Shown: positions 1-35,264 of the stretch, piece after piece | Numbering within the stretch: position 1 is the stretch's first letter | Layout of the letters: every line of letters starts with the position of its first letter | DNA from: a virus | Taxonomy: Duplodnaviria; Caudoviricetes | Direction: 5' to 3' (one strand) | Length of the DNA stretch: 35,264 bases | Virus record (IMG/VR): IMGVR_UViG_3300028025_000966 | Coordinates: 1-35,264 of that record | Program-made: the position numbers and the translations under genes | Notes under the pieces: generated by a model | The model's input: the letters and a program-made list of their open reading frames with translations, nothing else | Databases searched by the model: none | What the model was told of the DNA's origin: nothing

Positions 1-134
1 CAATACTCAAGCCATACGTTGAATATGGTTTAGGTGAAGCTAAGAACCTTTATCAAGGTGCTAGTCCGCAATACTATCCGGGTCAAACTTATGTTGCCCC
101 ATCTGCACAAACTACTCAAGCCTTGGCAGCAGCC
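1..134. repeat. Terminal direct repeat, left copy (circular overlap with 35131-35264)
   Basis: 1-134 is identical to 35131-35264 except C at 8 vs T at 35138 (CTC/CTT, both Leu). The ORF reads in frame across the junction. Confidence 0.97.
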
Positions 135-1001
135 GGCAATCGTGCTATGGCAGGCAATCCATTGCTACCAGCAGCACAGCAACAACAACAAGCAGTAATC
201 GGTGGTCAGTATCTGAATAGCAATCCATACTTTAACCAAGCATTGGCTGGTGCAACACAGGGTGCAACTCAAGCCTATTTAGATGCAATTAAGTCTGCTC
301 AAGGTGGCGCATCAATGGCTGGTCGTTATGGCTCTGGTGTAAGTGCCGACATCCAAAATCGTGCTGCTAACACATTGTCAAATACATTGGCTAACAAGTA
401 CGGTGATTTAGCCTATCAAAACTATGCTACTGAACGTGGTAGACAAGAGGCTGCTGTTGCTAACGCACCTGCATTGGCTAACGCTGACTACACAGACATC
501 AATCAATTGCTTAAAACTGGTCAAGCGCAAGAAGACTACGCTAACACAGCACTACAGGCAGATATTAATCGCTTTAACTACGAGCAAAACTTGCCGACTG
601 CTAAACTTAACCAATACGCTCAATATTTATCTGGTACACCTCAAGGTTCTACTACTACAAGCACATCAAGTGGTGGTAAAATAGTATGTACCATGATGAA
701 CGAATCATACGGCATAGGTTCATTCCGTAACCGTGTATGGATTGCTCAATCAGCCCGAATGCCAAATGCTAAGACAATTGAAAAAGGCTACCATACATTA
801 TTCTTACCATTGGTTGCTTTTGCTAAAGGCAAAGGTGTTCTTAACCGTGCTGTTAAAAATACGCTTGAGCATATTGCTAAACATCGTACAGCAGACGTGT
901 ACAAAGAGATGCGTAACGGTAAGCGTGATACATTAGGTCGTATCTATCGCAACATTTTAGAGCCTATCTGCTACGTTGTTGGCAAAGTGAAGGGAGCTTA
1001 G
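1..1001 (+). CDS. Internal virion/DNA ejection protein, 3' part (true start at 35007, about 374 aa across the circular junction)
   Basis: ORF 123-1001 is in frame with ATG 35007 through the overlap. Q/A/G/N-rich; first of four ejection-type genes after the tail genes; C-terminal GGKIVCT domain. Confidence 0.75.
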   Translation, partial: ILKPYVEYGLGEAKNLYQGASPQYYPGQTYVAPSAQTTQALAAAGNRAMAGNPLLPAAQQQQQAVIGGQYLNSNPYFNQALAGATQGATQAYLDAIKSAQGGASMAGRYGSGVSADIQNRAANTLSNTLANKYGDLAYQNYATERGRQEAAVANAPALANADYTDINQLLKTGQAQEDYANTALQADINRFNYEQNLPTAKLNQYAQYLSGTPQGSTTTSTSSGGKIVCTMMNESYGIGSFRNRVWIAQSARMPNAKTIEKGYHTLFLPLVAFAKGKGVLNRAVKNTLEHIAKHRTADVYKEMRNGKRDTLGRIYRNILEPICYVVGKVKGA

Positions 1002-1002
1002 T

Positions 1003-1539
1003 ATGGGACAATTAGCTATTCCGATGATGATAGGTGCTGCCGTAGGTGGTGGTACAAAATTACTCCAAGGTAAAGGTGTTGGTGGCATTCTTAAAGGTGC
1101 TGCTTTAGGCGGTGCTTTAGGTGGTGCTACTGGCGGTGTCAGCAATTTATTAAGTAGTGGTGCTACTGCTGCTACAACTGCTACTCCATCATTATTGCCA
1201 GATGCTCTTGCTGGCACAATAGAAAGCTCAGGCATGGTATTTAATCCTGCTACAGGTTCTTATTTAGCTCCTGAAGCGTATTTAGGTGCAAGTTCTGCCA
1301 ATCCTATCTTAACTGCTGGTAACGGATTATTTAGTTCAATGCCAAGTGGTCTTTCAATAGACAATTTAAAAGGTGCAGCACAGGTAGCTAGTATGTATCA
1401 ACCACAGCCAATGCAAGCAGCACCAGCAGGTCGTATTGAGGTTGGGCAAGCACCTACTGGTGCGATATATGATGCGTTACGTCAAACTGGTTACACATTG
1501 CCTAAACGCAGAGAAACAAACTTTAGCTTGTTAGGATAA
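1003..1539 (+). CDS. Gly/Ala-rich internal virion (ejection) protein
   Basis: 178 aa; hydrophobic glycine-zipper N-terminus (GAALGGALGGATGG); GGGAG RBS; position in ejection cluster. Confidence 0.65.
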   Translation: MGQLAIPMMIGAAVGGGTKLLQGKGVGGILKGAALGGALGGATGGVSNLLSSGATAATTATPSLLPDALAGTIESSGMVFNPATGSYLAPEAYLGASSANPILTAGNGLFSSMPSGLSIDNLKGAAQVASMYQPQPMQAAPAGRIEVGQAPTGAIYDALRQTGYTLPKRRETNFSLLG

Positions 1540-1542
1540 ATT

Positions 1543-2745
1543 ATGGCAAACGGATTATTAGATTATATAAGTGGCTTTGGTGCAACTCCTCCAGAGTATT
1601 TGGGCGGTCTGCTTGGTCAAGAGGCTGTAGACAAGTTAAAAGGTCGTGCAGCTACTACTGGTATCGCCAATGCTGTATTAGGTTACCTAGCAGCACCTAA
1701 GAATCAAAACTTAGGATTAGGTCGTATCATTGGTCAATCACTACAGGCTGGTATGCAAGGCGCACAAGGTGTCTACGATAATGCTACACAAGATTACTTA
1801 GCTCAACAAAGAATTGCTGATTTACAGCGTAAACAAGCTCAACAATCACAAATGCAAAACATGATTGCTGGCATTAAAGACCCTAACGAAAGATTATTTG
1901 CCGAGTTAGCTCCAGAACAATATGTTGCTGCTAAATTAAAGCCAACAGAACGTAAATTTGAGAAAATTGGCAATCAATTAGTTGATGTAAGTAGTGGCAC
2001 TCCTACTGTCGCATTTACTGGTACAGAAGAAGTAACTCAACCATCTGCTGTGCAAGAATATAACTTTGCTAAATCTCAAGGTTATACTGGCTCGTTTACA
2101 GACTGGAAGAAAATGCAAAAACCTGAAGGTGTGAGTGTAACTTATGGCGCACCTGTATCTGGACTTGATGCTCAAGGCAACCCAGTATTCTTCCAACCAG
2201 CTAAAGGTGGTGGCGCACCGGCTATTATTCCTGGTGTAACTCCACAACCAGCAGTAGTAGCAGCACCTACTGAATCACAAGCTAAAGCAGCAACTTTTTA
2301 TAGTCAAATGACAAGTGCTAGTGATGAGTTGAAAAATTTAAAAACAGAAGGTTTTAATCCAAATACTTTAACAAATCAAGCTCAAATATCTATCGCTGGT
2401 ACACGTGGAGGAGCATTTGTGCCACAAGAAGCACAAAGAGCAAGACAAGCTCAAGAACAATGGGCAGAATCATTCTTACGCATTAAAACTGGTGCTGCTG
2501 CCACAAAAGATGAAGTTGATAGAAACGTCAAAACATTCTTCCCATCCATAGGTGATAAACCAGAAGCGGTTGCTCAAAAAGAACGTGCTAGAGCAAAAGC
2601 AGAACAAGATGTTTTAAAAATGACTAAACCAACTGCTCAACAAAAACCAAATTTTACAGTTAAAGACCAACAAGCATTGGATTGGGCAAAACAAAATCCT
2701 AATGACCCAAGAGCAACACAAATTAAACAACGATTGGGGTTATAA
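1543..2745 (+). CDS. DNA ejection/transfer protein (P22 gp20-like position)
   Basis: 400 aa Q/A-rich with AVQEYNFAKSQGYTGSFTDW and ESFLRIKTGAA segments typical of podophage injection proteins; AGGA RBS. Confidence 0.65.
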   Translation: MANGLLDYISGFGATPPEYLGGLLGQEAVDKLKGRAATTGIANAVLGYLAAPKNQNLGLGRIIGQSLQAGMQGAQGVYDNATQDYLAQQRIADLQRKQAQQSQMQNMIAGIKDPNERLFAELAPEQYVAAKLKPTERKFEKIGNQLVDVSSGTPTVAFTGTEEVTQPSAVQEYNFAKSQGYTGSFTDWKKMQKPEGVSVTYGAPVSGLDAQGNPVFFQPAKGGGAPAIIPGVTPQPAVVAAPTESQAKAATFYSQMTSASDELKNLKTEGFNPNTLTNQAQISIAGTRGGAFVPQEAQRARQAQEQWAESFLRIKTGAAATKDEVDRNVKTFFPSIGDKPEAVAQKERARAKAEQDVLKMTKPTAQQKPNFTVKDQQALDWAKQNPNDPRATQIKQRLGL

Positions 2746-4317
2746 ATGGCAGAATTTAATCCAGATGAGTATTTACAATCTAATGAGTTTAATCCTGATG
2801 AATATTTAGGTGTTACTCCAACTGTATCAGTTACAGCAAAAAGACTACCACCACAAAGACCTATGTCTGAAGAATTAATGCGCCAAGCAGGATTAACTGG
2901 TCGCTATGGTTTAGAAGGACTTGGTTCTATTGTTGATTTAGCACAAGCACCTATTCGTGGCGCAATCAATCTTGCCATGCCTAAAGATAGGCAATTGCAA
3001 CCTGTTTCATTAGGTGGTTCTATTGCTGATATGTTAGGTTTGCCACAACCAGAAACTGGAACTGAAAGAGTGGTTGGCGATGTAAGTCGTGCTATTGCTG
3101 GTACTAGTGGAGTCATGAAATTGGCTGGTGGATTATCTCCTACATCAGCAATTGGTCGTAATGTTGCAACATCTTTATCTGCCAATGCACCTACACAACT
3201 TGCTGGTGCTGTTGGTGCTGGTGGTGCTGGTGGCTTAACTAGAGAAGCTGGTGGCGGTGAAGTAGCACAAATGCTTGCTGGATTAGGTGGAGGTATGGCT
3301 GGTGGTGCTTTAGTTTCACCAAAACCAATTGGCTTATCAAAAGAACAATTACAAAACATAAACAAAGACAAACTATTAAATACTGCACAAAAAGCAGGTT
3401 ATATAGCTTTGCCAAGCGATGTTGGTGCTGGTAAAGGTGCAAAAGCACTTGAAACATTGTCTGGTAAATTTAAGTCTGAAGAATTGGCATCATCTAAAAA
3501 TCAAAATGTTGCTAATAATTTAACTAGAAAATATCTTGGTTTGCCTGAATCAGCTCCTTTGAATGATGATACATTCTCTGCATTACGAGATACTTATGGT
3601 GAACCATACAGATTGGCATCACAACTTCCAGCCGGTCAAATTGGCACGACATCAACTAAATCAATGGCTACTGGTAAAGTATCAACCATGCCTGTTATGA
3701 AAAATGGCGCACAAATTGTTGATGAATTAAAAATGGCTAGAGATGATGCACGTGCAGCATGGAAGTCATATAATTCTGGTACAGCAAATAATCCTACTGA
3801 ATTGCGTAAACAAGCTCAAGCATCAGAAAAACTTGTTACTCAATTAGAAAAACAATTGGATTCTTTAGCTCAATCAGCTAATCAACCAGATTTGCTTAAA
3901 GCATTAAATGATGCAAGACGCAATATAGCAAAAGTATATACAGTAGAAAAAGCTACTATTGGTGAAAACCTAATTGATTACCGTAAGATTGGTAAAGCAA
4001 TTGATAAAGGCGCACCAGTTACAGGTGAGTTAGCATTAGCAGGTAAGTTTGCTAAAGAGTTCCCACGTGTGAATAAACCAGTTGCTTATGAGCCTACAGC
4101 ATTCACTTTGCCGGATGTATTTGCATCTGGTGTTGGTCTTGGTATTGATGCTTTAACTGGTGTTCCATTTGCTAGTGGATTTCCTGCTGCTCGTGTAGGT
4201 AGTCGCTACTTAATGGAATCTGCACCATTCCAGCAAAGATACGTTAAACCAAAATATGACCCATTAGTTACTCCGTACTTACCATACGCAGGATTATTAT
4301 CAACACAAAATCAATAA
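2746..4317 (+). CDS. Large DNA ejection protein (P22 gp16-like position)
   Basis: 523 aa; duplicated N-terminal EFNPDEYL; glycine-rich membrane-like segment; last gene before lysis cluster. Confidence 0.65.
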   Translation: MAEFNPDEYLQSNEFNPDEYLGVTPTVSVTAKRLPPQRPMSEELMRQAGLTGRYGLEGLGSIVDLAQAPIRGAINLAMPKDRQLQPVSLGGSIADMLGLPQPETGTERVVGDVSRAIAGTSGVMKLAGGLSPTSAIGRNVATSLSANAPTQLAGAVGAGGAGGLTREAGGGEVAQMLAGLGGGMAGGALVSPKPIGLSKEQLQNINKDKLLNTAQKAGYIALPSDVGAGKGAKALETLSGKFKSEELASSKNQNVANNLTRKYLGLPESAPLNDDTFSALRDTYGEPYRLASQLPAGQIGTTSTKSMATGKVSTMPVMKNGAQIVDELKMARDDARAAWKSYNSGTANNPTELRKQAQASEKLVTQLEKQLDSLAQSANQPDLLKALNDARRNIAKVYTVEKATIGENLIDYRKIGKAIDKGAPVTGELALAGKFAKEFPRVNKPVAYEPTAFTLPDVFASGVGLGIDALTGVPFASGFPAARVGSRYLMESAPFQQRYVKPKYDPLVTPYLPYAGLLSTQNQ

Positions 4318-4326
4318 GGAAGTAGC

Positions 4327-4503
4327 ATGACTCCAGAAGAACAAAAAGAACTACACAAAGCAGCATTCAAAGAAGCTATTTCCGAGTGGCTAGACAAGCA
4401 ATTTGCAACAGTTGGTAAGTGGACATTACGTGGCATATTATCGGTGGCTCTAGGTATGTTCCTGTATGCCTACGCTGCTGCACATGGCTGGGTAATAAAG
4501 TGA
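4327..4503 (+). CDS. Small membrane protein, holin/antiholin candidate (58 aa, not in ORF track)
   Basis: MTPEEQKELHKAAFKEAISEWLDKQFATVGKWTLRGILSVALGMFLYAYAAAHGWVIK; AAGGAAG RBS; single C-terminal TM. Confidence 0.75.
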   Translation: MTPEEQKELHKAAFKEAISEWLDKQFATVGKWTLRGILSVALGMFLYAYAAAHGWVIK

Positions 4504-4673
4504 AACAAGTCATGATTAATCGCATTGCATTATGCGATAAGTGTCGGCAAGCATTTATTATCAACGAGCAGGGCGATGAAACTACCTGTGACAATTGTTT
4601 AGCGGAAGACGAGCTAACACATGAACTGCTAGACTCCGGTGACTTGATTGGGATTAATTATGACCGTGCATAA
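4500..4673 (+). CDS. Small CxxC...CxxC zinc-ribbon protein
   Basis: CDKC...CDNC; GTG 4500 overlaps previous stop (alternative ATG 4512). Confidence 0.55.
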   Translation: MKQVMINRIALCDKCRQAFIINEQGDETTCDNCLAEDELTHELLDSGDLIGINYDRA

Positions 4674-4848
4674 ACTATTTGGTATGCAAGACTACTTTCA
4701 ACACATGGTCGGCAAAACCATAGAGGAAGTGGCTATCTTTGATGGTGAGCTAGTAATATTCCTAGATGACTTGTCAGAGGTATGCATATTTGAAGACGAA
4801 GCAGGGTTGGCAATGCAGATAAACGAACGACCAGAATTGGATGGATAA
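4660..4848 (+). CDS. Small acidic hypothetical protein
   Basis: ATG 4660 in track ORF 4648-4848; stop overlaps endolysin ATG (TAATG). Confidence 0.6.
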   Translation: MTVHKLFGMQDYFQHMVGKTIEEVAIFDGELVIFLDDLSEVCIFEDEAGLAMQINERPELDG

Positions 4849-5288
4849 TGAAGTTATCGGAGCATTTTAATCTTAATGAATTTACCATATCACAGACGGC
4901 AACACGTAAAGGCATTGACAACACACCGCCAGAGCCAGTTATTGAAAGGCTGCGTATGTTGGCTGCTACTCTTGAGCGAGTTCGTGGTTTACTTGGCAAT
5001 AGTCCTATCCGCATTTCTAGTGGTTATCGTTGCAAAGAGCTTAATCGTGCTATCGGTAGTAGTGATAACTCTGCTCATGTGCTTGGGTATGCCGTGGACT
5101 TCACCTGCCCTATATTTGGCACACCTAAAGAAGTAGCCAATGAAATAGCAAAGTCAGACATTAAGTTTGACCAGATTATATATGAAGGAACATGGGTACA
5201 TCTAAGCGTAGACCCACGTAACCGTAGAGAAGTATTAACTGCTACATTTAAAAATGGTAAGGCATACTACAGCAAAGGCATAGCATGA
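4848..5288 (+). CDS. Endolysin, peptidase M15 (Zn D-Ala-D-Ala-type peptidase)
   Basis: LSEHFNLNEF, ISSGYRC..LN..IG, SAHVLGYAVD, WVHLS motifs (H-D-H zinc ligands). Confidence 0.92.
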   Translation: MKLSEHFNLNEFTISQTATRKGIDNTPPEPVIERLRMLAATLERVRGLLGNSPIRISSGYRCKELNRAIGSSDNSAHVLGYAVDFTCPIFGTPKEVANEIAKSDIKFDQIIYEGTWVHLSVDPRNRREVLTATFKNGKAYYSKGIA

Positions 5289-5473
5289 AGAAGTGGTATA
5301 AGTCCAAGACTTTATGGTTTAACGTAGCTGTTGCCATTGGTACGGCAGTAGAGGCTTCATTGACTTTAGTAGAAGGCTACTTTGACCCTAGGGTGTTCTT
5401 GGCATTGATTGGTTTAACGGCTGGTGTTAATGTTATATTGCGCTTTCTCACTACCACCGGAGTGTCCAAGTGA
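5285..5473 (+). CDS. Holin (2 TM)
   Basis: 62 aa; KWYKSKTLWFN start; two hydrophobic helices; between endolysin and spanin. Confidence 0.75.
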   Translation: MKKWYKSKTLWFNVAVAIGTAVEASLTLVEGYFDPRVFLALIGLTAGVNVILRFLTTTGVSK

Positions 5474-5943
5474 TACCGTTGACCTTTAACTTCAAACACG
5501 CATTAGTTGCCGGTGCTATCTTTGTGGCATTTAGTGCTGGGTGGACTGTCAATGGTTGGAGGCACGATGCTGCTATTAAGAAAGCATTACAGGAAACAAT
5601 AGACCTGCAACAAGCCTACGACAAGTACGCTAGGGAATCAACAATTAAGTTTCAGAAACAGCAAGCAGACCAAGCTATTGTATATCGTGAATTAAAAAGG
5701 AAAGTGACCAATGTTACGGATAATCGTGTGTGTTTTGCTGACAGCAATGCTCTCAGCTTGTGGAACAGCGCTCTTACAGGGGACTTGCCCAAAGCCACCA
5801 CAGGAACTACTAAAACGACCACCAGCACCAATACCGCTACAGACACAGCCATCTTAATAAATGCAATAGAAAACTTTGAGCAATCCAAGCAAGTACGTGA
5901 CCAGCTCAATGCGCTAATAGACTGGTACGAGAATAATAAATAA
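5470..5943 (+). CDS. Rz-like inner-membrane spanin
   Basis: N-terminal TM ending AGWTVNGWR, coiled-coil periplasmic region, contains an embedded lipoprotein ORF. Confidence 0.8.
   Translation: MIPLTFNFKHALVAGAIFVAFSAGWTVNGWRHDAAIKKALQETIDLQQAYDKYARESTIKFQKQQADQAIVYRELKRKVTNVTDNRVCFADSNALSLWNSALTGDLPKATTGTTKTTTSTNTATDTAILINAIENFEQSKQVRDQLNALIDWYENNK
5711..5857 (+). CDS. Rz1-like outer-membrane spanin lipoprotein embedded in Rz (+1 frame, not in ORF track)
   Basis: MLRIIVCVLLTAMLSAC-GTALLQGTCPKPPQELLKRPPAPIPLQTQPS: signal peptide, LSAC lipobox, proline-rich mature part. Confidence 0.88.
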   Translation: MLRIIVCVLLTAMLSACGTALLQGTCPKPPQELLKRPPAPIPLQTQPS

Positions 5944-5952
5944 GGATAAGTT

Positions 5953-7113
5953 ATGGCACTAACACAACAACAATTTATGCAACTAATGGGTGGCAAACGT
6001 GAGCCAGTAACGGCATCTCTTGCATCTGTGTTAGATTTAATTAAAAAACCATTAGATTATTATGCTGTAGATAAGCGAGTGCCATTAGTAGGCGGTCAAT
6101 CAGCAGCAGACTTAATTGGTCTTAGTGGTACACAATCACTAGTGCAAGACTTTAGCCAAGGCAAGCCAATGATGCGTGACGGTTTGCCTGATGAGCGTTT
6201 TATTGATGCTGCCGGCATGATACCTATGATTAAACCTGCTGCCGTTGGTGCAGGACAGGCTGCTAAATATTTAGGTAAAGAGGCATTAAGACAAGGCTAC
6301 GAAGGTACTGGTTTGCTTGGTAAGATTGCACCAGACATTAAAATGCCAATTACAGCATGGCATGGCAGTCCTTACAGATTTGATAAGTTTGACCCTACTA
6401 AGATTGGTAGTGGAGAAGGCGCACAAGCATACGGTCATGGATTATATTTTGCTGAAAATCCTAAAGTTGCACAATCTTATGCAAATATAGAACCTGCTGG
6501 TGAAATAGCTTCTCCAAGACGAACAATTTTTGGAAAAGAAGTAGAACCAAGAACACCTGAATATAAAGCAGCGCAATTAGTTGATGAATTAGGATTAAAT
6601 AAAGCTAAAAAATATGTTTCAGATTGGGTAAAAAATTCAAGACCAGATGAAATAGATTTTTCTAGTAACATAAACAATATATTGTCTTCAGTAAATAAAA
6701 AATCAGAAGTTAAAAATTTAGGTACAAGTAATTTATATAAAGTTGATATTCCAGATACGCATATAGAAAATATGTTAAATTGGGATAAACCAATAAGTCA
6801 GCAAACTCCTAAAGTAATTGCTGCAATAAATAAAACAAAGAAATCTCTTACAAGTGATGATTTGGCAGAATTAGGTGGCGATGCAGGATTGCTATATGGT
6901 AAAGACATAACACCTGCACAATTTTTAAATACATGGGAAATTATTAGAGGTCAGCCTAATGTTGGCGAATCACTATTAAATCAACATGGAGTTAAAGGTG
7001 TAAAATATTTTGATAATCCTAGCAGAGATGCAATGAAAGGCACTCAAAACTTTGTAGTGTTTGATTCAGACATAGTTAAGATATTAGAGCGCAATAAACA
7101 ACCAATTAAATAA
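5953..7113 (+). CDS. Protein with C-terminal ADP-ribosyltransferase-fold (ART-PolyVal-like) domain
   Basis: AWHGSPYRFDKFD..KIGSGEGAQAYGHGLYFAENPKVAQSY ... LYKVDIP ... GVKGVKY ... NFVVFD; N-terminal third resembles virion-protein low-complexity sequence. Confidence 0.7.
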   Translation: MALTQQQFMQLMGGKREPVTASLASVLDLIKKPLDYYAVDKRVPLVGGQSAADLIGLSGTQSLVQDFSQGKPMMRDGLPDERFIDAAGMIPMIKPAAVGAGQAAKYLGKEALRQGYEGTGLLGKIAPDIKMPITAWHGSPYRFDKFDPTKIGSGEGAQAYGHGLYFAENPKVAQSYANIEPAGEIASPRRTIFGKEVEPRTPEYKAAQLVDELGLNKAKKYVSDWVKNSRPDEIDFSSNINNILSSVNKKSEVKNLGTSNLYKVDIPDTHIENMLNWDKPISQQTPKVIAAINKTKKSLTSDDLAELGGDAGLLYGKDITPAQFLNTWEIIRGQPNVGESLLNQHGVKGVKYFDNPSRDAMKGTQNFVVFDSDIVKILERNKQPIK

Positions 7114-7151
7114 TTAATCCGTAATCATTCCAATGTCGCAGGTATGTCTTT

Positions 7152-8318
7152 CTATTTAAGCATATCTGAATTAATTGTTAACCTAGATACTTCACCATAA
7201 CGCTTATCGTATGTTATTACTTTAGCATCACGACCAGTTAGCCAGCCACCACGAGCAGAATAGGCATCAGCAGGTGCTAGTGTACGGTGTTGCTCCACTA
7301 TCATTAGGTTGTTTTCTTTAACGTCTATGTGGTGAAGATGACCTGTATGGGCATAGGCATACTTGGTGCGACCAAACATTTCACGGAACTGACCAGCAAA
7401 TACCTCGCTGACATTGTGAACCCTACGCTTGTGTCCATGATGGAAGAATAACGCTGTCTTACCAAACTCAAACGCATTGTATGGGTTAGGTGATGTATCT
7501 ACCGTTACTCTTGGCTCATTCTCATACATAACACTAAACCATTCACGTAACCATATTTGACTAACTGGGTCGTGGTTAGCATCAGCCATAATGATGTGCA
7601 AGTTTTGGTGTTTCTGTAACAGCATATCAATGACTGTACGCAATACACGTATAGATGACCGAACTAATTTTGAGAATCGTGAGTCTACGTCTAGCAGATG
7701 TTTAGATGCTGGTGTTACTGCATCCATCCCATCAAAGTGTAGGAAGTCGGATAGCTGGGCAAACACAGCTTGATTAGCATGAGGTGATTGCTGTATTGCT
7801 TGAGCAAACCATTTGATGATTAATTCTTCTGCTATTTTTACATCCCAGTTCTCACCGCATTCTTCATCCCAAGCAAGCATACCCATGTGGTAATCGGTAA
7901 TTACGTAGCAGTTAAGCAGATTATCATTGCCTAAAGGTGGAGGCTCTGTCATTGAGATGCGAGGTATTTCTTCCTTCATTGCCTCAACAGCTTGAAGCAT
8001 AAGCTCCTGCATCTTATTGTCATCAATACGGCTCTTAACCCATTGCCCACTAGCCTTACCTTCAGCATTGTAGTAGGTAGACACACCACGAACTATAAAT
8101 GGCTCTGGTGCTACCCTTGTCATGTCGTGATTAGGTGCGTAGCCGGCTAGTGCTGCTTTAGCCTTTAATCCTCTAACGGCAACATCAACTACCGTGGCAG
8201 TTACATTAAAGAACTTGGCTGCTGCACGATTAGAACCTAGTTCACAAGACTTTGAGTAGTATTCCCATTGTCGGTTGGTAGCATACTGCGCTAATTTATC
8301 ATCTATTGGAGTTACCAT
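7152..8318 (-). CDS. Calcineurin-like metallophosphoesterase with N-terminal HTH-like region
   Basis: TDYHMG, SDFLHFDG, ANHD, HHGH, GHLHH metal-binding motifs; ATG 8318 has AGGA RBS (track start 8360 is probably too early). Confidence 0.8.
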   Translation of the reverse strand: MVTPIDDKLAQYATNRQWEYYSKSCELGSNRAAAKFFNVTATVVDVAVRGLKAKAALAGYAPNHDMTRVAPEPFIVRGVSTYYNAEGKASGQWVKSRIDDNKMQELMLQAVEAMKEEIPRISMTEPPPLGNDNLLNCYVITDYHMGMLAWDEECGENWDVKIAEELIIKWFAQAIQQSPHANQAVFAQLSDFLHFDGMDAVTPASKHLLDVDSRFSKLVRSSIRVLRTVIDMLLQKHQNLHIIMADANHDPVSQIWLREWFSVMYENEPRVTVDTSPNPYNAFEFGKTALFFHHGHKRRVHNVSEVFAGQFREMFGRTKYAYAHTGHLHHIDVKENNLMIVEQHRTLAPADAYSARGGWLTGRDAKVITYDKRYGEVSRLTINSDMLK

Positions 8319-8442
8319 ATTTATTCCTATGTTTTTGTTTATTATATACATATTTTGCATAGTATGTAGATATAATTAACCCTACCACAATACCTAGTAT
8401 AAAAGCCTCTTTGTAACACAAGATGTAGTCTAAGGTGTACAT
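8299..8442 (-). CDS. Small single-TM protein (47 aa)
   Basis: MYTLDYILCYKEAFILGIVVGLIISTYYAKYVYNKQKHRNKYGNSNR; overlaps both neighbours. Confidence 0.5.
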   Translation of the reverse strand: MYTLDYILCYKEAFILGIVVGLIISTYYAKYVYNKQKHRNKYGNSNR

Positions 8443-8597
8443 TGATATTCTTCTTTCATTGCCTCAATGCCTCTCATAAGCAAAACTTCAAAGCCTAGCT
8501 GCATTAAGTACATTTTACCTTCTTCGTCTATGTTTAGCTCCGCAATACCGCTACCGTCTGGATGGTCTTTAATATCACCGATTAATTCTATTTTCAT
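8430..8597 (-). CDS. Small hypothetical protein (55 aa)
   Basis: MKIELIGDIKDHPDGSGIAELNIDEEGKMYLMQLGFEVLL...; AAGGA RBS. Confidence 0.65.
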   Translation of the reverse strand: MKIELIGDIKDHPDGSGIAELNIDEEGKMYLMQLGFEVLLMRGIEAMKEEYQCTP

Positions 8598-8661
8598 TTT
8601 GTTTCCTTATTACGACTTTATTGAACCGCTTTGCAATATAGTAGCGACTTTATTAAAGGGT

Positions 8662-8710
8662 GGGGTACTCACCAACTTAACGCGAGTCGTGTGCGTGTCA
8701 GTTTTTCCCC
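8662..8710 (-). ncRNA. Candidate intergenic hairpin with loop-E (GAA/AGUA) motif
   Basis: Minus strand GGGGAAAAACUGACACGC-ACACGACUC-GCGUUAAGUUGGUGAGUACCCC; G/C closing stem, GAA opposite AGUA. Confidence 0.4.
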
Positions 8711-8715
8711 GTAAA

Positions 8716-9147
8716 CTATGTGTTCTTATCCTTTAATGCTTGCTGAATAGCAGTATAAAAGTCATAATACTTGCCATCATAAAATTTCCACATTGCTTGA
8801 ACATCGGCATCCGTTAATCCTTGCCATTGGTGAGGTCTTGAATATAAAGGGATTATTTCCCCTCTATTAGCAGGCAAATTATCTATTTCATCAGAATAAG
8901 CAATGTCATTCATCCAAGCCACAGGTTCTTGTTTCAGTTGTTCGGAATTTCCGGATAACTGAGCTGGTTGTTCTAGTGCTTCACCTGTCATGCAACATTT
9001 ACCTACCATTTTGCAAGTTATTACATCTGTTGTTGTCATAGGTTCAGGTTCTAGTGCTTCTTTGCAAGCCTTAACTGCGTTTGTATGGTCTGTTCCATAT
9101 AGCAACGCTTCAATCGCCATCTTTAATGCTTCGTCTTTATTAGTCAT
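8716..9147 (-). CDS. Modular Ea/Ead-like early protein (TKDEAL family, copy 1)
   Basis: MTNKDEALKMAIEAL..ACKEALE..QEPVAW..PLY..WQGLTD..IQQALKDKN. Confidence 0.75.
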   Translation of the reverse strand: MTNKDEALKMAIEALLYGTDHTNAVKACKEALEPEPMTTTDVITCKMVGKCCMTGEALEQPAQLSGNSEQLKQEPVAWMNDIAYSDEIDNLPANRGEIIPLYSRPHQWQGLTDADVQAMWKFYDGKYYDFYTAIQQALKDKNT

Positions 9148-9763
9148 TTTTATTCCTTAATGCTTGTTCAATCAAATAGGCATAATCATTCCATAAATTA
9201 GCCAAAGGCATTTCTATTGCTTTATCATAAAGTATTTCTCTTTCATCATCCGTTAATCCTTGCCATTGATGAGGGTGGGTGGAATATGTTGTAAGCCTAT
9301 CAATAACATCAATTCCTGTGTGTCCGTCAAACTCAAACATTGCTTTATCTGTTTCTTTGATTTTGAATAAATCCCAATCTTTTGCTTCATAATGATTGCT
9401 AATTTGACCACTTGGTAACACTGCAACAACAATAAACCAACCTCCACCAAAGCAAAGTTCACCATTGTGATGCCGCCATGACTTATGTACAGAGCATTTA
9501 TTATTTGCAGACAATTCATTAAACAATGCAGCGTTATATGCCTTTCGGAACTCATAAAGTTCATTGAACGTGTGATATCCATCTGACGTGTTACCATCAA
9601 CTACAAATTCTTTCGCTGGTAAGTCCTCACGGACTTGTTCCGTGTCTAGTGCTTCTTTGCAAGCGTCAAGAACATCAATGTAATCGCTTGATGAAATACC
9701 ATCATAATCTAAAAATCTTTCCATTAATTCAATGGACATATTTAATGCTTCATCTTTAGTCAT
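9140..9763 (-). CDS. Modular TKDEAL family protein (copy 2) with inserted SDGYHTFNELY...FDGH domain
   Basis: Same termini as 8716-9147; central ~110 aa domain of a widespread phage family of unknown function. Confidence 0.75.
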   Translation of the reverse strand: MTKDEALNMSIELMERFLDYDGISSSDYIDVLDACKEALDTEQVREDLPAKEFVVDGNTSDGYHTFNELYEFRKAYNAALFNELSANNKCSVHKSWRHHNGELCFGGGWFIVVAVLPSGQISNHYEAKDWDLFKIKETDKAMFEFDGHTGIDVIDRLTTYSTHPHQWQGLTDDEREILYDKAIEMPLANLWNDYAYLIEQALRNKND

Positions 9764-9963
9764 ACGCTTCTACCTCTAATACATTCTTTATTTGTTTTTA
9801 CATATACATCATCATTTTGATGTATATACAATTTACCATCTAAGCAAACTTTTTTAGGGGTTTGTTTTATGCCGTCATATATCACAAAAGCATATAAACC
9901 AAATCCTGTTGTAATTAACCAAAGTCCCATCCAAAATCTTGCACAAATTTTGTCTTGATTCAT
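9760..9963 (-). CDS. Small membrane-anchored protein
   Basis: N-terminal TM, Cys pair, ATGA overlaps with neighbours. Confidence 0.6.
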   Translation of the reverse strand: MNQDKICARFWMGLWLITTGFGLYAFVIYDGIKQTPKKVCLDGKLYIHQNDDVYVKTNKECIRGRSV

Positions 9964-10265
9964 ACGCTAGTCCCAAGGTAAGTAGCCTTTACCCCATTGC
10001 TAAACTGCACTTCTACTGCACAGTCCTGCCCTTTGTTTCCATTGAAAAGTTTATAAACTCCAATCCCCATGCAAACTACAGTAGTAAAAACTACAGCCAT
10101 AAGTAGTAATGTTGCTACAATTACTACTGCCCTATCCGATTTATTACTTCCACAGTTGCACGACCTTCCTTGATTACAATCACCTCGGCACGGCATATCA
10201 GTTTCTCCTTGTTTATCTGCCCATTTAGCTATTTGTTTACCACGTTTAAAGAATGCTTTAGTCAT
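9960..10265 (-). CDS. Small membrane protein with CxxxCNQGRxCxC motif
   Basis: CRGDCNQGRSCNC followed by a TM segment. Confidence 0.6.
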   Translation of the reverse strand: MTKAFFKRGKQIAKWADKQGETDMPCRGDCNQGRSCNCGSNKSDRAVVIVATLLLMAVVFTTVVCMGIGVYKLFNGNKGQDCAVEVQFSNGVKATYLGTSV

Positions 10266-10284
10266 TTTTCTTTAACGCTTTACG

Positions 10285-10590
10285 TTAAACATCATCGTAG
10301 TGCAGACCATCGTTCCCATTTTGGGAGATATTGTCTATACGGTCTTCATCCCAGTTAAGCTGGCAACCAGTCCAAGCGCATTCTTTAACTACACTCAAAG
10401 TCTTGCCACATACATTACAGATTGGGTCTTTCTTACGAAAGATACGGTCAAATCCATCAGCGTACTTTTCTTGCTGCTCTTTATTGCCAACCTTACTTAC
10501 TAGGCTATCTCCAGTTACAGGATTGCTAGACATAGGTAAACTCCATAAATTTATTGGTTTCAAAAGAAGGTCGTGCCATTTAACTTTCAT
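10285..10590 (-). CDS. Hypothetical protein with Cys cluster (alternative start 10533)
   Basis: NPVTGDSLVSK...YADGFDRIF, CNVC..C..C. Confidence 0.6.
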   Translation of the reverse strand: MKVKWHDLLLKPINLWSLPMSSNPVTGDSLVSKVGNKEQQEKYADGFDRIFRKKDPICNVCGKTLSVVKECAWTGCQLNWDEDRIDNISQNGNDGLHYDDV

Positions 10591-10605
10591 AACACGACCT
10601 ATACG

Positions 10606-11004
10606 CTAAAATGGAATAATATCGCTTTCCAAACTATCCATTGGGTCATTACTTGGGTCAACAAATTTAACTGGTTTACTTTCAGATTTATTTTCAGATT
10701 TTCCACCTAGCAAAGTTACATCACCAACACGGCACTCTAGGCTTGATTTTTCTGTGCCATCCTTTGCTTTGTATGGGCGCATACTGATCTCGCCTGTAAT
10801 ACCTATTTGTGTGCCTTTTAGAAGCATTGGCGCAAGTATTTCTGCACGTTTTCCCCATAAGTTGCAGTTTAACCATGTGGTCGTGGCTTTATCACCATAA
10901 CCAGCAGTCAATGACAGAGAAAAGTTGCAGATTGCATCTTGATTTTGTGTGTAACTTAATTTTGCATCTTGTCCCAAGCGACCTGTTGCTGCTAATAAAT
11001 TCAT
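10606..11004 (-). CDS. ssb: Single-stranded DNA-binding protein
   Basis: GRLGQDA, FSL, TTWLNCNLWGKRAE, acidic tail ending DIIPF. Confidence 0.95.
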   Translation of the reverse strand: MNLLAATGRLGQDAKLSYTQNQDAICNFSLSLTAGYGDKATTTWLNCNLWGKRAEILAPMLLKGTQIGITGEISMRPYKAKDGTEKSSLECRVGDVTLLGGKSENKSESKPVKFVDPSNDPMDSLESDIIPF

Positions 11005-11615
11005 TTTAGTTCCTTTAGTTTAGTTGTTAAATCTGACACTTCTGTTAAAAACAATTTTACTGCATTTTGCACTTCATCTATGTACTCGTAATCTCTTTCA
11101 ACACGGACTACAAACAATGCTAGGTTATCACCTACTGTTGGGCAGTAGCTAACAAAGTCACACCACTTAGCACCGGTACAAGCCATCTGCCATTGCATCT
11201 GCGGTATGTATTTGCTAGGTGCTTTGCCGGATAGTACCGTATCTACATGATTGGCTGCTGTAGGGCATTTAATCTCTACTATACCATCAAGACCTACAAG
11301 ACCATCTGGACTAGCGCCTGACATCTCAATGCTTGGGTGATCAATAAATCCTACCTCTGTTACCGTAACACCTTGCTTAAACTCGTATGCTGCTCTTGCT
11401 AGTGGCTCAAGCTCAATGCCTCGCTCCATGTGTGAGTTAGTAAAGCCTTCCTCACGTTGACCTGTTAGACGCTGACATACAAGCTCCATGCGGTAGTTCT
11501 TACGGCTAGCAGACTCACCTGTTTTAATGGTGGCTAACACGTCTGCAACACGGCTAGCTGTTACCTTGCCAATGCGTGACTCAAACCATTCTTCTGTACC
11601 TTGTTGATTAGTCAT
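11001..11615 (-). CDS. YqaJ/lambda-exonuclease family recombination nuclease
   Basis: QGTEEWFESRIGKVTAS, MERGIELEPLAR, GASPDGL, EIKCP, YIPQMQWQM, WCDFVSY. Confidence 0.95.
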   Translation of the reverse strand: MTNQQGTEEWFESRIGKVTASRVADVLATIKTGESASRKNYRMELVCQRLTGQREEGFTNSHMERGIELEPLARAAYEFKQGVTVTEVGFIDHPSIEMSGASPDGLVGLDGIVEIKCPTAANHVDTVLSGKAPSKYIPQMQWQMACTGAKWCDFVSYCPTVGDNLALFVVRVERDYEYIDEVQNAVKLFLTEVSDLTTKLKELK

Positions 11616-11793
11616 TGTTTATATCTACCCTATTCTTTTTAATCCAATCAAATAACTCTGCAATAGCATCAAATTCAGAAAGTTTAATGTGATGCGCTTC
11701 CAAACCATCGTTATTTGTAATCCTAATAAACCCATGCCCGTACAAAACTGCATCGTGCATTGCGTTAGTAAACGCTTTATCAAATTCAGCCAT
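11608..11793 (-). CDS. Hypothetical protein
   Basis: 61 aa, coupled to neighbours; GAGGA RBS. Confidence 0.6.
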   Translation of the reverse strand: MAEFDKAFTNAMHDAVLYGHGFIRITNNDGLEAHHIKLSEFDAIAELFDWIKKNRVDINND

Positions 11794-11930
11794 TATCTAA
11801 TCCTCGGCATTGGTTTTGAAAGCAGCCATTTGTGACCTAAATTTTTTAGAGCCTTTGCTATCTTAGCATCACGGTCTGCCATCTCTTTTTGGCTAGGTGG
11901 TTTTAAGCCATATAGTGATTTAATAATCAT
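11793..11930 (-). CDS. Small basic protein (45 aa)
   Basis: MIIKSLYGLKPPSQKEMADRDAKIAKALKNLGHKWLLSKPMPRIR; fills the gap with start/stop overlaps. Confidence 0.55.
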   Translation of the reverse strand: MIIKSLYGLKPPSQKEMADRDAKIAKALKNLGHKWLLSKPMPRIR

Positions 11931-12457
11931 GCTGTCATCCCTTCAAATAATGCTTTCATTTCGCTAGCTGCTGCTCTAATTATTGGCAGGTAGCTTGGAT
12001 TAGATTTAGTTTTCAATGAAGCAGTATTAAATAATGAAGTTAATTCAGTCATTGTTTTAGCTGCACGAATTTTATCAACATAGAACTCTACAGGCTCAAG
12101 TTTAACTGGTGCATTTTGTTGATGTATTGCATTGACTACTTCATTTGCAGATGCAAATTCAGTACCGCCAATACCAAACGATGCCAATGCACGACCAATT
12201 GCAGACGTTTCACAATTCTCAACGTAAGATGTTTTATTGATCTGGCTATTAGCTCTAAACTCTTGAGCATGACCGTTAGCAATTAAACGAGATTCTTCAT
12301 TTAAGATGCCAGCTTCAACAATACATTCGTCAGCATCAATTTTAATGATTGTTGTTTTAATAGTGTACTCCGGATATTTCTCACGGAAACGATTGACACG
12401 GCTTGCTACTGTTTCATATTCTTTACCGTGTATGCTTACAAATCCTTGTTTTGACAT
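11927..12457 (-). CDS. Rad52/Sak-like single-strand annealing protein
   Basis: GKEYETVASRV..F, INKTSYVENCETSAIGRALASFGIG; clustered with YqaJ and SSB. Confidence 0.75.
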   Translation of the reverse strand: MSKQGFVSIHGKEYETVASRVNRFREKYPEYTIKTTIIKIDADECIVEAGILNEESRLIANGHAQEFRANSQINKTSYVENCETSAIGRALASFGIGGTEFASANEVVNAIHQQNAPVKLEPVEFYVDKIRAAKTMTELTSLFNTASLKTKSNPSYLPIIRAAASEMKALFEGMTA

Positions 12458-12458
12458 T

Positions 12459-12578
12459 TTATTCACCCTTAGTTAAAACTTCTAAATATTGTTCATATTC
12501 TTTCTTAGCACAATCTCGCAAATACTCTAGATATTCTTCTAGATCTATAAAATCTGTGTCTTGGCGATTATCTTCCAT
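12459..12578 (-). CDS. Small acidic protein (39 aa)
   Basis: MEDNRQDTDFIDLEEYLEYLRDCAKKEYEQYLEVLTKGE; tight packing. Confidence 0.5.
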   Translation of the reverse strand: MEDNRQDTDFIDLEEYLEYLRDCAKKEYEQYLEVLTKGE

Positions 12579-12695
12579 TTAAGCCACCAACAAAGCGTAT
12601 GTTACCGCCAACATTATCACAGACAAAACAAAACATAATCCTTCTACTACTGGTAGCCAGTTAAACTTTGGCTTGTAATTTTTGTAATCAGTCAT
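12579..12695 (-). CDS. Small TM protein (38 aa)
   Basis: MTDYKNYKPKFNWLPVVEGLCFVLSVIMLAVTYALLVA; AGGAG RBS. Confidence 0.6.
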   Translation of the reverse strand: MTDYKNYKPKFNWLPVVEGLCFVLSVIMLAVTYALLVA

Positions 12696-12816
12696 TGTTA
12701 TTCTCCTGTTCACGTTTAGCTAATTTAACTTCTAACTCTTCAAACTCTTTACGCATTGCTTGTATTTCTTTTATTATCTGCTCAAGTTTTGGGTCTTTTA
12801 GATCGTTAGTGTGCAT
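12688..12816 (-). CDS. Small coiled-coil protein (42 aa)
   Basis: MHTNDLKDPKLEQIIKEIQAMRKEFEELEVKLAKREQENNND; GGAGG RBS. Confidence 0.6.
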   Translation of the reverse strand: MHTNDLKDPKLEQIIKEIQAMRKEFEELEVKLAKREQENNND

Positions 12817-13033
12817 TACGAGCCTCCCTTGTTTCACGGTCGCATTTAGCTTTGAATAAGCAAACAGATGCTTCTATCTCAGCAACTCGTGTGTATACCT
12901 TCTCAACCATTTGGTATTGGTTAAGTAAGGCGCAAGCTAGTTTGTAGGAATTGTAGGTAGAGTTAACAACTTTACCGTTTTCTAAGATGTCCCATTTTTG
13001 TTTTGGGAATTTTGTAGATTTGATTGTGTACAT
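12806..13033 (-). CDS. Early hypothetical protein
   Basis: ATG 13033 with GGAG RBS directly downstream of the leftward promoter/leader repeat. Confidence 0.65.
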   Translation of the reverse strand: MYTIKSTKFPKQKWDILENGKVVNSTYNSYKLACALLNQYQMVEKVYTRVAEIEASVCLFKAKCDRETREARNAH

Positions 13034-13084
13034 TTTTATCTCCACCGTTTCTATTAGTTAATCGCTTTGTTGCTGCGATGTGTA

Positions 13085-13113
13085 ATATTCTCACATCTAA
13101 ATTAATAATGCAA
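13085..13113 (-). promoter_or_regulatory. Leftward early sigma70-type promoter (repeat copy 1)
   Basis: TTGCAT-17-GAATAT with AT-rich upstream ATGTATAAATAATAC shared with copy 2. Confidence 0.6.
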
Positions 13114-13127
13114 GTATTATTTATACA

Positions 13128-13286
13128 TTAAATTCCAACAAACTTACATAATTCATTTAATTTTTTTCTGTCTTCAAGTATTGCTGCTTTGTCTTCTTCC
13201 CATTGCAGATCAAACCACAGATCTTCTGCTACGTCTGCCGGCAGCTTAATGATTTTGTCATTAGTACTTAATGTTTCTTCATTCAT
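13128..13286 (-). CDS. Small acidic early protein (52 aa)
   Basis: MNEETLSTNDKIIKLPADVAEDLWFDLQWEEDKAAILEDRKKLNELCKFVGI; GGAG RBS. Confidence 0.6.
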   Translation of the reverse strand: MNEETLSTNDKIIKLPADVAEDLWFDLQWEEDKAAILEDRKKLNELCKFVGI

Positions 13287-13310
13287 TTTATTCTCCACAG
13301 TTTCTTTTGT

Positions 13311-13526
13311 TTATGTATTTTTACAAGAACAATCATCATTACACTTTTGAATAAATTTGACTTGTGATAAAACATCTTTTACCGTATCTCCAGCAATGGA
13401 ATGAAGACCATCAACTGAATAACCATCATTTAATAAAACCTCGTAACCTTCACCGCTAACTTTATCAAGCATAAAAGCATAAACTTCTTTATTGCTTTGT
13501 ATTAAGTTTTTAATTACTTTGCTCAT
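13311..13526 (-). CDS. First leftward early protein, hypothetical
   Basis: 71 aa, GAGGT RBS, immediately after promoter copy 2. Confidence 0.65.
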   Translation of the reverse strand: MSKVIKNLIQSNKEVYAFMLDKVSGEGYEVLLNDGYSVDGLHSIAGDTVKDVLSQVKFIQKCNDDCSCKNT

Positions 13527-13579
13527 ATTTACCTCTACTGTGTCTATTAATTAATCGCATAACTTGCTGCGATGTGTGT

Positions 13580-13608
13580 ATAATATCAACAACAGATAGC
13601 CATGTCAA
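13580..13608 (-). promoter_or_regulatory. Leftward early sigma70-type promoter (repeat copy 2)
   Basis: TTGACA-17-TATTAT, near consensus. Confidence 0.8.
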
Positions 13609-13626
13609 GTATTATTTATACATAAA

Positions 13627-13998
13627 ATGAAAATAATTATGAAAATATCAGAACACCAAGAACAAGTCATGCTAATCACATGGTTCAGAATGCAATACAA
13701 GCAATACAAGTATCACTTATGGGCGATTCCTAATGGTGGATCACGGCACATAGTCACGGCAGTCAATTTAAAGGCAGAGGGAGTGCTTGCTGGAGTCAGC
13801 GATCTATTTTTAATGATTCCTAATAGTAAGTACCACGGAATGTTTATTGAGATGAAGGCAAAGGCTGGCAAAGTATCAGATAGCCAGAAAGAGTTTATGG
13901 CAGCAGCTAGTTCAATGAACTACTTGCCGGTTGTCTGCTATGGTTTTGATGAAGCTAAAGAGGCTATCACAAAATACTTGCATGAAATTAAAAGTTAG
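13627..13998 (+). CDS. VRR-NUC domain nuclease (Holliday junction resolvase-like)
   Basis: SEHQEQ, AIPNGG.R, LKAEGVLAGVSDL, FIEMK, SDSQKEF; alternative start 13639. Confidence 0.92.
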   Translation: MKIIMKISEHQEQVMLITWFRMQYKQYKYHLWAIPNGGSRHIVTAVNLKAEGVLAGVSDLFLMIPNSKYHGMFIEMKAKAGKVSDSQKEFMAAASSMNYLPVVCYGFDEAKEAITKYLHEIKS

Positions 13999-14006
13999 TT
14001 TATAGT
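13978..14006 (+). promoter_or_regulatory. Rightward promoter of replication operon
   Basis: TTGCAT-17-TATAGT. Confidence 0.7.
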
Positions 14007-14013
14007 TATTACA

Positions 14014-14119
14014 TCACTTGACGGTGAACAACTAGTAAGCCTTAGTCAACACTCTGCTGGTACTAGCCAGTCCGTCAACATCCCTAAAAAAGATGAGAGT
14101 GTTGTCTAGGGCTTTTTTT
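14014..14119 (+). ncRNA. C4/CI-like structured RNA or attenuator in the leader of the replication initiator
   Basis: 19-nt stalk 14037-14055/14096-14114 (18 pairs) plus U-run, enclosing two small hairpins and an 8-nt bulge; bulge and loop are complementary to upstream 14018-14024 and 14032-14037. Confidence 0.7.
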
Positions 14120-14132
14120 ATGGAGAAAGCAA

Positions 14133-14849
14133 ATGCATTATTACAAAAGAAATCTTGGCGATTACGCTAAGAAGGCTGGAAGGCTAACAATGCTTCAGCA
14201 CGGAGCGTACACGCTCTTGATTGATTCGTGCTATGACCGTGAAGTATTCCCTACACTTGAACTTGCTATTGAATGGACTTGGGCATCTACAGAGGCTGAG
14301 ATTGATGCGGTTAAGTTTGTTCTTAGTAGGTTCTTTACTATCACTAAAGATGGTGAATATGTACAGGATAGAATATTGCAAGAGCTTTTAGAATATCACG
14401 CTAAAGCTGATAAAAACAAAGAGATTGCTATAGAAAGAGAAGCTAAACGTAAAGAAAATAGCACGAAGCGTACACGTATCGTAGACGAACCGTCACCTAA
14501 CCATAAACCAATAACCACTAACCATAAACCAGTAACTAAATACATACCACCAATTCCTACGGAATTATTTACTGAGTATCAAGCTATCAGAAAAAGTAAA
14601 CGAGCAGCACCACTTACAGAACGTATGTTTAATGCAATATGTAAGCAAGCAGCATTAGCTGGTATTACACCTGATAAGGCAATTACTATTTGCTGTGAAA
14701 GAGGTTGGACAGGATTTGAGGCATCTTGGTTAAAACAGGATAAGCAAGCATCAACATTAAATGCAGCTCTTTCTGTATTTAAGCCACAGTACATTGCAGA
14801 GCAAACAGCTCACATAAAATTAGTTGGAGATAATCATGCAGAATTTTAA
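14133..14849 (+). CDS. Replication initiator, YdaU/DUF1376 family (lambda O-like)
   Basis: MHYYKRNLGDY..A.RLTMLQHGAYTLLIDSCYDRE; C-terminal RKSKRAAPLT..CCERGWTGFEASWL. Confidence 0.9.
   Translation: MHYYKRNLGDYAKKAGRLTMLQHGAYTLLIDSCYDREVFPTLELAIEWTWASTEAEIDAVKFVLSRFFTITKDGEYVQDRILQELLEYHAKADKNKEIAIEREAKRKENSTKRTRIVDEPSPNHKPITTNHKPVTKYIPPIPTELFTEYQAIRKSKRAAPLTERMFNAICKQAALAGITPDKAITICCERGWTGFEASWLKQDKQASTLNAALSVFKPQYIAEQTAHIKLVGDNHAEF
14497..14537. repeat. 7-bp tandem repeats within the initiator gene, candidate origin element
   Basis: TAACCAT-AAACCAA-TAACCAC-TAACCAT-AAACCAG; CTAACCATAAACCA at 14497 and 14518. Confidence 0.6.
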
Positions 14850-15312
14850 TTTGCCAGCAGAATGGGTTGAACGTATTTTTATGCGACTACATGGTCGTTT
14901 TGGTAATAACTTTTTTGATAAGTTTAAGATAGGTCAAGTGAACGAAGCTGGTGAAGACGTAGGTATTGCAAACGCAAAGGCTACTTGGTCATCAGAACTT
15001 GCTGGCATTAGTGCAGAGCGCATTAAAGCTGGATTAGAAGCTAAATACCAATATGCACCTAATTGCGATGAGTTTTTAAAACATTGCGTAACAAGTAACA
15101 TACAAGACTTTAAGGCTCTACCTGCACCAGTAGACCATGAAAGCAACAAGGCTCATGCTGATAAGCTGGCTTTGTATGTACACGAACGATTAAAACCTAA
15201 GACTGATTACCATGCTTGGGCTAAACGTATATTACGCAATCCACAAAACTTTCCAGAAACTTCAGTTACAGCAGCAAAGATGGTTGTAGGTGAAAATTAT
15301 GAACACGTTTAA
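14836..15312 (+). CDS. Replication protein P-like (helicase loader)
   Basis: WVERIFMRLHGRFG..F, WSSELAG, PNCDEFLKHC, AWAKRI; follows initiator; GGAG RBS. Confidence 0.7.
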   Translation: MQNFNLPAEWVERIFMRLHGRFGNNFFDKFKIGQVNEAGEDVGIANAKATWSSELAGISAERIKAGLEAKYQYAPNCDEFLKHCVTSNIQDFKALPAPVDHESNKAHADKLALYVHERLKPKTDYHAWAKRILRNPQNFPETSVTAAKMVVGENYEHV

Positions 15313-15724
15313 TAGGGATCTGGATTTAGGAATTTCTATTGAAAAAAAACTTGTTGATATATTAATAAAAAAGTACCCATCAACAACATTAGTAAATAAA
15401 TTTAAAGGTTATGACATTTGGATTCCGGAGCTACACAAGTCTATTGAAGTTAAGTCTGATCAAAAAAGCCAATATACTGGCAACATTGTTATTGAGATTG
15501 AAATGTACGACAAGCCATCTGGATTGCTTGCTACTACAGCAGACTATTGGGTATTTTATGATGGTGATAAATTTATATCTATAACACCAAAAGACATAAT
15601 TAAATGCATATTTTTATTAAAGTTACATTTTGTTGAGTTTGTTGGTAACGGTGACACGGTTAAAAAGAAAGCATTTTTAGTGCCAAAAGATAAACTATTT
15701 AATTACGGAAAAGAGTTTAACTAA
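15299..15724 (+). CDS. PD-(D/E)XK-fold putative nuclease
   Basis: YDIW..IEVKSD..TGNIVIEIE..KPSGL.ATTADYWV. Confidence 0.7.
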   Translation: MNTFNRDLDLGISIEKKLVDILIKKYPSTTLVNKFKGYDIWIPELHKSIEVKSDQKSQYTGNIVIEIEMYDKPSGLLATTADYWVFYDGDKFISITPKDIIKCIFLLKLHFVEFVGNGDTVKKKAFLVPKDKLFNYGKEFN

Positions 15725-15729
15725 ATTAT

Positions 15730-15891
15730 ATGAAATGGACTGAACAAGATAAATATCACATTAGCTCTGGCGCATGGACTATAGCTAAATACTTTTCACC
15801 TACAGGAGTTAAGTATGGTCTTAGTAAGATGAATAAAAACTTGGGCTATTACGATACATTAGAGAAAGCTAAACGAAATGCTAAAGATTAG
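15730..15891 (+). CDS. Small hypothetical protein (53 aa)
   Basis: MKWTEQDKYHISSGAWTIAKYFSPTGVKYGLSKMNKNLGYYDTLEKAKRNAKD. Confidence 0.6.
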   Translation: MKWTEQDKYHISSGAWTIAKYFSPTGVKYGLSKMNKNLGYYDTLEKAKRNAKD

Positions 15892-15921
15892 TTGCATATT
15901 TTATACAACGTGATATATAAT
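15892..15921 (+). promoter_or_regulatory. Internal promoter upstream of XRE HTH gene
   Basis: TTGCAT-18-TATAAT. Confidence 0.6.
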
Positions 15922-15949
15922 AAATCATCAACGACAGATAAGGTTATAT

Positions 15950-16117
15950 ATGACACACACAGAGTTAAAAGAACTACGCAGTAAAACTGGTTTATCACAG
16001 AAAGAGTTTGGCACTAAATTGTTTAAGACTAGGGACAGCATTGCTAAGTACGAATCCGGCAAGTTTACGATTCCTGCTTACATGGATATTTTAGTAAAGG
16101 CTGTGTTTAATGACTAA
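15950..16117 (+). CDS. XRE/Cro-like helix-turn-helix regulator (55 aa, not in ORF track)
   Basis: MTHTELKELRSKTGLSQKEFGTKLFKTRDSIAKYESGKFTIPAYMDILVKAVFND; AAGGT RBS. Confidence 0.88.
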   Translation: MTHTELKELRSKTGLSQKEFGTKLFKTRDSIAKYESGKFTIPAYMDILVKAVFND

Positions 16118-16352
16118 AGACGAAGCATTAAAGATGGTAATTAATAATTTGAAAATACAAAATTTTAATACTGTAAATGCATCCATTATTGCATATTGTG
16201 AAGAAGCAATAGAACAGTCATCATGGAAAGAATTAAATGATGATGAGATAGATTTGGTTTGGTTTGAAGTAGTAAAAGAAAACAATTTTGAAGGTACTGG
16301 CAAGTATTTTGCCCGTGCTATTCAGCAAGCATTAAAGGATAAGAATAGTTAA
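16110..16352 (+). CDS. TKDEAL family protein (copy 3, minimal form)
   Basis: MTKDEALKM..CEEAIEQ..WKELNDDEI..IQQALKDKN. Confidence 0.75.
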   Translation: MTKDEALKMVINNLKIQNFNTVNASIIAYCEEAIEQSSWKELNDDEIDLVWFEVVKENNFEGTGKYFARAIQQALKDKNS

Positions 16353-16354
16353 AA

Positions 16355-16540
16355 ATGATTTCATGTAATGAATGGATTAAACGCATGAAGGCTGCTGGAT
16401 TTACAGGTAAGTTTCGTGCAACAGATGGCACTAGGGTTATAACTGGTGAAATAAAGCAAGACAAAATAGAAACGGTGAAAGTGGCTACATCTCAAGAGTC
16501 ACGCAGAAAGATAAAGGATTTATTTAAAGATGGAAATTAA
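16355..16540 (+). CDS. Hypothetical protein
   Basis: 61 aa basic ORF within operon. Confidence 0.6.
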   Translation: MISCNEWIKRMKAAGFTGKFRATDGTRVITGEIKQDKIETVKVATSQESRRKIKDLFKDGN

Positions 16541-16898
16541 GAACTTTAATATCAGCAGCAGTAATTTGCCTTACTTGTTTGAAAAGATTAAGGTATTAGA
16601 TTTATCACAGGGTTATATCGCTAACGTAACGATCAAGTCACACACACGTAACTTAGATCAAAATGCTAGACTATGGAAACTGTATGGTGCGCTTGGCGAG
16701 TATATTGGCGAGTCACCAGATAAGGTGCATGAACTTATGGGCTGGAAGTTTTTACGCAGTCAGAGTGTAGTAAATGGAGAAACAATTGAAGCTATAAAGA
16801 GTACAACTAAACTCTCTACGGCAGAGATGGCTGATTACCAACGGCATATAGAACTTTGGTCAGGTAGTATTGGATTTGTATTTAATGACGAAAAATGA
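16530..16898 (+). CDS. NinB/Orf-like recombination protein
   Basis: RNLDQNARLW, STTKLSTAEMADY..IELW. Confidence 0.8.
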   Translation: MEIKNFNISSSNLPYLFEKIKVLDLSQGYIANVTIKSHTRNLDQNARLWKLYGALGEYIGESPDKVHELMGWKFLRSQSVVNGETIEAIKSTTKLSTAEMADYQRHIELWSGSIGFVFNDEK

Positions 16899-17145
16899 AA
16901 AAAAATATCTTAATAGGGTTGCTGCTCTTGGCTGTATTATCTGTGGTGCGGAAGCGGAAATTCACCATCTCAGAACTGGTATGGGACTTGGTATGCGTAA
17001 TGACTACAAGAACGCTATACCACTATGTCCACCGCATCATAGGACGGGTGGGTATAAGGTAGCATATCACGCAGGTAGATTAGCATTTGAGTCCCAATTT
17101 GGGACAGAAATAGAATTATTAGAGAAAGTGAGAAGTTTATTATGA
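16885..17145 (+). CDS. Ref/DUF968-like HNH-type nuclease
   Basis: VAALGCIICG..AEIHH..G.G.R..IPLCPPHHR..H..FESQFGTEIELL. Confidence 0.85.
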   Translation: MTKNEKKYLNRVAALGCIICGAEAEIHHLRTGMGLGMRNDYKNAIPLCPPHHRTGGYKVAYHAGRLAFESQFGTEIELLEKVRSLL

Positions 17146-17744
17146 TAGTTTTTCGTAAAAAAGTAGATGCATGGGTAGTAACAGCTAGGGATTCGGAATG
17201 CCAGATCATTCACATTGGTGACTACAAAACACAAGAAGAAGCCAAGGCAGCAGAGCAAGCATTTAGAGATAAAAAACTAGCAGACTCATACGCACAACAA
17301 GAAGCAAAGCTAGACAGGATGGCAAAAGAGATGATTGCTAGATATAACGTCTACCTAGAGTTTTGCGTACTACCTAAGACTTTAACAGACATAAAGCAAC
17401 AAATAGATGATGACAAGAATACTGCATCTAATACGATTAAGAGCTTAATGGCTAGAGGATTTATGAAAAGCATTGTTGTTAACGATACCGGCACACGTAA
17501 GTACTACAGCTTTGTCACTACCAAGCTAATGAGCTACGATGATGCATTAGAGTATGTGTCACCTAAGAAATACAAAACTAAGGTTAGCGAAAACACACCA
17601 ACAATCGCTGGTGCTAGAGTAATTAATTTTGATGACAGAAAATTAAGCAATCTATATATGACTCAACGTGCAATAGATCGGGCTAACATGAAATCACCTA
17701 AGAACTATACAAGTGGCGCAACAATGTCAGGGAGTGACTGGTAA
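17142..17744 (+). CDS. Putative DNA-binding protein (AP2-like N-terminus plus winged-helix-like region)
   Basis: HIGDYKTQEEAKAAE; PKTLTDIKQQI..TASNTIKSLMARGFM. Confidence 0.5.
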   Translation: MIVFRKKVDAWVVTARDSECQIIHIGDYKTQEEAKAAEQAFRDKKLADSYAQQEAKLDRMAKEMIARYNVYLEFCVLPKTLTDIKQQIDDDKNTASNTIKSLMARGFMKSIVVNDTGTRKYYSFVTTKLMSYDDALEYVSPKKYKTKVSENTPTIAGARVINFDDRKLSNLYMTQRAIDRANMKSPKNYTSGATMSGSDW

Positions 17745-18001
17745 TGAAATTGTCTTCAGGACGTGTAATAAAAGTTTCTAGCGATGGGTCAAGCGCAAGT
17801 TACTACGAGTTACCTAAAGATGCTAGTGAGTTGCAAGACTTGATTAGCGCAAAGAATATGAACGCACAGATCGGTGAGATATTTCGTGAGTGCTACCGTT
17901 ATGGTCAGGCTTCACATTGTGACGAGATAAGGGGAATTAAAAAGATACTGTTCTATGCTAATGCTGAACTTAAAAGATTAGCCAGCCAAGAACAGTCTTG
18001 A
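17744..18001 (+). CDS. DUF3310-like small protein
   Basis: SDGSSASYY, GEIFRECYRYG, IKKILFYANAEL. Confidence 0.5.
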   Translation: MKLSSGRVIKVSSDGSSASYYELPKDASELQDLISAKNMNAQIGEIFRECYRYGQASHCDEIRGIKKILFYANAELKRLASQEQS

Positions 18002-18008
18002 CCGGCTA
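17972..18008 (-). terminator. Intrinsic terminator downstream of pqqA
   Basis: Minus strand TAGCCGGTCAAGA-CTGT-TCTTGGCTGGCTA (13 bp with two G-U pairs valid only on the minus strand) followed by ATCTTTT. Confidence 0.7.
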
Positions 18009-18028
18009 TGTTTAAACAAATGTTTAGA

Positions 18029-18100
18029 CTATTTGTTCATTACGTACATAGTAACTTCAAAGCCAAAACGCATTTCAGTAGCTGCTGGTGATGTCCACAT
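18029..18100 (-). CDS. pqqA: Coenzyme PQQ precursor peptide PqqA (23 aa)
   Basis: MWTSPAATEMRFGFEVTMYVMNK*: canonical MWxxP...R.GFEVTMY with the E-x3-Y core; AGGAG RBS just upstream of ATG. Confidence 0.96.
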   Translation of the reverse strand: MWTSPAATEMRFGFEVTMYVMNK

Positions 18101-18203
18101 GATAAATCTCCTGTTGATTAAGTGTACACATTAGCGTGTACGTGTTTACATTCTGCTCTTTTTTAGACACGTTACCATAGTTAAAACCATTAAAAGTGAT
18201 ATA

Positions 18204-18232
18204 TTGACCACGATTGATTAGTATGGTAAAGT
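18204..18232 (+). promoter_or_regulatory. Late operon promoter
   Basis: TTGACC-17-TAAAGT with extended -10 TG; upstream of all structural genes. Confidence 0.7.
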
Positions 18233-18247
18233 CACGTAACGATTTAT

Positions 18248-18367
18248 AGTAGTGCGAGTCTGCATTACTCTTTTATTCCAGCGACTGTACATCGCTAGAA
18301 AGTAACCATTGCCCCTCAGACGTGATAGGGTAGACTCCGAGGTAGTCTAGTTGCGAGAACCTCCTAC
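18248..18367 (+). ncRNA. Structured late leader (four hairpins, possible pseudoknot)
   Basis: Stems 18248-55/18262-69, 18276-84/18292-300, 18312-18/18323-30, 18331-36/18344-49; loop GAGGT is complementary to ACCTC 18359-63. Confidence 0.5.
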
Positions 18368-18384
18368 TTTTTAAGGGAATAACT

Positions 18385-18759
18385 ATGGCAAGAGGTTTGT
18401 TAGACACAAAAACTACTATTGGCACAGCCAAAGAGATTGCTGACAACACCAAGAATGCCATTGATAACTATTCTCTAGGAGCAATGAACCCAAGTTTGCC
18501 TAATACCGAGTACTGGGCAAAGATGGCTAAGATGTTCCGAATCACACCAGCAGAAGCCAAACGTCAACGATGCGGTAACTGCGAATACTACGACAACACT
18601 CCCGAAATGTTTGAGGCTATGGAAGCCATCCCACTAAACAAGTACGACCTGTATGATGGTCAAGCTCAACGTGGATGGTGTCATAAGCTAGATTTGATTT
18701 GCCATAACTCACGCCTATGCTCTGTATGGGAACGTAAAGACTTTGAAACCGAGGATTAA
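18385..18759 (+). CDS. Cys-rich metal-binding protein
   Basis: RCGNCEYY...GWCHKLDLICHNSRLCSVWE. Confidence 0.7.
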   Translation: MARGLLDTKTTIGTAKEIADNTKNAIDNYSLGAMNPSLPNTEYWAKMAKMFRITPAEAKRQRCGNCEYYDNTPEMFEAMEAIPLNKYDLYDGQAQRGWCHKLDLICHNSRLCSVWERKDFETED

Positions 18760-18761
18760 TT

Positions 18762-18917
18762 ATGCGATTAGATAAAGCAGCCGAGAAGATTGGCAAAGTA
18801 ATGGGTGAGTATAAAGATAAAGACCTTCATTCTGGTAAAGGTGGCAAGGTCGTTAAGTCACGTAAACAAGCAATCGCCATCGCACTCAGCGAAGCGAATA
18901 AAATGAAAGGTAAATAA
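18762..18917 (+). CDS. DUF6496-like small basic protein (51 aa, not in ORF track)
   Basis: KIGKVMGEYKDKDLHSGKGGKVVKSRKQAIAIALSEA; GAGGA RBS. Confidence 0.8.
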   Translation: MRLDKAAEKIGKVMGEYKDKDLHSGKGGKVVKSRKQAIAIALSEANKMKGK

Positions 18918-18918
18918 T

Positions 18919-19236
18919 ATGAGTATAGTCGCACAAGATGATAATGGTAATTTAGTTGAGGCATATACACCTGCTGTATCACAAGTATTTGCTGCCGGCA
19001 ACACTTCAGCACAATCAGCAGCATTTGCTACTGGCACTACTTTAGTTCGTGTAGCAGCATCATTAGGTCATTGCCATGTGGCATTTGGCGCTAATCCAAC
19101 GGCTTCTATTACTACAAGCGTAATGATTCCAAACAATAGCGTAGAGTTCTTTAAGGTTACTGCCGGCAATAAGATGGCTTACATAAAAGATGCAGCGACT
19201 ACAGCATCAACTGTATGCGTAACTGAATTGGCATAA
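18919..19236 (+). CDS. Small beta-rich putative virion protein
   Basis: 105 aa A/T/V-rich; VAFGANPTA motif; AAAGG RBS. Confidence 0.65.
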   Translation: MSIVAQDDNGNLVEAYTPAVSQVFAAGNTSAQSAAFATGTTLVRVAASLGHCHVAFGANPTASITTSVMIPNNSVEFFKVTAGNKMAYIKDAATTASTVCVTELA

Positions 19237-19496
19237 TGGCTAAAGATCCACGATTAGATAGAGCTGGTGTTACTGGCTTTAACAAACCAAAGGCAACTCC
19301 ATACCATCCAACCAAGTCACACGTAGTAGTAGCAAAAGATGGTGACGAGATTAAAACTATTCGCTTTGGTCAACAAGGTGTAAAAGGTAGTCCAGATAAC
19401 AGCAAGCGTAACGAAGCATTTAAAGCACGTCATGCTGAGAACATTGCCAAAGGTAAGATGTCTGCTGCTTACTGGGCTAATAAGGTCAAATGGTAG
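19236..19496 (+). CDS. Conserved basic phage protein
   Basis: KSHVVVAK..IRFGQQG..FKARH..SAAYWANKVKW. Confidence 0.75.
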   Translation: MAKDPRLDRAGVTGFNKPKATPYHPTKSHVVVAKDGDEIKTIRFGQQGVKGSPDNSKRNEAFKARHAENIAKGKMSAAYWANKVKW

Positions 19497-19577
19497 ATGA
19501 ACGACCATTGGTTTATTATTCTGTTAGCTGTAATCGCTAACATTACACTCGTTATAAACGCAATACATCATTGGTAA
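19497..19577 (+). CDS. Hydrophobic micropeptide (26 aa)
   Basis: MNDHWFIILLAVIANITLVINAIHHW; exactly fills the gap between neighbours. Confidence 0.45.
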   Translation: MNDHWFIILLAVIANITLVINAIHHW

Positions 19578-19580
19578 CAT

Positions 19581-20087
19581 ATGGCTGGACTACTAGACAA
19601 CAATATATTTAGCAATATGTCAGCTTGGGATAAGACCAAGACATTGGCATCCGGTTACGGTGGTGCGCTATTGCAGTCTGTACTACATCCTATTGAGCAT
19701 TGGAATCATAGTGGCTATCCTAGCGAACTAAGTGATTCATTAGTACAAAAGAATCCAGAAGTGGGTTTTCAACGATATGATAGGACACCATTAGATGCTG
19801 CAATTAATTACGGTGGTGCTTATCAGTACGCAACTTCTCCTACGGTATCGTATGATGATGCTGCTAACCGAGCAAAGGCATACCAGCTTACCGGTTACTT
19901 AGTAGACGGAATGCTAGGCAACAAAGACCGCCAAGTAGATGCAGTACGAGATTACGAAGAAAACCTAGCCGGCATCAAGCAAGCTATAGCGGATAAGAAA
20001 GTAAACGCAGTAATGAACGAAGACAAGATTCGCCAGATGTCAGCCAAATACGGTAAACAGAAAGCAACAGTAAGACCGCAATACTAA
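19581..20087 (+). CDS. Hypothetical protein (MAGLLD start)
   Basis: 168 aa ORF in late operon. Confidence 0.65.
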   Translation: MAGLLDNNIFSNMSAWDKTKTLASGYGGALLQSVLHPIEHWNHSGYPSELSDSLVQKNPEVGFQRYDRTPLDAAINYGGAYQYATSPTVSYDDAANRAKAYQLTGYLVDGMLGNKDRQVDAVRDYEENLAGIKQAIADKKVNAVMNEDKIRQMSAKYGKQKATVRPQY

Positions 20088-20100
20088 TTTTAACCACAGG

Positions 20101-20123
20101 GTGACCAACCTACTAGGAGTCAC
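20101..20123 (+). promoter_or_regulatory. RBS-sequestering hairpin of terminase small subunit
   Basis: GTGAC-CAA-CCT-ACT-AGG-A-GTCAC buries AGGAG just upstream of ATG 20130. Confidence 0.55.
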
Positions 20124-20129
20124 AACAAA

Positions 20130-20447
20130 ATGACAGAAGAAAAAGCAGCACAATTAGCAGCAGCCAGAGAGAAGGCAGCAGAGGCTAATCAAGGTAACAC
20201 TCATTCAAGTAAAATCAATAGATTAATGAATGAAACTCTGAAACGTATATTAATTCAGAATGAAGGATTAAGAGCAAGGACTATTAGCGAGGCTCTAGTG
20301 GCTAAAGCAGAGGATGGTGACGTATCTGCTATCAAAGAAGTCTTTGACAGAATAGATGGCAAGGTAGTCCAAGAGAACAAAATAAGTGGTGATGCTGATG
20401 CACCATTGTTGATACAAGTGGTAACGGGTATAGATGACAGCTACTAA
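20130..20447 (+). CDS. terS: Terminase small subunit
   Basis: KAEDGDVSAIKEVFDRIDGK..ISGDADAPL; overlaps TerL. Confidence 0.75.
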   Translation: MTEEKAAQLAAAREKAAEANQGNTHSSKINRLMNETLKRILIQNEGLRARTISEALVAKAEDGDVSAIKEVFDRIDGKVVQENKISGDADAPLLIQVVTGIDDSY

Positions 20448-21702
20448 CCCAATTGACTTAGGCTACAAGCCTCGGTTACCACAGAAAGAGATACACAAGG
20501 CAGTAAGAGAGAATCGTTTTGTTGTAGCTGTAGCGCATCGTAGGATGGGTAAAACTGTATCTGCGATTGTACAATTGATTCATTCTGCATTACAGAACGG
20601 ACAAAAGAATCCAAGGTACGCTTACATAGCACCTACTTACTCACAGGCTAAAAGGGTCGCATGGGATTACCTAACAGAATACACTCGCTCACTTGGTGGT
20701 ACTGCAAACATCGCAGAGCTAAGAGTGGACTTCCTAGGCAGAAGGATAAGCCTATACGGTAGTGAGAATGGTGACAGCTTACGTGGTCAATACTTTGATG
20801 GTGTAGTCCTAGACGAGATAGGTGACCAAGACCCAAAGATTTGGAATGAGATTATAAGACCGGCACTAGCAGACAGAAAAGGATTCTGTTTGTTTATTGG
20901 TACTCCAAAGGGTAACAACCACTTTAGAGAGTTTAAAGAACGTGCAATGGTTACAGAAGGTTGGAAGTTCTTAGAGTTTAAGGCTAGTGATACTGGCATA
21001 CTAGACCCACAAGAGTTGGCTAGTGCTAAGAACGAGATGGGCGAGGACAAGTACAAGCAAGAGTTTGAATGTAGCTTTGATGCGCCAGTAGAAGGTTCTT
21101 ACTATGGGTCACTACTAAATGCAGCCGATAACGAGAATAGAGTTACTAAGATTCCTAAAGACGAACTGGCAAAGATTGTTTGTAGCTGGGATTTGGGTGT
21201 CAGCGACTCTACGTGTATTTGGGTAGCGCAGATAGTAGGTAAAGAGATACAGCTAATAGATTGCACAGAGAACCACGGTGTCGGATTAGATTACTATGTT
21301 AGTTGGTTACGTGATAATGGTTATGACAAGGGTCAGCAGATTCTTCCGCACGATGTAAGAGTCAGAGAGATGACCACAGGGCGCAGCCGGTTAGAAGTCT
21401 TAATGGAAGCTGGACTAGATGTTACTGTAGCACCAAGCCTATCTATAGCAGATGGCATTCAAGCAGTCAGACGTATGCTGCCAAGATGCTGGTTTGACAT
21501 GGAACGCACAAAGAATGGTCTGGTAGCATTGCGTAACTATAGACGTGAGTTTAACGAGAAGCAGAACGTATTTTACGATAAGCCAGTTCACGACTGGTCA
21601 TCACACTTTGCAGATAGCTTTCGTTACATGGCAATAGGATTAGTAGAAGTAGATACAACATGGTCTAAACCATTACAACAAAATAAGGCATGGGTCGTAT
21701 AA
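20434..21702 (+). CDS. terL: Terminase large subunit
   Basis: Walker A HRRMGKT, IAPTYSQAK, Walker B VVLDE, IGTPKG, WDLG, HDWSSHFADSFRY. Confidence 0.97.
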   Translation: MTATNPIDLGYKPRLPQKEIHKAVRENRFVVAVAHRRMGKTVSAIVQLIHSALQNGQKNPRYAYIAPTYSQAKRVAWDYLTEYTRSLGGTANIAELRVDFLGRRISLYGSENGDSLRGQYFDGVVLDEIGDQDPKIWNEIIRPALADRKGFCLFIGTPKGNNHFREFKERAMVTEGWKFLEFKASDTGILDPQELASAKNEMGEDKYKQEFECSFDAPVEGSYYGSLLNAADNENRVTKIPKDELAKIVCSWDLGVSDSTCIWVAQIVGKEIQLIDCTENHGVGLDYYVSWLRDNGYDKGQQILPHDVRVREMTTGRSRLEVLMEAGLDVTVAPSLSIADGIQAVRRMLPRCWFDMERTKNGLVALRNYRREFNEKQNVFYDKPVHDWSSHFADSFRYMAIGLVEVDTTWSKPLQQNKAWVV

Positions 21703-23852
21703 TGATGAATCAAGAAGAATTAAAGGCACTATGTGCTGACGAAATCAATAACGCTATTGGCTACTTAGAGTCCGATACTGTTCAAGAACGTGCTGATGCC
21801 ATGAACTACTACTTCCGTGACAAATACGGAACTGAGGTAGAAGGTCGCAGCCAAGTAGTTACCGGTGAAGTAGCTGAAGCCGTAGATGGTGCATTGCCAC
21901 AATTAATTCGTGTATTTACTTCATGCGAGGATGCAGTCCGCTTTGAGCCAACTAAAGATGGTGAAGAAGAACTCGCTGACCAAGCTAGTGACATGGCTAA
22001 CTGGGTGTTCTATAAAGACAACGATGGCTTCCTAATCCTGCACAATTGGTTCAAGGATGCATTGCTACAGAAGGTCGGTGTAGTTAAAGCCTACTGGGAA
22101 GAGAAGAAAGACACCATCAAAGAGAAGTACAAAGGGCTGACCGATGACGAGTTAGCCATGATTATGCAGACTGGCGAGTGGGAAATCACCAAGCAAGTGA
22201 CTGACATTGTTATTGGCATTGATGGTTTACCTTACAACACACATAACGTAACGATTGAGCGCATCCAAGATGACAGCCGTATCGCTGTTGAGAATGTACC
22301 ACCAGAAGAGTTCCTAATTAGCAAACGTGCTAAGACCATTCAAGACTCACCATTCACAGCTCACCGTAGAATGATTGCTCGTGGTGACTTGATTGCTATG
22401 GGTTACGAGAAGTCTATTGTTGATACTATCCCAGCCGGTGACCGTTTAGAGTATTCACCAGAGCGTTTAGCACGTTTTGGTCGTGACGAGATGCCAGACT
22501 ACGGACAATCTACTGACCTATCAATGGAAGAGGTAGAGATATTTGAGTGCTACATCAAGGTAGACACAAATGACAATGGCTTGCTAGAGTTACGCAGGGT
22601 TATCATTGGTGGTGAGCAAATCCTATCTAACGAAGAATGCGACTACGTACCATTCCACTCTGTATGCCCGATTCCTATCCCACATAAATTCTTTGGTCAG
22701 TCACTAGCAGACAGGACAATGGACTTGCAACTAACCAAGTCTACTATCTTGCGTCAGATGCTAGACAACTTGTACCTAACAAACAATGCACGAGTAACTG
22801 CCGTAGAAGGTCAAGTAAACTTAGATGACTTATTAACGTCTACTGCCGGTGGTGTTGTTCGTGTTAAGAATAACGCAGCAGTAACGCAGCTAAACGTACA
22901 GAACACAGCCGGTCAATCATTCCCAATGATGGAATACTTGGATGGTGTACAGGCTAAACGTACCGGTGTTAGCGACCTACAGCAAGGTCTTGATGCTAAC
23001 GTGCTTCAGAACACTACAGCAACAGCCGTGGCAGCCATGATGCAACAGTCAGCAGGTAAGCTAGAGTTAATGGCTCGTATCTTTGCTGAAACAGGTGTTA
23101 AATCACTATTCCGTGGCATCTTGCACCTACTATGCAAATACCAAAATCAAGCCAAAACAATCCGTATGCGTGGCAAATGGGTATCTTATGACCCACGTGA
23201 ATGGTCTAACCTATACGATGTAAGCATCAACGTAGGCTTGGGCAACGGTAACCGCCAAGAACAGATTGCTATGCTGCAAATGATTATGGCTAAACAGGAA
23301 GAAATCATCGGCAAGTACGGTGCTAATAACCCATTGGTAACTGTAACGCAATATCGCAGCACTCTTGGTCGCATGATTGAGATGGCTGGCTTTAAAGACA
23401 CAACTTCATTCATTAATGAGATTACACCAGAGGTTGAGCAACAAATAATGCAGCAAGCAAGTCAAGCTCCTGCTGACCCTAACTCAGAGGCAGCACAGTT
23501 ATATGCTAGGGTAGAAGAGCAGAAGGCTCAATTGTCTGCACAAACTAACCAAGCTAAGTTACAGCTAGACCGTGAGCAAATGCAAGTAGAGAATGCTCGT
23601 AAAGAACTAGAGTTCCAACAAAAACAAATGCAACTTGAAGGCGAGTACCGCATTAAGGAAGCTGAATTGCAATTGAAACAGATGGAACTAGAGATGAAGT
23701 CACAGGCAACTGATGGCAAACTACAGACAGAGCAGCTTAACGCTATTATGTCAGCCATTACTAGCTTGAATGAAATGGTAAAAGGTGGTATAAAGGCTGA
23801 ACCACAAGATGATGTGGAAGACTTTGATATTAACACAACCTATGGTGTATAA
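21702..23852 (+). CDS. Portal protein (P22-like, with C-terminal coiled-coil barrel)
   Basis: About 716 aa after TerL; FKDALLQKVGVVK, VPPEEF, PIPHKFFGQSLAD; Q/E-rich tail. Confidence 0.93.
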   Translation: MMNQEELKALCADEINNAIGYLESDTVQERADAMNYYFRDKYGTEVEGRSQVVTGEVAEAVDGALPQLIRVFTSCEDAVRFEPTKDGEEELADQASDMANWVFYKDNDGFLILHNWFKDALLQKVGVVKAYWEEKKDTIKEKYKGLTDDELAMIMQTGEWEITKQVTDIVIGIDGLPYNTHNVTIERIQDDSRIAVENVPPEEFLISKRAKTIQDSPFTAHRRMIARGDLIAMGYEKSIVDTIPAGDRLEYSPERLARFGRDEMPDYGQSTDLSMEEVEIFECYIKVDTNDNGLLELRRVIIGGEQILSNEECDYVPFHSVCPIPIPHKFFGQSLADRTMDLQLTKSTILRQMLDNLYLTNNARVTAVEGQVNLDDLLTSTAGGVVRVKNNAAVTQLNVQNTAGQSFPMMEYLDGVQAKRTGVSDLQQGLDANVLQNTTATAVAAMMQQSAGKLELMARIFAETGVKSLFRGILHLLCKYQNQAKTIRMRGKWVSYDPREWSNLYDVSINVGLGNGNRQEQIAMLQMIMAKQEEIIGKYGANNPLVTVTQYRSTLGRMIEMAGFKDTTSFINEITPEVEQQIMQQASQAPADPNSEAAQLYARVEEQKAQLSAQTNQAKLQLDREQMQVENARKELEFQQKQMQLEGEYRIKEAELQLKQMELEMKSQATDGKLQTEQLNAIMSAITSLNEMVKGGIKAEPQDDVEDFDINTTYGV

Positions 23853-24083
23853 ATGACCAAATCAGAGTGGGCTAACAATATGCTCCAAGACCAAAACTTC
23901 TTGGGTGTATTTAAAGAGCTAGAAGAATTACAGATGCAACGATGGTCTAACTCACCGCTTTATGATTACGATGAGCGACAAGATGCTTACACAAAGCTAA
24001 CAGCCATACGTGAAGTAATGGCTCATATCGTTGGCATGGCAGATGACCGCAAGATTAATGCAAGTCGCTGGAAGATTTTATAG
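23853..24083 (+). CDS. Small conserved protein between portal and scaffold
   Basis: 76 aa helical ORF in a typical syntenic position. Confidence 0.7.
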   Translation: MTKSEWANNMLQDQNFLGVFKELEELQMQRWSNSPLYDYDERQDAYTKLTAIREVMAHIVGMADDRKINASRWKIL

Positions 24084-24127
24084 TATCTATAAAACGTGGC
24101 TAGGCGCACTAGCATATGGAGATTCAA

Positions 24128-25096
24128 ATGACTACCGACACCAACCCTAACGGGAGTGACACAAAGAGCAATGGCACTATTAATGAAGCACAAAACGCAT
24201 TCTTAGGTTTAATGGATGCATCGGAAGCACCCGAAGAAGGGCAAGCGGAAGAGCAACCAGAACAAGAGAATGAAGAAGGTGGTAACGAGCAAGAAGTTGA
24301 GCAAGCAGATGATAGCTCAGAGGAGTCTAACTCAGACCAAGACGAACAACGGTTTCAAGTTAAAGTCGGTGGCGAAGAGAAAGAACTAACCTTAACTGAA
24401 CTAAAGTCACTAGCCCAACAAGGTGCAGACTATACCAAAAAGACGCAACAAGTAGCAGAGCAACGCAAAGCAGTAGAGGCTGAACAACAAGCTATTGAAG
24501 AAGCCAAATATATGCGTGATGCTTATGCAGAACGGTTGCAAGCAATGGAGCAGTTACTGAATGCTCAACAACCAGTAGAGGATTTAGAGTCTTTAAAAGA
24601 ATCTGACCCTATCGGTTACGCTGTACGAGTGGCAGAGATGTCGCAGAATAAAGAGAAGTTATATGCAATACAAGCTGAAAGACAACGCATTGCCGAACAG
24701 CAACAAGCGGAGCAACAGCAAGGAATGCAACAATACTTGTCCGAACAGGCTGCTAAATTGTCTGAAACACTACCGGAATACAGCGACCCAGTAAAAGGTG
24801 AGGCACTAAGGTCAGATTTGCGTAAGTTTGCAAAGAACTTAGGATTCTCAGACCAAGAGCTATCAGCAGTAAGAGATGCTCGGCACGTTATGGCATTGTA
24901 CAAAGCAATGCAGTACGACAAATTACAACAGTCTAAGCCTCAACTAAACAAGAGGGTTAGTGAACCGCCTAAGACGATTAAGTCTGGTAACAGTAATACA
25001 TCTGTAAATACTGACCAAGCTAAAAAGACTATGGCTCAATTACAAAAATCAGGCAAGGTGCGTGACGCTGCATCTGTCTTTGAAAACTTTATTTAA
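24128..25096 (+). CDS. Capsid scaffolding protein
   Basis: Acidic N-terminus, VKVGGEE..ADYTKKTQ, coiled coil, C-terminal KSGKVRDAA; GGAG RBS before ATG 24128. Confidence 0.88.
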   Translation: MTTDTNPNGSDTKSNGTINEAQNAFLGLMDASEAPEEGQAEEQPEQENEEGGNEQEVEQADDSSEESNSDQDEQRFQVKVGGEEKELTLTELKSLAQQGADYTKKTQQVAEQRKAVEAEQQAIEEAKYMRDAYAERLQAMEQLLNAQQPVEDLESLKESDPIGYAVRVAEMSQNKEKLYAIQAERQRIAEQQQAEQQQGMQQYLSEQAAKLSETLPEYSDPVKGEALRSDLRKFAKNLGFSDQELSAVRDARHVMALYKAMQYDKLQQSKPQLNKRVSEPPKTIKSGNSNTSVNTDQAKKTMAQLQKSGKVRDAASVFENFI

Positions 25097-25105
25097 GGAA
25101 TTATC

Positions 25106-26050
25106 ATGGCAACATATCAAACCTATACCAGCATCGGTCAACGTGAAGACTTGGCTGATGTTATTTACAACATCTCACCTACAGATACACCATTTATGAC
25201 ATCTGTTGGTAAAACTGCAGCTACTGCTGTATACCACGAATGGCAAACTGACAGCTTATCTGCTGTTAACGTATCAAACGCTGTAGTTGAGGGTGCAACT
25301 GCATCTGACGCAACACTATCTCCAACTACTCGTGTTGGTAACCGTACACAAATTTCACAAAAAACCATCAAAATTTCTGGTACTTTGGAAACTGTAAACA
25401 AAGCTGGTCGTAAATCAGAAAAAGCATACCAATTGGCTAAGGCTTCTGCTGAAATCAAACGTGACATGGAAGCTATCCTATTAAGCAACCAAGTTGCTTC
25501 TGCTGGTGACTCTTCTACTGCTCGTGTTTTGGGTGGCTTACAAACATGGTTGAACTCAAACTACTCTGGTGGTACTTCTGGTACTGCTGGTTCTTTGGGT
25601 ACTACTGCTCGTGTAACTGGTACAGACCGTGCTTTCACAGCAGCAATCTTAAACGGTGTAATTCAATCTACATACGTTAACGGTGGTTCACCAACAATCT
25701 TGATGGTAACTCCAGCTCAAAAAGTAGTTGCATCTACATTTGCAGGTATCGCTACTCGCTTTAAAGATGTACCGGGTAACGTTCAAGCATCTATCATCGG
25801 TGCAGCAGACGTTTATGTGAGTGATTTTGGTACTATCTCTATCGTGCCTAACCGCTTCATTCCTAACTCAGACAATGATGACGTAGCATTCTTATTAGAC
25901 CCTGAAATGGCTGCTGTATCTTACTTGCGCCCATTCCAAACTAATGAGCTTGCAAAAACTGGCGATGCTGATTTAACTCAGTTGCTAGTTGAGTACACAT
26001 TAGAAGTTAAGAACCAAGCAGCACACGGTATCATCGCTGACTTAACCTAG
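25106..26050 (+). CDS. Major capsid protein (DUF5309/SU10-like)
   Basis: GQREDLADVIYNISPTDTPF, HEWQTDSL, NRTQI, KRDME, YVSDFG, LAKTGD. Confidence 0.95.
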   Translation: MATYQTYTSIGQREDLADVIYNISPTDTPFMTSVGKTAATAVYHEWQTDSLSAVNVSNAVVEGATASDATLSPTTRVGNRTQISQKTIKISGTLETVNKAGRKSEKAYQLAKASAEIKRDMEAILLSNQVASAGDSSTARVLGGLQTWLNSNYSGGTSGTAGSLGTTARVTGTDRAFTAAILNGVIQSTYVNGGSPTILMVTPAQKVVASTFAGIATRFKDVPGNVQASIIGAADVYVSDFGTISIVPNRFIPNSDNDDVAFLLDPEMAAVSYLRPFQTNELAKTGDADLTQLLVEYTLEVKNQAAHGIIADLT

Positions 26051-26067
26051 TAGTTAGTTAGATATGT

Positions 26068-26087
26068 GGGGAGGGGAAACTCTCCCC
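26068..26087 (+). terminator. GAAA-tetraloop hairpin after capsid gene (mRNA stabiliser or weak terminator)
   Basis: GGGGAGGG-GAAA-CTCTCCCC, no clear U tract. Confidence 0.55.
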
Positions 26088-26101
26088 CATTACGAGGTCT
26101 T

Positions 26102-26419
26102 ATGAGTAATACAATATCCAACGGCATTACCAATACATCGTTTATTGATAACGGTGACCAATTAGTTATAGCTAAGAGCCAAGACATAACTGGCATACTT
26201 GAGATGAACAAGCGTGAGTACGCTGCTCAAGACGAACGTAAGACATGGGGCAATGATGCATTGAGTAACAAGGTAGCATCTATACCGCTTACAGTTTTCT
26301 CCGAATTAGAAAAGCAAGGCATCACACGAGGCTTTGCCGTAATAGATAAGAAACGATTTAACGAATGGTTAAACAATCCTGATAATAGGGCATTCAGAAC
26401 AAGGGCAGGGCGCATATAA
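26102..26419 (+). CDS. Conserved post-capsid protein
   Basis: SQDITGILE, VASIP, WLNNPDNRAFRT; GAGGT RBS before ATG 26102. Confidence 0.75.
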   Translation: MSNTISNGITNTSFIDNGDQLVIAKSQDITGILEMNKREYAAQDERKTWGNDALSNKVASIPLTVFSELEKQGITRGFAVIDKKRFNEWLNNPDNRAFRTRAGRI

Positions 26420-27039
26420 TGGCATTGACAAATTACTCTGATTTACAGACTACGATTGCCAGCTACCTCGCTCGTAGTGACTTAACGGCAATGATTCCTG
26501 ACTTCATTAGGCTTGCTGAAACACGTTTACGCAGAGAACTCCGTATTCGTCAAATGCTCAAGGTAGTAACAACGACAGCAGTAGCAGGTGACTCTACAGT
26601 AGAGCTACCATCAGACTTCTTGCAGATGCGTGACCTACACGTAGCAACAAACCCAGCAGCCACATTAGAGTACCAATCACCTAGCAACCTATTCCGTAAT
26701 TCTCGTACTACTCAATCTGGTCTACCGCATCAATACACAGTATTAGCGCAAGAGTTCCAGTTGTCACCAGTACCTGATAGCGACTATACGCTAAGTATGT
26801 TGTACTACGCTGCACCAGTATTTTTAAGCAACTCAACACCATCTAACGCATTTATGGCTAATTGTCCTGACTTGTTACTTTATGGTGCATTAGGTGAGGC
26901 AGAACCATACATTATGAATGATTCACGTCTACAGACATGGGCAACGCTTTATGACCGTGGTTTAACTGCTTTAACCGTATCAGATGACCAAGGTGAGTAC
27001 GCTGGGTCACCAATTTCAATCTCAATAGCAACACGATAA
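26419..27039 (+). CDS. Head-tail adaptor / tail tubular protein A
   Basis: MALTNYSDLQTTIASYLARSDL..IPDFIRLAETRLRRELR, PDLLLYGAL. Confidence 0.85.
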   Translation: MALTNYSDLQTTIASYLARSDLTAMIPDFIRLAETRLRRELRIRQMLKVVTTTAVAGDSTVELPSDFLQMRDLHVATNPAATLEYQSPSNLFRNSRTTQSGLPHQYTVLAQEFQLSPVPDSDYTLSMLYYAAPVFLSNSTPSNAFMANCPDLLLYGALGEAEPYIMNDSRLQTWATLYDRGLTALTVSDDQGEYAGSPISISIATR

Positions 27040-27049
27040 AGGAACTAAT

Positions 27050-27436
27050 ATGTCAGAAATGTCCAACTACCTAGAAAATGCTCTAATTAATGTAACGCTA
27101 CGGGCTACAGCATACACAGCACCAACAACAATTTACGTGGCACTTTACACAAGTGACCCTACAGACGCTAACACAGGTACAGAAGTATCTGGTGGCTCTT
27201 ACGCACGTACGTCCGTAACATTCGCTGCACCATCAAACGGTGCTAGTCTATCTAATGCTGACTGCACATTCCCACAGGCTACAGGCTCTTGGGGTTCAGT
27301 AGGATGGATTGGCTTAATGGATGCATCAACATCCGGCAACCTTTTGTACCATACTCCATTAGACTCAGCCAAAACAATTGATACTGGCGATATATTTAAG
27401 ATAGCTTCTGGTAGCCTTTCAGTAACATTATCTTAG
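27050..27436 (+). CDS. Virion/tail structural protein
   Basis: MSNYLENAL, YVALYTSDP, EVSGGSYAR, FPQATGSWG. Confidence 0.8.
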   Translation: MSEMSNYLENALINVTLRATAYTAPTTIYVALYTSDPTDANTGTEVSGGSYARTSVTFAAPSNGASLSNADCTFPQATGSWGSVGWIGLMDASTSGNLLYHTPLDSAKTIDTGDIFKIASGSLSVTLS

Positions 27437-27444
27437 GATAAAAC

Positions 27445-27930
27445 ATGGCTCTTATAGTCAAAGATAGGGTACAGGAGTCATCTACCACCACCGGTACTGG
27501 TACATTTACGCTTGATGGCGCAACGTCTGGCTTTCAATCATTCTCGTCTGCAATAGGTAACGGAAATACAACTTACTACGCTATTGTAGGCGGTTCTGAG
27601 TGGGAGGTAGGACTAGGAACTGTTGCTGCAGGTACATTGGCTAGGACTACAGTTATTGCATCGTCTACAGGCTCTGCTGTATCGTTTAGCGCAGGTACTA
27701 AAAATGTATTCTGTACTTATCCTGCTGACCGTGCTGTAGTTGAAGACGAAACATTTACAGCTTCCGCTCCACAGATTGCTGCATCAAATGGTCTAGTGCT
27801 AAACAACATGACAATCAGCGCAAACTACACAATACCTACAGGATACTCTGCTAGTTCTGTTGGCGCAGTAACTATTAATGGCGGTGTAACAGTAACCGTG
27901 CCTAGTGGTTCAAGATGGGTTGTCCTTTAA
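27445..27930 (+). CDS. Tail fibre proximal/anchor protein
   Basis: MALIVKDRVQESSTTTGTGTFTL, WEVGLG, C-terminal VTVPSGSRWVVL. Confidence 0.8.
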   Translation: MALIVKDRVQESSTTTGTGTFTLDGATSGFQSFSSAIGNGNTTYYAIVGGSEWEVGLGTVAAGTLARTTVIASSTGSAVSFSAGTKNVFCTYPADRAVVEDETFTASAPQIAASNGLVLNNMTISANYTIPTGYSASSVGAVTINGGVTVTVPSGSRWVVL

Positions 27931-27940
27931 GGAATAAATA

Positions 27941-28420
27941 ATGGCTTCAATAATTAATGCCTCAACAAGTGGAGTGGGTGGTGTAATTACCACGGCAGAT
28001 AATAGTGGCGATTTAAACATACAAAGCGGTGGAGCTACTAAGATAGCGGTTACATCAACAGGAGCTGCTGTAACAGGTACATTGAGTGCTAGTGGTGGAT
28101 TTACAGGAAACGCAGCAACTGCATCAAATGTATTAGGTAATGGTCAAACTTGGCAAGATGTTACAGCTAGTAGAGCTTTATCAACCACATATACAAACTC
28201 AACAGGTCGCTCAATAGAAGTTTTTATAACAATTCGTGGTACAGCAAATAGTGCTATTTATTCATGCACAGTTTCTATAAATGGAACTGTTTATGGTCGT
28301 GTAGGCGGATTTGGAAATACTGTGTATGCTGGCGGGACTTATATTATACCTGCTGGCGCTACTTATGCTTTTGCTCCGTCAGGAAGTCTTGCCTTAGACC
28401 AATGGTCAGAATTACGCTAA
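27941..28420 (+). CDS. Short tail fibre module
   Basis: GQTWQDVTASRALSTTYTNSTGRSI...WSELR fibre tip. Confidence 0.8.
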   Translation: MASIINASTSGVGGVITTADNSGDLNIQSGGATKIAVTSTGAAVTGTLSASGGFTGNAATASNVLGNGQTWQDVTASRALSTTYTNSTGRSIEVFITIRGTANSAIYSCTVSINGTVYGRVGGFGNTVYAGGTYIIPAGATYAFAPSGSLALDQWSELR

Positions 28421-28441
28421 AAGGTTAAATAAGGAAATAAT

Positions 28442-28489
28442 ATGGCTATCGTATTAGAAGAATTAAAAGCATTAGGAGTAGAACAATGA
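28442..28489 (+). pseudogene. Fused remnant of a deleted fibre plus chaperone cassette (MAIVLEELKALGVEQ)
   Basis: AAGGA RBS; 5' half resembles the start of 29570 (MPIVL); 28455-28474 is identical to 29536-29555 (end of chaperone gene). Confidence 0.7.
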
Positions 28490-29145
28490 GTGCCATAGTC
28501 GTAGCTGGGAATACAAGCGGTTCAGTAACATTAGATGCTCCAGCAGTATCAGGGACAACAGTCATTACTTTGCCAGCAACAAGTGGGACTATGGTTGCTA
28601 CAGATGCTAGTGGGAATGTTGGGATTGGTACTACTAGTCCTGCTTACAAGTTAGATGTAAGTGGTACTGTCAATGTTGTAAATGGTTCTAATGGTCGCAT
28701 TAATTTAGGTGCTACTACAAATTATTTGTATGGCGATTCAGCAGGTAATGTAATTATTGGTAACAATGGTGGAGATAGACTTCAAGTTGATGCTAGTGGC
28801 AACTTAAAATTTAACTCAGGTTACGGTTCAGTTGCAACAGCTTTCGGATGTCGTTCTTGGGTAAACTTTAATGGTACAGGCACAGTAGCTATTCGTGCTA
28901 GTGGTAACGTATCTAGTATTACAGATAATGGAGTTGGTATTTTTACTGTAAACTTTACAACTGCTTTACCTGCTGCTGATTATTCAGTTAATTATACTGC
29001 TGGTAGTGGCACAGGCACAGCTAACTTTATTCATACAGAAGCACCTTGTGCAACATACTCAACATCAGCAGTTCAAGTTAAAACATGGAATTTTAATGGT
29101 ACGGCAGTAGACTATGCACATAATAATGTTCAGATAATGAGGTAA
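28486..29145 (+). CDS. Tail fibre module
   Basis: GNVGIGTTSP repeat, CRSWVNFNGTG..IRASGNVSSITDNGVG. Confidence 0.85.
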   Translation: MSAIVVAGNTSGSVTLDAPAVSGTTVITLPATSGTMVATDASGNVGIGTTSPAYKLDVSGTVNVVNGSNGRINLGATTNYLYGDSAGNVIIGNNGGDRLQVDASGNLKFNSGYGSVATAFGCRSWVNFNGTGTVAIRASGNVSSITDNGVGIFTVNFTTALPAADYSVNYTAGSGTGTANFIHTEAPCATYSTSAVQVKTWNFNGTAVDYAHNNVQIMR

Positions 29146-29154
29146 GGATAAATA

Positions 29155-29346
29155 ATGCAACGAATTATATACAAAACATTAGAAGGTGGGGTGGCAATCA
29201 TAATACCTACTCAAGAATACTTATCTGAACACACTATTGAAGAATTAGCAGCAAAAGATGTACCTGTTGGTGCAGAGTTTCAAATTGTAGATATATCCGA
29301 TATTCCAGAAGATAGAACATTCCGTGACGCTTGGGAGTATGCATGA
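29155..29346 (+). CDS. Tail fibre accessory/chaperone
   Basis: GGVAIIIP..AAKDVP..IPEDRTFRDAWE. Confidence 0.75.
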   Translation: MQRIIYKTLEGGVAIIIPTQEYLSEHTIEELAAKDVPVGAEFQIVDISDIPEDRTFRDAWEYA

Positions 29347-29570
29347 TAGTTATTAATATAGACAAAGCTAAAGAGATTACTAAAGAACGATTGCGCTCAG
29401 AGCGTGAGCCTTTGTTACAAGCTCAAGATGTAGCCTTTCAACGTGCATTAGAAAGTGGCGCGGATACAACAGCAATTGTTGCAGAAAAACAACGCTTGCG
29501 TGATATTACTAAATTGGCAGATGAAGCTATTACGATAGAAGAATTAAAAGCATTACAAGGAGCAGCATAA
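29343..29570 (+). CDS. Tail fibre assembly chaperone
   Basis: RLRSEREPLL..D..KQRLRDIT..EELKAL. Confidence 0.75.
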   Translation: MIVINIDKAKEITKERLRSEREPLLQAQDVAFQRALESGADTTAIVAEKQRLRDITKLADEAITIEELKALQGAA

Positions 29571-30523
29571 TGCCTATAGTTTTAGATGGGACAACAGGTA
29601 TTGTAGGTAACGCATCAACAGGAGCATTAACATTACCTTCTGGCACTACAGCACAACGACCAACAGGTTCAACTGGTATGGTTAGGTATAACTCTACTTT
29701 AGGTAATATGGAATATTATAACGGCACATCTTGGTTTGTTGTTACAAGCACAAACACAGCGCCTCCTTCTGCTGTTGATTACATTGTTGTATCAGGTGGT
29801 GGCGGTGGTGGCTCAGGGGTTGCAGGGGCTAACAATGGTGGTGGTGGTGGAGCAGGTGGTGTTTTAACTGCAACTAACTATTCTGTTACTAGCGGCACAC
29901 CTCTTACAGTAACGGTTGGCGCAGGTGGAGCAGGTAACGCTAATGGGTCAGCATCAACATTCTCAGGCATATCATCTGTTGGTGGCGGTAAAGGTGGTTC
30001 AGCAAGCAATGGTGGTAATGGTGGTTCAGGTGGTGGTTCTGCTGGTATAGGTGCATATACATTTGGTACAGGTACTAGCGGTCAAGGTGCTAATGGTGGT
30101 ACAAAAGGCGGCTCTAATTGTGGCGGTGGCGGTGGTGGTGCAGCTCCACAGGCAGGTAACACAACTGGTCAAGGTAATGGCGGTAACGGTCTTGTAGTAT
30201 TTACTGGTGCTACTTATGGTGGTGGCGGTGGTGCAGGCGCTGACGCTGCTGCAGGTGTTGGCGGCACAGGTGGTGGTGGTAACGGTACTTTATACTATCA
30301 ACCAGCCCCTACTGCTGGTACTGCAAATACAGGTGGCGGTGGTGGTGGTGGTGCTTCACAAGGAGCATCAATTCCCGGAGCTGCTGGTGGTTCAGGTATT
30401 GTTATTGTTCGTTATGCTGATACATTTGCTGCAGCTACATCTACAACAGGCTCACCCACAATAACAGTTGCTGGCGGCTATCGCACCTATACATGGACAG
30501 GTAGCGGTTCAATTACATTCTAA
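29570..30523 (+). CDS. Glycine-rich tail fibre/spike protein
   Basis: LPSGTTAQRP, RYNSTLG..EYYNGTSW, VVSGGGGGG, ANTGGGGGG, GGSGIVIVRY. Confidence 0.85.
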   Translation: MPIVLDGTTGIVGNASTGALTLPSGTTAQRPTGSTGMVRYNSTLGNMEYYNGTSWFVVTSTNTAPPSAVDYIVVSGGGGGGSGVAGANNGGGGGAGGVLTATNYSVTSGTPLTVTVGAGGAGNANGSASTFSGISSVGGGKGGSASNGGNGGSGGGSAGIGAYTFGTGTSGQGANGGTKGGSNCGGGGGGAAPQAGNTTGQGNGGNGLVVFTGATYGGGGGAGADAAAGVGGTGGGGNGTLYYQPAPTAGTANTGGGGGGGASQGASIPGAAGGSGIVIVRYADTFAAATSTTGSPTITVAGGYRTYTWTGSGSITF

Positions 30524-30531
30524 GGATTTAC

Positions 30532-30894
30532 ATGGCTTATTTTGCTAAACTAGATGAAAATGATGTTGTTGTAGATGTACACGCATTAAACAATATTGAG
30601 ATGCTAACTACCGAAGGTGTAGAGTCAGAAGACATGGGCAAGGCTTTCTTTATTCGCTGGTCAGGTGGCTACTCTAAGTGGGTTCAGACATCATTTAACG
30701 GCACTATTCGTAAGAATTTTGCAGGAATTGGTTATACATACGACAGAGTACGTGATGCATTTATTGCTCCTAAACCTTATGAAAGTTGGGTGCTAGATGA
30801 AGATACTTGCCAATGGGTAGCTCCAGTAGCTATGCCTATTGAAGGTAAATATATTTGGAATGAAAATTCTTTATCTTGGGTATCTGCTGAATAA
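30532..30894 (+). CDS. Conserved partner of the Gly-rich fibre
   Basis: MAYFAKLDEN, WVQTSFN..RKNFAGIGYTYD..DAFIAPKPY.SW. Confidence 0.8.
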   Translation: MAYFAKLDENDVVVDVHALNNIEMLTTEGVESEDMGKAFFIRWSGGYSKWVQTSFNGTIRKNFAGIGYTYDRVRDAFIAPKPYESWVLDEDTCQWVAPVAMPIEGKYIWNENSLSWVSAE

Positions 30895-31667
30895 TGTTTG
30901 GCATAGCAGCATTTTCGCAAGTACCATACAGCTCACTAGCTAGTCAGATACTATTAGCGTCTGCTAGTATTGATGGTAACGCATTAGTTACTGCAAATGC
31001 TTATGCAATTCGTACAAATCAAGCTACTATTACAGCAAATGCTGTTGTTGAAGCAAATGCATACGCAATTAAGTCAGCAAACGCACAAATTTTTGGTAAT
31101 GCGCTTGTTTTAGCAGATGGGACAAGGGTAAGAGTAGGGTCTGGCAGTATAAATGGCTTGGCGAGTGTTTCTGCAAGTTCTAGTGTAATTTACAGCGCAA
31201 ATGCTATAATAACAGGCAATGCTACAGTACAAGCTACGGCATATAGAGTTAGAACTGCTGCTGGTAGCATAAACGGTACTGCTACTGTAACAAGTAGTGC
31301 AAATAGAATTAGGAACGCATCAGGCTCGGTAGTCGGGCTTGCTACAGTAACGGCTCTTGGTGGTGTTCAGTATAGCGCAGATGCACATATTAATGGCTTT
31401 GCAATAGTAACTGCTAATGGCAATGCGATTTGGTACGGTAAAGGTGCAGTTTCAGGTCTTGCAACAGTAATTGCCAATGGTACAAAACTAGGTGACAACT
31501 GGACACCAGTACCTGAATCAGAAAATACTTGGACAGATACATCAGTAGGCTCAAATACATGGACTCCTGTATCAGTAACAAGCAACACATGGACAGACGT
31601 AAATGTAACTACAAATACTTGGACAGATACACCAGTAAATAATAATACTTGGCTTTTAAAGGGATAG
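30894..31667 (+). CDS. Repetitive Ala-rich virion protein
   Basis: MFGIAAFSQVPYSSL, about 21-aa repeats, C-terminal NTWT repeats. Confidence 0.75.
   Translation: MFGIAAFSQVPYSSLASQILLASASIDGNALVTANAYAIRTNQATITANAVVEANAYAIKSANAQIFGNALVLADGTRVRVGSGSINGLASVSASSSVIYSANAIITGNATVQATAYRVRTAAGSINGTATVTSSANRIRNASGSVVGLATVTALGGVQYSADAHINGFAIVTANGNAIWYGKGAVSGLATVIANGTKLGDNWTPVPESENTWTDTSVGSNTWTPVSVTSNTWTDVNVTTNTWTDTPVNNNTWLLKG
31497..31652 (+). repeat. 30-bp coding tandem repeat (NTWTxxxVxx)
   Basis: NWTPVPESE/NTWTDTSVGS/NTWTPVSVTS/NTWTDVNVTT/NTWTDTPVNN/NTW. Confidence 0.8.
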
Positions 31668-31670
31668 ATT

Positions 31671-32405
31671 ATGGCAAAAAATAAGATAAGTGAGTGGAGT
31701 GCTACGGCAGCAAACAACACCGACATTGGTGGTATAGATATTGCTGAAGGTTGTGCGCCATCTGGAATTAATAATGCTATCCGTGAATTGATGGCTCAAG
31801 TTAAAGACCAACAAACTGGTACTGACGCAGATAACTTTACAGTAGGTGGTAACTTAACTGTTACTGGCACTACTACATTAACTGGAGTTCCTACTGCACC
31901 AACTGCATCTAGTGGAACTAATACTACTCAACTAGCAACAACAGCATTTGTTCAAGCTGCATTGGCTTTAATGTACCCAATTGGTTCTGTATATACGTCT
32001 ACTGTTTCTACCAATCCAAATACATTATTTGGTTTTGGTACATGGGTAGCATATGGTGAAGGTAAAGTATTAATCGGTGTTGGTACTGGATTTGCTGCTG
32101 GTGCTACAGGTGGTAGTGCAGACGCAATAGTAGTAAGCCACACCCATACTGCGACAGTAACAGATGCAGGACACTTTCATGATATTGGTAACGATATTTT
32201 TCAAGGGTCTATTTATGGTACTGTTAGTTCTGGAACAGCTAGGAATTTAGCTGGTTATGGTAATCCACCAAATTCAACTAATAGTGGCAAAACAAATACT
32301 ACAACAACAGGTGTTACAGTAGCGAATAGTACAACTGGAGCAAGTGGCACAAATGCAAACTTACAACCATACGTTGTAGTTTATATGTGGAATCGTACAG
32401 CATAA
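31671..32405 (+). CDS. Tail fibre/collar protein with T4 gp10-like C-terminal motif
   Basis: EGCAPSGINNAIRELMA, PTAPTA..TTQLATTAFV, YPIGSVY..NP..FGFGTW, NLQPYVVVYMWNRTA. Confidence 0.8.
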   Translation: MAKNKISEWSATAANNTDIGGIDIAEGCAPSGINNAIRELMAQVKDQQTGTDADNFTVGGNLTVTGTTTLTGVPTAPTASSGTNTTQLATTAFVQAALALMYPIGSVYTSTVSTNPNTLFGFGTWVAYGEGKVLIGVGTGFAAGATGGSADAIVVSHTHTATVTDAGHFHDIGNDIFQGSIYGTVSSGTARNLAGYGNPPNSTNSGKTNTTTTGVTVANSTTGASGTNANLQPYVVVYMWNRTA

Positions 32406-33835
32406 TGGCTACACAACGCATAGCATTTACAGAATGGACACCAGACTTAGCCGGTGTTGCTGAAAACTTGTCTGTTGCACAAAACGTAGTGCCAACAGTA
32501 TTAGGTTATAACCCATTTCCATTAGCCGTAGACTATTCTGCTGCTGCAAGTGAAGACCTTAACAATACTTTTGCTGCTCGTTTTAGTGCTACAACAAGCA
32601 TATTTGCCGGTGGTGCTACCAAACTATTTAAATTAGACGGTGCTGATTTAAGTTTAGATAACGTATCTAAAACTGGCAACTATAGCAGCATAGTAAAATG
32701 GAACTTTACACAGTTTGGCAATACTATTATTGCAGCTAATAACGTCAACAAACTACAAAGCTACACATTAGGCTCAAGCTCAACATTTGATGATTTAAGT
32801 GCAGATGCGCCTGTAGCTAAGTACGTTACAGTAGTGCGTGATTTTGTTGTAGCTGCTAACTTAGATGCTGGTAGTAACTCAAATAAAGTTCAATGGTCTG
32901 ACATTAATGACGAGTTTGACTGGGTATCTGGTGGAGCATCACAATCCGATTACCAAGTAATTGCCGATGGTGGCAACATTACAGGCATGACTGGTGGTGA
33001 GGTTGGTCTTATATTCCTAGACCGTGCTATCGTGCGTATGTCTTACATCGGTTCACCTTTATTCTTCCAATTTGACACGATTAGTCGTGGTGTTGGCTGT
33101 GTTGAAGGTAACTCTGTTGTGCAGTACGGTGGCATGAGCTACTTCTTAGGTGCTGATGGCTTCTATTCATGTGATGGCTCTACAGTAACGGCAATTGGTA
33201 CGCAAAAGGTAGATTCATGGTTTTATGCTAATGCCAACCCGTCTAAACTTAACCTAATGTCATCAACCATTGACCCGATTCGTAAGATTGTAGTCTGGAA
33301 GTTCATAGACAACTTTGCACAAAATACTTTGCTAATCTACAACTGGCAAGTACAGAAGTGGTCATCTTGCGTTACAGACGTGGATGTCGTGGCTAGTTCT
33401 GCATCAGCAGGTATGACGTTAGAAGGTTTAGATTTATATGGTAACATGGACACATTGACTACATCGCTAGATGATGCATTGTGGGCTGGTGGTAAGTTCT
33501 TATTTGCCGGTGCAAGAGATACAAAAATTGTTACCTTTACTGGTGCTAACTCAACGGCTACTTTAACAACTGGTGACATAGGAAGCGAAGTAACTTCTGT
33601 GGTTACATTGGCACGACCAATCGTAGATAATGGCTCTGGGAGCATTGCTGTAGCTTCTAGGATGCTTCTGAATGAAGTTCCACAACTAGGTTCATACATT
33701 CCAGCAAGTAGCGAGAACCGTGTAGCATTACGCAGTAGCGGTAAGTACCATCGTCTGTCAGTAATTCCTACTGGTGACCGTTGGTCTAATGCCATTGGTA
33801 TTGATATTGATGTGACTCCACAAGGTACTAGATAA
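32405..33835 (+). CDS. Tail tubular B / head-stabilisation protein (P22 gp10-like)
   Basis: About 476 aa beta-rich; FTEWTPD, WNFTQFG, VQWSDIND, FQFDTISRGVGC. Confidence 0.8.
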   Translation: MATQRIAFTEWTPDLAGVAENLSVAQNVVPTVLGYNPFPLAVDYSAAASEDLNNTFAARFSATTSIFAGGATKLFKLDGADLSLDNVSKTGNYSSIVKWNFTQFGNTIIAANNVNKLQSYTLGSSSTFDDLSADAPVAKYVTVVRDFVVAANLDAGSNSNKVQWSDINDEFDWVSGGASQSDYQVIADGGNITGMTGGEVGLIFLDRAIVRMSYIGSPLFFQFDTISRGVGCVEGNSVVQYGGMSYFLGADGFYSCDGSTVTAIGTQKVDSWFYANANPSKLNLMSSTIDPIRKIVVWKFIDNFAQNTLLIYNWQVQKWSSCVTDVDVVASSASAGMTLEGLDLYGNMDTLTTSLDDALWAGGKFLFAGARDTKIVTFTGANSTATLTTGDIGSEVTSVVTLARPIVDNGSGSIAVASRMLLNEVPQLGSYIPASSENRVALRSSGKYHRLSVIPTGDRWSNAIGIDIDVTPQGTR

Positions 33836-34608
33836 TGTATCGTAAGCTCAACCCAGCAGGCTCTACTCCTCGTGAAATATCCGAGGTAGTAAACAATCTT
33901 GTTGAAGGTAAGTCTAACAATACTGGTAGTGTTACATTAGCAACTGGTAACGCAACTACTACTACTATTACTGACGAGCGAATTGGCTATGACTCGGTTA
34001 TACTATTAGCTCCTGTATCATCAGCAGCCGGCAATAACTTAGTGCCGTATGCATCGTATCAAAATACAGTAGACCAAACATTTGCAGCAGCTAATACGGC
34101 TTATACTGTTGCATTAAATACGACAGATATTGCTGATGGTTCATATTTATCAGCAAATAAGATATATGTAAGAAATGCCGGTACTTATAATGTACAATTT
34201 TCATTACAACTAGCAAATACTACTACACAAATTGATGCAACTTCTATATGGTTAAAAGTAAATGGAGTAAATATTGATGGTACTGCTAGTAAGTTTGATG
34301 TACCAGCAAAGCATGGTTCTTCTGATGGTTATTTAATAGCCGTGGCTAACTTTTTTGTTACCTGTAGCGCTGGTGATTACATTGAACTTGGCATAGCAAT
34401 TGCTGCAACTGGTACTTATATAGAAGCATACGCAGCACAAACTACACCATTTGCTAGACCATCAATACCGTCTAGCGTAGTAACATTGACATTAGCATCG
34501 CCAATACAATCACCGTACATTAGCGCACAATCTAAAGGTACTGCAACTTTGACACATTATGCTAACTCAGTAGCAAACAAGACATACAAATACTTGGTGG
34601 TTGGCTAA
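33835..34608 (+). CDS. Tail protein with central C1q/TNF-like beta-sandwich
   Basis: AGTYNVQFSLQL..IWLKVNG..AGDYIEL. Confidence 0.65.
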   Translation: MYRKLNPAGSTPREISEVVNNLVEGKSNNTGSVTLATGNATTTTITDERIGYDSVILLAPVSSAAGNNLVPYASYQNTVDQTFAAANTAYTVALNTTDIADGSYLSANKIYVRNAGTYNVQFSLQLANTTTQIDATSIWLKVNGVNIDGTASKFDVPAKHGSSDGYLIAVANFFVTCSAGDYIELGIAIAATGTYIEAYAAQTTPFARPSIPSSVVTLTLASPIQSPYISAQSKGTATLTHYANSVANKTYKYLVVG

Positions 34609-34997
34609 TGGACTTTTCTTACGTAAAACCTAACGAACTGCGCCATTGCTGGTGGTGGGTTCGCATGGGTCTTGAGAAGGTTCGTGCTAAAGGGCATTCA
34701 GAATGGCTTGCAGAAGACATATATTGCGACTGCTACGAGCAACGCTCAATGTTGTGGGTATTACCAGAAAAGAAAGGTTTTATTGTATTACAGCCTAACG
34801 GTGCAGAGATGCACATTTGGGCAGCATGGTTAGATTCAAGCAACCCTGATGATTTATCCTTTGGACTTGAGTTTGCCAAGAGCATTGCTAAACAAGGCAA
34901 TTGCACAAAAGTGACGTTTGCATCCATGAGAAGTGGCTGGGAAACGAGAGCAAAACAATTAGGTTTTAGACCAAGACATTGGGAATTACGCATTTAG
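34608..34997 (+). CDS. GNAT-like fold assembly protein (T7 gp13/P22 gp14-like position)
   Basis: MHIWAAW..AKQGNCTKVTFASMRSGW..AKQLGF; precedes ejection genes. Confidence 0.55.
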   Translation: MDFSYVKPNELRHCWWWVRMGLEKVRAKGHSEWLAEDIYCDCYEQRSMLWVLPEKKGFIVLQPNGAEMHIWAAWLDSSNPDDLSFGLEFAKSIAKQGNCTKVTFASMRSGWETRAKQLGFRPRHWELRI

Positions 34998-35006
34998 GAG
35001 ATTTAC

Positions 35007-35264
35007 ATGAGATATAACCATTTAGATATGTTGCCAGAATTAGCATTTAAACCAGTCGGCAAACGCATGACATTAGAAGGTATGGGTGGTGGCGGTAGTC
35101 AGCAACAACAATCAACTACCGGTATTGACCCAATACTTAAGCCATACGTTGAATATGGTTTAGGTGAAGCTAAGAACCTTTATCAAGGTGCTAGTCCGCA
35201 ATACTATCCGGGTCAAACTTATGTTGCCCCATCTGCACAAACTACTCAAGCCTTGGCAGCAGCC
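35007..35264 (+). CDS. 5' part of first ejection protein (continues at 135-1001)
   Basis: AGGAG RBS; MRYNHLDMLPELAFKPVGKRMTLEGMGGGGSQQQQSTTGIDPILKPY...; open to window end. Confidence 0.8.
   Translation, partial: MRYNHLDMLPELAFKPVGKRMTLEGMGGGGSQQQQSTTGIDPILKPYVEYGLGEAKNLYQGASPQYYPGQTYVAPSAQTTQALAAA
35131..35264. repeat. Terminal direct repeat, right copy
   Basis: Matches 1-134 at 133/134 positions. Confidence 0.97.

Follow-up and report, generated by a model that had tools for sequence, protein, structure and literature searches.

A covarying leader RNA before a phage replication initiator, likely a rearranged C4/CI-type element

The window analysed here, meaning the whole stretch of 35,264 nucleotides, is the genome of a tailed phage (35 kb), its ends overlapping by 126 nt and its completeness rated at 98%. 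Within it, a leader region lies between a VRR-NUC nuclease gene and a gene for a DUF1376 replication-initiator-type protein (Table 1), and the latter gene (ATG 14133) is likely the first of an operon under the putative control of this leader. Downstream in the replication operon there is a 55-aa HTH (Cro-like) gene (15950-16117), which is the sole transcription-regulator match in a PHROG scan of the 58 window ORFs. On the other side, a strong leftward promoter (13608-13580, 11/12) points away from the VRR-NUC/initiator operon, from which no repressor gene separates it, and two terminator-like hairpins (12655 and 12956) are located in a gene-poor stretch (12655-13045). Elsewhere in the window, a 386-aa gene after the lysis genes (5953-7113) has an ART-PolyVal (ADP-ribosyltransferase) match just below the threshold (30.7 vs 31.2 bits).

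Table 1. Genes and RNA features at the leader locus, in window coordinates
Feature	Position	Strand	Evidence or remark
VRR-NUC nuclease gene	13627..13998	+	Pfam PF08774; 58% identity to P19250A gene in equivalent position
Putative sigma-70 promoter TTGCAT-17-TATAGT	13978..14006	+	-10 hexamer kept in relatives; P19250A stretch near-identical
Target-1 hairpin showing TTGACGG (14018-24)	14014..14027	+	Stem pairs covary; P1 a1 is TTGACAG
Target 2, CTAGTA, unpaired, adjoining stalk base	14032..14037	+	Covariation with loop; equivalent of P1 b1
Stalk 5' strand (predicted terminator stem)	14037..14055	+	16/17 counted pairs changed on both sides; 96.9% of cells paired
Major hairpin, invariant G-U closing pair	14056..14071	+	Loop TACTAG (14061-66) complementary to target 2
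7-nt junction bulge CCGTCAA	14072..14078	+	Full complement of target 1
Minor hairpin, 3' of bulge, variable loop	14079..14095	+	Alignment of relatives
Stalk 3' strand and seven-U run (14113-19)	14096..14119	+	Intrinsic-terminator-like end
Shine-Dalgarno-like GGAG	14122..14125	+	Outside stalk; exposed
DUF1376 replication-initiator-type protein, 238 aa	14133..14849	+	Pfam PF07120; PHROG 'primosomal protein' families

The putative leader promoter consists of TTGCAT (13978-83), a 17-nt spacer and TATAGT (14001-06), with its -35 box inside the 3' end of the VRR-NUC gene and a predicted transcription start at about 14012-14013. An earlier note on this DNA had proposed this promoter; its sequence is present, and a -10 hexamer with at least 5/6 matches is found 16-22 nt 5' of target 1 in 101 of 147 relatives (a count without shuffle control), but a consensus promoter scan did not call TTGCAT-17-TATAGT, whose -35 box has only 3/6 consensus matches. 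Target 1 itself was considered as a -35 box and rejected, as it has no fitting -10 box and most members read TTGGCG.

The leader RNA is about 105 nt long and holds the targets, the antisense segments and the predicted terminator in one piece. Its stalk (14037-55/14096-114) is interrupted by one U-U mismatch (14046/14105), and the 78-nt stalk domain has a predicted folding energy of -34.8 kcal/mol (z -6.1) that none of 200 shuffles equalled, while both target sites appeared in order in none of 200,000 shuffles of the 30-nt leader. All elements described in the earlier note are in place, and the complementarities are exact and far from chance. One of these elements needs a small correction: of the single strand given there as 8 nt, 7 nt are free and match target 1, but the first U lies where it can pair with G14056, this G and U being invariant in 75/75 aligned members. 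TTGACGG occurs once more in the window, at 9330 on the minus strand, but no target 2 adjoins it there and it was dismissed as chance.

Relatives were collected by pattern scans of viral, genome and metagenome contigs that fixed only the major-hairpin stem and the constant bulge letters, with at least 120 stretches from each source (estimated totals 550, 180 and 1,700), and from DUF1376 loci, of which a protein scan gave 80 out of 198. A descriptor that ignores the targets, run over all loci, gave 152 distinct candidates, 149 of them with a stalk of at least 16 pairs; two further pattern scans preselect target 1 and were left out of the target-blind count, which comprises 125 of these candidates. 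In 124 of the 125, the sequence upstream contains the exact 7-nt complement of the bulge, compared with a mean of 65 and a maximum of 77 for shuffled partners. The loop can form 5 or more Watson-Crick pairs with the site next to the stalk in 116, where shuffles gave a mean of 19 and a maximum of 29. The two complementarities, whose covariation the earlier note had put forward as a check, indeed change in step across relatives. Even where the bulge departs from the majority type, its complement is found upstream in 36 of 37 cases, and the sole miss (L465) lacks a U-run and sits in a bacterial MAG. This member and one with atypical spacing were removed from the 149 to give the 147-member set used throughout, in which a U-run (at least 6 T in 8 nt) ends the stalk in 143 members and a CCA in none.

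Of the 81 non-redundant members, 75 entered an alignment; the other six, which have long inserts or atypical ends, were omitted. When both long-range pairings are counted in, paired cells make up 97.8% of the full structure (slid controls: 34-47%), and 31 of the 39 pairs show changes on both sides. The pairing of target 1 with the bulge is Watson-Crick at all 7 positions in 75/75 members, in seven variants. On a weakly resolved tree of the 75 members built from stem and minor-hairpin columns, target 1, the bulge and the two jointly required 20, 20 and 20 changes, and target 2, the loop and the two jointly 55, 57 and 59. Well-supported independent pairs numbered only 2-4 per sign test; nearly all were concordant, but no test reached significance (p 0.125-0.5). 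The stem columns contain 173 G-U cells and 7 A-C cells, an excess that indicates an RNA on the + strand. The window leader is a real RNA element, and strongly supported as such.

The recognition letters diversify faster than the scaffold. Among close relatives the per-site change of target 2 is about three times that of the stalk (0.051 vs 0.016 over 39 pairs and 0.100 vs 0.037 over 60 pairs, the pairs not being independent), a stalk identical to that of the window is found with four different target-2 variants, and 56 target combinations were counted among the 147 members. As for distribution, a blastn search with the window RNA returned no phage record and one 22-nt plasmid match, judged to be chance, and searches with two other variants of the RNA gave matches only in two uncultured spring phages. 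R1, our own model of the RNA, had no match in Venkman or around the DUF1376 gene of five cultured phages, and no cultured carrier was found in these searches.

The genes that follow the RNA are diverse. They include many unrelated initiator types, as well as HNH or small genes that are inserted ahead of an initiator. Others belong to polymerase or ParB-like/helicase modules, and in one case the gene encodes an Ant antirepressor. By our assignment of classes from the downstream gene annotations, an initiator-type gene is first in 92/147 members and within the first two genes in 112/147, with 43 loci too short for two genes. Since the initiator types are unrelated, the RNA goes with the function and not with the DUF1376 family; of the proposal that it directly controls the DUF1376 initiator, the position at the head of replication operons is supported, but the relationship is not specific to DUF1376. 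Among the 80 DUF1376 loci, the window-type leader is directly before the gene in 21 and before an inserted gene in 4, and a leader resembling the Rfam motif int-alpA occurs in 52 (41 directly, 11 about 320 nt upstream); 3 have neither, one of them truncated. The cultured freshwater Methylophilaceae phage P19250A (KX815270; L691:600-728) has the VRR-NUC gene (58%) and DUF1376 as well as a promoter stretch that is nearly identical, with a short leader that lacks the RNA, which makes the RNA an optional cassette, dispensable in at least one related phage. The resemblance to P19250A hints at a possible Methylophilaceae host for the window phage. The DUF1376 gene of P19250A is annotated from a TTG start.

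The known RNAs that the leader most calls to mind are the C4 RNA of phages P1 and P7 and the CI RNA of P4. The comparison with P1 used the alignment rows of Weinberg 2010 (PMC2864571, supplement file 5) and an annotated P1 record. Both RNAs contain the core GCUGG-loop-CCAG-UC-nnn-CAAC (UC-UGU-CAAC in P1), both present a target TTG-nnn-G in a small hairpin (TTGACAG in P1 a1, TTGACGG in the window), and in both the second target (b1) begins 14 nt after the start of the first (a1). A stalk of about 17 bp, two hairpins, a 7-nt bulge and a position in the very leader that is controlled are further likenesses to P1/P7 C4, and the stalk of about 80 nt with two hairpins and a bulge recalls P4 CI (RF01695). 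According to passages of PMC4825925 and PMC3632133, P4 CI silences replication genes by premature termination, pairing with targets in the leader.

The differences are equally clear. In P1 and P4 the minor hairpin lies 5' of the major hairpin and the bulge follows, whereas the order in the window is major hairpin, bulge, minor hairpin. The C4 stalk ends in CCA and its targets lie about 65 nt upstream; the window-type stalk ends in a U-run and its targets adjoin it. P1/P7 C4 also has downstream targets (a2/b2), which the window-type RNA lacks: within 250 nt downstream in 147 members, a copy of target 1 was found in 6 and a complement of the loop in 3. The leader genes are icd and ant in P1, and the window type has neither, its first gene usually being a replication initiator. 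P4 CI is processed, has targets on both sides (seqA/seqC, the seqA region corresponding to isrK, RF01394) and comes after a separate isrK hairpin that has a U-run as well, whereas the window type forms one piece of about 105 nt; moreover, P4 is a satellite phage, and the carriers of the window type are packaging-competent phages, mostly without integrase. C4/CI RNAs are described as processed by RNase P in a passage of PMC5499578, and since no CCA end was found in the 147 members, such processing is unsupported for the window type.

The Rfam models of this family did not match the window-type RNA. The C4 model (RF01695) had no match at E<=10 in the window region or 20 member loci and none at E<=0.01 in 24 carrier genomes, and c4-a1b1 and isrK (RF03163, RF01394) had no match in the window region or the 20 loci, where only an a1-like hairpin is present and not two in tandem. 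The same models found C4 (66-75 bits), c4-a1b1 and isrK in the positive controls P1, P4 and the chromosomal locus L547, which places the window RNA outside the C4 and c4-a1b1 families against which the earlier note had advised checking it. Conversely, R1 did not find P1 or P4 and recovered only a 36-nt core of L547 (9.8 bits). The features of C4 that the window RNA does possess are a stalk with a major hairpin, a minor hairpin and a single-stranded bulge, and a bulge and loop complementary to two upstream sites with covariation. The description of the leader as a C4/CI-like antisense RNA is therefore borne out in recognition core, target geometry, covariation and + strand RNA, but not in Rfam membership, arm order, CCA end or downstream targets. 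Judged from sequence, the window RNA probably shares the core with C4/CI by descent, and it is likely a rearranged C4/CI-type element that would act like these RNAs yet fails their family membership. The locus L547 (156-351), from a bacterial genome, carries a canonical C4 together with isrK and a1b1, and its bulge and target letters equal the majority type of the window family; cross-talk between this canonical C4 and the window-type architecture is conceivable.

Predicted folding suggests how such a leader could work as a switch. When the nascent RNA ends at the bulge, the pairing of target 1 with the bulge belongs to the predicted lowest-energy fold in 143/147 members, as opposed to 0/147 for the full-length RNA, and target 2 pairs with the loop in 105/147 predicted nascent folds. 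For the window, the target-paired nascent fold is predicted at -17.6 kcal/mol vs -9.0 for the local hairpins; the helices are short (-8.8 and -4.4 kcal/mol), which counts against the switch. Under equilibrium folding the target-paired form stays lowest for a median of 21 nt past the bulge, and the stalk ends 36 nt past it; because the stalk becomes the lowest-energy fold well before its end, read-through would need a kinetic trap, and this is the chief weak point of the switch model. As target 2 lies at the base of the stalk and the loop at its top, about 23 bp away, the geometry implies that cis pairing and the stalk exclude each other. In the released RNA the loop is predicted to be free and the bulge at least half free.

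The reading that we consider fairly probable is that the leader is a C4/CI-type attenuator with feedback, in which the antisense RNA itself is the predicted terminator. Transcription would start near 14013, and in the nascent RNA target 2 would capture the loop and target 1 the bulge on its emergence, so that the 5' strand of the stalk would be trapped. If the trap outlasts the passage of the polymerase over the U-run, the initiator operon would be read; if the stalk forms instead, transcription would stop at 14113-19 and an RNA of about 105 nt, perhaps trimmed to about 80 nt, would be released with its loop and bulge free. On new transcripts, this RNA could then occupy targets 1 and 2 while the loop and bulge of those transcripts are still to be made; the stalk would form and termination would follow. 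The outcome would be a negative feedback on the supply of initiator that counts the genomes of the same specificity in a cell. Early expression would limit itself and co-infecting kin would be suppressed, with no need for a repressor protein. Both antitermination by target pairing and action in trans are steps that we infer. Among RNA-library contigs, 11 runs contain at most 0.18 of the words, and in the four examined the contigs give neither ends nor strand.

An alternative is that the switch acts only in cis, as a kinetic attenuator in which pairings inside one transcript set a fixed read-through or sense polymerase speed or a protein, and the released RNA is inert. We regard this as unlikely, although pairing in cis accounts for all the covariation equally well, signals for processing (CCA or another) are absent, and most carriers lack lysogeny genes and so have no evident need for immunity. 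The faster diversification of the recognition letters is something that a cis-only switch does not need; furthermore, target 1 is displayed in a hairpin loop with a covarying stem, like P1 a1, and the core is that of a known trans-acting RNA. The fast change of target 2, the four variants on one stalk and the 56 combinations favour action in trans, as indirect evidence from sequence comparison.

Another alternative retains the molecular mechanism of the feedback attenuator and differs in the biological role: like P4 CI, the RNA-RNA switch would serve to keep up a carrier state without integration, or a prophage of plasmid type, that is truly immune to superinfection. The use of CI by P4 to silence its replication genes, described in PMC4825925, would be a precedent, and the 56 specificity types resemble immunity groups. 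Gene content was surveyed in 31 carriers with long contigs, or 32 with the window added. A tyrosine integrase was found in 2/31 carriers (1/23 near-complete genomes), and ParB-like genes follow the RNA in a few members; these points would suit a carrier state. Against it, ParA (0/32), resolvase (0/32) and an S24 (CI-type) peptidase (0/31) were not found in these carriers, only 2 of 118 scored GTDB pattern matches were real, both on short MAG contigs (9.7 and 1.3 kb), and the RNA was found in 0/150 family relatives of one of these MAG carriers. We consider such a role improbable. In the window genome itself no integrase, S24 peptidase, ParA or resolvase was found, and no integrase was found in G018, a carrier labelled 'provirus' in IMG/VR, which was not drawn on as evidence. 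The statement that this phage has no CI repressor or integrase hence holds for the window genome and for most of its relatives, and by the same token prophage-type immunity is weakened rather than supported; the gene content of the carriers lends no support to prophage immunity or plasmid copy control, the earlier note having suggested copy control or superinfection immunity. Feedback limiting of the initiator is likelier than either.

It is very improbable that the element works as a switch of translation, as an operator or cruciform in the DNA, or simply as an intrinsic terminator for the gene before it: the long stem and U-run, together with a co-oriented gene ending just upstream in 108/147 members, would suit a terminator but leave two covarying long-range pairings unexplained, the excess of G-U over A-C cells speaks against a DNA structure, and the ribosome-binding site outside the stalk and the lack of a conserved leader reading frame (frames 48/42/38) speak against translational control. 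A leader ORF from an NTG in the minor hairpin was also tried and is not conserved among members.

If the feedback attenuator model holds, C4/CI RNA control reaches from a few temperate enterobacterial phages to a large freshwater group that looks lytic by gene content, and this suggests a replication-limiting decision missed by searches for lysogeny markers. In P4, the route from CI pairing to termination is called unclear in a passage of PMC3632133. The leader would also be a minimal test system, since about 105 nt accommodate the targets, the antisense segments and the terminator, and 56 natural target combinations are at hand for orthogonality tests. More tentatively, we speculate that abundant freshwater phages without integrase, CI and partition genes might use the RNA as a protein-free kin counter, whereby the leader RNA of the same type silences the replication operon, leading to a multiplicity-dependent pause or carrier state and to the exclusion of same-type co-infectors; the 56 target combinations would then be immunity groups and the int-alpA-like RNAs a parallel solution. 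Such a scheme is possible, but we would not expect it to hold in full. One member (L152:1462-1570, - strand) lacks the U-run and lies directly before a Bro-N/Ant antirepressor gene, nearer to the c4-ant arrangement of P1, and may act differently.

Leaders with the stalk type of the window are found before DUF1376 genes and also before PF14297 genes, and we take PF14297 to be the same family as DUF4373. A catalogued candidate may be related: DNAVirus_187 of Fremin et al. 2023 (PMC10690425) is listed there as a 49-nt candidate. Of its 122 sequences, 105 are of freshwater and 16 of marine origin, and the gene immediately after it is DUF1376 in 54 cases and DUF4373 in 36. It has under half the length of the window RNA, 3 covarying bases and no terminator flag, and the table rows consulted give neither targets nor a mechanism. 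Compared by this table description only, habitat and downstream genes match those of the window's sub-lineage, and DNAVirus_187 may be a 49-nt fragment of the window RNA. The literature search found no description of the window RNA; the supplement texts of Weinberg 2010/2017, the sequences of Fremin 2023 and PMC176756 were outside the comparison and could bear on novelty. The RNA c4-2, which a passage of PMC5737381 calls a likely distant homologue of C4, had no match in all-Rfam searches of the window and member loci, where no family reached its cut-off. The motif freshwater-2 (RF02980) was rejected, with a best score of 21.6 bits in 32 genomes and 18.2 on 14056-14135 (cut-off 49.9), a weak score due to the tail of U-run, Shine-Dalgarno sequence and ATG.

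The closest parallel in position is int-alpA (RF02996). It has the same arm order (hairpin, bulge, hairpin) and occupies the same slot before DUF1376 in the 52 loci mentioned above, but it shows no sequence match to the window type and the complement of its loop lies downstream. The RF02996 model had no match on the window or on window-type leaders, its matches falling on the other leader type (L005-L077, 41 loci, e.g. L060:2905-2979, and the 11 further upstream), mostly just under the cut-off. In 32 distinct leaders of this kind, the second loop matches, as its complement, a downstream site that precedes the start codon, and loop and site vary together (mean run 5.9 vs a shuffle mean of 4.5 and maximum of 5.0), which suggests that this orphan motif could be a pairing switch. 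Taken together, 77 of the 80 DUF1376 loci carry either the window-type RNA (25) or the int-alpA-like RNA (52), a count by which initiators in this phage group would as a rule be gated by RNA, and which suggests what int-alpA may do. At one locus (L300:256-571), both leader types occur in tandem, with a small gene between them, before an initiator-like start.

Follow-up and report, generated by a model that had tools for sequence, protein, structure and literature searches.

Phage-encoded pqqA is already known as an auxiliary gene, and its reach is wider than published. In its available text, Coutinho et al. 2020 (PMC7678222) describes PqqA in VP_266, an uncultured T4-like population of Lake Baikal with a predicted Methylophilaceae host, and proposes that the peptide boosts methanol oxidation; methanol dehydrogenase and SAM-cycle genes are reported alongside it. 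The same text states that phage P19250A encodes none of the auxiliary metabolic genes of VP_266, and the tables of that paper may list more viral pqqA genes. The accessible part of PMC13188868 likewise lists viral pqqA among P-cycling, phosphate-solubilisation genes. The original prediction had left undecided whether phage pqqA had been seen before; as described in 2020, it cannot count as a first sighting.

Like VP_266 (PMC7678222, available text), the phage in the window (the whole 35,264-nt stretch of DNA analysed here) encodes PqqA, has a predicted Methylophilaceae host and invites a proposal based on methanol oxidation. VP_266 is T4-like and carries methanol dehydrogenase and SAM-cycle genes, whereas the present pqqA is on its own, in a phage of 35 kb with an SU10-type capsid; that text describes no promoter or box for VP_266, whereas a host-type box is found here. 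The phage gene also resembles the orphan pqqA of Methylophilaceae (TIGR02107/PF08042; PMC4109929), with which it shares 22 of 23 residues, a monocistronic layout, an RBS, a leader hairpin, a terminator and an upstream box. The host genes have two sites 23 nt apart, whereas the phage has one box in the register of site 2; further differences are the viral location and the existence of some alleles that are virus-only. The psbA-type genes of cyanophages are host energy-pathway genes spread over unrelated phages that infect a single host group, and some copies have homing endonucleases close by. Phage pqqA is like them in these respects; it differs in that its product is a consumable RiPP substrate, neither an enzyme nor a structural subunit, encoded by 72 bp that are usually uncalled and assigned to no PHROG family.

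Two elements appear, from sequence comparison, to be new here: the host-type box before viral pqqA and the unannotated copies in cultured phages. No description of either was found in the literature covered, subscription papers lying outside that coverage. The pqqA promoters of Methylovorus were reportedly treated by Ge et al. in 2015, in work that may touch on the box. In their available text, the papers on MEP301, MEP401/402 and Venkman make no mention of pqq, and the Melnitz paper mentions PQQ solely as a medium supplement (PMC9004378, PMC8024684, PMC10580990, PMC8163748); the accessible part of PMC9851590 belongs to the literature basis as well.

The cassette and its place in the phage genome

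The virus record is 98% complete and classed as linear, and its two ends overlap near-exactly over about 134 nt. A Pfam/PHROG scan of its ORFs detected an SU10-type capsid and portal, terminase, NinB, YqaJ and SSB, and the nearest cultured relative of the terminase is that of OM43 phage Venkman (63.5%). Among the scanned ORFs there was no integrase, no evident methanol dehydrogenase gene and no Pfam/PHROG match to PqqC or PqqD, and searches of the genome with PqqB and PqqE profiles returned nothing. These results agree with the original prediction that the genome has no pqqB-E, and at the locus itself pqqA has no adjacent pqqB-E genes as in an operonic pqqABCDE cluster. Where the late region ends, an ORF at 5953-7113 (plus strand) encodes a protein of 386 aa whose match to an ART-PolyVal-like ADP-ribosyltransferase is weak (30.7 bits against a cut-off of 31.2).

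The pqqA gene (18029-18100, minus strand) encodes a 23-aa PQQ precursor peptide of the Methylophilaceae type, identified from its translation and from family profiles. Its Glu15-x3-Tyr19 core lies within an ORF of the 23-24 aa typical of PqqA, and the peptide scores 34.4 bits with TIGR02107 (cut-off 20) and 37.9 bits with PF08042 (cut-off 21.1), so that the proposed check against the PqqA HMM was passed. A Shine-Dalgarno sequence, AGGAG, is located 7 nt before the ATG (18108-18112, minus strand); a comparable motif accompanies 186 of 187 viral pqqA copies. Further upstream, a 5' leader hairpin (18122-18143, minus strand; -7.6 kcal/mol) begins where transcription is predicted to start (about 18143), and leader structure with z below -2 was found in 43 of 60 viral leaders. 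Behind the gene is a terminator-like hairpin with a U-rich tail (17969-18008, minus strand), whose 13-bp stem spans 17979-18008. As minus-strand RNA this hairpin reaches -23 kcal/mol (z -6.25; equalled by 0 of 200 shuffles), and it is strand-biased because similar 50-nt windows give -20.0 on the minus and -11.9 on the plus strand. It has a U-tail of modest size and extends over the final codons of the convergent ORF.

That convergent ORF (17744-18001, plus strand; 85 aa, no Pfam/PHROG match) ends the nin-like region. On the other side are a sigma70-like divergent promoter (18204-18232, plus strand; a consensus match only), which faces the packaging and head genes and stands back to back with the predicted pqqA promoter, and a divergent ORF of no known family (18385-18759, plus strand; 124 aa) that served as the anchor for finding related loci. 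The original prediction had described a PqqA peptide with an AGGAG RBS and a strand-specific terminator of its own, placed antisense between the nin-like region and the late promoter, and each of these elements was recovered. These features make up an intact pqqA that stands alone and has promoter-like and terminator-like elements of its own. The leader of the late operon (18233-18380) is long and contains a hairpin at 18248-18269, with no Rfam match in the window; in distant relatives (L199, L205, L220), non-coding leaders of 200-300 nt lie upstream of the anchor gene.

Host and phage copies of pqqA

In a bacterial pattern scan covering 122 loci, the VMNK-ending form of the peptide occurred in Methylotenera, Methylophilus, Methylobacillus, Methylophilaceae and Ca. 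Methylopumilus, and in two unclassified Pseudomonadota records. The window peptide is identical to the commonest host peptides at 22 of 23 positions, the one difference being in the leader. The phage peptide is therefore of Methylophilaceae type, as had been supposed. All 101 Methylophilaceae genomes contain pqqA, 98 of them with at least two matches (median 4); the available text of PMC4109929 gives 3-12 pqqA copies against one pqqB-G set. The phage thus adds another copy to a gene that its hosts have already amplified.

An assembly chimera of phage and host DNA is excluded by bridging contigs, by relatives with the same insertion and by the copies in cultured phages. Junctions were compared in 4 of the 24 listed DNA runs (X2, X3, X6 and one other). 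Two X2 contigs free of differences cover 17842-18076 and 18047-18308 and between them cross both junctions; the pieces shown from X3 and X6 bridge one or both. In public RNA runs, represented by contigs only and with host and phage, and RNA and DNA, inseparable, a depth spike over pqqA corresponds to host and other-phage copies.

Eighty related loci were fetched by means of the neighbouring anchor gene, 48 of them with at least 93% anchor identity and 32 more distant. Every close relative with enough upstream DNA (33 of 33) has pqqA at the same locus, compared with 6 of 29 informative loci below 93%. When 10 of the 23 empty-site records were searched whole, pqqA was found elsewhere in 7 (6 of the 7 that are at least 90% complete); one of the two near-complete relatives classed as linear, G002 (97% complete), is without pqqA. 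In three loci (L152:2300-3085, L168:3065-3853 and L202:3047-3859), the pqqA promoter is separated from the divergent late genes by ORFs that resemble DNA methyltransferases by eye, with the box kept.

A tblastn search of 50,697 phage records gave 13 matches, nine of which are cultured Methylophilaceae phage records (P19250A, MEP301, Venkman, MEP401, MEP402 and four of Melnitz) that represent four lineages, with pqqA annotated in none. P19250A carries an intact pqqA, contrary to the statement in the available text of PMC7678222. The remaining matches were one uncultured spring phage, two "Acinetobacter phage MD-2021a" records (E 0.05) and one coliphage (E 10). In the same collection there was no convincing match in phages of other PQQ producers, e.g. 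Pseudomonas, for a short query that misses diverged peptides. HIM624-A, pHIMB624-A, MEP431-434 and Venkman EXVC038S are also named in the taxonomy and stand outside the count of cultured carriers. In the seven phage regions examined, ORF and RBS are complete and pqqA is either uncalled or hidden under a wrong-strand hypothetical CDS, as in the GenBank annotations of Melnitz (L348:2461-2556) and ctXG6705 (L349:2067-2195). In Melnitz, pqqA abuts a tRNA-Leu gene. Together with the phage-gene flanks, the bridged junctions and the relatives, these cultured phages place the cassette in a true viral context, as expected of an auxiliary metabolic gene.

The pqqA peptide is under purifying selection. 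Among 27 distinct alleles at the locus, uncorrected pairwise pS and pN are 0.39 and 0.07, and among the 21 canonical alleles 0.27 and 0.017, i.e. pN/pS is about 0.06-0.18; synonymous change far exceeds amino-acid change, and where the site is empty the gene is also kept elsewhere. A scan that used a pattern for the N-terminal half only, so that Glu and Tyr were not required, retrieved 120 viral copies, all of which are 23-codon ORFs with Glu15 and Tyr19; loss of the core or frame in related phages, which would have told against the gene, was not seen. By extrapolation, an estimated 2,700-3,000 IMG/VR stretches (stretches, not genomes) match C-terminal patterns of the peptide. The genes beside viral pqqA are varied and include T4-like genes, lambdoid recombination genes and several capsid families. 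With tblastn queries from five hosts, no match to PqqB, PqqC, PqqD or PqqE was obtained at any of 228 viral loci; at 51 of these the flanks are only about 300 nt long.

Two unusual groups of viral alleles were observed. Alleles whose core reads E-x-T-A-Y and whose 3' half is recoded (L143, L147, L158, L181, L439-L464) occur in 26 viral stretches, about 1% of the estimated viral copies, and in 0 of 361 Methylophilaceae genomes. Homing-type/HNH endonucleases adjoin 4 of 19 such loci and 3 of 75 canonical ones (p 0.03), or 3 of 19 and 3 of 75 at a common threshold (p 0.09), counts in which the loci are non-independent and from which 7 of the 26 variant loci were dropped for short flanks; this is a hint, and only that, of escape from homing endonucleases as the cause of the variants. 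A distinct class of PqqA, with RLGFE[VI]TMYF and no box (L004, L011, L013, L019, L026, L030, L037, L045, L053), in some cases adjoins capsid or virion genes and likely belongs to phages of other PQQ-making hosts.

The upstream box and a candidate regulator

Motif discovery in 54 distinct upstream regions of host pqqA yielded a 17-bp inverted repeat, CT(A/C)ATGA-W3-TCAT(T/G)AG, with a log-likelihood of 487 as against 66-80 for shuffles. It lies about 110-140 nt before the ATG, and a weaker second copy follows 23 nt downstream. The box is present in 49 of the 54 host regions, a count that is circular since the matrix was built from them. With this matrix, built from hosts only, the viral test is non-circular: 57 of 100 distinct viral upstream regions reach at least 8 bits, compared with 1.9% of shuffles and 1 of 95 downstream controls, and the other 43 fall below that threshold. 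The viral boxes cluster at -80 to -100. Among cultured phages, the box scores 14.8 in P19250A, 13.3 in MEP301, 18.2 in Venkman and 19.0 in Melnitz, while MEP401 and MEP402 have none. In Venkman and ctXG6705 (L346, L349), the box lies about 100-110 nt before pqqA and its left arm, when read on the other strand, looks like a Shine-Dalgarno sequence; in Venkman this sequence precedes the divergent gene gp27. A -10-like hexamer is found 44 nt after host site 1 in 31 of 48 regions, and for the viral site the spacing is 21 nt, in 25 of 50; because 44 less 23 is 21, the viral box stands in the register of host site 2. This placement of an inverted repeat, at a fixed distance upstream of the -10, is the one expected of an activator site for a NarL-type response regulator.

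In the window, the predicted activator site is a host-type box at 18177-18193 (minus strand), 21 nt upstream of a predicted -10 hexamer, CAGAAT (18150-18155, minus strand). With the host matrix it scores 7.2 bits, narrowly short of the threshold of 8; in a viral model of box plus -10, trained on 43 viral sites with close relatives excluded, it ranks first of 70,442 positions (19.3, the next being 9.6). The original prediction, which is supported as regards the stand-alone pqqA, its host type, its recurrence and its selection, had missed this operator/promoter region (18150-18193) and the copies in cultured methylophages.

An exact-pattern scan of the hosts gave 373 matches in 61 of 61 genomes, compared with 26 for a reversed control, and most of the sites inspected precede pqqA. 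One site in Methylopumilus universalis (L387:1500-1516) lies between divergent genes resembling those for a formate dehydrogenase subunit and a molybdopterin oxidoreductase, and may mark a second regulon member. No box of at least 8 bits was found before xoxF/mxaF-family (PQQ-dehydrogenase-family) genes at 16 loci, one of them scored on a different ORF, which rules out a general methanol-regulon site; the regulon is therefore not simply "methanol oxidation".

In methylotroph-like Burkholderiales and in Methylophaga, box-positive pqqA often adjoins genes for a NarL/UvrY-type regulator and a UhpB/NarQ-like kinase. Such a pair lies beside 11 of 16 box-positive and 1 of 28 box-negative non-Methylophilaceae copies (p 6e-6), a value that is overstated because one locus was counted twice, the queries were taken from two box-positive loci and the genomes are related. 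Each of 61 Methylophilaceae genomes, out of 61, has exactly one copy of the regulator (72-100% identity), and in this family the pair adjoins none of the pqqA loci examined. One such candidate pqqA activator is encoded at G011:C1:545654-546289, with the kinase gene upstream (L431); in two genomes the kinase partner shows HAMP- and PAS-like regions by eye. The pair scores below every NCBIfam equivalog cut-off, and a search of solved structures with the regulator returned VraR only. PedS2/PedR2 and MxcQE are presumably examples of NarL/UvrY-family two-component activators with HisKA_3 kinases. The pair found here resembles such activators in its regulator and kinase families and in its link to PQQ metabolism, but differs from the named systems in falling below the equivalog cut-offs, and is set beside them by family only. 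We regard it as a candidate activator that may act through the box.

Role of the phage-borne gene

Our main reading, to which we give a probability of roughly 0.7, is that the cassette works as an auxiliary metabolic gene: a host regulator would switch on its transcription, and host Pqq enzymes would turn its peptide into PQQ. Since a host-type box precedes phage pqqA, a host regulator is likely used to keep PQQ supplied during infection. A NarL-type response regulator of the host, partner of a HAMP-PAS-HisKA_3-type kinase, would bind the box beside the -35 region and activate host RNA polymerase at the phage promoter, the phage having presumably retained only the promoter-proximal one of the two host sites. 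By established chemistry, which we infer applies here, PqqD and PqqE cross-link Glu and Tyr and other Pqq enzymes complete PQQ, one peptide being used per cofactor; the pathway is summarised in the available text of PMC12997753. The extra PQQ would keep periplasmic XoxF/MxaF methanol dehydrogenase loaded and so sustain energy and C1 supply during infection, and we infer a benefit through methanol oxidation. The accessible part of PMC5120137 gives xoxF as the top OM43 transcript; if host xoxF expression stops in infection, extra PQQ has less to load. Counting against the main reading are the lack of an evident methanol dehydrogenase gene among the scanned phage ORFs, the sub-threshold score of the window's box on the host matrix, the 43% of viral copies below that threshold, the absence of a box in MEP401 and MEP402, and the relative G002, which has no pqqA.

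PQQ has antioxidant activity, the box marks copies of pqqA and not xoxF/mxaF, and the hosts hold further PQQ-dehydrogenase-like genes; the cofactor might accordingly be made as proposed, with the benefit lying in redox protection of the infected cell or in other quinoproteins. We consider this unlikely, as all cultured carriers found infect methylotrophs, with xoxF as top transcript (PMC5120137, available text), and the short query gave no convincing match among phages that infect other PQQ producers (e.g. Pseudomonas). Slightly less probable again is that PQQ plays the proposed role while a different factor, e.g. Fur or a LysR-type protein, recognises the box, or that the box is a mere remnant of a captured host promoter. 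The 15-bp core of the box does resemble what we take to be the centre of the Fur-box consensus, and one host copy (L417) is divergent from a gene with a Fur-like N-terminus by eye, but of the seven exact sites in Methylopumilus universalis three are at pqqA and none precedes a recognisable iron-uptake gene. The 43% of viral copies under threshold would suit a remnant, against which the fixed register of box and -10 across unrelated phages argues.

The original prediction had offered substrate supply or titration of host PqqD/PqqE as alternatives. The first is favoured because Glu and Tyr are intact in 120 of 120 copies, so that the peptide should be processed. A decoy that lowers PQQ synthesis would find a place for the virus-only E-x-T-A-Y alleles, but these are about 1% of viral copies and the window peptide departs from the commonest host peptides at a single leader position; we think a decoy very improbable. 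Least credible of all is that the 72 bp are kept as DNA, as a target for recombination, integration or homing, with the peptide incidental. Many near-identical copies in hosts and the endonucleases beside some viral loci are compatible with such a target, yet synonymous change greatly exceeds amino-acid change, RBS and promoter are retained, no integrase was found among the scanned ORFs, and the T4-like phage Melnitz carries pqqA too.

A broader formulation of host-regulated substrate supply is that pqqA is a near-core, overlooked gene of unrelated Methylophilaceae/OM43 phages, mostly wired through a one-site host operator to a two-component system dedicated to supply of the PQQ precursor. We hold this tentatively, at a little short of even odds. 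If true, box and peptide would mark methylotroph-infecting viruses in metagenomes, with pqqA serving as a host marker for the estimated 2,700-3,000 stored viral stretches; the Methylophilaceae concerned (LD28, OM43) are abundant methanol oxidisers. The box points to an undescribed pqqA-specific host regulon with a candidate regulator, which bears on PQQ production. If the reading holds, the four cultured phage-host lineages would allow testing of a 72-bp auxiliary gene and of the idea that PqqA supply is limiting for PQQ synthesis, and the virus would be one that plugs a cofactor substrate into the demand-sensing circuit of its host.
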